Notes under the pieces: model-generated
Seen by the model: the letters and a program-made list of their open reading frames with translations, nothing else
Database searches by the model: none
What the model was told of the DNA's origin: nothing
Made by a program: the position numbers and the translations under genes
IMG/VR virus record: IMGVR_UViG_3300017761_004426
Span: 1 to 33,377 of that record
DNA: 33,377 nt
Reading direction: 5' to 3' (one strand)
Origin: a virus
Taxonomy: Duplodnaviria > Caudoviricetes
Part shown: piece after piece, positions 1 to 33,377 of the stretch
How the letters are laid out: the number at the start of each line of letters is the position of its first letter
How positions within the stretch are numbered: the first letter of the stretch is position 1

Positions 1-84
1 AAAAAAGATCCACTTCTTTCCTAGCTATGAAAAACCATAAAAAACCCTCGTTTCCTTTCTAAAATAAATCCACAACCGAACCCA

Positions 85-918
85 ATGCCTAAACCCAAGC
101 CAAACACCGCTTCAACCATCCCAATCCATTGCAGTTACGCCCGCCTTGCGGACGTAACTTCGCTCGTCGCCAACCCCCGCAACCCAAATAAACACTCAGA
201 TAAACAGGTGGCGCTCCTCGCAAAAGTCATCCGCCATCAAGGGTGGCGCGCGCCGATCACGATCAGCAAGCGAAGCGGATTTATTGTCACCGGCCACGGG
301 CGACTAGCCGCCGCTCTCCTCCTCCAAGTTGAGCAGGTGCCAATTGATGAGCAGGATTTTGCCACGGAGGCCGACGAGTGGGCGCACCTCGTCGCAGACA
401 ACCGCATTGCCGAGCTGGCCGATGCTGACAGGGGGATGATTGCCGACCTGCTCGGCGAGCTTGACGCCGGGGGGCTTGATATGGATCTGACGGGGTTTGA
501 CATGGAGGCGTTAGAGGAGGCCCTGGCAGAGTCAGATGTGCCACAACAAGATGACATTTATACAAACAAGATTGTCGCTCCAATCTACGAGCCTAAAGGC
601 GAGCAACCTCCAATCTCAGATCTCATCGATAGGAGCAAGACAGAGGAACTGATGAAGGGGATCAAGGCGGCTGACCTCCCGAACGAGGTCGCTGAGTTTC
701 TTAGATTTGCCGCGGAGAGGCACACTACGTTTCACTTTCGCAACATCGCAGAGTTCTATTGTCACGCAGACAAGCCGACTCAGGATCTCATGGAAAAATC
801 TGCGCTCATTATCATCGACTTTGACAAGGCGATTGAGAATGGATTCGTGCATTTAACGGAAAAACTTGGGGCATTGGCAGACCAACAAAACGAGGAGGAC
901 GAAGACAATGGAGAATAA
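85..918 (+). CDS. ParB/Sulfiredoxin-like N-terminal domain fused to a C-terminal domain typical of phage glycosyltransferase-associated proteins
   Basis: ParB-N motifs NPRNPNKH, GWRAPITI, IVTGHGRL, ADNRIAE; C-terminal IYEPKGEQP...AAERH...IAEFY...SALIIIDFDKAIENG; stop overlaps the next GT gene. Confidence 0.85.
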   Translation: MPKPKPNTASTIPIHCSYARLADVTSLVANPRNPNKHSDKQVALLAKVIRHQGWRAPITISKRSGFIVTGHGRLAAALLLQVEQVPIDEQDFATEADEWAHLVADNRIAELADADRGMIADLLGELDAGGLDMDLTGFDMEALEEALAESDVPQQDDIYTNKIVAPIYEPKGEQPPISDLIDRSKTEELMKGIKAADLPNEVAEFLRFAAERHTTFHFRNIAEFYCHADKPTQDLMEKSALIIIDFDKAIENGFVHLTEKLGALADQQNEEDEDNGE

Positions 919-1789
919 TTTTTGCGTCTTCATCCTAACGCATGGCAGACCTGAACGCGTACACACTTACGACAGCTTAATGAAGGCTGGCTATACCGGG
1001 AAGGTGTTTATCGTCATCGATGACGAGGATAAGACTGAAGAGGAATATCGAAAGCGATTTGGCGAAAAAGTTCTGCAATTCTGCAAGAAGGAATGGGCAG
1101 AGAAGACAGACGAGGGCGACAACTTTAACCACCGCAAGGCGATTGTCTACGCTCGGAATGCTTGCTGGGAATTAGCGAAGCAAGTTAAGTGTGATTACTT
1201 TGTGCAGTTCGACGACGACTACACAAATTTCATGATTCGATTTGATTCAAAACTAAAGTTCCAAAATGGAAGAATAACACAAAACATTGATGCCGCATTA
1301 ACTGCGCTTTTGGATTTTTACAAATCCATCCCTGCAACAGCAATTGCGTTTTGCCAAGGGGGAGATCACATAGGAGGAAGGTACAAAGGACTTGGAAGCC
1401 TTGAAATAAAAGATGTAAGATTGCGAAGGAAGTGCATGAATAGTTGGTTCTGTGACGTTAACAAACCCTTTAAATTTGTGGGACACATGAACGAAGACGT
1501 GAGTGCTTACGTTCTAAATGGGTTGCAGGGACATCTGTTTTTCACAGTCATGCAAATGATGTTAGTGCAGAAACCAACCCAAACAACCGCAGGGGGGATG
1601 AGCGACCTTTATTTGTCATCCGGCACTTACGTAAAATCATTTTACTCGGTCATGCAATCCCCTTCATGCGTAAAAATCGGGCAACTTAAAGATCCTCGGA
1701 ATCCAAGCGGATGCCGTATCCATCACAAAATCAACTGGCACAATGCTTGTTCAAAAATTCTTAGAAACAAATGGAGGAAGGCACGATGA
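908..1789 (+). CDS. GT-A fold glycosyltransferase resembling TET-associated (TAGT)/phage DNA base glycosyltransferases
   Basis: FCVFILTHGRP first strand, YARN, YFVQFDDDY (DxD), CMNSWFC, MNEDV, TAGGMSDLY, YVKSFY; ATG at 908; AT-richer than structural genes. Confidence 0.75.
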   Translation: MENNFCVFILTHGRPERVHTYDSLMKAGYTGKVFIVIDDEDKTEEEYRKRFGEKVLQFCKKEWAEKTDEGDNFNHRKAIVYARNACWELAKQVKCDYFVQFDDDYTNFMIRFDSKLKFQNGRITQNIDAALTALLDFYKSIPATAIAFCQGGDHIGGRYKGLGSLEIKDVRLRRKCMNSWFCDVNKPFKFVGHMNEDVSAYVLNGLQGHLFFTVMQMMLVQKPTQTTAGGMSDLYLSSGTYVKSFYSVMQSPSCVKIGQLKDPRNPSGCRIHHKINWHNACSKILRNKWRKAR

Positions 1790-2553
1790 AAACTAAAGTC
1801 GTAATCCCGTGGCACAACGCCGATCAACTAGACATCTTCCTTCATGCATGGAGCATCGACCAAGACGATGACAGGGCAATTTTTCAACAAGATAAGACGA
1901 AGGAAGGATGTGCGAGAACGAAGAACCGAGGAATCACTGCCGCGATAGAATCAGGAGCCGACATTGTGATCATCCTCGACGATGACTGCTTTCCTGAGCA
2001 GGGGCAGACCTTTGGCGAGTTTATCGCGGCGCATGAAATCGCGCTCGAGCCTCAGTCGGTAGAGATGTTCGAAGTGGTGACAGATCCGCCAAGCCGGGGA
2101 ACGCCGTACTTCAATCGAACGATCGAAATGCCAGTCGCGGCTTCAATGGGGTTCTGGACGCACGTCGGCGATTACGATGCGCCGGGTCAGCTTGTCCATG
2201 GCGCAACCAAGCTGATGAAGTTTAGTCGAAAGGCAATTCATGGGCGATACTTTCCGCTGTGCGGAATGAACCTTGCTTTTCGTGTTGCCGAGTGGCCGTG
2301 GTGCCAGTTTATCGACGTGCCGAGGTTCGATGACATCTGGCAGGGATTCATTTGGCAAAGACAGGCATTTTTTGAGGGCAAATGCTTTAATCTTGCGGGC
2401 CCACTCGTTCGACATTCAAGGCAAAGTAACGTTTGGCAAAACCTCCAAGACGAGTCAAAAAATCTAGAGAGGAACGAAACTATCTGGCAAGACATCTACC
2501 GCTTACCGATAGGTGATTACGATCAGATCAAAACTGCTCTTGGTCTTCAATGA
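1786..2553 (+). CDS. GT75/RGP family protein (UDP-arabinopyranose mutase-like)
   Basis: LDDDC, RGTPYFNR, GFWTHVGDYDAPGQL, FPLCGMNLAF, RFDDIWQG, HSRQSNVWQNL are colinear with plant RGP/UAM motifs; ATGA overlaps at both ends. Confidence 0.85.
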   Translation: MKTKVVIPWHNADQLDIFLHAWSIDQDDDRAIFQQDKTKEGCARTKNRGITAAIESGADIVIILDDDCFPEQGQTFGEFIAAHEIALEPQSVEMFEVVTDPPSRGTPYFNRTIEMPVAASMGFWTHVGDYDAPGQLVHGATKLMKFSRKAIHGRYFPLCGMNLAFRVAEWPWCQFIDVPRFDDIWQGFIWQRQAFFEGKCFNLAGPLVRHSRQSNVWQNLQDESKNLERNETIWQDIYRLPIGDYDQIKTALGLQ

Positions 2554-3098
2554 GCGCCGCCACCCCAACCCCCGACCCGCTAACGTGGCCGAGCGACCGC
2601 ATGGCGCGTCTGCTCGACATGACCACGCGCCGCATGAACCAGCTCGTGAGCGAAGGCGTGCTTTTCCGCGAAGAGCGCGGGCGTTACTCGCCCCTAAAAA
2701 ACGCGGTTGCATACATCCGCTATCTGCGTGACAGGCGTGACCAAGCTGGCACCGCGTCAAATGAAGATGACGACAAAGCGACGAGACGCGCGCTCAACGT
2801 GGCACGCCACGACGAGATCCGCCTAAACATGGAAGTCACCGCGCGCACCCGCATCCCGCTCGACCTAATCGAAGAGATTGACGAGCGCCTGCACTCTAAC
2901 ATTGCGGGCATCCTCAAGAGCAGGCGAAACAAGACGCTCGACGAGGAAGCTTTGTCTGACATCTTCGGCGAGCTTCGGCAAGTCGGGCCAACCCTCCGCG
3001 CGTGGCATCAGCAAGTGACCGCCGCCGAAGTGCCCGTTGTCGCTACGCCTGTCAACCCGCCCGCCGAAGCAGACGATGACGAAGACGACGACGAATGA
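2550..3098 (+). CDS. terS: Terminase small subunit (Nu1-like winged HTH)
   Basis: ARLLDMTTRRMNQLVSEGVL...GRY...AVAYIRYLR; ATGA-coupled to the large terminase. Confidence 0.85.
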   Translation: MSAATPTPDPLTWPSDRMARLLDMTTRRMNQLVSEGVLFREERGRYSPLKNAVAYIRYLRDRRDQAGTASNEDDDKATRRALNVARHDEIRLNMEVTARTRIPLDLIEEIDERLHSNIAGILKSRRNKTLDEEALSDIFGELRQVGPTLRAWHQQVTAAEVPVVATPVNPPAEADDDEDDDE

Positions 3099-5020
3099 GC
3101 AACGCCACCACCATCCGCCCCCACGAGATCCGCGCAATCTCTCGCTCCTCAGCGGTGGAGCTTCGCGCCCGCATCGCGGCGCGTTGCTACGCGTTCTCTT
3201 CGCTCGTCCCGCCGGAGGAGTGGGCGCAGGACATTTACCGCCTCCCCACCGGCGGACGGTTTCGCTGGGAGTTTGCGCCGTATACTCGCGCGATGTTCAA
3301 GAGCATCTTCGACCCCAACTCCATCGAAACTTCGATGCAACTTTTTAGCCGTGGGCTCAAGTCAACGGTCATTCTTCTTGCCATCGGTTACGTGATCGAC
3401 CAAGCACCGCGGCGCATCCTCAGCTTGTGGCCAACCAATGGACAAGGGGAGAAGTGGAGCAAGGACAACTTGTGCGGGGAGTTGCTGAACTGCACTCCCG
3501 CCCTTAGCTACCTCGGCAACGCCACGGGCAAACGCATCACAAGCAACACCCTCCTCCACAAAGAATTCCCCGGCGGGCTCATCGACATCTTCGGTGCCAA
3601 CTCCCCAGGCGATATGCGACGCGCGAAAGGATCGTTCCTCTACGCTGACGAAATCGACGCAATCGGCACCGAGCAAACCGACGAAGGCGACCAGCTCGCG
3701 ATCTTCAATAAACGCGGCGACGAATATCCCGACACCATCCGCGTATTCTCCTCCTACCCTTCGGTGCAGGGGCTCAGCAGAATCAACGCGAGGCTGAAAG
3801 ACTCAGACCACAACGAATGGCATTCGACGTGCGTGGAGTGTGGGGGCGAACCGTTCGTCATGCATCGGAATCAACTCCGCTATGACATCGCATCCCCAGA
3901 AGGTGCCCGCCTTGAATGCCCGCGGTGCTCCGCTTTGCTTACCGACCGCCAACGCTATGACATGGCACACCGCCAAGGCTACGACAACTGGCGACCGCGC
4001 AACGCCTTCCGTGGGAAGCGTGGATATCAGGCGAACGCGCTCCTCTGGCCTCACCCAGTAGACGAGAAAAAATACGCGGGGGGCTGGCTGCAGTGCATCG
4101 CCCAACAAGAGATTGACGCGAAGCAAAGCGACAACCCAAGGCGATCGATGCGCGTGCTTGTCAACACCGTGGACGCGGAACCTTGGGATCCTACCGAAGA
4201 CAGCGAAAAGCCGCCAGAGTGGCGGGAGATCTACGAAGCCCGCGAACACTACACCGACGCGCCGCGTGATGCGCTCTTTCTCACCGCGTTCGTTGACGTC
4301 CAGCTCAATCGCCTCGAATGCGGATGGCGGGCGTGGGGAAGGAACGAGGAAAGCTGGGGGCTCGACCACGTGGTTTTAGATGGACACGTTCGGATGGCAG
4401 ACGTTTGGAAATCTTTACGCAAGCAACTCGCCCGCAAATTCCCGCGCGAAGGTGGCGGGTATCTGACCCTTGGCATGGCGCTCGTTGACGGCGGCCACTT
4501 CGCCGAGGACGTTTACCGTTTCATGCAAGAACTTTCGACGAATCCGATGCCGGGGGTGAGCGGGAAATGTCGGGCGAGCAAGGGCGTCGGGCAAGCCAAC
4601 CACCCGATTATTGACCGCAAATGGAAGACGGTGGCGCGCAACCTTAAAGGGTATCACATCGGCACGTGGGAGGCGAAAGATCGCATCTATGAGCGGCTCA
4701 AGGTGAAGGCGAAAGACGGCGAGACGCCCGAAGGCATCATGCACTTCAACCAGCGATTCGGCGAAGAATATTGCCAGCAGTTGACCGTTGAGACGGTGGC
4801 GATTAGCTACGAGCGAGGGGAGGAGGTGCGGAAATATTTAAACGCGAAGCAGGCGCGAAACGAAGCGATAGACATTGAAGTTGGCAACCTCGCCGCCTTC
4901 CGCCTGCACCCGCGCAACATGGACGCGCTTGAGGATGAGCTTGAGAATCAGCAACCCATCAACGCGCCTGCGCCTCCTCAGGCGGCGAGCGTTATGCGGG
5001 GTGGCGGGTGGGGGCTTTAA
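3095..5020 (+). CDS. terL: Terminase large subunit, lambda gpA family
   Basis: 641 aa; APY motif, Walker B LYADEID, CVEC/CPRC zinc pair, nuclease motifs FVDVQ..RLE, VDGG, SKG, RNEAID. Confidence 0.95.
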   Translation: MSNATTIRPHEIRAISRSSAVELRARIAARCYAFSSLVPPEEWAQDIYRLPTGGRFRWEFAPYTRAMFKSIFDPNSIETSMQLFSRGLKSTVILLAIGYVIDQAPRRILSLWPTNGQGEKWSKDNLCGELLNCTPALSYLGNATGKRITSNTLLHKEFPGGLIDIFGANSPGDMRRAKGSFLYADEIDAIGTEQTDEGDQLAIFNKRGDEYPDTIRVFSSYPSVQGLSRINARLKDSDHNEWHSTCVECGGEPFVMHRNQLRYDIASPEGARLECPRCSALLTDRQRYDMAHRQGYDNWRPRNAFRGKRGYQANALLWPHPVDEKKYAGGWLQCIAQQEIDAKQSDNPRRSMRVLVNTVDAEPWDPTEDSEKPPEWREIYEAREHYTDAPRDALFLTAFVDVQLNRLECGWRAWGRNEESWGLDHVVLDGHVRMADVWKSLRKQLARKFPREGGGYLTLGMALVDGGHFAEDVYRFMQELSTNPMPGVSGKCRASKGVGQANHPIIDRKWKTVARNLKGYHIGTWEAKDRIYERLKVKAKDGETPEGIMHFNQRFGEEYCQQLTVETVAISYERGEEVRKYLNAKQARNEAIDIEVGNLAAFRLHPRNMDALEDELENQQPINAPAPPQAASVMRGGGWGL

Positions 5021-5030
5021 AATTAATTCA

Positions 5031-5059
5031 TTGCAAAGAGGGGAGAGAATCGGCAAGGT
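5031..5059 (+). promoter_or_regulatory. Putative promoter TTGCAA-N17-CAAGGT for the helicase cassette
   Basis: Same spacing and consensus as motifs at 6695, 10028, 15653 and 22572; ATG at 5070. Confidence 0.45.
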
Positions 5060-5069
5060 TCTATCGCTT

Positions 5070-6179
5070 ATGACAAAGCCTATTGAACTGCGTGACTATC
5101 AAAAAACCATAGTCGCCTCCACCTTAATCGCCTTACAAACTCACTCGCGGGTGGTTGTGGCTTGCCCGACAGGATCAGGGAAAACCGTCATTGCCATCCA
5201 CGGAATCCTTCCCAACCTGCAAGGGAAAACGGCTTGGGTGACGCACCGAAAAGAGCTTGAAAAGCAGGTGCATGAATACGGGGCAAACCTCAGAGTGTCC
5301 CTAGTGCAACGGAAAATCTTTGGCGATTACCAGAATATCATTATCGACGAGGGGCACCACGTTTGCGCGGATCAGTATCGGCAAATCCTAGAAGACCACC
5401 CTTCGGCAAAGATTATTGCTCTCACCGCAACCCCTTATCGGCTTGATGGCGTCGGGCTTGGATCATGCGGATTCACCAAGATCATCCACGGGCCAGACAC
5501 CTACGACCTCACCGAAGACGGCACGCTTTGTCGGGCCCGCGTCTACATTCCAAAATCAGAACACACGGCGGCGTGGTCGCCTGATGCCGCGGCAAGCCGA
5601 ATTGCCAAAACCGAATTCACTAAGGGGATTGTCTTTTGCCGATCAGTGGATGAGGCAAAGGAACTCGCGCAACTCCTCACCGCCGCAGGAATAAAATCTG
5701 CCAGCATTGACGGGATGACAGACCCAGAAAAACGGGGGCAACTCTTCAAGGGATTTGCGAAAGGAAAGCTAAAGATCATCTGCAACCACACTATCTTCAC
5801 CGAAGGCGTCGACGTTCCCGACGTGGATTTGATTGTTCTGAACCGCCACACTTTGAGCCGGTGCCTATGGAAGCAGATGATCGGGAGAGGAACTCGAAAC
5901 GCCCCCGGCAAGCAGGAATGCACGGTGCTAGACCTCGCGGGCAACGGCGTCTTCCACGGATCAATTTACGACCGAGAAATCTACGACCTCAATGGCAAGG
6001 TCGAATCTACCGAATCGCGAACACTCACCGAGACAGGGGGCGAGGACGAAACAACTTATGACCACAACCAAGGAGAAGAACTAAAGGAATGGAAACCACA
6101 ACCGAAACCAATCAGGCTAATCGCGAGCTTACAAAGACTGAAATTCAAATCGTTGTTGCACAGATTCAGGATCGCCTGA
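5070..6179 (+). CDS. Superfamily II (DEAD/DEAH-like) helicase
   Basis: Q motif LRDYQ, Walker A PTGSGKT, DEGH, TATP, TEGVDVP, QMIGRGTR; ATG at 5070 preferred over the ORF-track start inside terL. Confidence 0.92.
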   Translation: MTKPIELRDYQKTIVASTLIALQTHSRVVVACPTGSGKTVIAIHGILPNLQGKTAWVTHRKELEKQVHEYGANLRVSLVQRKIFGDYQNIIIDEGHHVCADQYRQILEDHPSAKIIALTATPYRLDGVGLGSCGFTKIIHGPDTYDLTEDGTLCRARVYIPKSEHTAAWSPDAAASRIAKTEFTKGIVFCRSVDEAKELAQLLTAAGIKSASIDGMTDPEKRGQLFKGFAKGKLKIICNHTIFTEGVDVPDVDLIVLNRHTLSRCLWKQMIGRGTRNAPGKQECTVLDLAGNGVFHGSIYDREIYDLNGKVESTESRTLTETGGEDETTYDHNQGEELKEWKPQPKPIRLIASLQRLKFKSLLHRFRIA

Positions 6180-6631
6180 TGCGCGTGGCGAAGGCGCAGA
6201 GGGATTATATCGAAGACATTGAACTGCACTGGCTTCAGCACCCTATCGATGAGGAGGTTGAAAGAGATGAATACCCAGAAGAGGAAAAAAAGACTCAGCT
6301 AAGGAAGAAATATGACATCCCTGAAGGTGTGCATTTATTTATGGATGGGGTTGACTCGGCTCTTTTGGACTCTGATGCGAAAGCCTGCAAACCCTACATC
6401 GTAGCGTTTGTGAACGGGAAACTAACGGGGGAAACGTTGTATCACTTGCTGTTTTTCTTTGAGGAAGTCGGCGAATGCGATTACGGGTGGATCCTTGTTG
6501 AACGCCCAATCGGATTCTATGACGCGCCGAGTGATGAAGACTTTGAAGAAATAATGACCGAGATCCGATCAATCGGAACGCGATCAAGAACGAAGGCTAA
6601 AAACCTGCCGAAGCTGACAAATTTAAACTAA
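6089..6631 (+). CDS. Hypothetical acidic protein, second gene of the helicase cassette
   Basis: 180-aa ATG ORF overlapping the helicase 3' end by 91 nt, followed by a terminator. Confidence 0.65.
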   Translation: METTTETNQANRELTKTEIQIVVAQIQDRLMRVAKAQRDYIEDIELHWLQHPIDEEVERDEYPEEEKKTQLRKKYDIPEGVHLFMDGVDSALLDSDAKACKPYIVAFVNGKLTGETLYHLLFFFEEVGECDYGWILVERPIGFYDAPSDEDFEEIMTEIRSIGTRSRTKAKNLPKLTNLN

Positions 6632-6649
6632 ACTCCTCCTCTCAACCCC

Positions 6650-6685
6650 AACGCCCCATCGAAGCAATTCGGTGGGGCGTTTTTT
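6650..6685 (+). terminator. Rho-independent terminator
   Basis: AACGCCCCATCGAA-GCAA-TTCGGTGGGGCGTT followed by a T run. Confidence 0.85.
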
Positions 6686-6694
6686 GTGTGCGGG

Positions 6695-6723
6695 TTGCCA
6701 ATCTTTGCGGGGGTGGTGAAACT
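6695..6723 (+). promoter_or_regulatory. Putative promoter TTGCCA-N17-GAAACT
   Basis: GGGTTGCCAAT just after the terminator; -35 element 38 nt before ATG 6733. Confidence 0.5.
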
Positions 6724-6732
6724 CAAGGCACA

Positions 6733-7314
6733 ATGCCTGACCCACTCGTCGGAATCCCAATGCAGTTTGAAGCTGGGGACACCGTAATTTTCACCGAAGC
6801 TTTCGCCGACTACGCGCCCGGCACCTACACCGCCACGCTCGTCCTAAACAACCGAGTCGCCGCGGCAACCACGATCACCGCCACGACTTCGGGCGCGCTC
6901 TTCCTGTTCACGCTCAGCGCCACCGTCACGGCCGCGATCACCGCAGGCGCTTACACCTACGCGATCTATGCGACGAGCGGAGCGACCCGCTACACCGCAA
7001 AGCAGGGCACGATCAACGTGCTAGCCAACCTCACCGCCACCGCAACCCCATCCTTCGCCCAGGCGCAAGTTACTCGCCTGCAAACCATCCTCGCCGAGTT
7101 CAGCGCGACGACGAAGCAAAGCGTCAGTTTCAACGGGCAATCCTTCTCCCGCGGGGCAATCAAAGATTACCAAGAGCAACTCAGCTTCTGGCAAGCCACC
7201 GTGATACGCGAAACCGCCGCCGACAACGCCGCGCGCGGATCCACGACGAGCAACCGCATCACGCTTTCGTTCGTCCCAGCCAACAACCTCGACCCCACCT
7301 ATTACGCCCGATGA
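6733..7314 (+). CDS. Head-tail joining protein (gpW-like C-terminus) with Thr/Ala-rich beta N-terminal domain
   Basis: Between terL and portal; C-terminal QSVSFNGQSFSR...QEQLSFW resembles gpW; ATGA-coupled to the portal. Confidence 0.7.
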   Translation: MPDPLVGIPMQFEAGDTVIFTEAFADYAPGTYTATLVLNNRVAAATTITATTSGALFLFTLSATVTAAITAGAYTYAIYATSGATRYTAKQGTINVLANLTATATPSFAQAQVTRLQTILAEFSATTKQSVSFNGQSFSRGAIKDYQEQLSFWQATVIRETAADNAARGSTTSNRITLSFVPANNLDPTYYAR

Positions 7315-9095
7315 ACATTTTCACGAAGATATTCAGCAAAAAAGGCGGGAACAAAACAGGGGAACGCGGGTTCCGCGAACTCGCTTCGGTTGGCGGTGGC
7401 ATCAATGGCGATTGGCCCGTAAGTCAGATCGGGGAAGACGCCGATATGTGGCAGAACGCGTGGGCGTTGACCTCCCGCGTTCGCGATCTTTTTCGCTCCA
7501 ATCCGCTCTACCAAGCATATCGTGAAACGCTGTGGGCGAACGTCTTCGGGAGCGAAGGCATCATGCTTCGGAGTCGCGTAAAAGAGCAGGAAGACCGCAT
7601 CGTGCAGAACGCCGGAGAGAAGGCGACGCTTCGCGCCTACGACGCGCGAATTGACCGCGTGCGCGCTCACGCCGCCGAGCGGAGTGGCAACCCGTTCCAC
7701 CCAACAAACCGCCCGTGGATCGGCTCTAATGGCTCAAGCAGGGCGCAAGTCAAAGTTGGTGAGCCTGACGTGTTCGCGCGGCAAATGATTGAGAAAAAAT
7801 GGGCGGAGTGGCAACGGGCGGAATACTGCGACACCCGGGGGACGCGTAACTACAAAACGATGCGACAGCTTCGCCTAATTTCAGCGGTTCGAGACGGCGA
7901 CTTTTTCATCCGCATGATTCGCGACCCTCGGGTAAATAAGTTTGGTTTCTCGCTTCAGATGATCAATGCGGAGTGGTGTGATCGCCTGATGAACGGGACG
8001 CTCGAGAACGGAAACGTCGTGCGAATGGGCATTGAATACGAGAGCTCAAGCTGGGGGCTTGGAAAGGCGGTGGCTTATTATTTCATCCGCCGTCAGCCCA
8101 ACGACTGGCAGTTCACGATTGCAGGCACCTTCGGCTTCGGGGCGATCAACAATGGGCTCCATGACCGCATCCCCGCCCGCGAAATCATCCACTACGCGCG
8201 CCCCGTGGACAGCGATTCGACCCGCCCCGCCCCGTGGGTTGCAACGACAATCCCGAAGGCGCGCCAACTCGACCAATACGAGCTCGCCGAGGTGGTCGCC
8301 GCTCGTCAGCAGGCGACGAAAACGGGGTGGCTTTACTCGGACGTTCTCCCCGAAGGCGGGAACGCTGGCTTCACCGTTGACCCGCGCAACGGTCTACCCA
8401 ATCAGCAGATGGGGCCGGGCGACATCGGCGCTCTTCCTTGGGGGGTGAAGTATCAAGCGATCGACCCGACGCACCCAAACGGCAACTTCGGCGAGTTCAG
8501 AAAAGCGATGGTGCGGAGCCAATGTGCGGGGATGCCTGGAGCCAATTACTCCACGATGGCGAATGATTACGAGGCGATCAATTTCAGCGCGGGACGCCTT
8601 CAGAAGCTCGACAGCAACGAGCTTTTCAAGCTCATCCAAACCTTCGACATTGACTACGCCGAGCGTCCAATTTTCGAAGCTTGGTTGGAGATGGCGCTGA
8701 CCACCGGCGCGATTCCGCTCCCCCTAGCTAAGTTCGACAAATTCAGCGCGGCAGTCTTTCAAGGGCGGAGGTGGCAAGGGGTGGACGAGGGGAAAGAAGC
8801 GACAGCCGCGGCGCTCCGCGTGGCAAATCACATGAGCAGTTTGAGCCGCGAATGTGCAGACAAAGGAGCCGACTTTGAGGAGATCGCTTTTGAGCGCGCG
8901 GAAGAGTTGATGCTTCAGGAGCAACTCGGCATCAACCCTCAACTGACCGTCGCCTATCCGCCCCCGCAGATGCCCGCGGCGAAGCCTGACGAAGAGGATG
9001 AGGAAGACGAGGAAGAGGATGAGGATGAGGAAGATGAAGAGGACGACGAGGAAGAAATGGCGCAAGCAATCGCCGCCGCTAAATCCCGCCAATGA
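7311..9095 (+). CDS. Portal protein, lambda gpB family
   Basis: SRVRDLFRSNP, RDGDFF, MGIEY, AVAYY, IIHY, INFSAGR, RPIFEAWL, GRRWQGVD..KE; poly-acidic C-terminal tail. Confidence 0.93.
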   Translation: MNIFTKIFSKKGGNKTGERGFRELASVGGGINGDWPVSQIGEDADMWQNAWALTSRVRDLFRSNPLYQAYRETLWANVFGSEGIMLRSRVKEQEDRIVQNAGEKATLRAYDARIDRVRAHAAERSGNPFHPTNRPWIGSNGSSRAQVKVGEPDVFARQMIEKKWAEWQRAEYCDTRGTRNYKTMRQLRLISAVRDGDFFIRMIRDPRVNKFGFSLQMINAEWCDRLMNGTLENGNVVRMGIEYESSSWGLGKAVAYYFIRRQPNDWQFTIAGTFGFGAINNGLHDRIPAREIIHYARPVDSDSTRPAPWVATTIPKARQLDQYELAEVVAARQQATKTGWLYSDVLPEGGNAGFTVDPRNGLPNQQMGPGDIGALPWGVKYQAIDPTHPNGNFGEFRKAMVRSQCAGMPGANYSTMANDYEAINFSAGRLQKLDSNELFKLIQTFDIDYAERPIFEAWLEMALTTGAIPLPLAKFDKFSAAVFQGRRWQGVDEGKEATAAALRVANHMSSLSRECADKGADFEEIAFERAEELMLQEQLGINPQLTVAYPPPQMPAAKPDEEDEEDEEEDEDEEDEEDDEEEMAQAIAAAKSRQ

Positions 9096-9160
9096 ACCGC
9101 CGAAAGCCAACGCCGAAGCCAATCATCAACCGCGACCCCGCGCAACTGACCACCCGATGA
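9092..9160 (+). CDS. 22-aa mini-ORF (MNRRKPTPKPIINRDPAQLTTR) bridging the portal stop and the head-gene start
   Basis: ATG 9092 overlaps the portal TGA; its own TGA 9158-9160 overlaps ATG 9157. Confidence 0.45.
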   Translation: MNRRKPTPKPIINRDPAQLTTR

Positions 9161-11355
9161 AGCCGCCCGATTACATCATCTCCGCCGCGAAGCGCGGGCT
9201 GGAATTGCTTGCCGATGGCTACGGCGGCGACGGGCTCACCGAAGGCACGAAAGACGCCGCGCGACGCATGGCCGCGGGCGAGGTGAGCGACGAGAAAATT
9301 GTGAAGGCGAACGCATGGGGGGCGCGGCACGCGGTCGACCTTGAAGCAGGAAAAAACAACAACGCCGACAACCCCGAATGGCCGGGGGCGGGGGCGGTTG
9401 CTCACTACCTTTGGGGGATTAACCCGCTCAACCCCTCACCCGCCCGCGAATGGTTCGCACGCCAAGCAGAGAAAATTCAAAACCCTAAAAAAATGAAATC
9501 ACCGACCACAACTCAATACCGCGCAGGCATGGCATCCACCGACGACTCGGGGCTGATGACGCTCTCTATTTGTTCAGACATCCCCTATCAACGCGGATCG
9601 ATGGAGGGCGACTATTACGAGGTGCTCGACCACTCGCCTGGGATGATGGATTACACCCGCCTAAGCAACGGTGCCGCCCTCCTCTTCAACCACGACCGCA
9701 ACATCCAAATCGGCACCGTGAGCAACCCGAAGATCGTTGATGGGCGCACCTACGTTGACGCCAAAATCTCAAGCGCGCCCGACGTCGCAAGCTACGCTCA
9801 ACGCATGAAGGAAGGGATTCTAAAGGACACGTCGATTGGTTACGAAATCATGGATGACGGCGAGCAGGTGGGAGAGATCGATGGCACCCCAGTCTTCAAG
9901 TTTAAGTTCCGCGTCCACGAGGCTTCGATGGTCACGATCCCCGCCGACACCACGGTTGGCATGGGACGCTTTCGCTCCTTGCAAGGCGATGAGGACAAGC
10001 AAGTTTCGTTCATCAAAAAACTGGGGGTTGCGAATGCAATTCCACAATCTCAATCTCAAATCAATCCACCTGCAATCAAATCAATCCCTACAAAACCTAA
10101 AATGGAAATCACCATCGACCCAACCAGCGAGCGCAATTTAGCGGTCGCCGAATTCAAAAGCCGTTGCAAAAAAATCGACGACTTCACCGCTTCCTTGAAG
10201 CACCCTCAGTGGCAGAAGGCCGCCGCTGAAATCGGCGCGAAGCACAAGACTGGCGAAGCCGACTTTGAAGCGTTCCGCCATGAAGCTCTCGACGCTTTTG
10301 AAGGTGTGACCCGCGTGAGCGCAGAAGACAAGGGAATCGGCATGAGCGCCCGCAACCTTGGCGACTACTCGCTCGTTCGCGCTCTTTCTGGCGCGGCTCA
10401 TGGCAAGCTGACGGGCCTCGAAAAAGAAGTTTCCGACACCGTCGCGAAATTGACGGGGCGCGAAACCCAAGGGTTCTTCATCCCGCAGGATGTGATGACA
10501 CACAAGCGCGCGCTCGCCTCCAACGTCTTCTCCGCCGCCGGTGCGCTTGTTGAAACTGGCTTCCAAGGGCAGTCGCTCATCGAACTCCTCCGGAACCAGA
10601 TGTACACCGTGGCGATGGGCGCGCGGACGATCAGCGGGTTGAAAGGCAACCTTTCGATTCCCTCGCAAACTGGCGGGGCGACGGCGTCTTGGCTCAGCGA
10701 AAACGCTACCATCGCCGAATCCAACCAGACCGTCGGACAGGTGAGCTTGACTCCTCATCGCCTCGCCGCCGCAACCGCCTTTACTTTCCAGTTGCTCGCT
10801 CAATCCACGCCTGACGTTGAGTCGTTTGTGCGCGAAGATTTGATGCGCGTGCTGGCGATCGCCAAGGATCTCGCGGCCACCTCTGGCACTGGCTACGCAG
10901 GCCAGCCGCTCGGCATTGCCAACACTCCCGGCTTGTCCACCTCGGTCACTTTGGCGGGCGCAAATTCAATGAACTACGCGAACGCGGTGCAGTTCGAAAC
11001 CAACGTTGCGACCAGCAACGCGCTTCTCGGAAAGCTCGGTTACCTAACCAGCGTTGCCACTCGCGGCAATGCCAAGCTCACCGCCGAAATCTCCGCCGCA
11101 AACTCCATCCCCGTGTGGAAAAACAACATCGTCAACGGCTACACCGCGATGGCGACGAACCAGCTGACCACGCTTCCTTCCGTGATCTTCGGCAACTTCG
11201 ACGATCTCATCATCGCCGACTGGGGGGCCGGTGGAAACGAAATCATCGTCGACCCTTACTCGCTCTCAATGCAAGGGCAGGTTCGGATCGTCATCCAACA
11301 CCTCACCGACGTCGCCGTTCGTCACGCTAAATCCTTCAGCGTGTCCTCCACCTAA
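9157..11355 (+). CDS. Fusion of accessory head domain, HK97-type prohead protease and major capsid protein
   Basis: N domain ARH...PGAGAVAHYLWG; protease LLFNHD, SIGYEI, EASMVTIPAD; capsid YSLVRAL, GFFIP, LIELLRN, LSIPSQT, FGNFDDLII, DVAVRHAKSF. Confidence 0.92.
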   Translation: MKPPDYIISAAKRGLELLADGYGGDGLTEGTKDAARRMAAGEVSDEKIVKANAWGARHAVDLEAGKNNNADNPEWPGAGAVAHYLWGINPLNPSPAREWFARQAEKIQNPKKMKSPTTTQYRAGMASTDDSGLMTLSICSDIPYQRGSMEGDYYEVLDHSPGMMDYTRLSNGAALLFNHDRNIQIGTVSNPKIVDGRTYVDAKISSAPDVASYAQRMKEGILKDTSIGYEIMDDGEQVGEIDGTPVFKFKFRVHEASMVTIPADTTVGMGRFRSLQGDEDKQVSFIKKLGVANAIPQSQSQINPPAIKSIPTKPKMEITIDPTSERNLAVAEFKSRCKKIDDFTASLKHPQWQKAAAEIGAKHKTGEADFEAFRHEALDAFEGVTRVSAEDKGIGMSARNLGDYSLVRALSGAAHGKLTGLEKEVSDTVAKLTGRETQGFFIPQDVMTHKRALASNVFSAAGALVETGFQGQSLIELLRNQMYTVAMGARTISGLKGNLSIPSQTGGATASWLSENATIAESNQTVGQVSLTPHRLAAATAFTFQLLAQSTPDVESFVREDLMRVLAIAKDLAATSGTGYAGQPLGIANTPGLSTSVTLAGANSMNYANAVQFETNVATSNALLGKLGYLTSVATRGNAKLTAEISAANSIPVWKNNIVNGYTAMATNQLTTLPSVIFGNFDDLIIADWGAGGNEIIVDPYSLSMQGQVRIVIQHLTDVAVRHAKSFSVSST
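10028..10056 (+). promoter_or_regulatory. Putative internal promoter TTGCGA-N17-CAATCT upstream of in-frame ATG 10102
   Basis: GGGTTGCGAA is identical to the motifs at 15650 and 22569; lies in the protease/capsid linker. Confidence 0.55.
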
Positions 11356-11392
11356 TCCGCAGACCAACCTTCAAAAATAGAACCATAATCCT

Positions 11393-11782
11393 ATGCCACA
11401 ATCACCCGACATCAACGGAGAGAATACGGTCATCGCCTTCCTCCCTCCCACCGCAATCACCGCCGCGACAACCACTTACGCAGGCGTTGACCTGCAAGCG
11501 TTCGTGGGCAATGTGCTCGTTACCCTTAATTGGGTGCGACCAAACGCCGCGGCTGGCACGCTCGCCTTGGCGATCCTCGACAGCGCGGACAACACAACCT
11601 TCACCGCCAACGCGTTGACGGGCATCATCTCTGACGTCACGACCGCGACAAGCGGGTGCGTCAAATGCGCGATCGACACCAAAGCCGTCAACCGCTACGT
11701 CCAGCCAAAGCTGACCTGCACCGGCACCACGGCAACGTGGACGGCATCTTTAGTGATTGCCGGATTGAAATCGATCGTCTAA
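11393..11782 (+). CDS. Putative head decoration (auxiliary capsid) protein
   Basis: 129 aa, Thr/Ala-rich, directly after the capsid gene; GVDL, DSADNTTF and RYV motifs typical of this position. Confidence 0.65.
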   Translation: MPQSPDINGENTVIAFLPPTAITAATTTYAGVDLQAFVGNVLVTLNWVRPNAAAGTLALAILDSADNTTFTANALTGIISDVTTATSGCVKCAIDTKAVNRYVQPKLTCTGTTATWTASLVIAGLKSIV

Positions 11783-11809
11783 ACCTCGGTTTGGTTATTT
11801 GTCATAACT

Positions 11810-11839
11810 GGCGCAGTGCCGAAAGGCACTGCGCCTTTT
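11810..11839 (+). terminator. Rho-independent terminator after the capsid and decoration genes
   Basis: Perfect 11-bp stem GGCGCAGTGCC-GAAA-GGCACTGCGCC followed by TTTT. Confidence 0.9.
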
Positions 11840-11883
11840 GCTTGCCATCATGCTTCCCTTGTGCGAGTAAATCGCTCCTCCCA

Positions 11884-13260
11884 ATGACCACCACCGAAGC
11901 GCGAAAAAAGAACCGAAAGAAGCTTGGCGAAGCTGAAAAATTCTCACGAGCTGACGACCGAAGCGGAGCGGAAAAGATCTGGCGAGCGCACCTAAAAGAC
12001 GCCCCCGAAGATGCCGACGTGCTTTTCAACGTTGGCGTGTGCATCCAACGCCGAGCGCAGGAATCCGCAGAACGCCATGAAGCCGCCACCTTTTTTGATC
12101 GCGTCGTTTCTTCGCCCGAAGCGACGATGGAGCGCAAAGCCGACGCGCTCAACAACCTCGGGTTGCTCATGGAATCCATTGGTGAAAGCGAAAAGGCAAT
12201 GGTGGCTTATGGCTTCGCGCTCAAGATGTGGCCCACCCACAAAACCGCGCGCGTCAACCTCGGCGATTCGCACCGGCACTTCGGCAATTTTCACCAAGCG
12301 GACGAGGAATTTAGGGTCGTGCTCAGCCAAGACGAAGCTTCACCCGACGCTCACTTTTGCGCTGGGATGATCGCGCTTTTATTGGGTGACTACAAACGCG
12401 GGTGGGAGGAATACCGATGGCGGGTGAAGGTGCCAAACTACCAGACAAAACCTTTCATCACCGACAAGCCGAAGTGGCAAGGCGAACCGCTTGACGCCAA
12501 GACAATCATCCTCACCGAAGAGCAGGGGTTCGGGGACTCGTTTCAATTTTTGCGATACGCCCGATGGTTTAAGGCGCAGGGGGCGCGCGTGGTTTTTCGC
12601 GCTCAGCCTGCACTCCACCGCATCGCCGAAGGCTTCGACGGCATCGACGAGATTTGTCACCTCGGCCACGAACCCACCTTCGACTTCCACCTTCCGCTAA
12701 TGGACGCCCCCCACTTCGCCGAGACGACATTAGCAACCATCCCCACAGCCCATTGTTTGCGCATAATGCCACGCTGGGAGCGTTATTCGTTGCAGACGAG
12801 TAATCTACTTAGGCGGCGCATCGGCATCGTGTGGGCGGGCTCACCCGCTCACGGCAAAGATAATGCGCGATCGATCCCCGCCGAAGCCTTCCAGGCGATG
12901 ATCGACGCCAACCCGCTTCACGATTTTTACTCTCTTCAAGCAGGCCCGAAGCAACCCGAGATTCAGAACCTCCGCGGCATCACGAAAGATCTTTCGCTCG
13001 GCATCAAAGACTGGACGACGACCGCGCAAATTCTCTCGTGCCTTGACCTCCTCATAAGCGTCGACACCGCGTGCGTTCACCTCGCCGGGGCACTCGGTCG
13101 CCCCGTGTGGATGCTCACCCCTTACTCCCCCGATTGGCGGTGGCTACTCGCCCGCACAGATTCGCCGTGGTATCCACGCCTTCGCCTCTTTCGACAACCC
13201 GCCGCAGACGACTGGCAAACCCCGATCAAACAAATCTCCGATGCACTACAGGCTTTATAA
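11884..13260 (+). CDS. TPR-repeat protein fused to a GT9-like glycosyltransferase
   Basis: TPR helices (VLFNVG, ALNNLG, ARVNLG); EQGFGDSFQFLRY, IGIVWAGSP, FYSLQ, LDLLISVDTACVHLAGALG, DWRW, SPWYP..RLFRQ. Confidence 0.92.
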   Translation: MTTTEARKKNRKKLGEAEKFSRADDRSGAEKIWRAHLKDAPEDADVLFNVGVCIQRRAQESAERHEAATFFDRVVSSPEATMERKADALNNLGLLMESIGESEKAMVAYGFALKMWPTHKTARVNLGDSHRHFGNFHQADEEFRVVLSQDEASPDAHFCAGMIALLLGDYKRGWEEYRWRVKVPNYQTKPFITDKPKWQGEPLDAKTIILTEEQGFGDSFQFLRYARWFKAQGARVVFRAQPALHRIAEGFDGIDEICHLGHEPTFDFHLPLMDAPHFAETTLATIPTAHCLRIMPRWERYSLQTSNLLRRRIGIVWAGSPAHGKDNARSIPAEAFQAMIDANPLHDFYSLQAGPKQPEIQNLRGITKDLSLGIKDWTTTAQILSCLDLLISVDTACVHLAGALGRPVWMLTPYSPDWRWLLARTDSPWYPRLRLFRQPAADDWQTPIKQISDALQAL

Positions 13261-13840
13261 CTTCCTCCTCCAACGCGCCGCGGCTGACATCTACCCTGAA
13301 CCACCTTCGTCCATCCATTCGCAAATCACCGGGCAGATGGCCCCGCTTTTCGTCGCTACCCTACCCAAAAACGCGCAGATTCTCGACATAGGGTGTGGGC
13401 AAGGGGGAGCGTTGCAACTCTTCGCTGTGCTACGTTGTGACGCCGTTGGAATTGGCATCGGCGACGAAGACTTAGAAGCGTGCCGAGCGAAGAATCTCAA
13501 CGTTTTCAAGATGGATCAGAACGAAATGAGTTTCCCCGAAAACTACTTCGATGGCGTTTGGGCGCGGCACGTTCTCGAGCACTCGCTCGCCCCGCTCTTT
13601 ACGCTCACCGAAATCGCTCGCGTGCTCAGGCCAAAGGGCAGGCTCTACGCTGAGATGCCCGCCCCAAACACATCATGCCGCCACGAATCCAACCCCAACC
13701 ACTACTCAGTCTTCGGGAGTGAAGCGTGGGCGGAGTTGCTTTTCAAGGCAGGGTTCGACGATGTGCAGATGGTCAGCATCCCGCTCGAAACTGGCGCAGG
13801 AGCAGACGAGTATTACGCGTTCACCGCTACCAAATTATGA
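13241..13840 (+). CDS. Class I SAM-dependent methyltransferase (small-molecule or sugar type)
   Basis: ILDIGCGQG, FDGVWARHVLEH, RVLRPKG. Confidence 0.9.
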   Translation: MHYRLYNFLLQRAAADIYPEPPSSIHSQITGQMAPLFVATLPKNAQILDIGCGQGGALQLFAVLRCDAVGIGIGDEDLEACRAKNLNVFKMDQNEMSFPENYFDGVWARHVLEHSLAPLFTLTEIARVLRPKGRLYAEMPAPNTSCRHESNPNHYSVFGSEAWAELLFKAGFDDVQMVSIPLETGAGADEYYAFTATKL

Positions 13841-14856
13841 TCAAGATTTTCTACGCGGGCCAACCGGGACAAGGCTTCGGATGGGGGGTGGCAAATCATT
13901 ATTTGCGCACCGAGATTGCTCGCCTCACTCCCCTTGTCGATATCCCAGAGAAAGCCGACGTGGTTGTAATGCCACTCGCAAACCACGACCTCGACCCAGC
14001 AACCCGAGAGCGCGCGCGAATCAACCTCGCCATCACGTTTTTTGAGTCGCAACTAGGGGAGCGAGCAAGGGAAAACGCCCACCGATACAACGCTGTTTTT
14101 GCGGGCTCTTCGTGGTGCGTTGCTCGCCTTGCCGAGCGTGATATTCACAACACCTCTCCGCTCATTCAAGGGGTTGATCGGCGAGTTTTCAAATGGGCAC
14201 TTCCTCGCCCACGTGACGGGCACTTCCGCATCTTCAGCGGCGGGAAATTTGAGTGGCGGAAAGGGCACGACCTCGTGATCGCCGCCTTCCGTCGCCTCAT
14301 CGAAACTCACCCCACCGCGCACCTTGTTTGCGCATGGCACAACCCGTGGCCCGGCTTATTCGCGACCATGGCAAACTCTCCGCATATCGACACCGCCGCG
14401 AACGGCGGGACGCAAGAGCAATTCTTCGCAAACCTCCTCCTCATCAACGGCATCCCGCTCCACCGCTTCACCATCCTTCCGCAACTCACCCACGGGCAAC
14501 TCGCCGCCGAAATGAGCGCAACCGACTGCGGGCTTTTCCCCAACCGATGCGAAGGCGGGACGAATTTGGTGGCGATGGAATACGCATCAATCGGCAGGCC
14601 GATCGTCGCCAATGTGCTCACAGGGCACGCCGATATCCGCGACGCGATCACTCACAAAATCTTCGCCACCGAGGATTCGATGGGGTGGGCGGTGCAGACC
14701 ATCGAAGAAATCCACGCGAAGCTCGTCACCGCCGCGTCGGTGGAGCCAACGCCGATCCTCACCGCCCCCGTCTGGGAGTGGTCAACTGCCGCGCGCAAGA
14801 TCGTTGAAACCGCGCAGGCAATTGACCTTCAAACGTGGCGCTGGCACAATCTCTAA
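13837..14856 (+). CDS. GT-B (GT4-like) glycosyltransferase
   Basis: GFGWGV, QGVD, GKFEWRKGHD, FPNRCEGGTNLVAME (EX7-8E-type motif); ATGA overlap with the methyltransferase. Confidence 0.9.
   Translation: MIKIFYAGQPGQGFGWGVANHYLRTEIARLTPLVDIPEKADVVVMPLANHDLDPATRERARINLAITFFESQLGERARENAHRYNAVFAGSSWCVARLAERDIHNTSPLIQGVDRRVFKWALPRPRDGHFRIFSGGKFEWRKGHDLVIAAFRRLIETHPTAHLVCAWHNPWPGLFATMANSPHIDTAANGGTQEQFFANLLLINGIPLHRFTILPQLTHGQLAAEMSATDCGLFPNRCEGGTNLVAMEYASIGRPIVANVLTGHADIRDAITHKIFATEDSMGWAVQTIEEIHAKLVTAASVEPTPILTAPVWEWSTAARKIVETAQAIDLQTWRWHNL
14822..14850 (+). promoter_or_regulatory. Putative promoter TTGACC-N17-CACAAT
   Basis: Sigma70-like elements with 17-nt spacing; ATG 14859 shortly downstream. 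Confidence 0.5.
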
Positions 14857-14858
14857 CG

Positions 14859-15179
14859 ATGAGCAATTTCACAGACGCATGGACGGAGCTTTATAACGCG
14901 CAGACCGAAGCGACAGGCATCGCCTACGTTGCCACGGTCAATCTAATTACGGGCCCGTGCATCCTCTCGACCATCGCCCTCCGCTCCAAACTCTCGCTCT
15001 CATCCTTCACCCAAGATGGGGCCGTGCCTTTCCAAATGCTCGCCTCGACATTCCCCAATGGCGAACCGCCTGCACAATGCGCAATTGAGTTGCTCGGGCT
15101 CCCCAACCTCTACCTCTACGACCTCGACGTTAACAACGGCGTCTACTACATGACCGCCCAAGACCGCACTCAAAAATGA
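14859..15179 (+). CDS. Putative head closure or adaptor protein
   Basis: 106 aa, beta-rich, first gene of the neck region; assigned by synteny only. Confidence 0.5.
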   Translation: MSNFTDAWTELYNAQTEATGIAYVATVNLITGPCILSTIALRSKLSLSSFTQDGAVPFQMLASTFPNGEPPAQCAIELLGLPNLYLYDLDVNNGVYYMTAQDRTQK

Positions 15180-15643
15180 CACTTGAAGCCGCCGTTGAAT
15201 CTGCTTTTTCCGCCGTCCTGCGCCTCTATCAGACCGAGCTTGCCGAGGTGCGAATCAACCTTGCTTCCTCTGGCCTCTCGCAGACCGAAGTTGCCAGCGA
15301 CACGCTCCCCGTCGAATACCAACCGATGCCATGCATCACGCTGACGGCGACGAGCGGGGAGGAGTTGGTGAGACGCTCAGGAGCCTACGCGGTGACGCTC
15401 GAAATCCGCGCGGAAACAAGCGCCGTGCCCGCCGAGGGGGCGATGAGCCTTGACGACCTCTACACCTACGCCACGCGCCCGCTACGCTACGATGTGCCAT
15501 CGTTCACAAGCGTAATGGATACCGCGCAAGCCGCTTTGCGAATGCACGGAATCAATCGTCGCCAATCCTCATTCGATCAGGAAGCAGGAGATGCTTTTTA
15601 CGCGCGCACAATGACGGTCGAAATCATCTGCGCGCTTCGCTGA
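15176..15643 (+). CDS. Putative tail terminator or completion protein
   Basis: 155 aa; PCITL...YAVTLEI pattern; synteny. Confidence 0.5.
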   Translation: MTLEAAVESAFSAVLRLYQTELAEVRINLASSGLSQTEVASDTLPVEYQPMPCITLTATSGEELVRRSGAYAVTLEIRAETSAVPAEGAMSLDDLYTYATRPLRYDVPSFTSVMDTAQAALRMHGINRRQSSFDQEAGDAFYARTMTVEIICALR

Positions 15644-15652
15644 TTCTGTGGG

Positions 15653-15681
15653 TTGCGAATAGCTGGCTCCCCTCCCAATAT
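15653..15681 (+). promoter_or_regulatory. Putative promoter TTGCGA-N17-CAATAT
   Basis: Intergenic; ATG at 15690. Confidence 0.6.
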
Positions 15682-15689
15682 CGGGAGAC

Positions 15690-15914
15690 ATGAGCGAGCA
15701 AATTGACGAAGCAACAAGGGCGGAACTCGAAGCAGATATTGCGATGCGCACGGCGTTCATCGCCACGCTCCCCGAAGGATCCTTTGCTTTAGTGGCTTAT
15801 TCAGAGGGGCTTGCAACGCGCATAGCTCAGCTTGCCTCGCTTCTCCCACCTCCGCCCAAACCCAAGGCAGTTCTCACGCCTCTTTCTCCTCTCGACCCGC
15901 AACCAACCATCTAA
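15690..15914 (+). CDS. Hypothetical protein with a Pro-rich tail
   Basis: 74-aa ORF filling the gap; GGGAG upstream. Confidence 0.6.
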   Translation: MSEQIDEATRAELEADIAMRTAFIATLPEGSFALVAYSEGLATRIAQLASLLPPPPKPKAVLTPLSPLDPQPTI

Positions 15915-15917
15915 TCT

Positions 15918-16331
15918 ATGGCCGCAATTACCATTACACCCGCATCCCTTGTCCCATCCGCAAACGCGATCCGTTTTAACGGCGTCGCTGCTGAAACCAT
16001 TACCCAGGGCCAGGCGCTTTACCAGCTCGCCGCAGGCACTTTCGGCAAGTGCGATAACAACCTTTCACTCATCGCCGCGACGTTTGTTGGCATCGCTGAA
16101 AGCGCAGGATCCGCCGGGCAAACCATCTCAATCCTTCGAAGCGACACCGCCCTTGTGCTCGGCGGAACGCTCGTCACCGGCACCGCCGTCTGCACGTCGC
16201 CGACCGCCGGGGGGCTTACCATTACGCCCGCCGACAACACCACGGGAAGCTTCGTCACCGTCATTGGCATGGCGACATCAGCCACCACCCTAAACTTCGG
16301 TTCCGGCTTCCTCTCATCCACCGCAATTTAA
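15918..16331 (+). CDS. Putative virion cement/decoration protein (DUF2190-like)
   Basis: AAETITQGQALY...FVGIA...AGQTISI pattern; Thr/Ala/Gly-rich. Confidence 0.55.
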   Translation: MAAITITPASLVPSANAIRFNGVAAETITQGQALYQLAAGTFGKCDNNLSLIAATFVGIAESAGSAGQTISILRSDTALVLGGTLVTGTAVCTSPTAGGLTITPADNTTGSFVTVIGMATSATTLNFGSGFLSSTAI

Positions 16332-16343
16332 TCCACCTACCCT

Positions 16344-16769
16344 ATGCCATCCGTCACTCTTATCGGCACCGCTGGAGCCGCTTACGCATTACCAGCCGAA
16401 GAGCTTTTCGTGGACGCCGAAAGCGTCTCGCTCGACATCTCACCCCAATTCATCAAAGAGAAAAATAACGCTTTCGGCATTGTCAACGGCGTTGCTTACG
16501 GGCCGATGGAACTCAGCCTTTCCATCAGCGGAAAGACGAAAGTGAAGAGCGTTACCGCCCCCTATACGGGCTCGTGTTTGCTCTCCGTGCTTGGTACCGC
16601 GTTCGTTCCTCAGACGACTTACACGACCCTCTCCGCTGGCACTCCGATCACCGCGATCTTCGGCGCTCCGACTACCGGCCTTTACCTTGAAAAAGCCTCT
16701 CTAACCTACGGCGAAGGTGACTTCGTCAGCTTCGCCGCTGACTACAAAGCGCGCGGCGGAATCACCTAA
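16344..16769 (+). CDS. Putative major tail tube protein
   Basis: 141 aa, beta-rich (ELSLSISG), upstream of chaperone and tape measure. Confidence 0.5.
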   Translation: MPSVTLIGTAGAAYALPAEELFVDAESVSLDISPQFIKEKNNAFGIVNGVAYGPMELSLSISGKTKVKSVTAPYTGSCLLSVLGTAFVPQTTYTTLSAGTPITAIFGAPTTGLYLEKASLTYGEGDFVSFAADYKARGGIT

Positions 16770-16823
16770 GCAACCATCCCGAAACAAACAGGAGCGGGCA
16801 CCTGAAAACCGCACAGAAACTCC

Positions 16824-17405
16824 ATGGAAACAGGCACGAACAACGTCCCAATCGAGTCGCAAATTTTTCGTTGCGACAATCTCTCACTCGCCATCGCTCT
16901 CTCCGCGATGGGTTGCAAATTCGCTCAATCAGACGGGCGCACGCTGGCAGGGCTCAACCAATACACGCTCGGCTTTATTCGTGGGCAAATCGACCCAAAA
17001 ACAGGCGAGCCACGGGCAAAGGGAATGACTCACGAAGACGCAATCAGGCTGATCTGGAAGCAAGGCATTCCTGGCAATGTCATCTACTTTTTCGAGCGGT
17101 GCGAGGTGCTCACCGCGTTCTGTTTAGGGTGGGATGAGCAAGGGCAGACCGGTATCAAAGACGAGGTGCCAATTGCCACCGAAGCGAAGGACGCCGGGCG
17201 CATTGCTCGCCGCTTGGCACAGACCCGAGCGGAGTTTATTGGCGACAAATACACCACCGCTCTTTGGCGTCGGCGAGACGAGGACGGCAATCTTTTCATC
17301 CCCGCCATCGCTCACAATATCGGCACGTCTTCCACCGAACCAACGGGCGACAAATCAACCCGCACAACCATCCGCGGCGCGTCGCTTCGCGCCGTTAAAA
17401 TCTAA
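16824..17405 (+). CDS. Hypothetical protein in the tail module
   Basis: 193-aa ATG ORF packed in the operon. Confidence 0.65.
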   Translation: METGTNNVPIESQIFRCDNLSLAIALSAMGCKFAQSDGRTLAGLNQYTLGFIRGQIDPKTGEPRAKGMTHEDAIRLIWKQGIPGNVIYFFERCEVLTAFCLGWDEQGQTGIKDEVPIATEAKDAGRIARRLAQTRAEFIGDKYTTALWRRRDEDGNLFIPAIAHNIGTSSTEPTGDKSTRTTIRGASLRAVKI

Positions 17406-17408
17406 TTT

Positions 17409-17840
17409 ATGGAAACCGAACTACCAACCGCCCCGCCCGAAGCCGAAGCCGAATTTGGAAAAGTCTACCACTTCGGCAAACGTCAACTTTTCCCCTTCAG
17501 CTTCGCCCGGCAGACCGCCTTCCAGCGTCTCGACGTCGGCTCATCCTCACCACTCGAAAGCGCGACGATGGTCGTTTACCTTTGCCACCAATCACCCCGC
17601 GCGATCGACCGCGCACGGGGCGAGGAGGGGTGCAGGGCGTTTCGCCTCGCGTGTGCGGAGTGGGCAGACGCTCAGAAGATTGGCGTCAACTACCGAGACG
17701 CGGAGGGCGTTATTCGTGGCTCAGTCGCAGGCGACGCGATCAAAAAAATTGCTGATGAGATCTGGACAGACATTGCATCAGCGACGAGCGAACCGAACCT
17801 ACCTGACAGCGACTGGGCACCCGCAAACCCAAACGCCTAA
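17409..17840 (+). CDS. Tail assembly chaperone (gpG-like)
   Basis: Position before the tape measure; ends with slippery heptamer C CCA AAC. Confidence 0.7.
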   Translation: METELPTAPPEAEAEFGKVYHFGKRQLFPFSFARQTAFQRLDVGSSSPLESATMVVYLCHQSPRAIDRARGEEGCRAFRLACAEWADAQKIGVNYRDAEGVIRGSVAGDAIKKIADEIWTDIASATSEPNLPDSDWAPANPNA

Positions 17841-18061
17841 CGCCGAGCCGCGAAGCCGCTTTCGTGGCTCGCGTTTCGGCTGTCCTTCATGGTAGTCTTT
17901 CCCCGCATGAAATCCTCTGGCAACTTAGCTACGCCGACGGGCTTAACTACGTTACCGCGTGGTGGGAGCTCTATTATGAGCGATGCGCTGGGGGCACGAT
18001 TTACCACGGGGTGGATTGCAGGCGGGTGCGCCTGGAGAGCGAAGGAGGGGAATTGATATGA
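17828..18061 (+). CDS. -1 frameshift extension of the tail chaperone (gpGT-like)
   Basis: CCCAAAC at 17828-17834 is in the correct phase; -1 frame is open to TGA 18061 (LTPSREAAFVARV...EILWQLSY). Confidence 0.7.
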   Translation, partial: PKRLTPSREAAFVARVSAVLHGSLSPHEILWQLSYADGLNYVTAWWELYYERCAGGTIYHGVDCRRVRLESEGGELI

Positions 18062-18669
18062 CGATGGCAGTTGATTTATCGAAGTTCCGCGCGGCGCTTG
18101 TGGCGGTAAAAAACCAGACGAAAAAACCAGAGGCGGACATCGTCAACCGAGCGATGCGCGACGTCGCTTTTCGTTCTGCGAGCTTTACTCCGAAGGCGAC
18201 CGCGTCAAGCATCAACTCTGCTCTCGGCGGGAAAACTGGCAGGGTGCTGGCAGGATTGGCCGCGGTCGCGTGCAACAAAAAATTCGGAGTGAAAAAGTGG
18301 AGTCGGGTGGAGCATAAGGAGATGATGGCAAAGATTTTAAAGAGGCGAAAATCTGGCATTGGCGCGCTTCGGGCGGGATGGATCCCAGCGATTCAGGCGC
18401 TGGGTGGAAGCTACCGCGGGGCGAAGCTTGCGAGCGGATCCGCATCGAAAGGCACGGCGAAAAAAGCGACTATCAACAACCTCGTTGGCGTCATAAAAAA
18501 CGCCGTCTTCACTCGCAACAATAAGGGGGAAAAGACAGGGGTGGGGAATATTGCGGTGGCTTCGGACGCCCTCGGAAAAGCAATTCGATTTGTCATAAAC
18601 GACCGCCAAACTTACCTCGACCGCAAGCGCGGAATCGTCAAGGTGCTTAAGGCAAACTCAGACAAATAA
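18058..18669 (+). CDS. Basic neck or tail-completion protein (HK97 gp10/lambda gpZ-like)
   Basis: Lys/Arg-rich; ASFTPK and GALRAGW; ATG 18058 overlaps the previous TGA. Confidence 0.6.
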   Translation: MTMAVDLSKFRAALVAVKNQTKKPEADIVNRAMRDVAFRSASFTPKATASSINSALGGKTGRVLAGLAAVACNKKFGVKKWSRVEHKEMMAKILKRRKSGIGALRAGWIPAIQALGGSYRGAKLASGSASKGTAKKATINNLVGVIKNAVFTRNNKGEKTGVGNIAVASDALGKAIRFVINDRQTYLDRKRGIVKVLKANSDK

Positions 18670-18670
18670 T

Positions 18671-20380
18671 ATGTCCACCGAATCCCTAGAATTTAAATCT
18701 TCCCTCGACTCATCCGCCTTCGCCCGTGGGCTTCGAACGATGGAAGCGGGGGCGAATAAAGCAGGGAGCAAAATTACATCTTCTTTTGAGAATATGGCGA
18801 AAGGCGGAGTCGCTCAGCTCGCTGCGGCGTTTAGCGTTGGGGCGATCGTCGCCTTCGGCAAATCTGTGATGGACTTCGCGGGCGACCTCCAAGACACAAG
18901 CGACACACTAGGCATCACGACGGACTCTTTGCAGGGGCTCAACGCGGTTTTCTTAGCAGGTGGAAGCAACGCCGAGACGACGAAAAAGGGGTTGATCACG
19001 CTCACCCGCTCGCTTCAAGACATTGCCACAACCGCAGACGGGCCCGCAAGGAAGGCGCTGGACGCGCTCGGGATCTCGTTTGCTGACATTGCCGGGCTGA
19101 CCGCAGATGAGGCAATGTATGTGATTGCTGACGCGATGATGAGGGCGACAGACAAGGGGGCCGCGTTGGATGCGGCGATGACGTTGCTTGGCAAATCAGC
19201 GTCCAAAATGGCACCTGCTTTGTTGGGTGGAGCGGCGGCGATGAAAGCGGCGGCAGACGCGGCTCCAAAGATCCCGCCCGCGCAAATCAAAGGCGTCGCT
19301 GACTTTGGCGACGCAATTGAAGCAATGGGAGTTGAGGCGAAAGTTGCCACAGCTCCACTGTTAGCTTTAATTGCCGAAGGCTTAAAAACAGAACAGCAAG
19401 AGGTCGCGTGGCGTCAACTCGGTGACGCAATTAAGGACGCTACCAAAGACGCGCTTGTCTACTTTGGAATTAAAGCGCCCGACAAGAAGCCTGAGCTTAC
19501 AAGCTTTGACTTTAAGAATCGGCGACCCGAACTTGGCAAAGGCCCAAAAGACAAAATCAAACCCGCCGATCCTCGCATCAAAGCTCAACAGGAAGCGGCG
19601 CTTGAAGCCGCTGAAAAAGAGGGGGAGGCCATGGAAAAAGCGGTGGCGATTCGAGACAAAGCCGAAGCTGATTCAATGGCTTCCCAACTGACGCTCAACG
19701 AGCAATTGCAAGAGGCGACGGCGAAGAGTCTCGACCTTCAAGAATACATCGCCAGCTCCGAAGGCATTGATCAAGTCAACGCGCAAACCGAGCTGATTAA
19801 GCTTGAGCAAACCAAGCTTGATTTGGTCGAAAAAGTTGCGAAGGCGGAGCAGGACGCCGCGCAGAAAAAACAAGACTTTTTCCAACAACAGATGGACAAA
19901 GAAAACGCCGAGAAAGCCGCCGCTTACAAGGAGCAGTTGCAGGCGGAAAAAGCGTTGCAGGAAGTGCAGAAAGACCGCGCGGAAGAGGCGATGAAATTCG
20001 CCGACGACAACCTCGAGAAGGCAAAGAAAAACCTTGAAGACGTGTTCACCGGCAAGGTGAAAAAGCCCACAAAAGCCGAGACAAAGCTTGCCGCTCAGAT
20101 GAGCACGGCGATGGGCGAAGACGTGGTGCAAGCAAACAAATTCGGGGCGGAAGGTGGGTTGGGGAAAAAGCAGTTGGATGCGACTGGCAAGGTGATTACG
20201 GGGTTGGGCTCAACGGGCGGGCTCGGCGGAGCGGCGCGCAAAGATATGCCACAGGGAGCCCGCGACGCAATCGCCCGATTCAACCTCGCCAAGCAACGAC
20301 AGGAAGCCGCGAAGGGGAATCTGCAAAAAACCAACGACCTTCTCGACCTCATCAACAAAGGAATCAACGGAGCCAAATAA
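18671..20380 (+). CDS. Tail tape measure protein
   Basis: 569 aa Ala-rich helical/coiled coil; N-terminal LDSSAFARGL; LGITTDSLQ. Confidence 0.85.
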   Translation: MSTESLEFKSSLDSSAFARGLRTMEAGANKAGSKITSSFENMAKGGVAQLAAAFSVGAIVAFGKSVMDFAGDLQDTSDTLGITTDSLQGLNAVFLAGGSNAETTKKGLITLTRSLQDIATTADGPARKALDALGISFADIAGLTADEAMYVIADAMMRATDKGAALDAAMTLLGKSASKMAPALLGGAAAMKAAADAAPKIPPAQIKGVADFGDAIEAMGVEAKVATAPLLALIAEGLKTEQQEVAWRQLGDAIKDATKDALVYFGIKAPDKKPELTSFDFKNRRPELGKGPKDKIKPADPRIKAQQEAALEAAEKEGEAMEKAVAIRDKAEADSMASQLTLNEQLQEATAKSLDLQEYIASSEGIDQVNAQTELIKLEQTKLDLVEKVAKAEQDAAQKKQDFFQQQMDKENAEKAAAYKEQLQAEKALQEVQKDRAEEAMKFADDNLEKAKKNLEDVFTGKVKKPTKAETKLAAQMSTAMGEDVVQANKFGAEGGLGKKQLDATGKVITGLGSTGGLGGAARKDMPQGARDAIARFNLAKQRQEAAKGNLQKTNDLLDLINKGINGAK

Positions 20381-21025
20381 ATGCCAGCAACCACCACCTA
20401 TAAACCATCGACCGGGGCGGGCTACGTGTTCGAGGACACGACCACCCCCGTTGCAACGAAAGCCGTTTGGGGGATGGATACGCTGACGCGCAAGGTACAA
20501 GGCGCGCAACCCGAGGAGGTGGCCTATATCAACGGGCTGGCTCAAGGTGACATCACAAATTTCAACGGGCAGTTGTGGTATTTGCAAAACTGGGACAGCG
20601 ACCACGACCCGATTTACCCGACTATCACGCTCAACTATTTGGGGTTGAACGACGGCATCCCCGCCCCGTTCACAAGCGGAACGACGGTGGTGCAAACAGG
20701 CACGATTTCATGCACGACACCGGCCAAGGCGAGCAGGACGTTTTCCTACTACACCCGCCAATCGACTTACAAATACATCAAAGCTTCTCGCCCAACGACT
20801 CCCACCTACACGACGCTGGACATCGCCTATACGCCGACAATTTTCAAGAGCGAGATCCGCAACGAAGACGGCACCGTTTACCTCGGCAACGCTCCCGCCG
20901 GGCTCGTCACCGCATTAACGCCGGTGGGCGTTGTGCTGACGACCACGATGACTGCCACCCCCGTCTTCGGCACCCCGTACTTCGAGTGTGAAGACAATGT
21001 GGTTTCGCTCCTCCCATCTAACTAA
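20381..21025 (+). CDS. Tail tip protein (distal tail-like)
   Basis: Thr-rich 214 aa, directly after the tape measure. Confidence 0.55.
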   Translation: MPATTTYKPSTGAGYVFEDTTTPVATKAVWGMDTLTRKVQGAQPEEVAYINGLAQGDITNFNGQLWYLQNWDSDHDPIYPTITLNYLGLNDGIPAPFTSGTTVVQTGTISCTTPAKASRTFSYYTRQSTYKYIKASRPTTPTYTTLDIAYTPTIFKSEIRNEDGTVYLGNAPAGLVTALTPVGVVLTTTMTATPVFGTPYFECEDNVVSLLPSN

Positions 21026-21807
21026 TGCCAAACCTCATCCCCATTCTACCGCGGGCGGATTCTTACCTTGAAATCAAGGCACTTGTGAACCAGCTCGCCG
21101 ACGAATTCGAGCGCGCTTATTTGGTTGATGGGCGCGGAACCACGGTGGCTAATTCGGTGACGGGCAGGGGGAGAAGTATCGACCTTGACCCCTCGGCAAC
21201 CGCCGCAGGATCCACGACAGGCGAGCCCGAGGGAGCAGACCCTTACGTGATGCGGTCGAAAAAATACGGCTCGACTGCACCGAGCGACGACACCGCCCCG
21301 CTTGCGCTCGACCAAGCCAACCCCGACGAATGGATGAGGAGCGACCCGCCGCGGAAAACTGCGGTGGCGATTGACGAGATCGGCGATGGGGGGCAACCCG
21401 CGCAACCATTCCCAACAACGATAGAAGTAAGCGCAGGCCACGGAATCCCCGCAACAGGTGGCCCGTTTTTTGTCTTTATTGACGGGAGCGGAACCACCCC
21501 CGACATGGACGGGCTTTATAACGCGACCTACGTAAGCTCAACCGTTTTTACCGTGCCATTTCAGCTCGCGGATTCAGGCAATTCGGTTGGCCAAGGCACA
21601 ATGGCCATCTCCACCGCAGGCGTGACCGTCAACGAGGAGGCGCGAATCTATATCAGCGGGAGTGGCTCGGGGACATTCTCGCAGAAGATTTTCACTCGGC
21701 AGAAAAAGTGGGACATCCGCGGCGGGCTTTACTATGTGAGCGGGGAAACGCTGGCGGAGTTTGACACCGAGTCTGGGAGCGGATCCGCGGGCGGGGGGCT
21801 TCCTTGA
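21025..21807 (+). CDS. Tail tip protein with an FCCH-like beta-barrel segment
   Basis: AGHGIP...VFIDG...DGLYNATYVSSTVFTV; synteny. Confidence 0.5.
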   Translation: MPNLIPILPRADSYLEIKALVNQLADEFERAYLVDGRGTTVANSVTGRGRSIDLDPSATAAGSTTGEPEGADPYVMRSKKYGSTAPSDDTAPLALDQANPDEWMRSDPPRKTAVAIDEIGDGGQPAQPFPTTIEVSAGHGIPATGGPFFVFIDGSGTTPDMDGLYNATYVSSTVFTVPFQLADSGNSVGQGTMAISTAGVTVNEEARIYISGSGSGTFSQKIFTRQKKWDIRGGLYYVSGETLAEFDTESGSGSAGGGLP

Positions 21808-22583
21808 CCGCCGTCTTTTCGTGGCGTCGCCCGGCTTCGATCCCTTTCACCCTTCACGACGCTTGGTTGTGGACTGGCGCGCTGGCTTACGCTCGGCGCG
21901 CTGGGATGGCGACTCTGCTCGTTGCCGACGCCGCAGGTCTATCCACCTTGATTGATCGCCTAAAGCTCAGCGTTGACCGCGTGGAGCAATTGCCACCCAT
22001 CCCCGCCGAGCTTGACCACGTGCGCGACATTGCGAAGCTCCAGGCGCTCAAGGTTGCAGGGGCAAACGCGATCCACATCGACTTCGATGTGTTCCTTCGC
22101 AAGCCACTTCCGCCCCAGATTCTCAACGCCGACTTTGCCGGTGAATTTTTTTACCCTACGCGTCCATTTTTGCACCGCGTCAACGACTCGCTCAAGGTCG
22201 CACGCCACCAACCGCCTCCGGTGCAATGTCTGGCTGGTGGCATCATGGGCGGGCAGGCCACCGAGCGCATCCACGCGGTGGTCGACCGAAGTTTAGCGGT
22301 GGCTTTGAATCCGCTAAACCGCTCGGCGTTGGTTGTGGCAAATGGTTACCAAGCTTCGGTGCTTATCGGCGAAGCCGCCTTCGCCGCCGAGTTTCCAGAC
22401 GCTCAAATTCTCCTCCCTCACGCCAACCAAAATCGTCAAGACTACATCGACCGCGGCTATGTGCATCTAGCGGGCAACAAGGACAACCCAACGAAGCTCC
22501 ACCACGCGAGCGAGATGGTTCGCCAAGACTTCCCAAGCGAATACGCGTCAACCTTCGCGGGCTTCGCGGGGTTGCGAAACTAG
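21804..22583 (+). CDS. Putative GT-A fold nucleotide-sugar transferase (DUF6734-like)
   Basis: KL.AL...IHIDFDVFLRKPLP (DxD), AGGIMGG, GYVHLAG..K; TTG start overlapping the upstream TGA. Confidence 0.6.
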   Translation: MTAVFSWRRPASIPFTLHDAWLWTGALAYARRAGMATLLVADAAGLSTLIDRLKLSVDRVEQLPPIPAELDHVRDIAKLQALKVAGANAIHIDFDVFLRKPLPPQILNADFAGEFFYPTRPFLHRVNDSLKVARHQPPPVQCLAGGIMGGQATERIHAVVDRSLAVALNPLNRSALVVANGYQASVLIGEAAFAAEFPDAQILLPHANQNRQDYIDRGYVHLAGNKDNPTKLHHASEMVRQDFPSEYASTFAGFAGLRN

Positions 22584-22600
22584 CGACCACCTACCAAACT
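22572..22600 (+). promoter_or_regulatory. Putative promoter TTGCGA-N17-CAAACT
   Basis: GGGTTGCGAA motif; ATG at 22608. Confidence 0.55.
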
Positions 22601-22607
22601 CCTACCT

Positions 22608-24176
22608 ATGGCGACCCTCGACATTGAACTCTATTACGACCTTGATCGCCGACGCTGGACGACCTCGGCGGGCGGGCTGGCGACTCAGCCTTCGCTCTTC
22701 ATCGGGCAAAGTAACACCATAGATTTTAAGGTGCGCTTTGTGCAAGGCGGGGTTCCGATTGAGCTTACAACTCCGAGCTTTATCGCAGGGGTAAAAGTCA
22801 CCGACGACCCCCTTGGCGACTACCTGCTTTTGACCACTACCGGCACAAAAACAGGGACGGGAGCGACGACGATCTACACGTTCACCCTGCTCATCGACAG
22901 CGTTGAGCTTCAGGCTTATTTGGTAGGCATTACGCCTTCGACTAACTCGACCGCTTTCGAGGTGCGCGACACGGTCAACAACATCGCCACCCTCCCCGCA
23001 ATCACTTGCTCAATTCTCCCAGATTACACACTGACAGGTGCGACTCCGGCGGCGGGCTCGGGGACGCTCGTCGTAGATAGCGGGGCGACGTTTACCGTCC
23101 ACAAAACCTTCGCGATGCCCGTGGACGATGGGCAGAACAATTACGTTCTGAAAACCAATGGCTTCGGGGTGGGCAGTTGGGCGGTGGACAGCGCGGGAAC
23201 AGGGACAGTGCAGAGCGTAAGCGTGACGACCGCAAACGGAGTTTCGGGGACAGTTGCTACCTCAACCACCACCCCAGCGATTACGCTTACTCTGGGGGCG
23301 ATTACGCCGACCACGGGGGCGTTTAGCGACACGACCGACGCAACAAATTCCACCACCGCCCCGCTCAAAACTGCGGGTGGATTGGCGGTGGCGAAAAAAG
23401 CATTTATCGGCACGTTCCTCGACCTTGTTGCGACGACCGCGACGGCGGGGCAGATTACGCAGGCGGGGAGCAGAATTTTCCATACCTTCGGTGGCACTGG
23501 GAATATTTGGCTGGGACTGACCACAGGCAACACGGCAGGAGCGTTGACTGGTACGAACAATATCGCCATCGGCACGCAAGCTGGAAAATCGATAACGACT
23601 GGAGCAAACAATATGTTCATTGGCGTCCAGTCGGGCGAATTTGTTACGACAGGGTTCAATAATACTTGCATGGGTGGATTTGCGGGATACGGCATCGGCG
23701 CAGGTACGCGGAATGTCGCTGTTGGTTATGCATCTTTGCAAAACGGCGGGACCGGTGGTTCAAATGTCGCGATTGGGCAGGCTAGTTTGCAAAACATTTC
23801 AAGCGGCACGCTTAATGTCGCTATTGGCTCAGATGCAGGAGATGTGGACGGAATTGTTGTCGGTGGGTTGACTGGCAAAGATATTAGCTCTGGTGGCAAC
23901 AACACGATCATTGGCGCGGGTGCTGGATCTACATTAGCCACAGGCACTTACCGCACTGCTATCGGGAGCGACTCCCGATGCGAAAGCAACAACGCAATCA
24001 AGCTCGGGCGAGACACGCTTGATGTGGTTCTTTTGCCGAAAATGACAGAGGCGCAACTGGCTACGGCGGCGACGACATTAAGCACAGTCAAAGGCGCGAT
24101 TGCGTACTGCACTGATGGAGCGCAAGCCGATCATGTATTTTTTTACAACGGAAGCAGTTGGGCGCGGATCAACTAA
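22608..24176 (+). CDS. Tail fibre or receptor-binding protein
   Basis: N-terminal baseplate-attachment-like domain; VLKTNG.G..SW; GTVQSV; tandem N-x-A-I-G repeats of autotransporter-adhesin head type; C-terminal FYNGSSW. Confidence 0.85.
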   Translation: MATLDIELYYDLDRRRWTTSAGGLATQPSLFIGQSNTIDFKVRFVQGGVPIELTTPSFIAGVKVTDDPLGDYLLLTTTGTKTGTGATTIYTFTLLIDSVELQAYLVGITPSTNSTAFEVRDTVNNIATLPAITCSILPDYTLTGATPAAGSGTLVVDSGATFTVHKTFAMPVDDGQNNYVLKTNGFGVGSWAVDSAGTGTVQSVSVTTANGVSGTVATSTTTPAITLTLGAITPTTGAFSDTTDATNSTTAPLKTAGGLAVAKKAFIGTFLDLVATTATAGQITQAGSRIFHTFGGTGNIWLGLTTGNTAGALTGTNNIAIGTQAGKSITTGANNMFIGVQSGEFVTTGFNNTCMGGFAGYGIGAGTRNVAVGYASLQNGGTGGSNVAIGQASLQNISSGTLNVAIGSDAGDVDGIVVGGLTGKDISSGGNNTIIGAGAGSTLATGTYRTAIGSDSRCESNNAIKLGRDTLDVVLLPKMTEAQLATAATTLSTVKGAIAYCTDGAQADHVFFYNGSSWARIN

Positions 24177-24181
24177 TTTTT

Positions 24182-24451
24182 ATGAGTACCACCACTATCA
24201 CAATCGATGTTGCGTTCCTCACAACGGAACAGCGAGACGCCGCCACGCTCCTCTTCGCACGCTCAGGAGGATGGCAACCGCTCGTTGACGGTGAGCCAAA
24301 CCCCATCACCGCAGAGGCTTACGGAGTTACTATGATCGCCAATTACCTGCGCCAACGGGTGAACGAGCAGTCAGCCTACGACGCACAAATTGCGGCGGCG
24401 CAGGCGACCGCTGACCTGCTCGACGGCGTGACGGTGACGACTCCCGCTTAA
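24182..24451 (+). CDS. Small tail-fibre-associated protein
   Basis: 89 aa directly after the fibre gene. Confidence 0.55.
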   Translation: MSTTTITIDVAFLTTEQRDAATLLFARSGGWQPLVDGEPNPITAEAYGVTMIANYLRQRVNEQSAYDAQIAAAQATADLLDGVTVTTPA

Positions 24452-24460
24452 TCATTGCCC

Positions 24461-24769
24461 ATGAATGATTTACTCGGTTCGATGGGGCGGTTTTTTGCGA
24501 ACGAGTGGGATGGATTTTACCAGCGCGTCGTCGTGAATGTGAGCGTGACCACGGTGGGAATCCTCACCCCGCTCGTTCATGCGGAACTCAATATGTGGCT
24601 ACAGACCACTATGTATGTGAGCGGGTTGATCGTGCTGGTTTGGAATTTTTGGGGGGCGCAAAAAGAGCTACAACGCAAACGATTACGGGATGAGGAGGCG
24701 GCGGCGGAGTGGATGCGAGTGGCGCAGGCGGAGAACAAGTTTCCCAAGCAAAAAACCAAAGACCTATGA
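24461..24769 (+). CDS. Membrane protein, holin-like
   Basis: Two hydrophobic segments and a charged C-tail, within the lysis region. Confidence 0.55.
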   Translation: MNDLLGSMGRFFANEWDGFYQRVVVNVSVTTVGILTPLVHAELNMWLQTTMYVSGLIVLVWNFWGAQKELQRKRLRDEEAAAEWMRVAQAENKFPKQKTKDL

Positions 24770-24981
24770 ACACGAAAAACCTAGCTGGCTATGGTTCAAT
24801 TGTCATGTCGCTACTGACCGCCCTCGCCGCCGCCCCCTACTCCCTCGGTGAAGTGGCAATGGTTATCCCGCCAGAGTGGAAGGAGCGGGTGTTCATTGCC
24901 GGGGCAATTGCCACTTTGATTCTTCGGGTGATTCGCGACAACACCACCCCACCAACAATCCCAACCCAACCAACACCATGA
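24766..24981 (+). CDS. Small two-TM protein, holin or antiholin-like
   Basis: GYGSIVMSLLTALAAA and VFIAGAIATLIL; ATGA overlaps on both sides. Confidence 0.6.
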   Translation: MNTKNLAGYGSIVMSLLTALAAAPYSLGEVAMVIPPEWKERVFIAGAIATLILRVIRDNTTPPTIPTQPTP

Positions 24982-25364
24982 ACCCAAAAACCCTCCTCCT
25001 GCTACCATCCATCTTCCTCCTTTCTTCTTGCTCCACCGAGTGGATGAAGAGCAACACCACCAAAGCAGTTCTGTCCGAGATTGGGACGATGGTCTTCAGC
25101 GCCGCCGTGCAATCATTTACCTCTGAGAGCAAGGTGGATTTAGGACATTCGATGGCACAGGGATTGTGGCAGAATCCACAGGTGACCGCAGGATCGATCA
25201 AGCGCATTGCGGATGCATGGAGTGCTGACCGCCTGCATAAACTCTCTACAGAGGCACTGAAGGCGTATGCGTATGCCAACCCACAGAACTCAAAGCAACA
25301 GGCCCAGGTGACAGATGCAATTGCCAGTGCAATTAGTCATGCGGCAGAGCAGAAAGGCTTATGA
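24978..25364 (+). CDS. Lipoprotein, possible spanin component
   Basis: Signal peptide MNPKTLLLLPSIFLLSS-C with lipobox. Confidence 0.6.
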   Translation: MNPKTLLLLPSIFLLSSCSTEWMKSNTTKAVLSEIGTMVFSAAVQSFTSESKVDLGHSMAQGLWQNPQVTAGSIKRIADAWSADRLHKLSTEALKAYAYANPQNSKQQAQVTDAIASAISHAAEQKGL

Positions 25365-25849
25365 GACTAGCACAACGACTGGTTGACCTAGCCTTGAAGG
25401 AAGTGGGGGTTGAGGAGATTGGTGGGACGAATTGCGGGCCTCGCGTCAACGAATACAAGGCGGCGACGTGGCTCCCTCCCGATCAGGCGTGGCCGTGGTG
25501 CGCGGCGTTTATTGACTGGCTCGTTATGCGAGCGATGGCGGAGAGCGGGCAAAAATTTACTTTCGAGCGACCCCGCACCGCCGGGGCGTGGGATCTCGAA
25601 AATTGGTCAATGAAGCAGGACGGGAGCACGTGGACAAAGCTTAACCCGCAGGCAGGAGACATCGCGCCTGGGGACATCGTGATTTTTACTTTTTCGCACG
25701 TCGGGCTGGCGATTGACGCACCGGCAAGGGGGATGGTCGAAACCATCGAAGGGAATACGGATGGCAACGGAAGCAGAGACGGGGGCGGGGTGTGGCGCAA
25801 GTTCCGCAAGATCTCGCAAATTCGCTCGCGGATCCGCTTCACCGTATGA
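25361..25849 (+). CDS. CHAP-family endolysin
   Basis: EVGVEE..GTN.GP.V, PWCAAF (catalytic Cys), PGDIVIF, SHVGL (His), TIEGNT. Confidence 0.9.
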   Translation: MRLAQRLVDLALKEVGVEEIGGTNCGPRVNEYKAATWLPPDQAWPWCAAFIDWLVMRAMAESGQKFTFERPRTAGAWDLENWSMKQDGSTWTKLNPQAGDIAPGDIVIFTFSHVGLAIDAPARGMVETIEGNTDGNGSRDGGGVWRKFRKISQIRSRIRFTV

Positions 25850-25950
25850 TTGACGACGAGCTAAAAACCTCCACCGCGTTCGCTCTCATCTGGACGCTCG
25901 GCCTCCTCCTCTTCGGGTGGATTATTTTAATTTTTATGAGGGAAGATTGA
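25846..25950 (+). CDS. 34-aa single-TM peptide
   Basis: MIDDELKTSTAFALIWTLGLLLFGWIILIFMRED; ATGA-coupled to the endolysin; below the ORF-track cutoff. Confidence 0.55.
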   Translation: MIDDELKTSTAFALIWTLGLLLFGWIILIFMRED

Positions 25951-25986
25951 AATAAATAATAAACTCGGCGATGGTTGGGGGAGATT

Positions 25987-26253
25987 ATGAACCAACCATC
26001 GCCACCACTCCCCGAAGCTTTCCCGCCACTATTATCCCTTCTCTTCCAACGCTTTAGAGGATCGGATGGCAAGCTAATTCGCGGGGCGCAATCACGCATC
26101 GCCGAGCACCTCGGCGTCACCTATGGCACTGTTAGCCAATGGTTTAGCAAGGGTAGCAAATGCCACAAAAAGCATCACGGGCAAATTGCTCAATTAATTC
26201 TCTCAAACGCTGACTTTTCGGCGAGGAAAACGGGGCCAAAAGCGGAGGCTTAA
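25987..26253 (+). CDS. Cro/CI-like HTH regulator
   Basis: QSRIAEHLGVTYGTVSQWF; GGGGAG upstream of ATG 25987. Confidence 0.75.
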   Translation: MNQPSPPLPEAFPPLLSLLFQRFRGSDGKLIRGAQSRIAEHLGVTYGTVSQWFSKGSKCHKKHHGQIAQLILSNADFSARKTGPKAEA

Positions 26254-26295
26254 AAACTTTTTTCCTTAGGTAAATGCATCTTTTTTAATCTTTTT

Positions 26296-26336
26296 TAAAA
26301 ATAATTGTTTACAAGTTGTGGAGAAGGTGGTTAATT
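26296..26336 (+). promoter_or_regulatory. AT-rich putative early promoter
   Basis: TAAAAATAATTGTTTACA, nearly identical to 30213-30229; -10 element is weak. Confidence 0.5.
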
Positions 26337-26390
26337 GATCTCACCAAAGCGAACCACGCCGAGGGAAAAATCCAAACCTAAAAAAATCCA

Positions 26391-26639
26391 ATGAGCGCAA
26401 CCGCAGCAATTCCTACAGCATCAATCGTTACAGCAATCAGCAAATCCACAATGTACACCGAGATTGTGGAGGCAACATTTATGGGTAGCTTCACTGACCT
26501 CGTCGCTTACCTAAACACCTCCACCGAATCGTGGGACTACACGGGGATCGATGGTGACGAAGGCACTGTTTATGACATTTACGGAACAGCAATCGGTGGA
26601 GCAGATTTCCGTCTCGCAGTTACCTGCGTAGCTTTTTAA
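26391..26639 (+). CDS. Hypothetical early protein
   Basis: 82-aa ORF with an A-rich leader. Confidence 0.65.
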   Translation: MSATAAIPTASIVTAISKSTMYTEIVEATFMGSFTDLVAYLNTSTESWDYTGIDGDEGTVYDIYGTAIGGADFRLAVTCVAF

Positions 26640-26732
26640 CTCACCCCTCAACCCTCACCGCCTCACCCGCCCCTCTCAAGGGGGCGGGTTTCGAGGTGCC
26701 GGGAATTAGCTCGGCAAATAACTCAAACCTAA

Positions 26733-27071
26733 ATGACAAAAAAAACCGCAGTCTTAACCATCAGTGGCTTAATCGTAAATCTCCACACGGACGACAACCT
26801 GACCCTCGCCTTCGATGGCATGGTTGAGTCAACGCCGCAATCCCTTGCGGAGCTCATCAACATTGACGCCCTCGTGAAGATCTCCACGGAAAGCAACGAC
26901 AGCAACGAGCGCATCAAGGCGGCGAAGGCCGTGGCAATCGGCGCAACGCTCATTGAGCGGCGCACCCTCCACAATCTAATCAGCGACCTTTCGGTGGAGC
27001 TGCAAGCCGAGCGGCTCGAAAGCGCCCGCCTCCGGTCATTGATCAAGCTCAGCGGAGGACAGCCCGTATGA
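26733..27071 (+). CDS. Hypothetical protein
   Basis: 112 aa; leader CAAACCTAAATG. Confidence 0.65.
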   Translation: MTKKTAVLTISGLIVNLHTDDNLTLAFDGMVESTPQSLAELINIDALVKISTESNDSNERIKAAKAVAIGATLIERRTLHNLISDLSVELQAERLESARLRSLIKLSGGQPV

Positions 27072-27235
27072 GCGCCCCCTTCCTCGTCGACACCGCCGAC
27101 CAGCGTCGCCTCATCCACAACGCGGAAAGCCGTCGCCTCCTCGCCTCCCGGCGGATGGCGGTGCGCCTTATCCTCATCTTCGGCACCGTCTCCGCGGTGA
27201 CGAGCGCAGTCATCACCTATTTTCTCACCCGATGA
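27068..27235 (+). CDS. 55-aa membrane peptide
   Basis: ATGA overlaps at both ends; C-terminal TM segment LILIFGTVSAVTSAVITYFL. Confidence 0.55.
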   Translation: MSAPFLVDTADQRRLIHNAESRRLLASRRMAVRLILIFGTVSAVTSAVITYFLTR

Positions 27236-27480
27236 TCACAATCAAAAGCGAAAACTGGCTGATGGCGGAAGCGATGGAGCGAATGCTGGCACGTCACCCC
27301 GACTTTAATGGTGGGCAAGGGCGAGCGCATACGGATGAGCTATGGGCGAAGGTGATCAAAGAGCAGGGGCACGATCCTCGAGCGAATGCGGAGCCACTCA
27401 GCCTCGAGCAACTCAGCGCCGACGTGGCCCGCCTCCGTGCGATCAATGAGCAGTGGACAGACAGGCGCACCGTGAGCTAG
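27232..27480 (+). CDS. Hypothetical protein
   Basis: 82 aa, ATGA-coupled. Confidence 0.6.
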   Translation: MITIKSENWLMAEAMERMLARHPDFNGGQGRAHTDELWAKVIKEQGHDPRANAEPLSLEQLSADVARLRAINEQWTDRRTVS

Positions 27481-27494
27481 AGTGAGAAAAGCAA

Positions 27495-27611
27495 TTGAAC
27501 CTGCTACCAATGAAAATGCCCACCCATCGCCCCAAGTCTCTCCGTCTGCCGAGTTGTCATTGCTCAGGTTCAACGGGCGGAGAGACTTGGGGCTTTTTGT
27601 TTAAAAAATGA
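27495..27611 (+). promoter_or_regulatory. Structured leader or attenuator upstream of the replication initiator
   Basis: 20-bp stem 27529-27548/27574-27593 followed by TTTTTGTTT; competing pairing 27495-27513/27557-27573; leader ORF 27510-27611. Confidence 0.65.
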
Positions 27612-28408
27612 ACTGGATCAACTTGAAAATCAGCGCGATGAACTCGCAGGAGCCCGCGGGAGCTACGTCGGCAGAGCTCGGGACATGGCTTCGCCTCGCG
27701 CTCTATTGCGTGGAGCAGGAGAACGGCGGCACGATTAAGGGGGCGCGTGATTGGAGCCCTCGGCAATGGATGGCAATCATAGGGGTGAGCGAGGAAGAGA
27801 TTGATGCCGAAACTCCGCTGTGGAAATGGGAGGAGCTCAACCTAGTAATCTGGAATTATCCGGCAGACCATCAAGAGCGCGTCGAACGCCTCCGCGAAAT
27901 CGGCGGGCGACGCGCAAAGGGCAAGCCTAAACCAACAAGCGAAGCAGAGGGGGGGGCAGAGGGGGGAGCTTGTGCTATACCAGAGGGGGGAGCAGAGGGG
28001 GTGGCTCAAGGTGACCCTAAGAGTAATAGTAAAGCTAATAGTAATTCTAAGAGTAAAGGTAAGGAGAATAGTAATGATAAAGTGAAAGTAGAAGTAGAAT
28101 CAGAAGCAGAAGCAGAAGACGCCATCCCCGCGGACGCAACAGCAGATCCCGCCGATGCTCATACGGCGCTCCGCGCGGTTGCTGATTTGGGAGTGGAGTA
28201 TTTTTTAGATCTGAAGGCAAACCCGACATACAAGGCATTGGATCTTCAACTAGAAGCCGGGAAAGCAAACGCCTGGGCTGTGGCGAACCGCCGCAAATTC
28301 ACTAAACGATTCTTCGTCAACTGGCTCAACCGCGGGCTCGACCGAGCCGCGCAGGTAAACGCCGACGCAAATTTGCACAGCGCAAAGCACCCTAAATACG
28401 GGTGGTAA
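27608..28408 (+). CDS. Replication initiator or replisome organiser
   Basis: MNWINL...GTWLRL..YC..QENGG N-domain, low-complexity linker, C-terminal FVNWLNR; upstream of a DnaC-like gene. Confidence 0.75.
   Translation: MNWINLKISAMNSQEPAGATSAELGTWLRLALYCVEQENGGTIKGARDWSPRQWMAIIGVSEEEIDAETPLWKWEELNLVIWNYPADHQERVERLREIGGRRAKGKPKPTSEAEGGAEGGACAIPEGGAEGVAQGDPKSNSKANSNSKSKGKENSNDKVKVEVESEAEAEDAIPADATADPADAHTALRAVADLGVEYFLDLKANPTYKALDLQLEAGKANAWAVANRRKFTKRFFVNWLNRGLDRAAQVNADANLHSAKHPKYGW
27945..28120. repeat. Iteron-like CAGAGGGGG repeats plus A-rich tract (putative origin)
   Basis: Copies at 27945, 27957, 27981 and 27993; A/purine-rich tract at 28021-28120. Confidence 0.6.
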
Positions 28409-28450
28409 CGAAACGATTTTCGTCACCAAACCAACCCCAACCCGACTACA

Positions 28451-28699
28451 ATGACTAAGCACACCTACAGCTTCAAAATCATCAACGGGCGCGTCAAAGT
28501 CTACGTCAACGGCTACGTCATGTTCTGCTTCAACCAGATTGATTTTAAGGGGTACTACAGTTACAAGGACGACACTTTGCTCTACGGCATCGACATCTAT
28601 CTGATGAACGAAAAAGGCGGGGCGACCACGATGGAGATTTATTTTAAGACCAAAGAAAACTGGCTCGGTATCCTCCGCCTCCTTGACGAAAATTTATGA
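28451..28699 (+). CDS. Hypothetical beta-rich protein
   Basis: 82 aa, AT-richer than neighbours, ATGA-coupled to the DnaC-like gene. Confidence 0.65.
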   Translation: MTKHTYSFKIINGRVKVYVNGYVMFCFNQIDFKGYYSYKDDTLLYGIDIYLMNEKGGATTMEIYFKTKENWLGILRLLDENL

Positions 28700-29436
28700 A
28701 CAACCAACCTATGACACAACCAACCGAACCGCCCCCTCCGCAAACCATCGCCGTTGAAATGCCTTGCCGAACTTGCGGCGACGCTTTCACTACCGAACGA
28801 CTCGAAATCTTCGGCCACAAATTCCACTACCGGCACCTTTGCCCGCCGTGCGACGCGGCGAAGATCGCAAGCAACGAGGCGAAGCAAGCCAACGAGAAAG
28901 AAGCTGAACTACTCACCGCGTGGGAAGCAATTTGCCCGCCTATCTACCGCGACACGGATCTTTCCCGCATCGACCCCCGGTGCGCTCAGGCTGCTCTAGA
29001 CTGGGACGCAAGCGGGAGCGTTGGCGTCGGGCTCCTTGGCACCACAGGGGCCGGTAAAACGCGCGCCTTGTACCACGCGATGCAACGGGCCCACCGCCTT
29101 GGGCGCAGTTGCGCGGCGATCTCGCACAACGCCTTCTCTCGCGCCGTTGGCATCGCGTTCAGCGGAGATGGTTCCGACCGCGCAGAAGCCCGGCACCGCC
29201 TGGAGCAACTTCGCCGGGCGCAGGTTGTGTTGATCGATGACCTCGGCAAAGCGCCTTCCACCGAGCGCACCGATGCGGAGCTTGAAGACCTCGTCGAAGA
29301 AAGAACCGCCAACCGCCGCCCGATTCTCTGGACGAGCAACGGGAGCGCGGGCTGGCTGGCAAAGCGGCTTGGCAATGACCGCGGGGAACCGTTCGTTAGG
29401 CGGCTCAGCGAGTTCTCTACCATCGTCTCGTTATGA
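28696..29436 (+). CDS. DnaC/IstB-like AAA+ helicase loader
   Basis: CRTC...CPPC zinc site, Walker A GTTGAGKT, Walker B LIDDLGK, WTSN, RRL. Confidence 0.9.
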   Translation: MNNQPMTQPTEPPPPQTIAVEMPCRTCGDAFTTERLEIFGHKFHYRHLCPPCDAAKIASNEAKQANEKEAELLTAWEAICPPIYRDTDLSRIDPRCAQAALDWDASGSVGVGLLGTTGAGKTRALYHAMQRAHRLGRSCAAISHNAFSRAVGIAFSGDGSDRAEARHRLEQLRRAQVVLIDDLGKAPSTERTDAELEDLVEERTANRRPILWTSNGSAGWLAKRLGNDRGEPFVRRLSEFSTIVSL

Positions 29437-29720
29437 TCAGCGACAAACGCCTCAGCAACGCAATCGCCCTGGTTAAATCCCGCGGGCTCATTGTCTCGCC
29501 TCCACCCGCTGAACGCTTCCCATGGATGACCCCTAGCGAGCTTCATTCTCGATACCTTGGTGGAACTACCAAATCGCGGATGTATCGCAGATTAGCGGGC
29601 TCCTCGGCCCCGTGCGTAGATGGTAGGTGGGGGGAGAGCGGGAGACTTCTCGCCGTGCGTGCCACTCCGAAATTAATCGCCTATTTGGCGCAACCGAGCC
29701 AGCAAGGGAGGAGATTATGA
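29433..29720 (+). CDS. Hypothetical protein, possible AlpA/Xis-like wHTH
   Basis: WMTPSEL...TKSRMYRRL; ATGA-coupled. Confidence 0.45.
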   Translation: MISDKRLSNAIALVKSRGLIVSPPPAERFPWMTPSELHSRYLGGTTKSRMYRRLAGSSAPCVDGRWGESGRLLAVRATPKLIAYLAQPSQQGRRL

Positions 29721-29908
29721 GCAACCGAATGCCGGTGGACACGACGATTCGTTGGGTGACTTCGCTTGGGGTCGTGCCGCTCGTCATGTCGCCGATGGTT
29801 AAACGCGGGAAATGCGTGATCAAGGGGCGCGCCCGCTTCCTCAGTGTGATCTATCGCGGAGGGGCGAAAAATCTTCCGTTCGCGTATTCGCTGTTTTCCA
29901 TGTCTTAG
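29717..29908 (+). CDS. Hypothetical small protein
   Basis: ATG 29717 overlaps the upstream TGA; 63 aa. Confidence 0.5.
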   Translation: MSNRMPVDTTIRWVTSLGVVPLVMSPMVKRGKCVIKGRARFLSVIYRGGAKNLPFAYSLFSMS

Positions 29909-29911
29909 GCG

Positions 29912-30211
29912 ATGGCGGCGGTGTGCGAGATGTGCGGCAAAATTTGGGCGGGTGTCACCCTCGGGAAAATGTTCCATTGCCGACCGCGCAAAGCGTTGAA
30001 ACGCAAAGAGAAAAAGCGCGACACGGTGCAAATTAACAAGGGGGAGAGAAGGTGCGAATGCGGGCAACTCGCCACGGTTTATGACGCTTGGAGCACCCCG
30101 ATTTGCGTTGGGTGCGAAGAAAAAGAGAAAAAAAATCAAAGAAATTTTAGCAACTCAAGTGGTTGCAATTCAGACACTTACAAGGTTCGACTTCCTTGGA
30201 GAGAAAAATAA
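29912..30211 (+). CDS. Zinc-finger protein
   Basis: CEMC...HC and CECG...ICVGC. Confidence 0.55.
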   Translation: MAAVCEMCGKIWAGVTLGKMFHCRPRKALKRKEKKRDTVQINKGERRCECGQLATVYDAWSTPICVGCEEKEKKNQRNFSNSSGCNSDTYKVRLPWREK

Positions 30212-30212
30212 T

Positions 30213-30253
30213 TAAAAATAATTCTTTACTTCTGATTCAATCTGCACCATTCT
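30213..30253 (+). promoter_or_regulatory. AT-rich putative promoter TTTACT-N17-CATTCT
   Basis: Shares 16 of 17 nt with 26296-26312; ATG at 30260. Confidence 0.55.
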
Positions 30254-30259
30254 CTTTCC

Positions 30260-30787
30260 ATGACCAGAAACCAAATCGCCGCCCGCATCATCAAATCCCG
30301 CAACGAAAACACATTCACTGAGTTTGTCGCGCAACACCCAACCACCACAGGAATCGGAACATGGAAATACTCCTGCGACCGTGCCGGATGGCACTCCTTC
30401 ACGGTTGGTAAAGCCATGGAGACATTCGGCAAGTCAGAGAACCTCGCTTGGAGAGTCGCTGGGAAAAACACCAACGTGACCCTTGAGGAACTGCTGGTCG
30501 ATGCCGCTGAAAACAAAGATGCCGCTGCCGCTGCGGAAATCGAGAGCAAGATCAGCAAGGAAGAAAGAAAGAACCCCGGAACAATCTGCTCCACCGTAAA
30601 GGCTGCCTGCGAAAAGGCGGGAGTCTTCTTCAATCGCACATCGCACGAAAATCAGTATTCCACCAACCTTGTCTTCACGATTGGGGAACAACGGGTGCGC
30701 TTCGACTACTGCGGCGGAGCGATGATGAAAATAGCCTGTGGCCCAACTCAACTCATGGGACTGGTGGCAGCATTCTTACGCTCATGA
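30260..30787 (+). CDS. Hypothetical protein
   Basis: 175-aa ORF after the AT-rich promoter. Confidence 0.65.
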   Translation: MTRNQIAARIIKSRNENTFTEFVAQHPTTTGIGTWKYSCDRAGWHSFTVGKAMETFGKSENLAWRVAGKNTNVTLEELLVDAAENKDAAAAAEIESKISKEERKNPGTICSTVKAACEKAGVFFNRTSHENQYSTNLVFTIGEQRVRFDYCGGAMMKIACGPTQLMGLVAAFLRS

Positions 30788-30999
30788 AATACGAATACGC
30801 AACGATCCCGGTGTCCCTCATGCACGAATGCTCCACCGTCCCGCTGGAAGATGGGGCATTCGTCTCGGAGGGTCTGCACGCTGCCAAGGTGCGCGAGCTA
30901 CTGGCGGGCGGATTCCGATGGGTGCGAACGGAAGGCGAGGTGGCCATCCTCGAGCGTGAGACGGACACTCTTCATTCTCTGCACAACAACCAAATATGA
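30784..30999 (+). CDS. Hypothetical protein
   Basis: 71 aa; ATGA overlaps at both ends. Confidence 0.6.
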   Translation: MKYEYATIPVSLMHECSTVPLEDGAFVSEGLHAAKVRELLAGGFRWVRTEGEVAILERETDTLHSLHNNQI

Positions 31000-31382
31000 T
31001 CCTAAACCGAACCGAATACCAGCGGGCCCGCAAGGCTCGCGGCACGCAAACCCAAATCGCCGACGCGCTCGGCATCCGCCGCGTCACCATCATGCGCCGC
31101 GAGACAGCACGCTCCACGGTCACGCGGGAGGCGATGCTTGCACTGCTCACGCTCCCGGTGATAGGGGTGGGCAAGTGCCCGAAAAAGCTAAGCCAAAAAA
31201 GCGACTCCCTCACAGACGAAGACTCTGCGACTGCACCCGCCCCACGGAAATCAAAGGATGCGGCAAATGGATCTGTCGCCGGTGCTACGACATCGAGCAG
31301 GGGACGAAGCACAAGCGTCGCCCAACTCAAGATCACGAGGGGGAAGGCCGGAGCGATCACGTCTACCGCGTCGGCGGATTAG
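30996..31382 (+). CDS. XRE-type HTH protein (C-terminal half uncertain)
   Basis: YQRARKARGTQTQIADALGIRRVTIMRRET. Confidence 0.7.
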   Translation: MILNRTEYQRARKARGTQTQIADALGIRRVTIMRRETARSTVTREAMLALLTLPVIGVGKCPKKLSQKSDSLTDEDSATAPAPRKSKDAANGSVAGATTSSRGRSTSVAQLKITRGKAGAITSTASAD

Positions 31383-31399
31383 ACCCCGAAGAATTTTAA
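31175..31399 (+). CDS. Overlapping zinc-finger ORF in the -1 frame of the HTH gene
   Basis: CDC...WICRRC; possible GTG start at 31175. Confidence 0.45.
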   Translation: MPEKAKPKKRLPHRRRLCDCTRPTEIKGCGKWICRRCYDIEQGTKHKRRPTQDHEGEGRSDHVYRVGGLDPEEF

Positions 31400-31467
31400 C
31401 CAACAGGGACGGCGCTGAAACTAAGCCGTGACAGGATCGGAGAGACGATCGCAAGAAAGCAGATAAT

Positions 31468-32349
31468 ATGACATCAAAACTAAAAGGAAAAGACCCAGTG
31501 AACGCGGAACCAAGCAAGCCCAAAATGCTGATCTTCGGCAAGCCCGGCGTTGGCAAAACATGGGGGGCGTTGGATTTCCCGAGCTGTTACTATATCGACA
31601 CCGAAGGGGGCGCAGATTTGGCCCATTACACCGCAAAGCTCGCCGCCTCAGGTGGAAGCTACATGGGCCCCGATGACGGGGCGCTTGACTTCGAAACTGT
31701 GATTGATCAGTTCTCCGCCCTCGCGACATCCCCTCACCGCTTCCAGACGGTGGTTGTGGATTCGATCAGCAAACTCTTCAACGCCACCGTTGCCAAAGAA
31801 GCCGAGCGACTCGGTGACAAGGACGCCTTCGGGGCGAGTAAGAAACCCGCGGTGGCGTTTATGCGTCGCCTCATCGCCTGGACAAGCCGGTTGGATATGA
31901 ACGTTCTGTTTATCGCTCACTCCAAGCCCGAGTGGGGGGTGGATAGCAAAGGCGAACGAAGCGAGATTGGGCAAACCTTTGATTGTTGGGACAAACTGGA
32001 ATACGAGTTGCACCTTGCACTCGAGATCTACAAGCAAGGGCCGACCCGCAAGGCAAAGGTGAGGAAGTCGCGGTTGCAGGGCTTCCCTGATGCGTCAGCT
32101 TTCGAATGGTCGTTCACCGAGTTCGCCACGCGTTACGGGGCGGACATCATTGGCAAGGCACCCGTGCAGGTTGTGCTCGCCACCGCCGAGCAGGTCGCCG
32201 AGATTGAGCGCCTGTTAAGCATCGTCAAGGTGGACGAAGCCGACATCGAAAAATGGAAGACCAAAGCGGGGGCGGAAACCTTCAGCGAATTCACCACTGC
32301 GCAAGCGGCCGGCATTCTTACTGCCCTCAACAAAAAACTCAGCAAATAA
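31468..32349 (+). CDS. AAA_24/Sak4-like ATPase (recombination/annealing)
   Basis: GKPGVGKT, IDTEGG, VVDSIS, FIAH; adjacent to an SSB-like gene. Confidence 0.85.
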   Translation: MTSKLKGKDPVNAEPSKPKMLIFGKPGVGKTWGALDFPSCYYIDTEGGADLAHYTAKLAASGGSYMGPDDGALDFETVIDQFSALATSPHRFQTVVVDSISKLFNATVAKEAERLGDKDAFGASKKPAVAFMRRLIAWTSRLDMNVLFIAHSKPEWGVDSKGERSEIGQTFDCWDKLEYELHLALEIYKQGPTRKAKVRKSRLQGFPDASAFEWSFTEFATRYGADIIGKAPVQVVLATAEQVAEIERLLSIVKVDEADIEKWKTKAGAETFSEFTTAQAAGILTALNKKLSK

Positions 32350-32353
32350 TCAA

Positions 32354-32788
32354 ATGAAATTCAAACCACAGACAGAAGAACAATCCGCCTCGGCGGAACG
32401 CCGACCCCTCCGCGCAGGCATCTATGATGCCGAGGTGCTCGAGGTTACAGAGACGCAATCGAAGGCGGGCAATGATATGCTCAAGCTCAAGTTGGGGGTG
32501 TTCCGCCCCCAAGGCGGGCAAGATTGGGTTTATGACTACATCACCGATACATCGTATCGCCTTGCTCAACTCATGACCGCTTGTGGCATGAGTGAGCAGT
32601 ACTTGAAAGGCGAGGTGGATGCCGACGAGATCAAGGGCAAATGCTTCCAAGTCACGCTCAAGATCGACCCCGCCCGCGGTGAGTACTCGGAGCGCAATAG
32701 CGTCGGGCGTTACGGGTTGGCAACGCCGAAGCCCGCCGCCCCGAACAAAGAGGACGATGAGGAGGAGGGCGACGAGATCCCGTTCTAA
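32354..32788 (+). CDS. DUF669-like single-stranded DNA-binding protein
   Basis: LRAGIYDAEV, SKAGNDMLKL; acidic tail ending DEIPF. Confidence 0.85.
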   Translation: MKFKPQTEEQSASAERRPLRAGIYDAEVLEVTETQSKAGNDMLKLKLGVFRPQGGQDWVYDYITDTSYRLAQLMTACGMSEQYLKGEVDADEIKGKCFQVTLKIDPARGEYSERNSVGRYGLATPKPAAPNKEDDEEEGDEIPF

Positions 32789-32799
32789 ACACAGCTAAC

Positions 32800-32830
32800 G
32801 CCGGGCGAGAGTCCGACCCTCTCGCCCGGC
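32800..32830. other. Perfect 12-bp intergenic hairpin without a T tract
   Basis: GCCGGGCGAGAG-TCCGACC-CTCTCGCCCGGC. Confidence 0.7.
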
Positions 32831-32845
32831 ACTTCCTCTCACCCA

Positions 32846-33184
32846 ATGCCTACTACCCAATGCCAAACCATTCTCCTCACAATACCCATCCGTTGCCCAA
32901 GCTGGAACGCCATCCTCGCACAGGGCCACTGGCAAAGGATGAAGGCGAAGAAGGCGGTGCAGGCCGCGTTCATCTCCGCATTGTCTCAATCCGCAAACGC
33001 CTCCTCGATCCCGATAATCTTAGCGTTAAGTGGTTCATCGACTGTTGCCGATATGCGGGCATTATTCGCGGCGACGAGCACGATAAAATCACGCTCCAAA
33101 TCGAACAGCGCAAATGCGCCAAAGGCGAAGCCGAAGCAACGCAAATTTGGCTCACCCTTCCGCCGAAAGCCTAAGACCGCATGA
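32846..33184 (+). CDS. RusA-like Holliday junction resolvase locus with motifs in two overlapping frames (32846-33184 and 32860-33174)
   Basis: Frame A: IPIRCPSWN...HWQRMKAKK; frame B: RLLDPDNL..K..ID...AGII.GD. Confidence 0.7.
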   Translation: MPTTQCQTILLTIPIRCPSWNAILAQGHWQRMKAKKAVQAAFISALSQSANASSIPIILALSGSSTVADMRALFAATSTIKSRSKSNSANAPKAKPKQRKFGSPFRRKPKTA

Positions 33185-33377
33185 GCCTCTGCCGCCCCGC
33201 TACGCGCTCCGTTATCCATGTGGCGCATGACTACGCCCGCGGGCGGTGCAAGCGTTGTGGCGAGGCGCAGGTGAGCATTGCGGAGCTACGCAGGCGGCGG
33301 GCGGAGGCGGAGGCTGGGGCACCCCCCACCCCCCCCGGGGGTTCTAGGTTCTCCCTGCGCTCTATCTCGTCCGTATT
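33181..33377 (+). CDS. Small His/Cys protein, open to the window end
   Basis: ATGA-coupled; HDY...CKRCG; no stop codon before the end. Confidence 0.4.
   Translation, partial: MSLCRPATRSVIHVAHDYARGRCKRCGEAQVSIAELRRRRAEAEAGAPPTPPGGSRFSLRSISSV

What the first reader, a model, noticed from the sequence alone, without database searches (positions are those of the whole stretch)
85..3098. ParB + TAGT-like GT + GT75 module coupled to terminase but lacking a base-hydroxylating enzyme
Seen: four ORFs chained by overlaps (908/918, ATGA 1786, ATGA 2550, then terL at ATGA 3095). Known: ParB-domain genes next to terminases often accompany phage DNA-modifying enzymes; TAGT-type GTs sugar hydroxylated bases made by TET/JBP enzymes; arabinosylated hydroxycytosine occurs in some T4-like phages. 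Seen: no TET/JBP dioxygenase, DNA C5 methylase or thymidylate-synthase-like gene is recognisable anywhere in the window. Inference: a possibly new packaging-linked DNA (arabino)glycosylation route with a different acceptor, such as an unmodified base, DNA ends, a host-made modification or a protein.
Basis: partly seen in the sequence, partly recalled or inferred. Interest (0 to 1): 0.85.

Follow-up and report, generated by a model that had tools for sequence, protein, structure and literature searches.

The report
Swappable phage DNA sugar-coating cassette
This phage carries a sugar transferase, a predicted binding partner and a likely sugar-ring converter in a slot where its near-identical siblings carry known DNA-modifying enzymes, so the three genes likely put a sugar on the phage's own DNA, possibly straight onto an ordinary base, since no enzyme that prepares a base for sugar was detected.

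Summary
The four overlapping ORFs are real, but the fourth is the small terminase. The module is ParB fused to an unnamed ~110-aa domain (X), a TAGT-family GT-A transferase, and a GT75 protein that keeps the catalytic residues of NDP-pyranose mutases. X precedes a TAGT gene in 164 of 173 loci, occurs fused to it, and is predicted to bind it (0.83, best control 0.00). No TET/JBP was found in 50 carrier records (positive control rang), and no TET/JBP, thymidylate synthase or C5 methylase in 12 near-complete ones. The key result is an allelic swap. Sibling phages with 98-99% identical terminase carry, in the same slot, a C5 methylase plus CmoA-like gene, a Mom gene, or nothing. This points to DNA as the acceptor and shows the slot can be empty. 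GT75 is accessory and probably supplies a furanose donor; arabinose is not shown. The acceptor atom is untested. Verdict: new variant of a known kind.

The parts
85..918 (+). ORF1, 277 aa: N-terminal ParB/Srx-like domain (about aa 1-150) fused to domain X
   Evidence: Pfam ParB_N aa 23-90, below cut-off; PHROG 620 E 4.5e-40; GHGR motif at aa 70; N-terminal part 96% identical in sibling L273, which carries other cargo
550..885 (+). Domain X (about 110 aa, acidic, mostly helical, no Pfam match): predicted binding partner of the transferase
   Evidence: No Pfam hit; 1364 clusters at 50% identity; precedes TAGT in 164 of 173 loci; four ParB-X-TAGT single-chain proteins; complex score 0.83 vs best control 0.00
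908..1789 (+). ORF2, 293 aa: GT-A glycosyltransferase of the X-linked clade of Pfam TAGT
   Evidence: PF20691 E 3.5e-33; R14, D102-D104 and D197 invariant in 79 aligned sequences; GT-A fold; separate clade, SH-aLRT 99 in a quick tree; pI 9.2
1786..2553 (+). ORF3, 255 aa: GT75/RGP protein, likely NDP-pyranose mutase; accessory gene
   Evidence: PF03214 E 8.4e-9; profile hits rice UAM 8cid (E 1.7e-18) and MtdL 7yua (E 4.8e-17); MtdL D109-D111, R159, D195, R257, D260 and H287 align with D65-D67, R104, D129, R180, D183 and H210
530..2553 (+). Swappable cassette (X + TAGT + GT75); left border just after the ParB domain, right border at the terS start
   Evidence: DNA alignments with siblings lose similarity at about 525-535 and regain it at about 2560; alternative cargo
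2550..3098 (+). Terminase small subunit (flank, not part of the module)
   Evidence: PHROG 57 E 1e-6; 95-97% identical in siblings that lack the cassette
3095..5020 (+). Lambda gpA-type terminase large subunit (flank)
   Evidence: PF05876 and PF20454; 98-99% identical in siblings

Best explanation
The cassette is one allele of a swappable gene slot, and it likely encodes a post-replicative DNA glycosyltransferase that is predicted to be held by a ParB-fused partner domain, is probably fed a furanose sugar by the GT75 protein, and would attach the sugar to an unmodified DNA base. Steps: (1) Shown: the three genes overlap, and siblings carry other DNA-modifying genes or nothing at this site. (2) Predicted: domain X binds the transferase through its C-terminal strand and helix, tying it to the ParB-fold domain. 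By analogy with ParB-dependent thymine dioxygenases, ParB would help it act on double-stranded DNA. (3) Inferred: GT75 converts an NDP-pyranose to an NDP-furanose donor; carriers without it would use a host NDP-sugar. (4) Inferred, weakest step: with no phage-made hydroxymethyl handle, the acceptor is a nucleophile of a canonical base, such as an exocyclic amine. (5) Inferred: the purpose is protection of new genomes from host nucleases. I put DNA as acceptor at about 0.75 and an unmodified base, given DNA, at about 0.6-0.65.
For: Allelic slot: L272 and L273 (terL 99%) carry a C5 methylase (PF00145 E 1.7e-58, 3.4e-56) plus a CmoA-like gene (TIGR00740 E 7.6e-15 for L272, below cut-off). L276 (terL 98%) carries Mom (PF25680 E 8e-44). 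L279 (terS 97%, ParB 90%, terL 73%) carries a ParB-N6/N4 methylase fusion. L275 (terL 98%) is empty. Among 35 ParB- or terminase-kin loci whose cargo I scanned, 24 carry a DNA base-modifying family, 5 a TAGT, 3 another family and 3 nothing recognised. X-TAGT partnership: 164 of 173 adjacent and four fusions. Complex score 0.83, best of 3 controls 0.00; the mark was reached by 116 of 157 solved complexes and 2 of 215 mismatched pairs; runs agree in at least 93% of contacts and partner pLDDT is at least 83. No handle-maker: Tet_JBP 0 of 50 records, thymidylate synthase 1 of 50, C5 methylase 4 of 50, each 0 of 12 among records at least 90% complete. The Tet_JBP search rang in 2 of 2 control phages. 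Phage c5 (31.8 kb, complete) has the pair alone between cos and terminase. GT75 catalytic residues are kept. An unrelated mutase, UDP-galactopyranose mutase, takes the same position in L179 (PF03275 E 1.7e-36; L165 clusters with it). Known DNA-acting TAGTs: T2/T6 enzyme (PMC13216743) and 5mYOX-linked GT-As (10.1101/2023.12.21.572611).
Against: No activity is measured, and I found no printed case of a GT-A acting on an unmodified base. The characterised DNA-acting relatives use a hydroxyl acceptor. The X-linked clade is far from them: BLAST to the T6 enzyme gives E 7.4 and the tree stem is long, so their function need not carry over. The relative GREB1 is reported to glycosylate a protein (PMC7968844, abstract start in listing). 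A shared slot shows shared position and recombination borders, not shared substrate. The Tet_JBP control scored only 28 bits, under its cut-off, so a distant dioxygenase could be missed. Five of 27 close GT75 homologues with room upstream have no TAGT within 3.5 kb, and one (L048) follows the capsid gene and a GT2-like gene. The equivalent of MtdL Asp87, whose mutation abolished activity, is Ala43 by the alignment. ORF1 is strongly acidic (pI 4.65) and shows no DNA-binding domain.
Confidence: 0.47

Rival explanations
1. The complex glycosylates a protein (virion protein, terminase, ParB-X itself or a host defence protein), with GT75 as donor mutase or as an arginine glycosyltransferase.
For: GREB1, a relative, is reported to O-GlcNAcylate a protein (PMC7968844, listing). 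GT75 proteins autoglycosylate an arginine (PMC9937993). Structural neighbours of the ORF2 model include protein and glycan GTs. GT75 lies after the capsid gene in L048. This window has a second GT cluster after the capsid gene.
Against: Siblings put DNA base-modifying enzymes in this slot. The pair precedes unrelated terminase types and occurs in bacterial and haloarchaeal viruses, with no shared protein target evident. Stand-alone X+TAGT sits next to polymerase, primase, helicase and clamp genes.
Confidence: 0.2
2. DNA is the acceptor, but at the backbone or termini (phosphate, 3'-OH, cos ends or nicks) rather than on a base.
For: Such nucleophiles exist in every host without a handle enzyme (established chemistry). 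The module usually sits next to the genome end and terminase.
Against: The recognised sibling alleles act on bases, the empty allele L275 exists, and replication-linked copies are away from the terminase.
Confidence: 0.13
3. The transferase adds sugar to a handle made elsewhere: a host-made modified base, or one made by an unrecognised phage enzyme, possibly domain X itself or a co-infecting phage.
For: The characterised DNA-acting TAGTs need a hydroxyl handle (PMC13216743; 10.1101/2023.12.21.572611). Nine X loci carry a radical SAM gene within three genes. X has invariant polar residues (Y, R, Y, D).
Against: Carriers span E. coli, Lactobacillus, Nocardia, Vibrio and Haloarcula, with no common handle known to me. 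Three of the five invariant X positions (A70, Y73, D93 in the numbering) and invariant Y16 are listed in the predicted interface with the transferase. No catalytic fold was found for X.
Confidence: 0.14
4. This is a standard TET or hydroxymethylase pathway whose first enzyme lies outside an incomplete contig.
For: The record is classed linear with a CheckV estimate of 49%.
Against: 0 of 12 near-complete carriers have such genes, and the cassette swaps as a unit. The window holds packaging, tail, lysis and replication genes. Five relatives begin at about the same left position. The right end stops 32 nt after a motif that lies 31 nt before that start motif in L287 and L292 (52 and 23 nt in L298), which suggests a near-complete genome.
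Confidence: 0.03

Closest known systems
ParB-dependent phage thymine dioxygenases (5mYOX clade C1; O'Toole et al. 2026, PMC13229309); the same layout is seen in mycobacteriophages Cooper and Nigel
   Same: An orphan ParB-fold protein without an obvious DNA-binding domain is encoded just before a DNA-modifying enzyme and near the terminase (ParB, Tet_JBP, terS, terL in Cooper and Nigel).
   Different: Here the partner is a glycosyltransferase, no dioxygenase is present, and the ParB C-terminal part is domain X, which also occurs without ParB.
TAGT family (PF20691): T2/T6 beta-glucosyl-HMC-alpha-glucosyltransferase and 5mYOX-linked GT-A enzymes (PMC13216743; 10.1101/2023.12.21.572611; PMC8256090)
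   Same: Pfam membership, GT-A fold and the R...DDD...ED catalytic pattern.
   Different: A separate clade, with no pairwise similarity to the T6 enzyme, a dedicated partner domain, ED followed by V rather than Y/F, and no 5hmC/5hmU-making or alpha-GT gene. PMC13216743 notes solitary TAGTs in 288 of 753 phage genomes as possibly novel transferases, untested.
GT75 NDP-pyranose mutases: MtdL and plant UAM/RGP (PMC9937993)
   Same: DDD motif, metal-binding His, nucleophile Arg, and the Asp and Arg sugar-site residues.
   Different: Shorter (255 vs about 350-375 aa), phage-encoded, Ala at the MtdL Asp87 position, and donor sugar unknown.
CmoA-CmoX carboxymethylcytosine system (PMC12783734), Mom, and ParB-N6/N4 methylase fusions (PMC12704722)
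   Same: Look-alikes of these are the alternative alleles of the same slot in sibling phages. CmoX acts after replication on unmodified cytosine, and its contigs often carry a ParB domain.
   Different: They transfer carboxymethyl, methyl or (recalled, for Mom) an adenine N6 group, not a sugar.
Arabinosyl-hydroxycytosine of RB69/Mosigvirus (passage in PMC13390438)
   Same: A pentose on phage DNA; a furanose donor is plausible here too.
   Different: It needs a pre-replicative 5-hydroxy-dCMP synthase. No thymidylate-synthase-family gene was found here.

Membership tests
TAGT (Pfam PF20691) | Profile score above the curated cut-off | tested here: met
   115.7 bits vs 27.5
TAGT (Pfam PF20691) | GT-A fold with R...DDD...ED catalytic pattern | tested here: met
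   Foldseek E 5.9e-5 to TarS; Z 13.5, rmsd 3.8, 204 aligned to GnT-I; R14, D102-104 and D197 invariant
TET/5mYOX-linked DNA sugar hypermodification cluster | Co-encoded TET/JBP dioxygenase | tested here: not met
   0 of 50 records, 0 of 12 near-complete; control rang in 2 of 2, under the cut-off
TET/5mYOX-linked DNA sugar hypermodification cluster | Transfers sugar to 5hmC or 5hmU in DNA | not testable with these tools
   Needs an enzyme assay
T2/T6 beta-glucosyl-HMC-alpha-glucosyltransferase | Orthology to the T6 enzyme | tested here: not met
   BLASTP E 7.4, own X-clade profile 1.0 bit, other side of the tree; the T6 branch is long, so its exact place is unsure
T2/T6 beta-glucosyl-HMC-alpha-glucosyltransferase | dCMP hydroxymethylase (thymidylate synthase family) in the genome | tested here: not met
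   PF00303 absent from G000; control rang in 10 of 14 genomes
GT75 NDP-pyranose mutase | PF03214 match and catalytic residues (DDD, Arg159, Asp195, Arg257, Asp260, His287 of MtdL) | tested here: met
   35.5 bits vs 23.8; D65, D67, R104, D129, R180, D183, H210 in 28 of 28 rows, D66 in 22 of 28
GT75 NDP-pyranose mutase | Asp87 equivalent (required in MtdL) | tested here: inconclusive
   Ala43 at the first aligned columns of the HMM match; A, G, S or D in 28 rows
GT75 NDP-pyranose mutase | Pyranose-furanose interconversion, and which NDP-sugar | not testable with these tools
   Needs an HPLC assay
ParB activator of 5mYOX | ParB nucleotide-binding domain without a DNA-binding domain | tested here: met
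   PHROG 620 E 4.5e-40, TIGR00180 aa 24-103 only, no HTH match
ParB activator of 5mYOX | C-terminal ParB dimerisation domain | tested here: inconclusive
   X model has no clear match in the PDB
ParB activator of 5mYOX | Cognate partner is a thymine dioxygenase | tested here: not met
   Neighbour and predicted partner is a glycosyltransferase
Mosigvirus arabinosyl-hydroxycytosine pathway | 5-hydroxy-dCMP synthase gene | tested here: not met
   No thymidylate-synthase-family match in G000; that this synthase falls under PF00303 is recalled

The most novel reading that the evidence does not exclude
X+TAGT is a widespread two-component enzyme that glycosylates an unmodified DNA base directly, with no hydroxymethyl handle. 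In this phage it installs a furanose, giving a new class of natural base modification that is also carried intact by about one in six complete E. coli genomes.
Probability: 0.42. Interest if true: 0.88.

Novelty: new variant of a known kind. Interest (0 to 1): 0.66.

Why it matters
The phage DNA glycosylation routes described in the papers I read all start from a hydroxylated base. A transferase that skips that step would be new DNA chemistry, a new way for small and temperate phages to evade restriction, and a possible tool for labelling DNA. The pair is common: 1364 X-domain clusters at 50% identity and an intact copy in 889 of 5426 complete E. coli genomes. A 2026 paper lists solitary TAGTs as unexplained (PMC13216743). 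The sibling swap, the predicted partner requirement and the likely donor enzyme say what to co-express, so the open question can be tested in laboratory E. coli in one experiment.

Tried and rejected
Fold of domain X: no match with E <= 0.001 in the PDB, best Z 3.5 in the wide search, only two unnamed viral homologues and no usable Atlas hit; this shows neither novelty nor absence. A sequence search of solved structures with the TAGT profile gave one spurious hit. The PHROG label 'beta-glucosyl-HMC-alpha-glucosyltransferase' was rejected as a functional assignment. Canonical ParB partitioning was rejected: no HTH match in ORF1 and no ParA among the scanned ORFs. The promoter/terminator scan of 1-5200 was at chance level. 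No RNA holder was listed. A search for a contig spanning the genome junction found none, and the right end did not match the upstream DNA of ParB kin; contigs of five public runs cover the two ends but show no join, so completeness is inferred, not shown. The test of whether GT75 serves the post-capsid GT cluster was inconclusive, because the contigs stop before the slot. The careful tree did not finish, so the quick tree was used. Iyer et al. 2013 is not held, so I could not read what it says about TET-less TAGTs; it may already propose part of this. A search for reports on phage c5/LL-Ku listed one paper, on other Lactobacillus phages, which I did not open. Supplements of the papers were not read and may list such loci. 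Dropped rows: 18 of 191 X loci as duplicates; L105 was not held; only the 50 longer records were searched for handle-making genes; not every locus had its cargo scanned (35 did; the rest were near-copies, cut before the slot, or X-type).
Full report
What the window is. The window is a whole virus record of 33,377 bases, classed linear, with a CheckV estimate of 49%. It is a lambda-like tailed phage: gpA-type terminase, portal, protease-capsid, tape measure, tail spike, endolysin, HTH regulator, DnaC-like loader, Sak4, SSB and RusA. The 14 runs that hold at least half of the first 6 kb are all freshwater metagenomes. It is probably near complete. Five relatives begin at about the same left position. 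The right end stops 32 nt after a motif that lies 31 nt before that start motif in L287 and L292, though at 52 and 23 nt in L298. No contig joining the ends was found, so this is inference.

Observation. The ORFs and overlaps are as described. ORF2 is TAGT and ORF3 is RGP/GT75, both above Pfam cut-offs; ORF1 has a weak ParB_N match and a strong PHROG match. ORF4 is terS. ORF2 is AT-richer than the genome (GC 0.43 vs 0.56), as expected of acquired cargo.

Domain X. The last ~125 residues of ORF1 match no Pfam family but define a large family, 1364 clusters at 50% identity. I collected 191 loci with X, 173 after removing duplicates. Most came from X queries (best 80 of 589 viral hits and best 80 of 87 genome hits), the rest from TAGT or GT75 queries, which favour linkage. 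A TAGT gene follows X directly in 164 of 173 by a strict distance rule. Of the nine others, one is adjacent but missed by the rule (L003), four have genes between, two end at the contig edge, one is a doubtful hit, and one (L176) has no TAGT in 3.8 kb. X is fused to ParB in 144 of 173. Where it stands alone it is often among replication genes such as polymerase, primase, helicase and sliding clamp. Four proteins are single ParB-X-TAGT chains. The X-TAGT complex scored 0.83 against a best control of 0.00; this mark was reached by 116 of 157 solved complexes and 2 of 215 mismatched pairs, the runs agree in at least 93% of contacts, and partner pLDDT is at least 83. This supports binding but does not show it. 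Folded alone, the C-terminal third of X is uncertain (pLDDT about 60-70); that part forms most of the listed interface. I read X as an adaptor subunit.

The transferase. The model is a GT-A fold with invariant R14, D102-D104 and D197, close to the R...DDD...EDY/F pattern of 5mYOX-linked GT-As (10.1101/2023.12.21.572611, passages). In a quick tree of 48 sequences the 26 X-linked enzymes, with four paralogues from the same loci, lie on one side of a branch with support 99, apart from the T6 enzyme and a TET-linked one; both of those are long branches. The protein is basic (pI 9.2) and its partner acidic.

No handle-maker. In 50 records (this one, 5 named phages and 44 longer viral contigs, eight of which carry a second ParB-TAGT type), Tet_JBP matched 0, thymidylate synthase 1 (a 195-kb Vibrio phage) and C5 methylase 4. 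Each matched 0 of the 12 viral contigs at least 90% complete. The Tet_JBP search rang in mycobacteriophages Cooper and Nigel, but under the cut-off, so distant members could be missed. Lactobacillus phage c5 has the pair alone between cos and terminase in a complete 31.8-kb genome. The pair is also in HHTV-2, Nocardia phage NTR1, Vibrio phages and E. coli prophages, and is intact in 889 of 5426 E. coli genomes, where ORF1 is labelled ynaK.

GT75. A profile of 28 phage homologues hits only rice UAM and MtdL in the PDB (5 sequences, E 1.7e-18 to 3.6e-16). Counting along that alignment, the MtdL residues named as needed in PMC9937993 (passages) map to D65-D67, R104, D129, R180, D183 and H210, all invariant except D66 (22 of 28). 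The Asp87 position is Ala. Of 31 close homologues, 22 have a TAGT within 3.5 kb (22 of 27 with room upstream), against 0 of 37 distant ones. GT75 is accessory: it is in 11 of 173 X loci, and the close relative L019 keeps only a short remnant. Other loci put other likely tailoring genes nearby: UDP-galactopyranose mutase (L179; L165 by clustering), NDP-sugar epimerase (4 loci), methyltransferases and radical SAM (9 loci). Two unrelated pyranose-furanose mutase families in the same position favour a donor-supply role. Which sugar is unknown, so 'arabino' is one option only.

The allelic slot. A search with terL returned 12 loci. Two are copies of this phage. Seven have terL 98-99% identical, and their DNA is 90-93% identical over the packaging genes. 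Four of these seven show the slot: L272 and L273 hold a C5 methylase plus a CmoA-like gene, L276 holds Mom (the contig starts inside it), and L275 is empty; the other three are cut short. L279 (terS 97%, ParB 90%, terL 73%) has ParB fused to an N6/N4 methylase. Similarity breaks at about 525-535, just before X, and resumes at the terS start. A C5-methylase homologue with CmoA is the layout of the carboxymethylcytosine system (PMC12783734, passages); I did not test whether these copies carboxymethylate. More widely, of 35 kin loci whose cargo I scanned, 7 carry a C5 methylase, 10 an N6/N4 methylase, 1 a Dam-like methylase, 3 Mom and 3 a TGT-like domain (below cut-off). Five carry TAGT (one with Tet_JBP, one with radical SAM, one below cut-off), 3 another family and 3 nothing recognised; some of these are near-copies. 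This is the best evidence that the acceptor is DNA. It also implies that any handle-making gene would have to travel inside the cassette, where there is none, and that the slot can be empty.

Mechanism and rivals. I commit to a ParB/X-tethered post-replicative DNA glycosyltransferase that uses a GT75-made furanose donor here and an unmodified base as acceptor (0.47). The role of ParB is by analogy with PMC13229309 (abstract, first two parts of the text and passages), where ParB is needed for activity on double-stranded DNA. Rivals: protein acceptor 0.20, a handle made elsewhere 0.14, DNA backbone or ends 0.13, missing gene outside the contig 0.03. Against my reading: nothing is measured, the characterised DNA-acting relatives use hydroxyl acceptors, GREB1 is reported to act on a protein, and GT75 can occur without TAGT.

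What is known. PMC13216743 (passages) reports solitary TAGTs in 288 of 753 phage genomes as possibly novel transferases. PMC8256090 (passages) cites the idea that ParB directs modification enzymes during packaging. PMC12704722 (passages) surveys ParB fusions; the passages I saw name no X or TAGT partner. PMC13390438 (passages) describes the arabinose pathway. PMC7824862 (passages) had nothing relevant. PMC7968844 was seen only as a search listing. Searches listed no paper that characterises a TET-less ParB-TAGT pair or a phage GT75, but most subscription papers and Iyer et al. 2013 are not held. Earlier notes of this scan describe the pair and this trio on other DNA. They are not independent evidence, and the excerpts shown do not mention a sibling swap.

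Verdict. A real, conserved and uncharacterised variant of ParB-guided phage DNA modification. It works like the TAGT and 5mYOX systems but fails membership of them on the handle-making gene. Interest 0.66; 0.88 if direct glycosylation of an unmodified base is shown.

Noticed in passing
window 11731-14856: A second glycosylation cluster right after the capsid genes: TPR protein with a weak GT9 domain, a class I methyltransferase and a GT4. It is kept in relatives at 46-54% identity (L333, L334). By position it may decorate the virion.
   Followed up: partly
window 21804-22583: A DUF6734 protein (above the Pfam cut-off) sits among tail genes; it looks GT-like by eye.
   Followed up: no
L270 785-1753 and L271 (mycobacteriophages Cooper and Nigel gp2): Annotated as queuine tRNA-ribosyltransferase, but the sequence matches Tet_JBP (E 4e-8); the layout is ParB, dioxygenase, terS, terL.
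   Followed up: partly
L049, L050, L052, L054-L057, L221, L223-L225: A second partner type: ParB with a different C-terminal domain, a separate TAGT clade and the same GT75, sometimes with extra TAGTs or a sulfotransferase-like gene. No Tet_JBP in the eight of these records searched.
   Followed up: partly
L273 3016-3801, L275 685-1470, L276 1210-1995: Siblings insert a 261-aa gene between terS and terL. It has Cys-rich motifs and looks PP-loop-like by eye; the L273 copy had no Pfam or NCBIfam match.
   Followed up: partly
window 5070-6179: The helicase gene after terL is also variable: siblings L272 and L276 carry other genes there.
   Followed up: no
P0417-P0428: Truncated TAGT fused to tail-fibre or terminase pieces, several named as E. 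coli proteins; probably deletion products of decaying prophages.
   Followed up: no
L045-L048, L218-L220: Close GT75 homologues with no TAGT nearby; in L048 the gene follows the capsid gene and a GT2-like gene.
   Followed up: partly
L312, L318, L319, L109, L124: Other cargo next to ParB or X: radical SAM with TAGT, and RadC/JAB-domain genes.
   Followed up: no

Follow-up and report, generated by a model that had tools for sequence, protein, structure and literature searches.

A compact viral GT75 protein in a ParB-TAGT packaging operon, a candidate source of furanose donors for phage DNA glycosylation

The 33,377-nucleotide stretch of DNA analyzed here (the window; IMG/VR virus record IMGVR_UViG_3300017761_004426) encodes, within its packaging operon, a 255-aa protein that is a member of a compact viral GT75 subfamily. 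The gene is the third in an operon of the order ParB-like protein, TAGT, GT75, and terminase (Table 1). We propose that the compact GT75 is a metal-dependent mutase that converts a host UDP-pyranose to its furanose form for use by the TAGT, and that the sugar would then be placed on phage DNA before packaging; we give this reading a probability of about one half. Membership in GT75 is of a known kind, and what is new is the compact phage form in a ParB-TAGT cassette. The two upstream partners were absent from an earlier, sequence-only reading of this DNA, and they carry most of the meaning of the finding.

Gene structure and operon context

The GT75 gene is a single open frame whose translation is coupled to that of both neighbours: the ATG shares bases with the TAGT stop codon (ATGA, 1786-1789), and the GT75 stop codon does so with the start of the terminase small subunit gene. 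A search returned 824 homologues among 966 candidates, and in three of three pairs with the window dN was about 0.2 with dS saturated. Conservation and purifying selection rule out a shadow ORF. The six motifs on which the sequence-only reading was built are all present, in the order claimed (Table 1). That reading also held that both arginines of an R-x6-R pattern are kept; their codons, at 2095 (R104) and 2116 (R111), were placed correctly, but the two differ in conservation. R104 is kept in 70/70 sequences of profile A1 and in 34/34 viral loci, while R111, kept in 57/70 and 14/34, respectively, is not conserved.

Table 1 Features of the packaging operon and of the GT75 gene in the window
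Feature	Position	Strand	Evidence
ParB-like protein: N-terminal ParB/Srx domain and conserved C-terminal domain (about residues 150-270)	85..918	+	PHROG 620 E 4.5e-40
TAGT-family GT-A glycosyltransferase, likely furanose-donor user	908..1789	+	PF20691 E 4.1e-33; PHROG 842 E 9.7e-74
GGAGG ribosome-binding site (1773-1777) with the ATGA start/stop overlap that couples GT75 to TAGT	1773..1789	+	sequence
GT75/RGP-family NDP-pyranose mutase-like gene, compact, 255 aa	1786..2553	+	profile, fold, residues, selection
Motif DDDC	1978..1989	+	
Motif RGTPYFNR	2095..2118	+	
R104 codon, equivalent of MtdL R159 (autoglycosylated/nucleophilic Arg)	2095..2097	+	profile alignment to 7yua
Motif GFWTHVGDYDAPGQL	2149..2193	+	
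Motif FPLCGMNLAF	2251..2280	+	
Motif RFDDIWQG	2323..2346	+	
Motif HSRQSNVWQNL	2413..2445	+	
Terminase small subunit, ATGA overlap with GT75	2550..3098	+	PHROG 57 E 1e-6
Terminase large subunit, lambda gpA type	3095..5020	+	Pfam GpA_nuclease E 6e-52, GpA_ATPase E 1e-42

The record, a linear virus contig with a completeness of 49%, starts 84 bases ahead of the ParB-like gene, the first of the operon. A profile of the ParB-like protein (A7) matches ParB structures (E 4e-10), the match being confined to profile positions 7-100. The TAGT gene begins with the ATG at 908 in a frame open from 866, and its product scores 115.5 bits against Pfam PF20691 (cut-off 27.5), with a DxD motif (D102-D104) that is invariant in 22/22. 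The structures most like the TAGT model (pLDDT 69.6) are generic GT-A folds (best Z 13.1, rmsd 3.8, 183 aligned), a comparison that gave no clue to the acceptor. NCBIfam contained no matching model for GT75, TAGT, or the ParB-like protein. The rest of the window is that of a tailed phage, with genes for a gpA terminase, portal, protease-capsid fusion, tape measure, endolysin, and replication. A second glycosyltransferase cluster, TPR-GT9/methyltransferase/GT4, lies at 11656-14856 after the capsid gene; it was rejected as a fixed partner of GT75, its GT9 part being present in 1/39 records, the window's own genome.

Family membership

Membership in GT75 is established by profile, fold, and most active-site residues, which bears out the family call of the sequence-only reading. 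The 255-aa protein exceeds the cut-off of the Pfam RGP family (PF03214, E 8.4e-9, 35.5 bits against 23.8), its sole Pfam match at E up to 0.1, as do 14/14 of the homologues scanned. A PDB search with the single sequence was weak (E 0.03); a profile of 70 close homologues reached 4e-6, and a profile of 75 sequences that includes longer relatives (A2) matched OsUAM2 (1e-42) and MtdL (2e-40) and no other protein among 177,635 PDB sequences. The AlphaFold model (pLDDT 93.3) has the GT-A fold with the GT75 core and C-terminal helix, the C-terminal region being shorter. It matches OsUAM2 (8cid; Z 21.2, rmsd 3.2, 239 aligned) and MtdL (7xpu; Z 21.0, rmsd 2.8, 231 aligned), with the next-best chain at Z 14.3, and the top seven rows of a Foldseek search are all MtdL/UAM2. 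By profile and fold, the best matches thus lie in GT75 and not in an unrelated GT2 family. A GT2 assignment was rejected: there is no Pfam GT2 match at E up to 0.1, GT2-like folds score 7 Z units under the GT75 structures, and the PHROG glycosyltransferase matches are weak and N-terminal only.

The profile matches 709 cluster representatives at E up to 0.001; among the best 150 of these, the top matches are short forms and most others are 300-400 aa long. In a quick tree of 53 rows, 36 short viral proteins make up one side of a long branch (SH-aLRT 100). Fusions of GT75 to a partner were sought among 413 longer candidates and none was found, which is weak evidence, and the extra length of a 404-aa homologue (P0076) is a low-complexity tail only. 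The short form was not found in cultured phages, where 50,697 records yielded three distant matches. Cellular genomes contained three loci with a GT75 relative. Of these, one from Haloferula luteola corresponds to a provirus record, and one on a short contig of a Planctomycetota bin carries the full ParB-TAGT-GT75 cassette; the cellular loci give a weak hint of PVC hosts. The family is not, as had been supposed, one mostly of plants and algae, since the bacterial enzymes MtdL and Hyg20 have been characterized and CAZy lists GT75 members from bacteria and archaea (PMC9937993). The RGP profile also matches in Haloferax volcanii.

Active-site residues

MtdL residues were mapped via profile alignments to 7yua (profile A2), with roles taken from PMC9937993, and conservation was counted over 34 viral loci, one of each near-duplicate pair having been left out. 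Residues D65, D67, R104, D129, R180, D183, H210, and R212, which correspond in order to MtdL D109, D111, R159, D195, R257, D260, H287, and R289, are present in 34/34 short viral proteins. In MtdL, D109, D111, and H287 bind Mn, R159 is the glycosylated arginine and proposed nucleophile, D260 is the proposed base, and R257 is a phosphate-binding arginine (PMC9937993). The glycosylated arginine (R104), its two aspartate partners (D129 and D183), and the phosphate-binding arginine (R180) are all kept. Within the DDD motif (D65-D66-D67), D66 is kept in 26/34 and replaced by Gly in 8/34.

One position departs from the characterized enzymes. MtdL D87 and AtRGP2 S91 are each required for mutase activity (PMC9937993), and by sequence alignment beside a deletion their site is A43 in the 255-aa protein. 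This column holds Ala in 23, Gly in 10, and Ser in 1 of the 34 viral loci and Ala in 68/70 close homologues; it also varies among longer homologues (S 27, D 15, A 8, P 4, and G 3 of 57). Next to A43, about 30 residues have been deleted from the nucleotide-binding (N-terminal) domain, and about 40 C-terminal residues are absent as well. Because this alanine sits next to the deletion, the sugar pocket is expected to differ. The substitution lowers the case for an active mutase, not that for family membership, and we infer that the protein may be an active mutase with one required residue unmatched. At two further sites, Gly stands for MtdL S228, as in AtRGP2, and Pro for MtdL T13, as in UDP-using members, so that the residues appear to lean to UDP. 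AtRGP2 and OsUAM1 convert UDP-Galp too (PMC9937993).

The cassette across viral loci

Seen from GT75, the sample comprised 45 viral loci, near-duplicates and two copies protein-identical to the window included. A TAGT gene is directly upstream of GT75 in 25/45 and within 3 kb in 27/45, and a ParB-like gene precedes the TAGT in 24 of these 27, the other three ending at a contig edge. Among the 18 loci without a TAGT within 3 kb, six hold long, distant GT75s and three end within 300 bases upstream; counted within the short clade, TAGT is missing from 12/39 loci (three of them truncated upstream), several of which place GT75 beside O-methyltransferase or GT2-like genes. The cassette precedes packaging genes of the gpA, Terminase_4/TerL, and Terminase_6 types (133/174 neighbour representatives scanned), and, occurring as it does before at least three terminase families, it moves as a unit. 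GT75 is found with two TAGT subfamilies that are about 20% identical to each other, and in some loci extra TAGT copies occupy the GT75 slot. At one locus (L018), a GalE gene (TIGR01179, 419 bits vs 262) lies directly before ParB-TAGT-GT75. None of the five epimerase-like neighbours scanned is a UDP-xylose synthase above the NCBIfam cut-off. A distant GT75 homologue lies within a sugar-gene island of Synechococcus phage Sf-CH8.

Seen from TAGT, two sets of TAGT loci were sampled (best 80 of 297 and best 80 of 284). ParB is upstream in 139/150 loci with room among these best 160, GT75 is present in 27/160 and absent from 133/160, and most other TAGT loci run straight into terminase genes (86/154 picked representatives scanned). 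Genes inserted behind TAGT encode flavin UDP-galactopyranose mutase (UGM; L117 and L147), NAD epimerases (L098, L101, L149, L181, L175, and L186), a phosphatase-cytidylyltransferase fusion (L127-L129), sulfotransferases, radical SAM proteins, and methyltransferases.

The two UGM loci bear directly on the function of GT75. In L117 (ParB-TAGT-UGM), the UGM gene directly follows TAGT with the same ATGA overlap. L147 has the order ParB-TAGT-sulfotransferase-UGM-gpA terminase. In L144, L151, and L152, GT75 and a homologous sulfotransferase come after a TAGT that shares 69-71% identity with that of L147; on a quick tree the L147 TAGT is nested among GT75-cassette TAGTs (SH-aLRT 100 and 97). UGM was found in 0/39 GT75 records, and RGP in 0/5 records, both UGM records included. 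Since flavin UGM takes the place of GT75 beside the same TAGT lineage, a mutase role for GT75 is favored, and this alternation of two unrelated ring-contraction enzymes, seen in two UGM loci that are both fragments (10% and 29% complete), is our main argument for that role. The TAGTs of L053, L133, and L135, inside GT75 clades, have neither mutase within their fragments. GT75-linked TAGTs cluster on the quick tree (9 changes vs 24.7 when shuffled), although the clustering is inflated by the selection of loci for similarity to GT75-linked TAGTs, and kin share labels. The linkage holds for 8/9 rows in the window's TAGT clade and for 11/14, plus the UGM row, in the other. In a reverse search from UGM, TAGT occurs within 5 kb in 1/80 viral UGM loci (best 80 of 584), and the UGM-TAGT pairing is rare.

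The ParB-like partner and the acceptor

All invariant columns of the ParB-like protein sit in its C-terminal part, and in L004 and L008 the C-terminal domain stands alone before TAGT. A complex prediction for this domain with TAGT scored 0.82, against 0.01 for the best of three controls; the mark for this score is reached by 116/157 solved complexes and 2/215 mismatched pairs. The runs agree in at least 94% of contacts with partner pLDDT of at least 84, and the domain is predicted to bind TAGT. In the ESM Atlas, it matches viral clusters without names only. A ParB-like activator of a phage DNA-modifying enzyme is known (PMC13229309), and ParB has been proposed to direct modification at the time of packaging (PMC8256090).

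ParB-TAGT homologues are present in 34 phage records, and the core occurs in small cultured phages (Lactobacillus phages c5, Ld17, and phi jlb1, and Haloarcula phage HHTV-2). The complete 31.8-kb genome of Lactobacillus phage c5 has the order cos, ParB, TAGT, small genes, and terminase, and neither TET nor thymidylate synthase was found in it. Known phage TAGTs add a sugar onto an existing sugar or hydroxymethyl group (PMC13390438). Tet_JBP was matched in 0/39 GT75 records, of which only five are at least 90% complete (the positive control, L169, matches). Thymidylate synthase (PF00303) is present in 1/39, a record without TAGT, and a C5 methyltransferase in 2/39. One of the five near-complete records (G030, 93%) carries the full cassette. 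DNA is the probable acceptor of the TAGT sugar, and this is the weakest step of the proposal.

Proposed mechanism and alternatives

In the proposed mechanism, GT75 would turn a host UDP-pyranose, most likely UDP-galactopyranose, into the furanose form. By analogy with MtdL, Mn would be held by D67 and H210, D183 would deprotonate R104, R104 would then attack C1, and the sugar ring would reopen and close through O4. The gene context makes it quite likely that the furanose donor would pass to the TAGT encoded directly upstream, which, with its predicted ParB-like binding partner, would probably put the sugar on phage DNA before packaging. With no maker of hydroxymethyl or hydroxy pyrimidines detected, the sugar would go onto an unprepared site (an exocyclic amine or the backbone), or else the base may be prepared by an undetected or host enzyme. 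If GT75 is a mutase, UDP-galactose is favored because of the UGM swap and the GalE gene before the cassette in L018, and the context moderately supports galactose or a GalE-made relative as the sugar. Of the two roles offered by the sequence-only reading, a phage that makes its own furanose donor is supported by profile, fold, residues, and gene context, while use of the fold as a transferase is less likely.

The same mutase could supply furanose for protein, with the TAGT or the TPR-GT9/methyltransferase/GT4 genes glycosylating virion, packaging, or host proteins. No base-priming enzyme was found in the GT75 records, and the second cluster of the same genome could serve virion glycosylation. 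GREB1, a TAGT relative, is reported as a protein O-GlcNAc transferase (PMC7968844), and the TAGT-free GT75 loci among GT2-like and O-methyltransferase genes resemble the Corndog cluster proposed for capsid modification (PMC4351075). The window also strongly avoids GGCC, CCGG, and GCGC (z -15, -13, and -11), which fits poorly with full protection from restriction. However, the GT9 gene does not travel with GT75, phage and trypanosome relatives of TAGT act on DNA, and the obligate ParB-like partner of TAGT recalls DNA-modifying systems; on balance, a protein acceptor seems unlikely. GT75 might instead itself be a transferase, passing sugar through Arg-sugar chemistry or an open GT-A site onto the TAGT product or an arginine of another protein. 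GT75s do release UDP and autoglycosylate (PMC9937993), the short form has lost residues from its N-terminal domain and its C-terminus, an Ala occupies the D87/S91 site, and extra TAGT copies occur in the same slot at some loci. Against this, the flavin mutase found instead of GT75 in two cassettes, of which one belongs to the same TAGT lineage, has no transferase fold, and the equivalents of the invariant R104, D129, and D183 fill the acceptor side in MtdL. Self-glycosylation is the only such activity that PMC9937993 describes for the family. We consider a transferase role improbable.

Some GalE-like enzymes also make UDP-L-Ara from UDP-Xyl, which counts toward the lead of the sequence-only reading, a UDP-arabinopyranose mutase as in plants, here serving arabinofuranosylated DNA. 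The Gly and Pro at the S228 and T13 sites are likewise plant-type residues, and arabinofuranose on phage DNA is known; that sugar, however, is D-Araf, which a different pathway produces from ribulose 5-phosphate (PMC13326640). The absence of a UDP-xylose synthase from the five neighbours scanned speaks against arabinose, and the displacing enzyme is a UDP-galactopyranose mutase. With GalE in one cassette, the UGM swap points to UDP-galactose, so that UDP-arabinose is not favored: arabinose is a distinctly unlikely sugar even for a mutase, and the plant-like reading as a whole is very unlikely. A last reading is that GT75 is an auxiliary gene that serves host surface glycans, or encodes an inactive scaffold of the AtRGP5/OsUAM2 kind, and stands in a packaging operon by chance. 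In its favor, phage GT75 has been classed among the auxiliary genes of carbon metabolism (PMC12016548), inactive GT75 members exist (PMC9937993), and the distant homologue in Sf-CH8 lies among sugar genes. Yet the equivalents of His287 and Arg257, which the inactive AtRGP5 has lost (PMC9937993), are invariant in the viral GT75s; the gene is also coupled in translation to its neighbours, and its order is kept ahead of at least three terminase families. We consider this reading highly improbable.

Relation to known systems

MtdL, a GT75 GDP-L-galactopyranose/fucopyranose mutase (PDB 7XPU/7YUA), and Hyg20 share the fold and the eight active-site equivalents with the phage protein. At two of the three MtdL dimer-interface sites the phage residues are also hydrophobic (W217 and L220), the third being S224 here and Ala in 20/34. 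MtdL differs in length (376 vs 255 aa, about 20% identity), in five residues (T13, S86, D87, S228, and Q229, which are Pro, Cys, Ala, Gly, and Met in the phage protein), and in its setting, an antibiotic cluster rather than a phage packaging operon. The plant RGP/UAM proteins (OsUAM1 and AtRGP2; 8CID is OsUAM2) share PF03214, the fold, DDD, the RGxP arginine, the glycine of the G216 site, and the proline of the base-selecting site. Unlike them, the phage protein has no Ser at the S91 site, is about 30 residues shorter in the nucleotide-binding domain, and ends before the last helices; short viral proteins sit on a long branch of their own (SH-aLRT 100), and the substrate is probably not arabinose.

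The TAGT family was reportedly defined by Iyer et al. in 2013. Phage DNA glycosyltransferases can need a neighbouring epimerase, and the subclass II glycosyltransferase and epimerase of Pyle et al. follow the same logic as the cassette, a transferase with a neighbour that makes its donor (10.1101/2023.12.21.572611). The main text of that preprint does not contain 'mutase', 'GT75', or 'furanos'. A predicted UGM is present in a Pootjesviridae 5hodC DNA-glycosylation cluster, where the donor-making mutase would be a flavin UGM, whereas in the window it would be GT75 (PMC13326640). Phage DNA-glycosylation clusters (Pyle et al., Pootjesviridae, and T6-type TAGT) share with the window the TAGT family and a nearby terminase and ParB, but in them a TET/C5-MT or thymidylate-synthase homologue gives the hydroxyl, and none was found with the cassette of the window, whose record is 49% complete. 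In the ParB-dependent phage T-dioxygenases, a ParB-like protein with nucleotide-binding and C-terminal domains likewise stands beside the modifying enzyme (PMC13229309); the likeness is one of domain layout, and here the client is a glycosyltransferase whose binding is predicted. In print, GT75 from phages has had a mention as an auxiliary gene (PMC12016548). No description of a ParB-TAGT-GT75 cassette was found in the literature searched; Iyer et al. 2013, its supplements, or those of the Pyle et al. preprint may list such operons, and the cassette would then be less new.

Conclusions

The phage DNA glycosylations in the literature surveyed all start from a hydroxylated pyrimidine; the cassette pairs a transferase with a mutase, and a priming enzyme was not detected with it. 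More speculatively, and with considerable doubt, ParB-TAGT may form a widespread phage enzyme of two subunits that attaches sugar straight to DNA, at a base amine that needs no preparation or at the backbone, the slot behind it being a sugar-variation module (GT75, UGM, GalE, sulfotransferases, and methyltransferases). If this were true, the DNA of this phage would be galactofuranosylated via a new linkage chemistry with no hydroxylation step. The occurrence of the two-gene ParB-TAGT core in small cultured phages opens the question of its target to bench work. The 255-aa GT75 is a natural minimal version of a family with an unsettled mechanism, without one residue thought to be needed, and compact GT75s could be a flavin-free source of NDP-furanoses.

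Other glycosylation genes and sequence bias in the window

A second glycosylation cluster, encoding a TPR and GT9-like protein, a class I SAM methyltransferase, and a GT4-like protein, is a candidate for glycosylating virion proteins. Among the 39 virus records with GT75 relatives, its GT9 part is matched in one, the window's own. GGCC, CCGG, GCGC, GTAC, GGAC/GTCC, and GGTC/GACC are strongly under-used across the whole window (z -15 to -8), a bias that suggests restriction pressure.

Features of the window and of compared loci
Feature	Location	Setting or detail
Conserved unnamed domain of the ParB-like protein	window 85-918, residues 150-270	invariant Y, F-L, R-H, D
DEAD/ResIII-type helicase and acidic protein of no known function	window 4875-6631	inserted after terminase genes and before head-tail joining/portal genes
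Second glycosylation cluster	window 11656-14856	between capsid and head-tail genes
Short GT75, Haloferula luteola provirus	L049 / L040 8001-8738	DUF5131 alongside
TAGT-homologue locus, Lactobacillus phage c5	L290, 90-1713	
ParB-TAGT cassette, then P-loop kinase 3 and Tet_JBP dioxygenase	L169 6103-8325	sole case among scanned neighbours

Distribution and variety of GT75 and ParB-TAGT genes

The short GT75 gene in a provirus of Haloferula luteola, a member of the Verrucomicrobia, has no TAGT among its adjoining genes. A weak GT75-like match (E 7e-3) is SfCH8_159 of Synechococcus phage Sf-CH8 (L291), annotated as hypothetical and located in an island of heptose/glycosyltransferase genes.

TAGT homologues are present in small cultured phages and prophages of Lactobacillus, Haloarcula (HHTV-2), Nocardia (NTR1), E. 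coli, and Salmonella, and in many of these a ParB-like gene adjoins them. Neither TET nor thymidylate synthase was found in Lactobacillus phage c5. The highly conserved C-terminal domain of the ParB-like protein precedes TAGT, at times without the ParB domain (L004 and L008); it is predicted to bind TAGT, and could act as a subunit or have a chemistry of its own. Up to four TAGT copies occur per ParB-TAGT cassette (arrays in L025, L028, L030, and L033), and ParB-TAGT cassettes also include genes for radical SAM proteins (L023, L159, and L199), sulfotransferases (L033-L035, L147, and L209), or a phosphatase-cytidylyltransferase (L127-L129). This multiplicity of TAGTs and the varied tailoring genes suggest that such cassettes yield oligosaccharide and sulfated products.

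Follow-up and report, generated by a model that had tools for sequence, protein, structure and literature searches.

The question raised by this locus is how a likely replication gene is controlled when it is preceded by a long hairpin, enclosing sequence complementary to two segments upstream of the hairpin, and by a short ORF that crosses the hairpin and ends on the gene's start codon. The window analysed, a stretch of 33,377 bases, is an entire phage record. Its genes, all on the + strand, include a lambda-type terminase and portal, capsid and tail genes, a CHAP endolysin, a small HTH gene, a DnaC-like loader, Sak4 and RusA; no viral relatives were found for the DnaC-like protein or for A2. 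The sequencing runs that contain half or more of the record's sampled words (14 of 24 listed) are all freshwater metagenomes, and none of the listed runs sharing its words is an RNA dataset. The host is likely a member of the Verrucomicrobiota, because homologues of the gene downstream of the hairpin are found in Akkermansia phages (three records), in six GTDB contigs (four from Verrucomicrobiota, one from Lentisphaerae and one from a Clostridiales bin) and in 13 of 401 Verrucomicrobiota genomes.

Other features of the genome may be recorded here. Genes for a ParB-like protein, a TET-associated glycosyltransferase and an RGP-like protein are located at the left end (85-2553), and glycosyltransferases and a methyltransferase follow the capsid genes (11656-14856); both sets possibly function in DNA or virion modification. 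Prohead protease and major capsid domains are fused in a single ORF (8998-11355). AT-rich gaps that share similar promoter-like starts lie ahead of small genes that vary from one close relative to another (26253-26733 and 30212-30260 of the window, 4850-5500 of metagenome locus L025, 8300-8340 of metagenome locus L026), and together they look like exchangeable early-gene cassettes; a GC hairpin at approximately 26665-26692 of the window recurs in L025. In L026 (5690-7522 and 5850-7484, 610 and 544 aa) and L049 (4075-4862), methyltransferase-like regions contain long open frames that overlap one another on the same strand.

The downstream gene (27608..28408, + strand), termed a replication initiator in an earlier note on this DNA, is likely to be one. 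Its 266-aa product has two folded domains, a disordered middle and no family match of its own; a Foldseek search of it returned nothing at E<=0.001 and no significant match to a solved structure, the best viral rows being weak matches to HTH, DUF1376 and replisome organiser proteins. Among its homologues, 9 of 42 match the PHROG replication-initiation family phrog_3926 and 6 of 42 match phrog_270, its Atlas neighbours are Lin1244_N, DUF1376 and DUF4373, and a DnaC-like gene lies downstream at 28696. The assignment is made because of these homologues, the Atlas neighbours, the weak fold matches, the gene order and four iteron-like repeats in the disordered middle. The repeats, four copies of CAGAGGGGG followed by a purine-rich low-complexity run (27945-28001), are possible iterons and may mark an origin. 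The protein is also modular, at least three N-terminal types being combined with two C-terminal types among close relatives (window 27608-28408, P0001-P0048).

Upstream of this gene, a predicted leader RNA of approximately 110 nt, which the comparisons below indicate to be real, is more elaborate than the earlier note described. That note had correctly reported a stem of 20 pairs (27529-27548/27574-27593), two of them U-G, with TTTTTGTTT immediately after it (27594-27602) and 14 nt between the stem and the ATG at 27608, as well as a 33-codon ORF from the ATG at 27510 with its TGA stop (27609-27611) overlapping that start. The complementarity of the enclosed 25 nt is likewise exact: TCATTG and CAGGTTCAA match CAATGA (27508-27513) and TTGAACCTG (27495-27503), a 9-nt run equalled in one of 2000 shuffles of the target window, and in a 9-mer search of the window TTGAACCTG was the sole target complementary to the loop, the loop's own opposite strand aside. 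What the note missed is that these 25 nt are themselves folded into an upper stem (P3), an apical loop (a', 27555-27561) and a 3' bulge (b', 27567-27573). Also missed were the small hairpin P1 (27490..27505; 4 bp, 8-nt loop), whose loop is the upstream partner and displays the key b (TTGAACC), and a promoter-like site just ahead of P1. From 5' to 3' on the + strand, the predicted parts are a probable sigma-70-type promoter (TGGACA-18-TAGAGT, 27454..27483) within the 3' end of the upstream ORF, ending 6 nt before P1 and with a predicted transcription start near 27490; P1; element a (27508..27513), which contains the leader AUG and pairs with a'; the leader ORF (27510..27611); an A/C-rich, G-poor linker (27514..27528); the long hairpin of P2, P3, a' and b' (27529..27593); and the U tract of a predicted intrinsic terminator (27594..27602). 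The folding energy of the 201-nt region is modest (z = -2.2, with 4 of 200 shuffles equally good), so the case for the structure is carried by covariation.

The earlier note had made its proposal depend on conservation of the crossing pairings in relatives, and they do covary, in close and distant relatives alike. Three of eight metagenome loci (L025, L026 and L027) have the element before the same gene family. When these three were aligned with the window, 8 of 35 named pairs had changed on both sides, four in the crossing helices and four among the 20 pairs of P2. In this alignment 99.3% of cells are paired and none of 500 shuffles scored as high, a result that is not a probability because four sequences are few and related; slid controls contained no two-sided changes. 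Further variants were seen by eye in tables of contigs aligned to the window, among them one contig in which both sides of a stem pair had changed and another in which a pair had become a wobble. In the same tables different genes follow the hairpin, and the 3' side of the hairpin is a junction beyond which relatives differ in gene content.

More distant members were sought upstream of initiator homologues from two viral scans, a partial sample made up of the 80 best loci among 167 in the first scan and among 293 in the second, which was centred on a known carrier. There were 177 initiator loci, of which seven were too short and were dropped, leaving 113 distinct upstream regions. Among the loci listed, a long stem with a large enclosed region and a T-rich tail precedes the start codon in 18 of the 113 regions and is absent from the other 95. 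Every one of the 18 has a Watson-Crick match of 6-9 nt (b/b') that joins a bulge beside the 3' arm to a stretch located 26-44 nt upstream; b lies between the arms of a 3-6-bp stem in all 18, and after collapsing to 12 groups there are 12 different b/b' keys. A match of at least seven was found for the group's own pair in 11 of 12 groups and for 2 of 132 mismatched pairs, in search windows that were chosen after examples had been seen; the groups occupy about five clusters of a quick initiator tree with long branches, including that of the window's own protein, so P values overstate their independence. Shuffles of single elements equalled the b/b' match in 0 to 101 of 2000 trials. In a scan of 1.57 Mb without anchoring to the initiator, 18 of 366 long-stem hairpins had a b/b' match of at least seven: 12 family members, two simpler variants in locus L059 and four apparent chance cases.

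The layout common to the groups consists of a promoter-like site, P1, the leader AUG 17-23 nt before the stem, the linker (AUG-to-stem distance 14-20 nt, 57-85% A+C and 0-12% G in 12 groups), P2 of 13-21 bp, P3 with a', b', the U tract, and the initiator start 10-28 nt further on; invariant columns are few across the distant members. The b/b' pair is universal among carriers; eight of the 12 groups have 5-9 a/a' pairs, three (L085, L146 and L149) have a weak a/a' match and L157 has none. The two L059 variants (1116-1155 and 3492-3531) have different keys within one record, and each pairs its P1 loop with a bulge in a terminator of 11 bp; the first lacks a leader AUG and is followed by a helicase/methylase-like gene, and the second is followed by an HNH-like gene located immediately before the initiator (labels assigned by eye). 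The element is best described as a mobile or often-lost module and not a fixed part of the initiator family, because of the 95 regions without it and the scattering of its carriers over about five places in the quick tree. A search model (R3) run over 151 Verrucomicrobiota genomes gave six matches in five genomes, read as plain terminators or coding hairpins, and the initiator homologues of the 13 Verrucomicrobiota genomes had no upstream element in the loci folded by eye. Pattern scans of viral contigs gave 22 loci and then one locus, all rejected as unrelated, and a blastn search of the element against phage records gave one match that was judged to be chance.

The Rfam search proposed in the earlier note returned no match at gathering score either in the window or in 11 related loci, the 11 weak matches being far under the thresholds and none of them belonging to C4. 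Judged against Rfam, the RNA family is uncatalogued, the alignments of the catalogue of 10,006 viral candidate RNAs (PMC10690425) being outside this comparison. No published description of such a leader was found in a search of literature consisting largely of open-access papers.

Several observations bear on whether the element acts as RNA, and from which strand. The + strand folds better than the - strand in all 12 groups and has more G-U pairs, and there are 6-8 T per 9 nt after the stem on the + strand compared with 2-5 on the - strand (12 groups), a count to be read with the T-rich tail being itself a selection criterion for the hairpin set. The promoter-like site of the window is weak evidence alone, being one of two in 9.9 kb where 4.3 are expected by chance; at its fixed place before P1, none of 500 shuffles scored as high. 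The promoter is above shuffles in 4 of 12 groups (the window, L025, L027 and L155) and not in the other eight. The last codons of the upstream ORF (window 27454-27480; L025, L026) are alike in L026 despite divergence of the rest of the protein; this conserved end overlaps the promoter-like site, which may be the constraint.

Ten of the 12 groups, against 1.5 expected from shuffles, have a leader ORF whose stop falls within -6 to +1 of the initiator A, with eight ATGA junctions, one TAATG and one stop four bases before the start; the leader misses the initiator start in L025, where it stops inside the stem, and in L149, where it stops 17 nt into the gene, as it likewise does in L156. A functional leader peptide was considered and rejected, because the peptide is not conserved and both frame and sequence differ between close relatives. 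An anti-AUG triplet (CAU or CGU) is located in or beside the apical loop in 11 of 12 groups. Occlusion of a Shine-Dalgarno sequence was rejected as the target: by the pattern used, SD-like words precede 5 of 34 starts (two coordinates being off by one), none of them the leader or the initiator start.

These comparisons lend good support to the earlier note's proposal of an RNA switch gating a phage replication gene, and control of the downstream gene at the RNA level, a claim common to most of the readings weighed here, is very probable. The preferred reading of how this control operates, given not quite an even chance, is that the leader is a transcription attenuator acting in cis to meter the likely initiator. 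Transcription would start at P1, to judge from the promoter motif, and P1 would fold first, displaying loop b; the pairing of b with b', indicated by covariation, is predicted to form once the bulge emerges and before the 3' arm of the terminator does. By analogy with the guanidine-IV riboswitch, this clamp would keep the terminator stem of 13-21 bp from closing completely for long enough that some polymerases pass the U tract, as a stem of more than one helical turn should be harder to close within a kiss-clamped loop while polymerase holds the 3' end. The apical loop would then pair with the leader AUG and shut out late ribosomes, limiting the time for loading; a ribosome would travel through the hairpin, and by way of the ATGA overlap reach the initiator start, only on transcripts that had been loaded early, and the remaining transcripts would end as an RNA of approximately 110 nt or be read through without translation of the initiator. 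The input is likely to be kinetic (polymerase speed versus ribosome loading), because the pairing letters are free to change, which points to no ligand pocket.

Folding of successive prefixes is consistent with this order, the crossing helix being the best structure until about 11 P2 pairs can form. The terminator fold is favoured at equilibrium by about 33 kcal/mol (-49.3 versus -15.9), and therefore the clamp can act only kinetically, kinetics being outside the scope of ViennaRNA. A kissing loop has been proposed as the antiterminator of guanidine-IV, where the kiss competes with the growing terminator stem (PMC11611296, PMC7736828). When a terminator lies within 100 bp of the start of an ORF, ribosomes on their own do little to suppress it (PMC4824070), and on that basis a second aid to antitermination would make sense. 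Against the cis attenuator, four of the 12 groups have a weak a/a' pair or none, the leader is off the initiator start in two, one L059 variant has no leader AUG, and the promoter is above chance in just four groups.

The same pairings could be used differently. An unlikely but substantial alternative is action in trans by the RNA left after termination or trimming, whose bulge and apical loop would pair with P1 and the leader AUG of new transcripts from a phage that has the same key; with cis clamp and ribosome both blocked, the terminator would form, conceivably providing copy-number feedback or self/non-self exclusion like that of P4 CI. A probable promoter and a terminator of its own would yield a discrete RNA, the 12 groups have 12 different keys, two elements of the single L059 record differ in key, and trans action would supply an input signal and have both pairings act in one direction. 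In intact RNA, however, the RNA's own P1 would occupy b', so that processing would be needed for trans action; the key is diverging no measurably faster than P2 (12 of 42 versus 17 of 84 positions, p = 0.37), and the 9-mer search of the genome gave no second target. Among the lysogeny markers searched for, a tyrosine integrase was found in 1 of 15 records and in neither of two near-complete ones, a resolvase in none of 15, and ParA and S24 repressor domains in none of five, and with these markers mostly absent there is no clear lysogenic state to protect. Precedents for trans action are P4 CI and IsrK, which act on their own transcript (PMC4825925). The broader idea that Verrucomicrobiota phages without integrase or repressor use a widespread lock-and-key leader RNA to count their own copies or exclude kin, feedback and immunity being combined in one transcript, is about as probable as trans action itself. 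An attenuator of pyrBI type, in which antitermination is left to the ribosome alone and the two crossing pairs form alongside the complete terminator stem so as to hide the leader start, is less probable still. It is in keeping with a terminator placed within an ORF whose peptide is not conserved and with the anti-AUG triplets; by a rough estimate of strand lengths, the 7-bp kiss is also compatible with fully formed P2, and so could be an OFF lock instead of a clamp. On the other hand, the universal pair b/b' is kept even in the L059 variant (1116) that has no leader AUG, and ribosomes seldom catch polymerase within 100 nt unless there is a pause (PMC4824070).

Binding of the folded leader by the initiator, another phage protein or a small molecule that would set termination is a poor candidate. 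The compact double-crossing fold resembles riboswitch expression platforms, and autogenous control is common for replication genes. A kissing pair without conserved letters, the few invariant columns in distant members and the lack of an Rfam match tell against such binding; a protein that binds shape would still be compatible with them. A counter-transcribed antisense RNA that binds the loop, as in IncI/IncB or pT181 plasmids, is very improbable. It would suit a leader coupled to an initiator, and there are weak minus-strand promoter-like matches in L026 and L027, but a minus-strand promoter is above shuffles in none of the 12 groups (best single locus 50 of 300), that strand has no U tract and folds less well than the plus strand, and the region that would hold such a promoter is swapped between relatives. 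A signal at the DNA level, such as a single-strand origin or a recombination site, would account for the exchange of downstream genes at this junction; that explanation, like chance, can hardly be credited in view of the strand-specific G-U pairs, the U tract, the conserved ORF coupling and the covarying crossing pairs, and the iteron-like repeats are located inside the gene instead.

A close counterpart is the guanidine-IV riboswitch (GGAM-1/mepA motif), in which the loop of a 5' hairpin kisses the loop of a terminator-containing hairpin and is proposed to hinder full formation of the terminator (PMC7736828, PMC11611296). The phage leader differs in having no conserved ligand-binding letters (12 keys), no Rfam match, a 3' bulge instead of an apical loop as the partner, a second pairing on the leader AUG, and a phage replication context with an initiator-like gene downstream rather than guanidine-related genes. 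Should the kiss by itself, with no ligand, hold off so long a terminator, the element would offer a small natural system for testing the steric antitermination that has been proposed for guanidine-IV, and RNA switches could be built directly from its twelve orthogonal natural keys. The E. coli pyrBI attenuator has its intrinsic terminator, a predicted one in the phage, inside a short leader ORF (PMC4824070). Attenuators of this type have a nucleotide-sensitive pause by which ribosome and polymerase are coupled. The crossing pairings and the overlap of the leader stop with the next start are peculiar to the phage leader in this comparison.

The plasmid and phage analogies drawn in the earlier note are loose. 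The coupling of a leader to an initiator gene, known from IncI/IncB plasmids, is seen here as a sequence arrangement in 10 of 12 groups; an antisense promoter, a second target and a C4 match were not found in the searches described above. In IncI/IncB plasmids the pseudoknot is formed by an upstream stem-loop that pairs with sequence beside the rep ribosome site. I-complex plasmids (repB/repY leader, RNAI/Inc, pseudoknot) share with the phage a leader ORF coupled to the initiator and a long-range pairing mediated by a loop (PMC10286972, PMC10724649). In the phage, by contrast, the hairpin has its partner 26-44 nt upstream, in P1 and at the leader start rather than beside the rep ribosome site, no antisense promoter was found, the hairpin is terminator-like and the initiator is unrelated. 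For P4 CI and P1 C4, complementary targets are located both upstream and downstream of the RNA, which is processed, acts in trans and gives immunity. P4 CI, P1/P7 C4 (RF01695) and Gifsy-1 IsrK resemble the phage leader as same-strand RNAs with two short elements complementary to their own leader, upstream of replication or switch genes (PMC4825925, PMC2864571). The phage leader has no downstream target in the 9-mer search, no C4 match and a simple hairpin, and most of its carriers show no integrase; if trans action is nevertheless true, RNA-based immunity or copy control would extend beyond P4, P1 and N15 to phages with no visible integrase. The zipper-type attenuator cATT of pLS20 combines a weak upstream hairpin, a long stem and a terminator in the leader of a mobile element, its signal being given as unknown (PMC13401043). 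The upstream hairpin of cATT pairs with the terminator's own stem and loop, whereas a and b pair with the apical loop and bulge, crossing the stem without involving the P2 arms.

The leader thus lacks a defining feature of each of IncI/IncB, P4 CI/C4, guanidine-IV and cATT. Its interest is that Rfam has no entry for this structured RNA family, whose crossing pairs covary with unusual clarity and which is situated at a gene that likely starts replication; the leader appears to work like a transcription attenuator in which features known separately from guanidine-IV, pyrBI and the I-complex plasmids are mixed.
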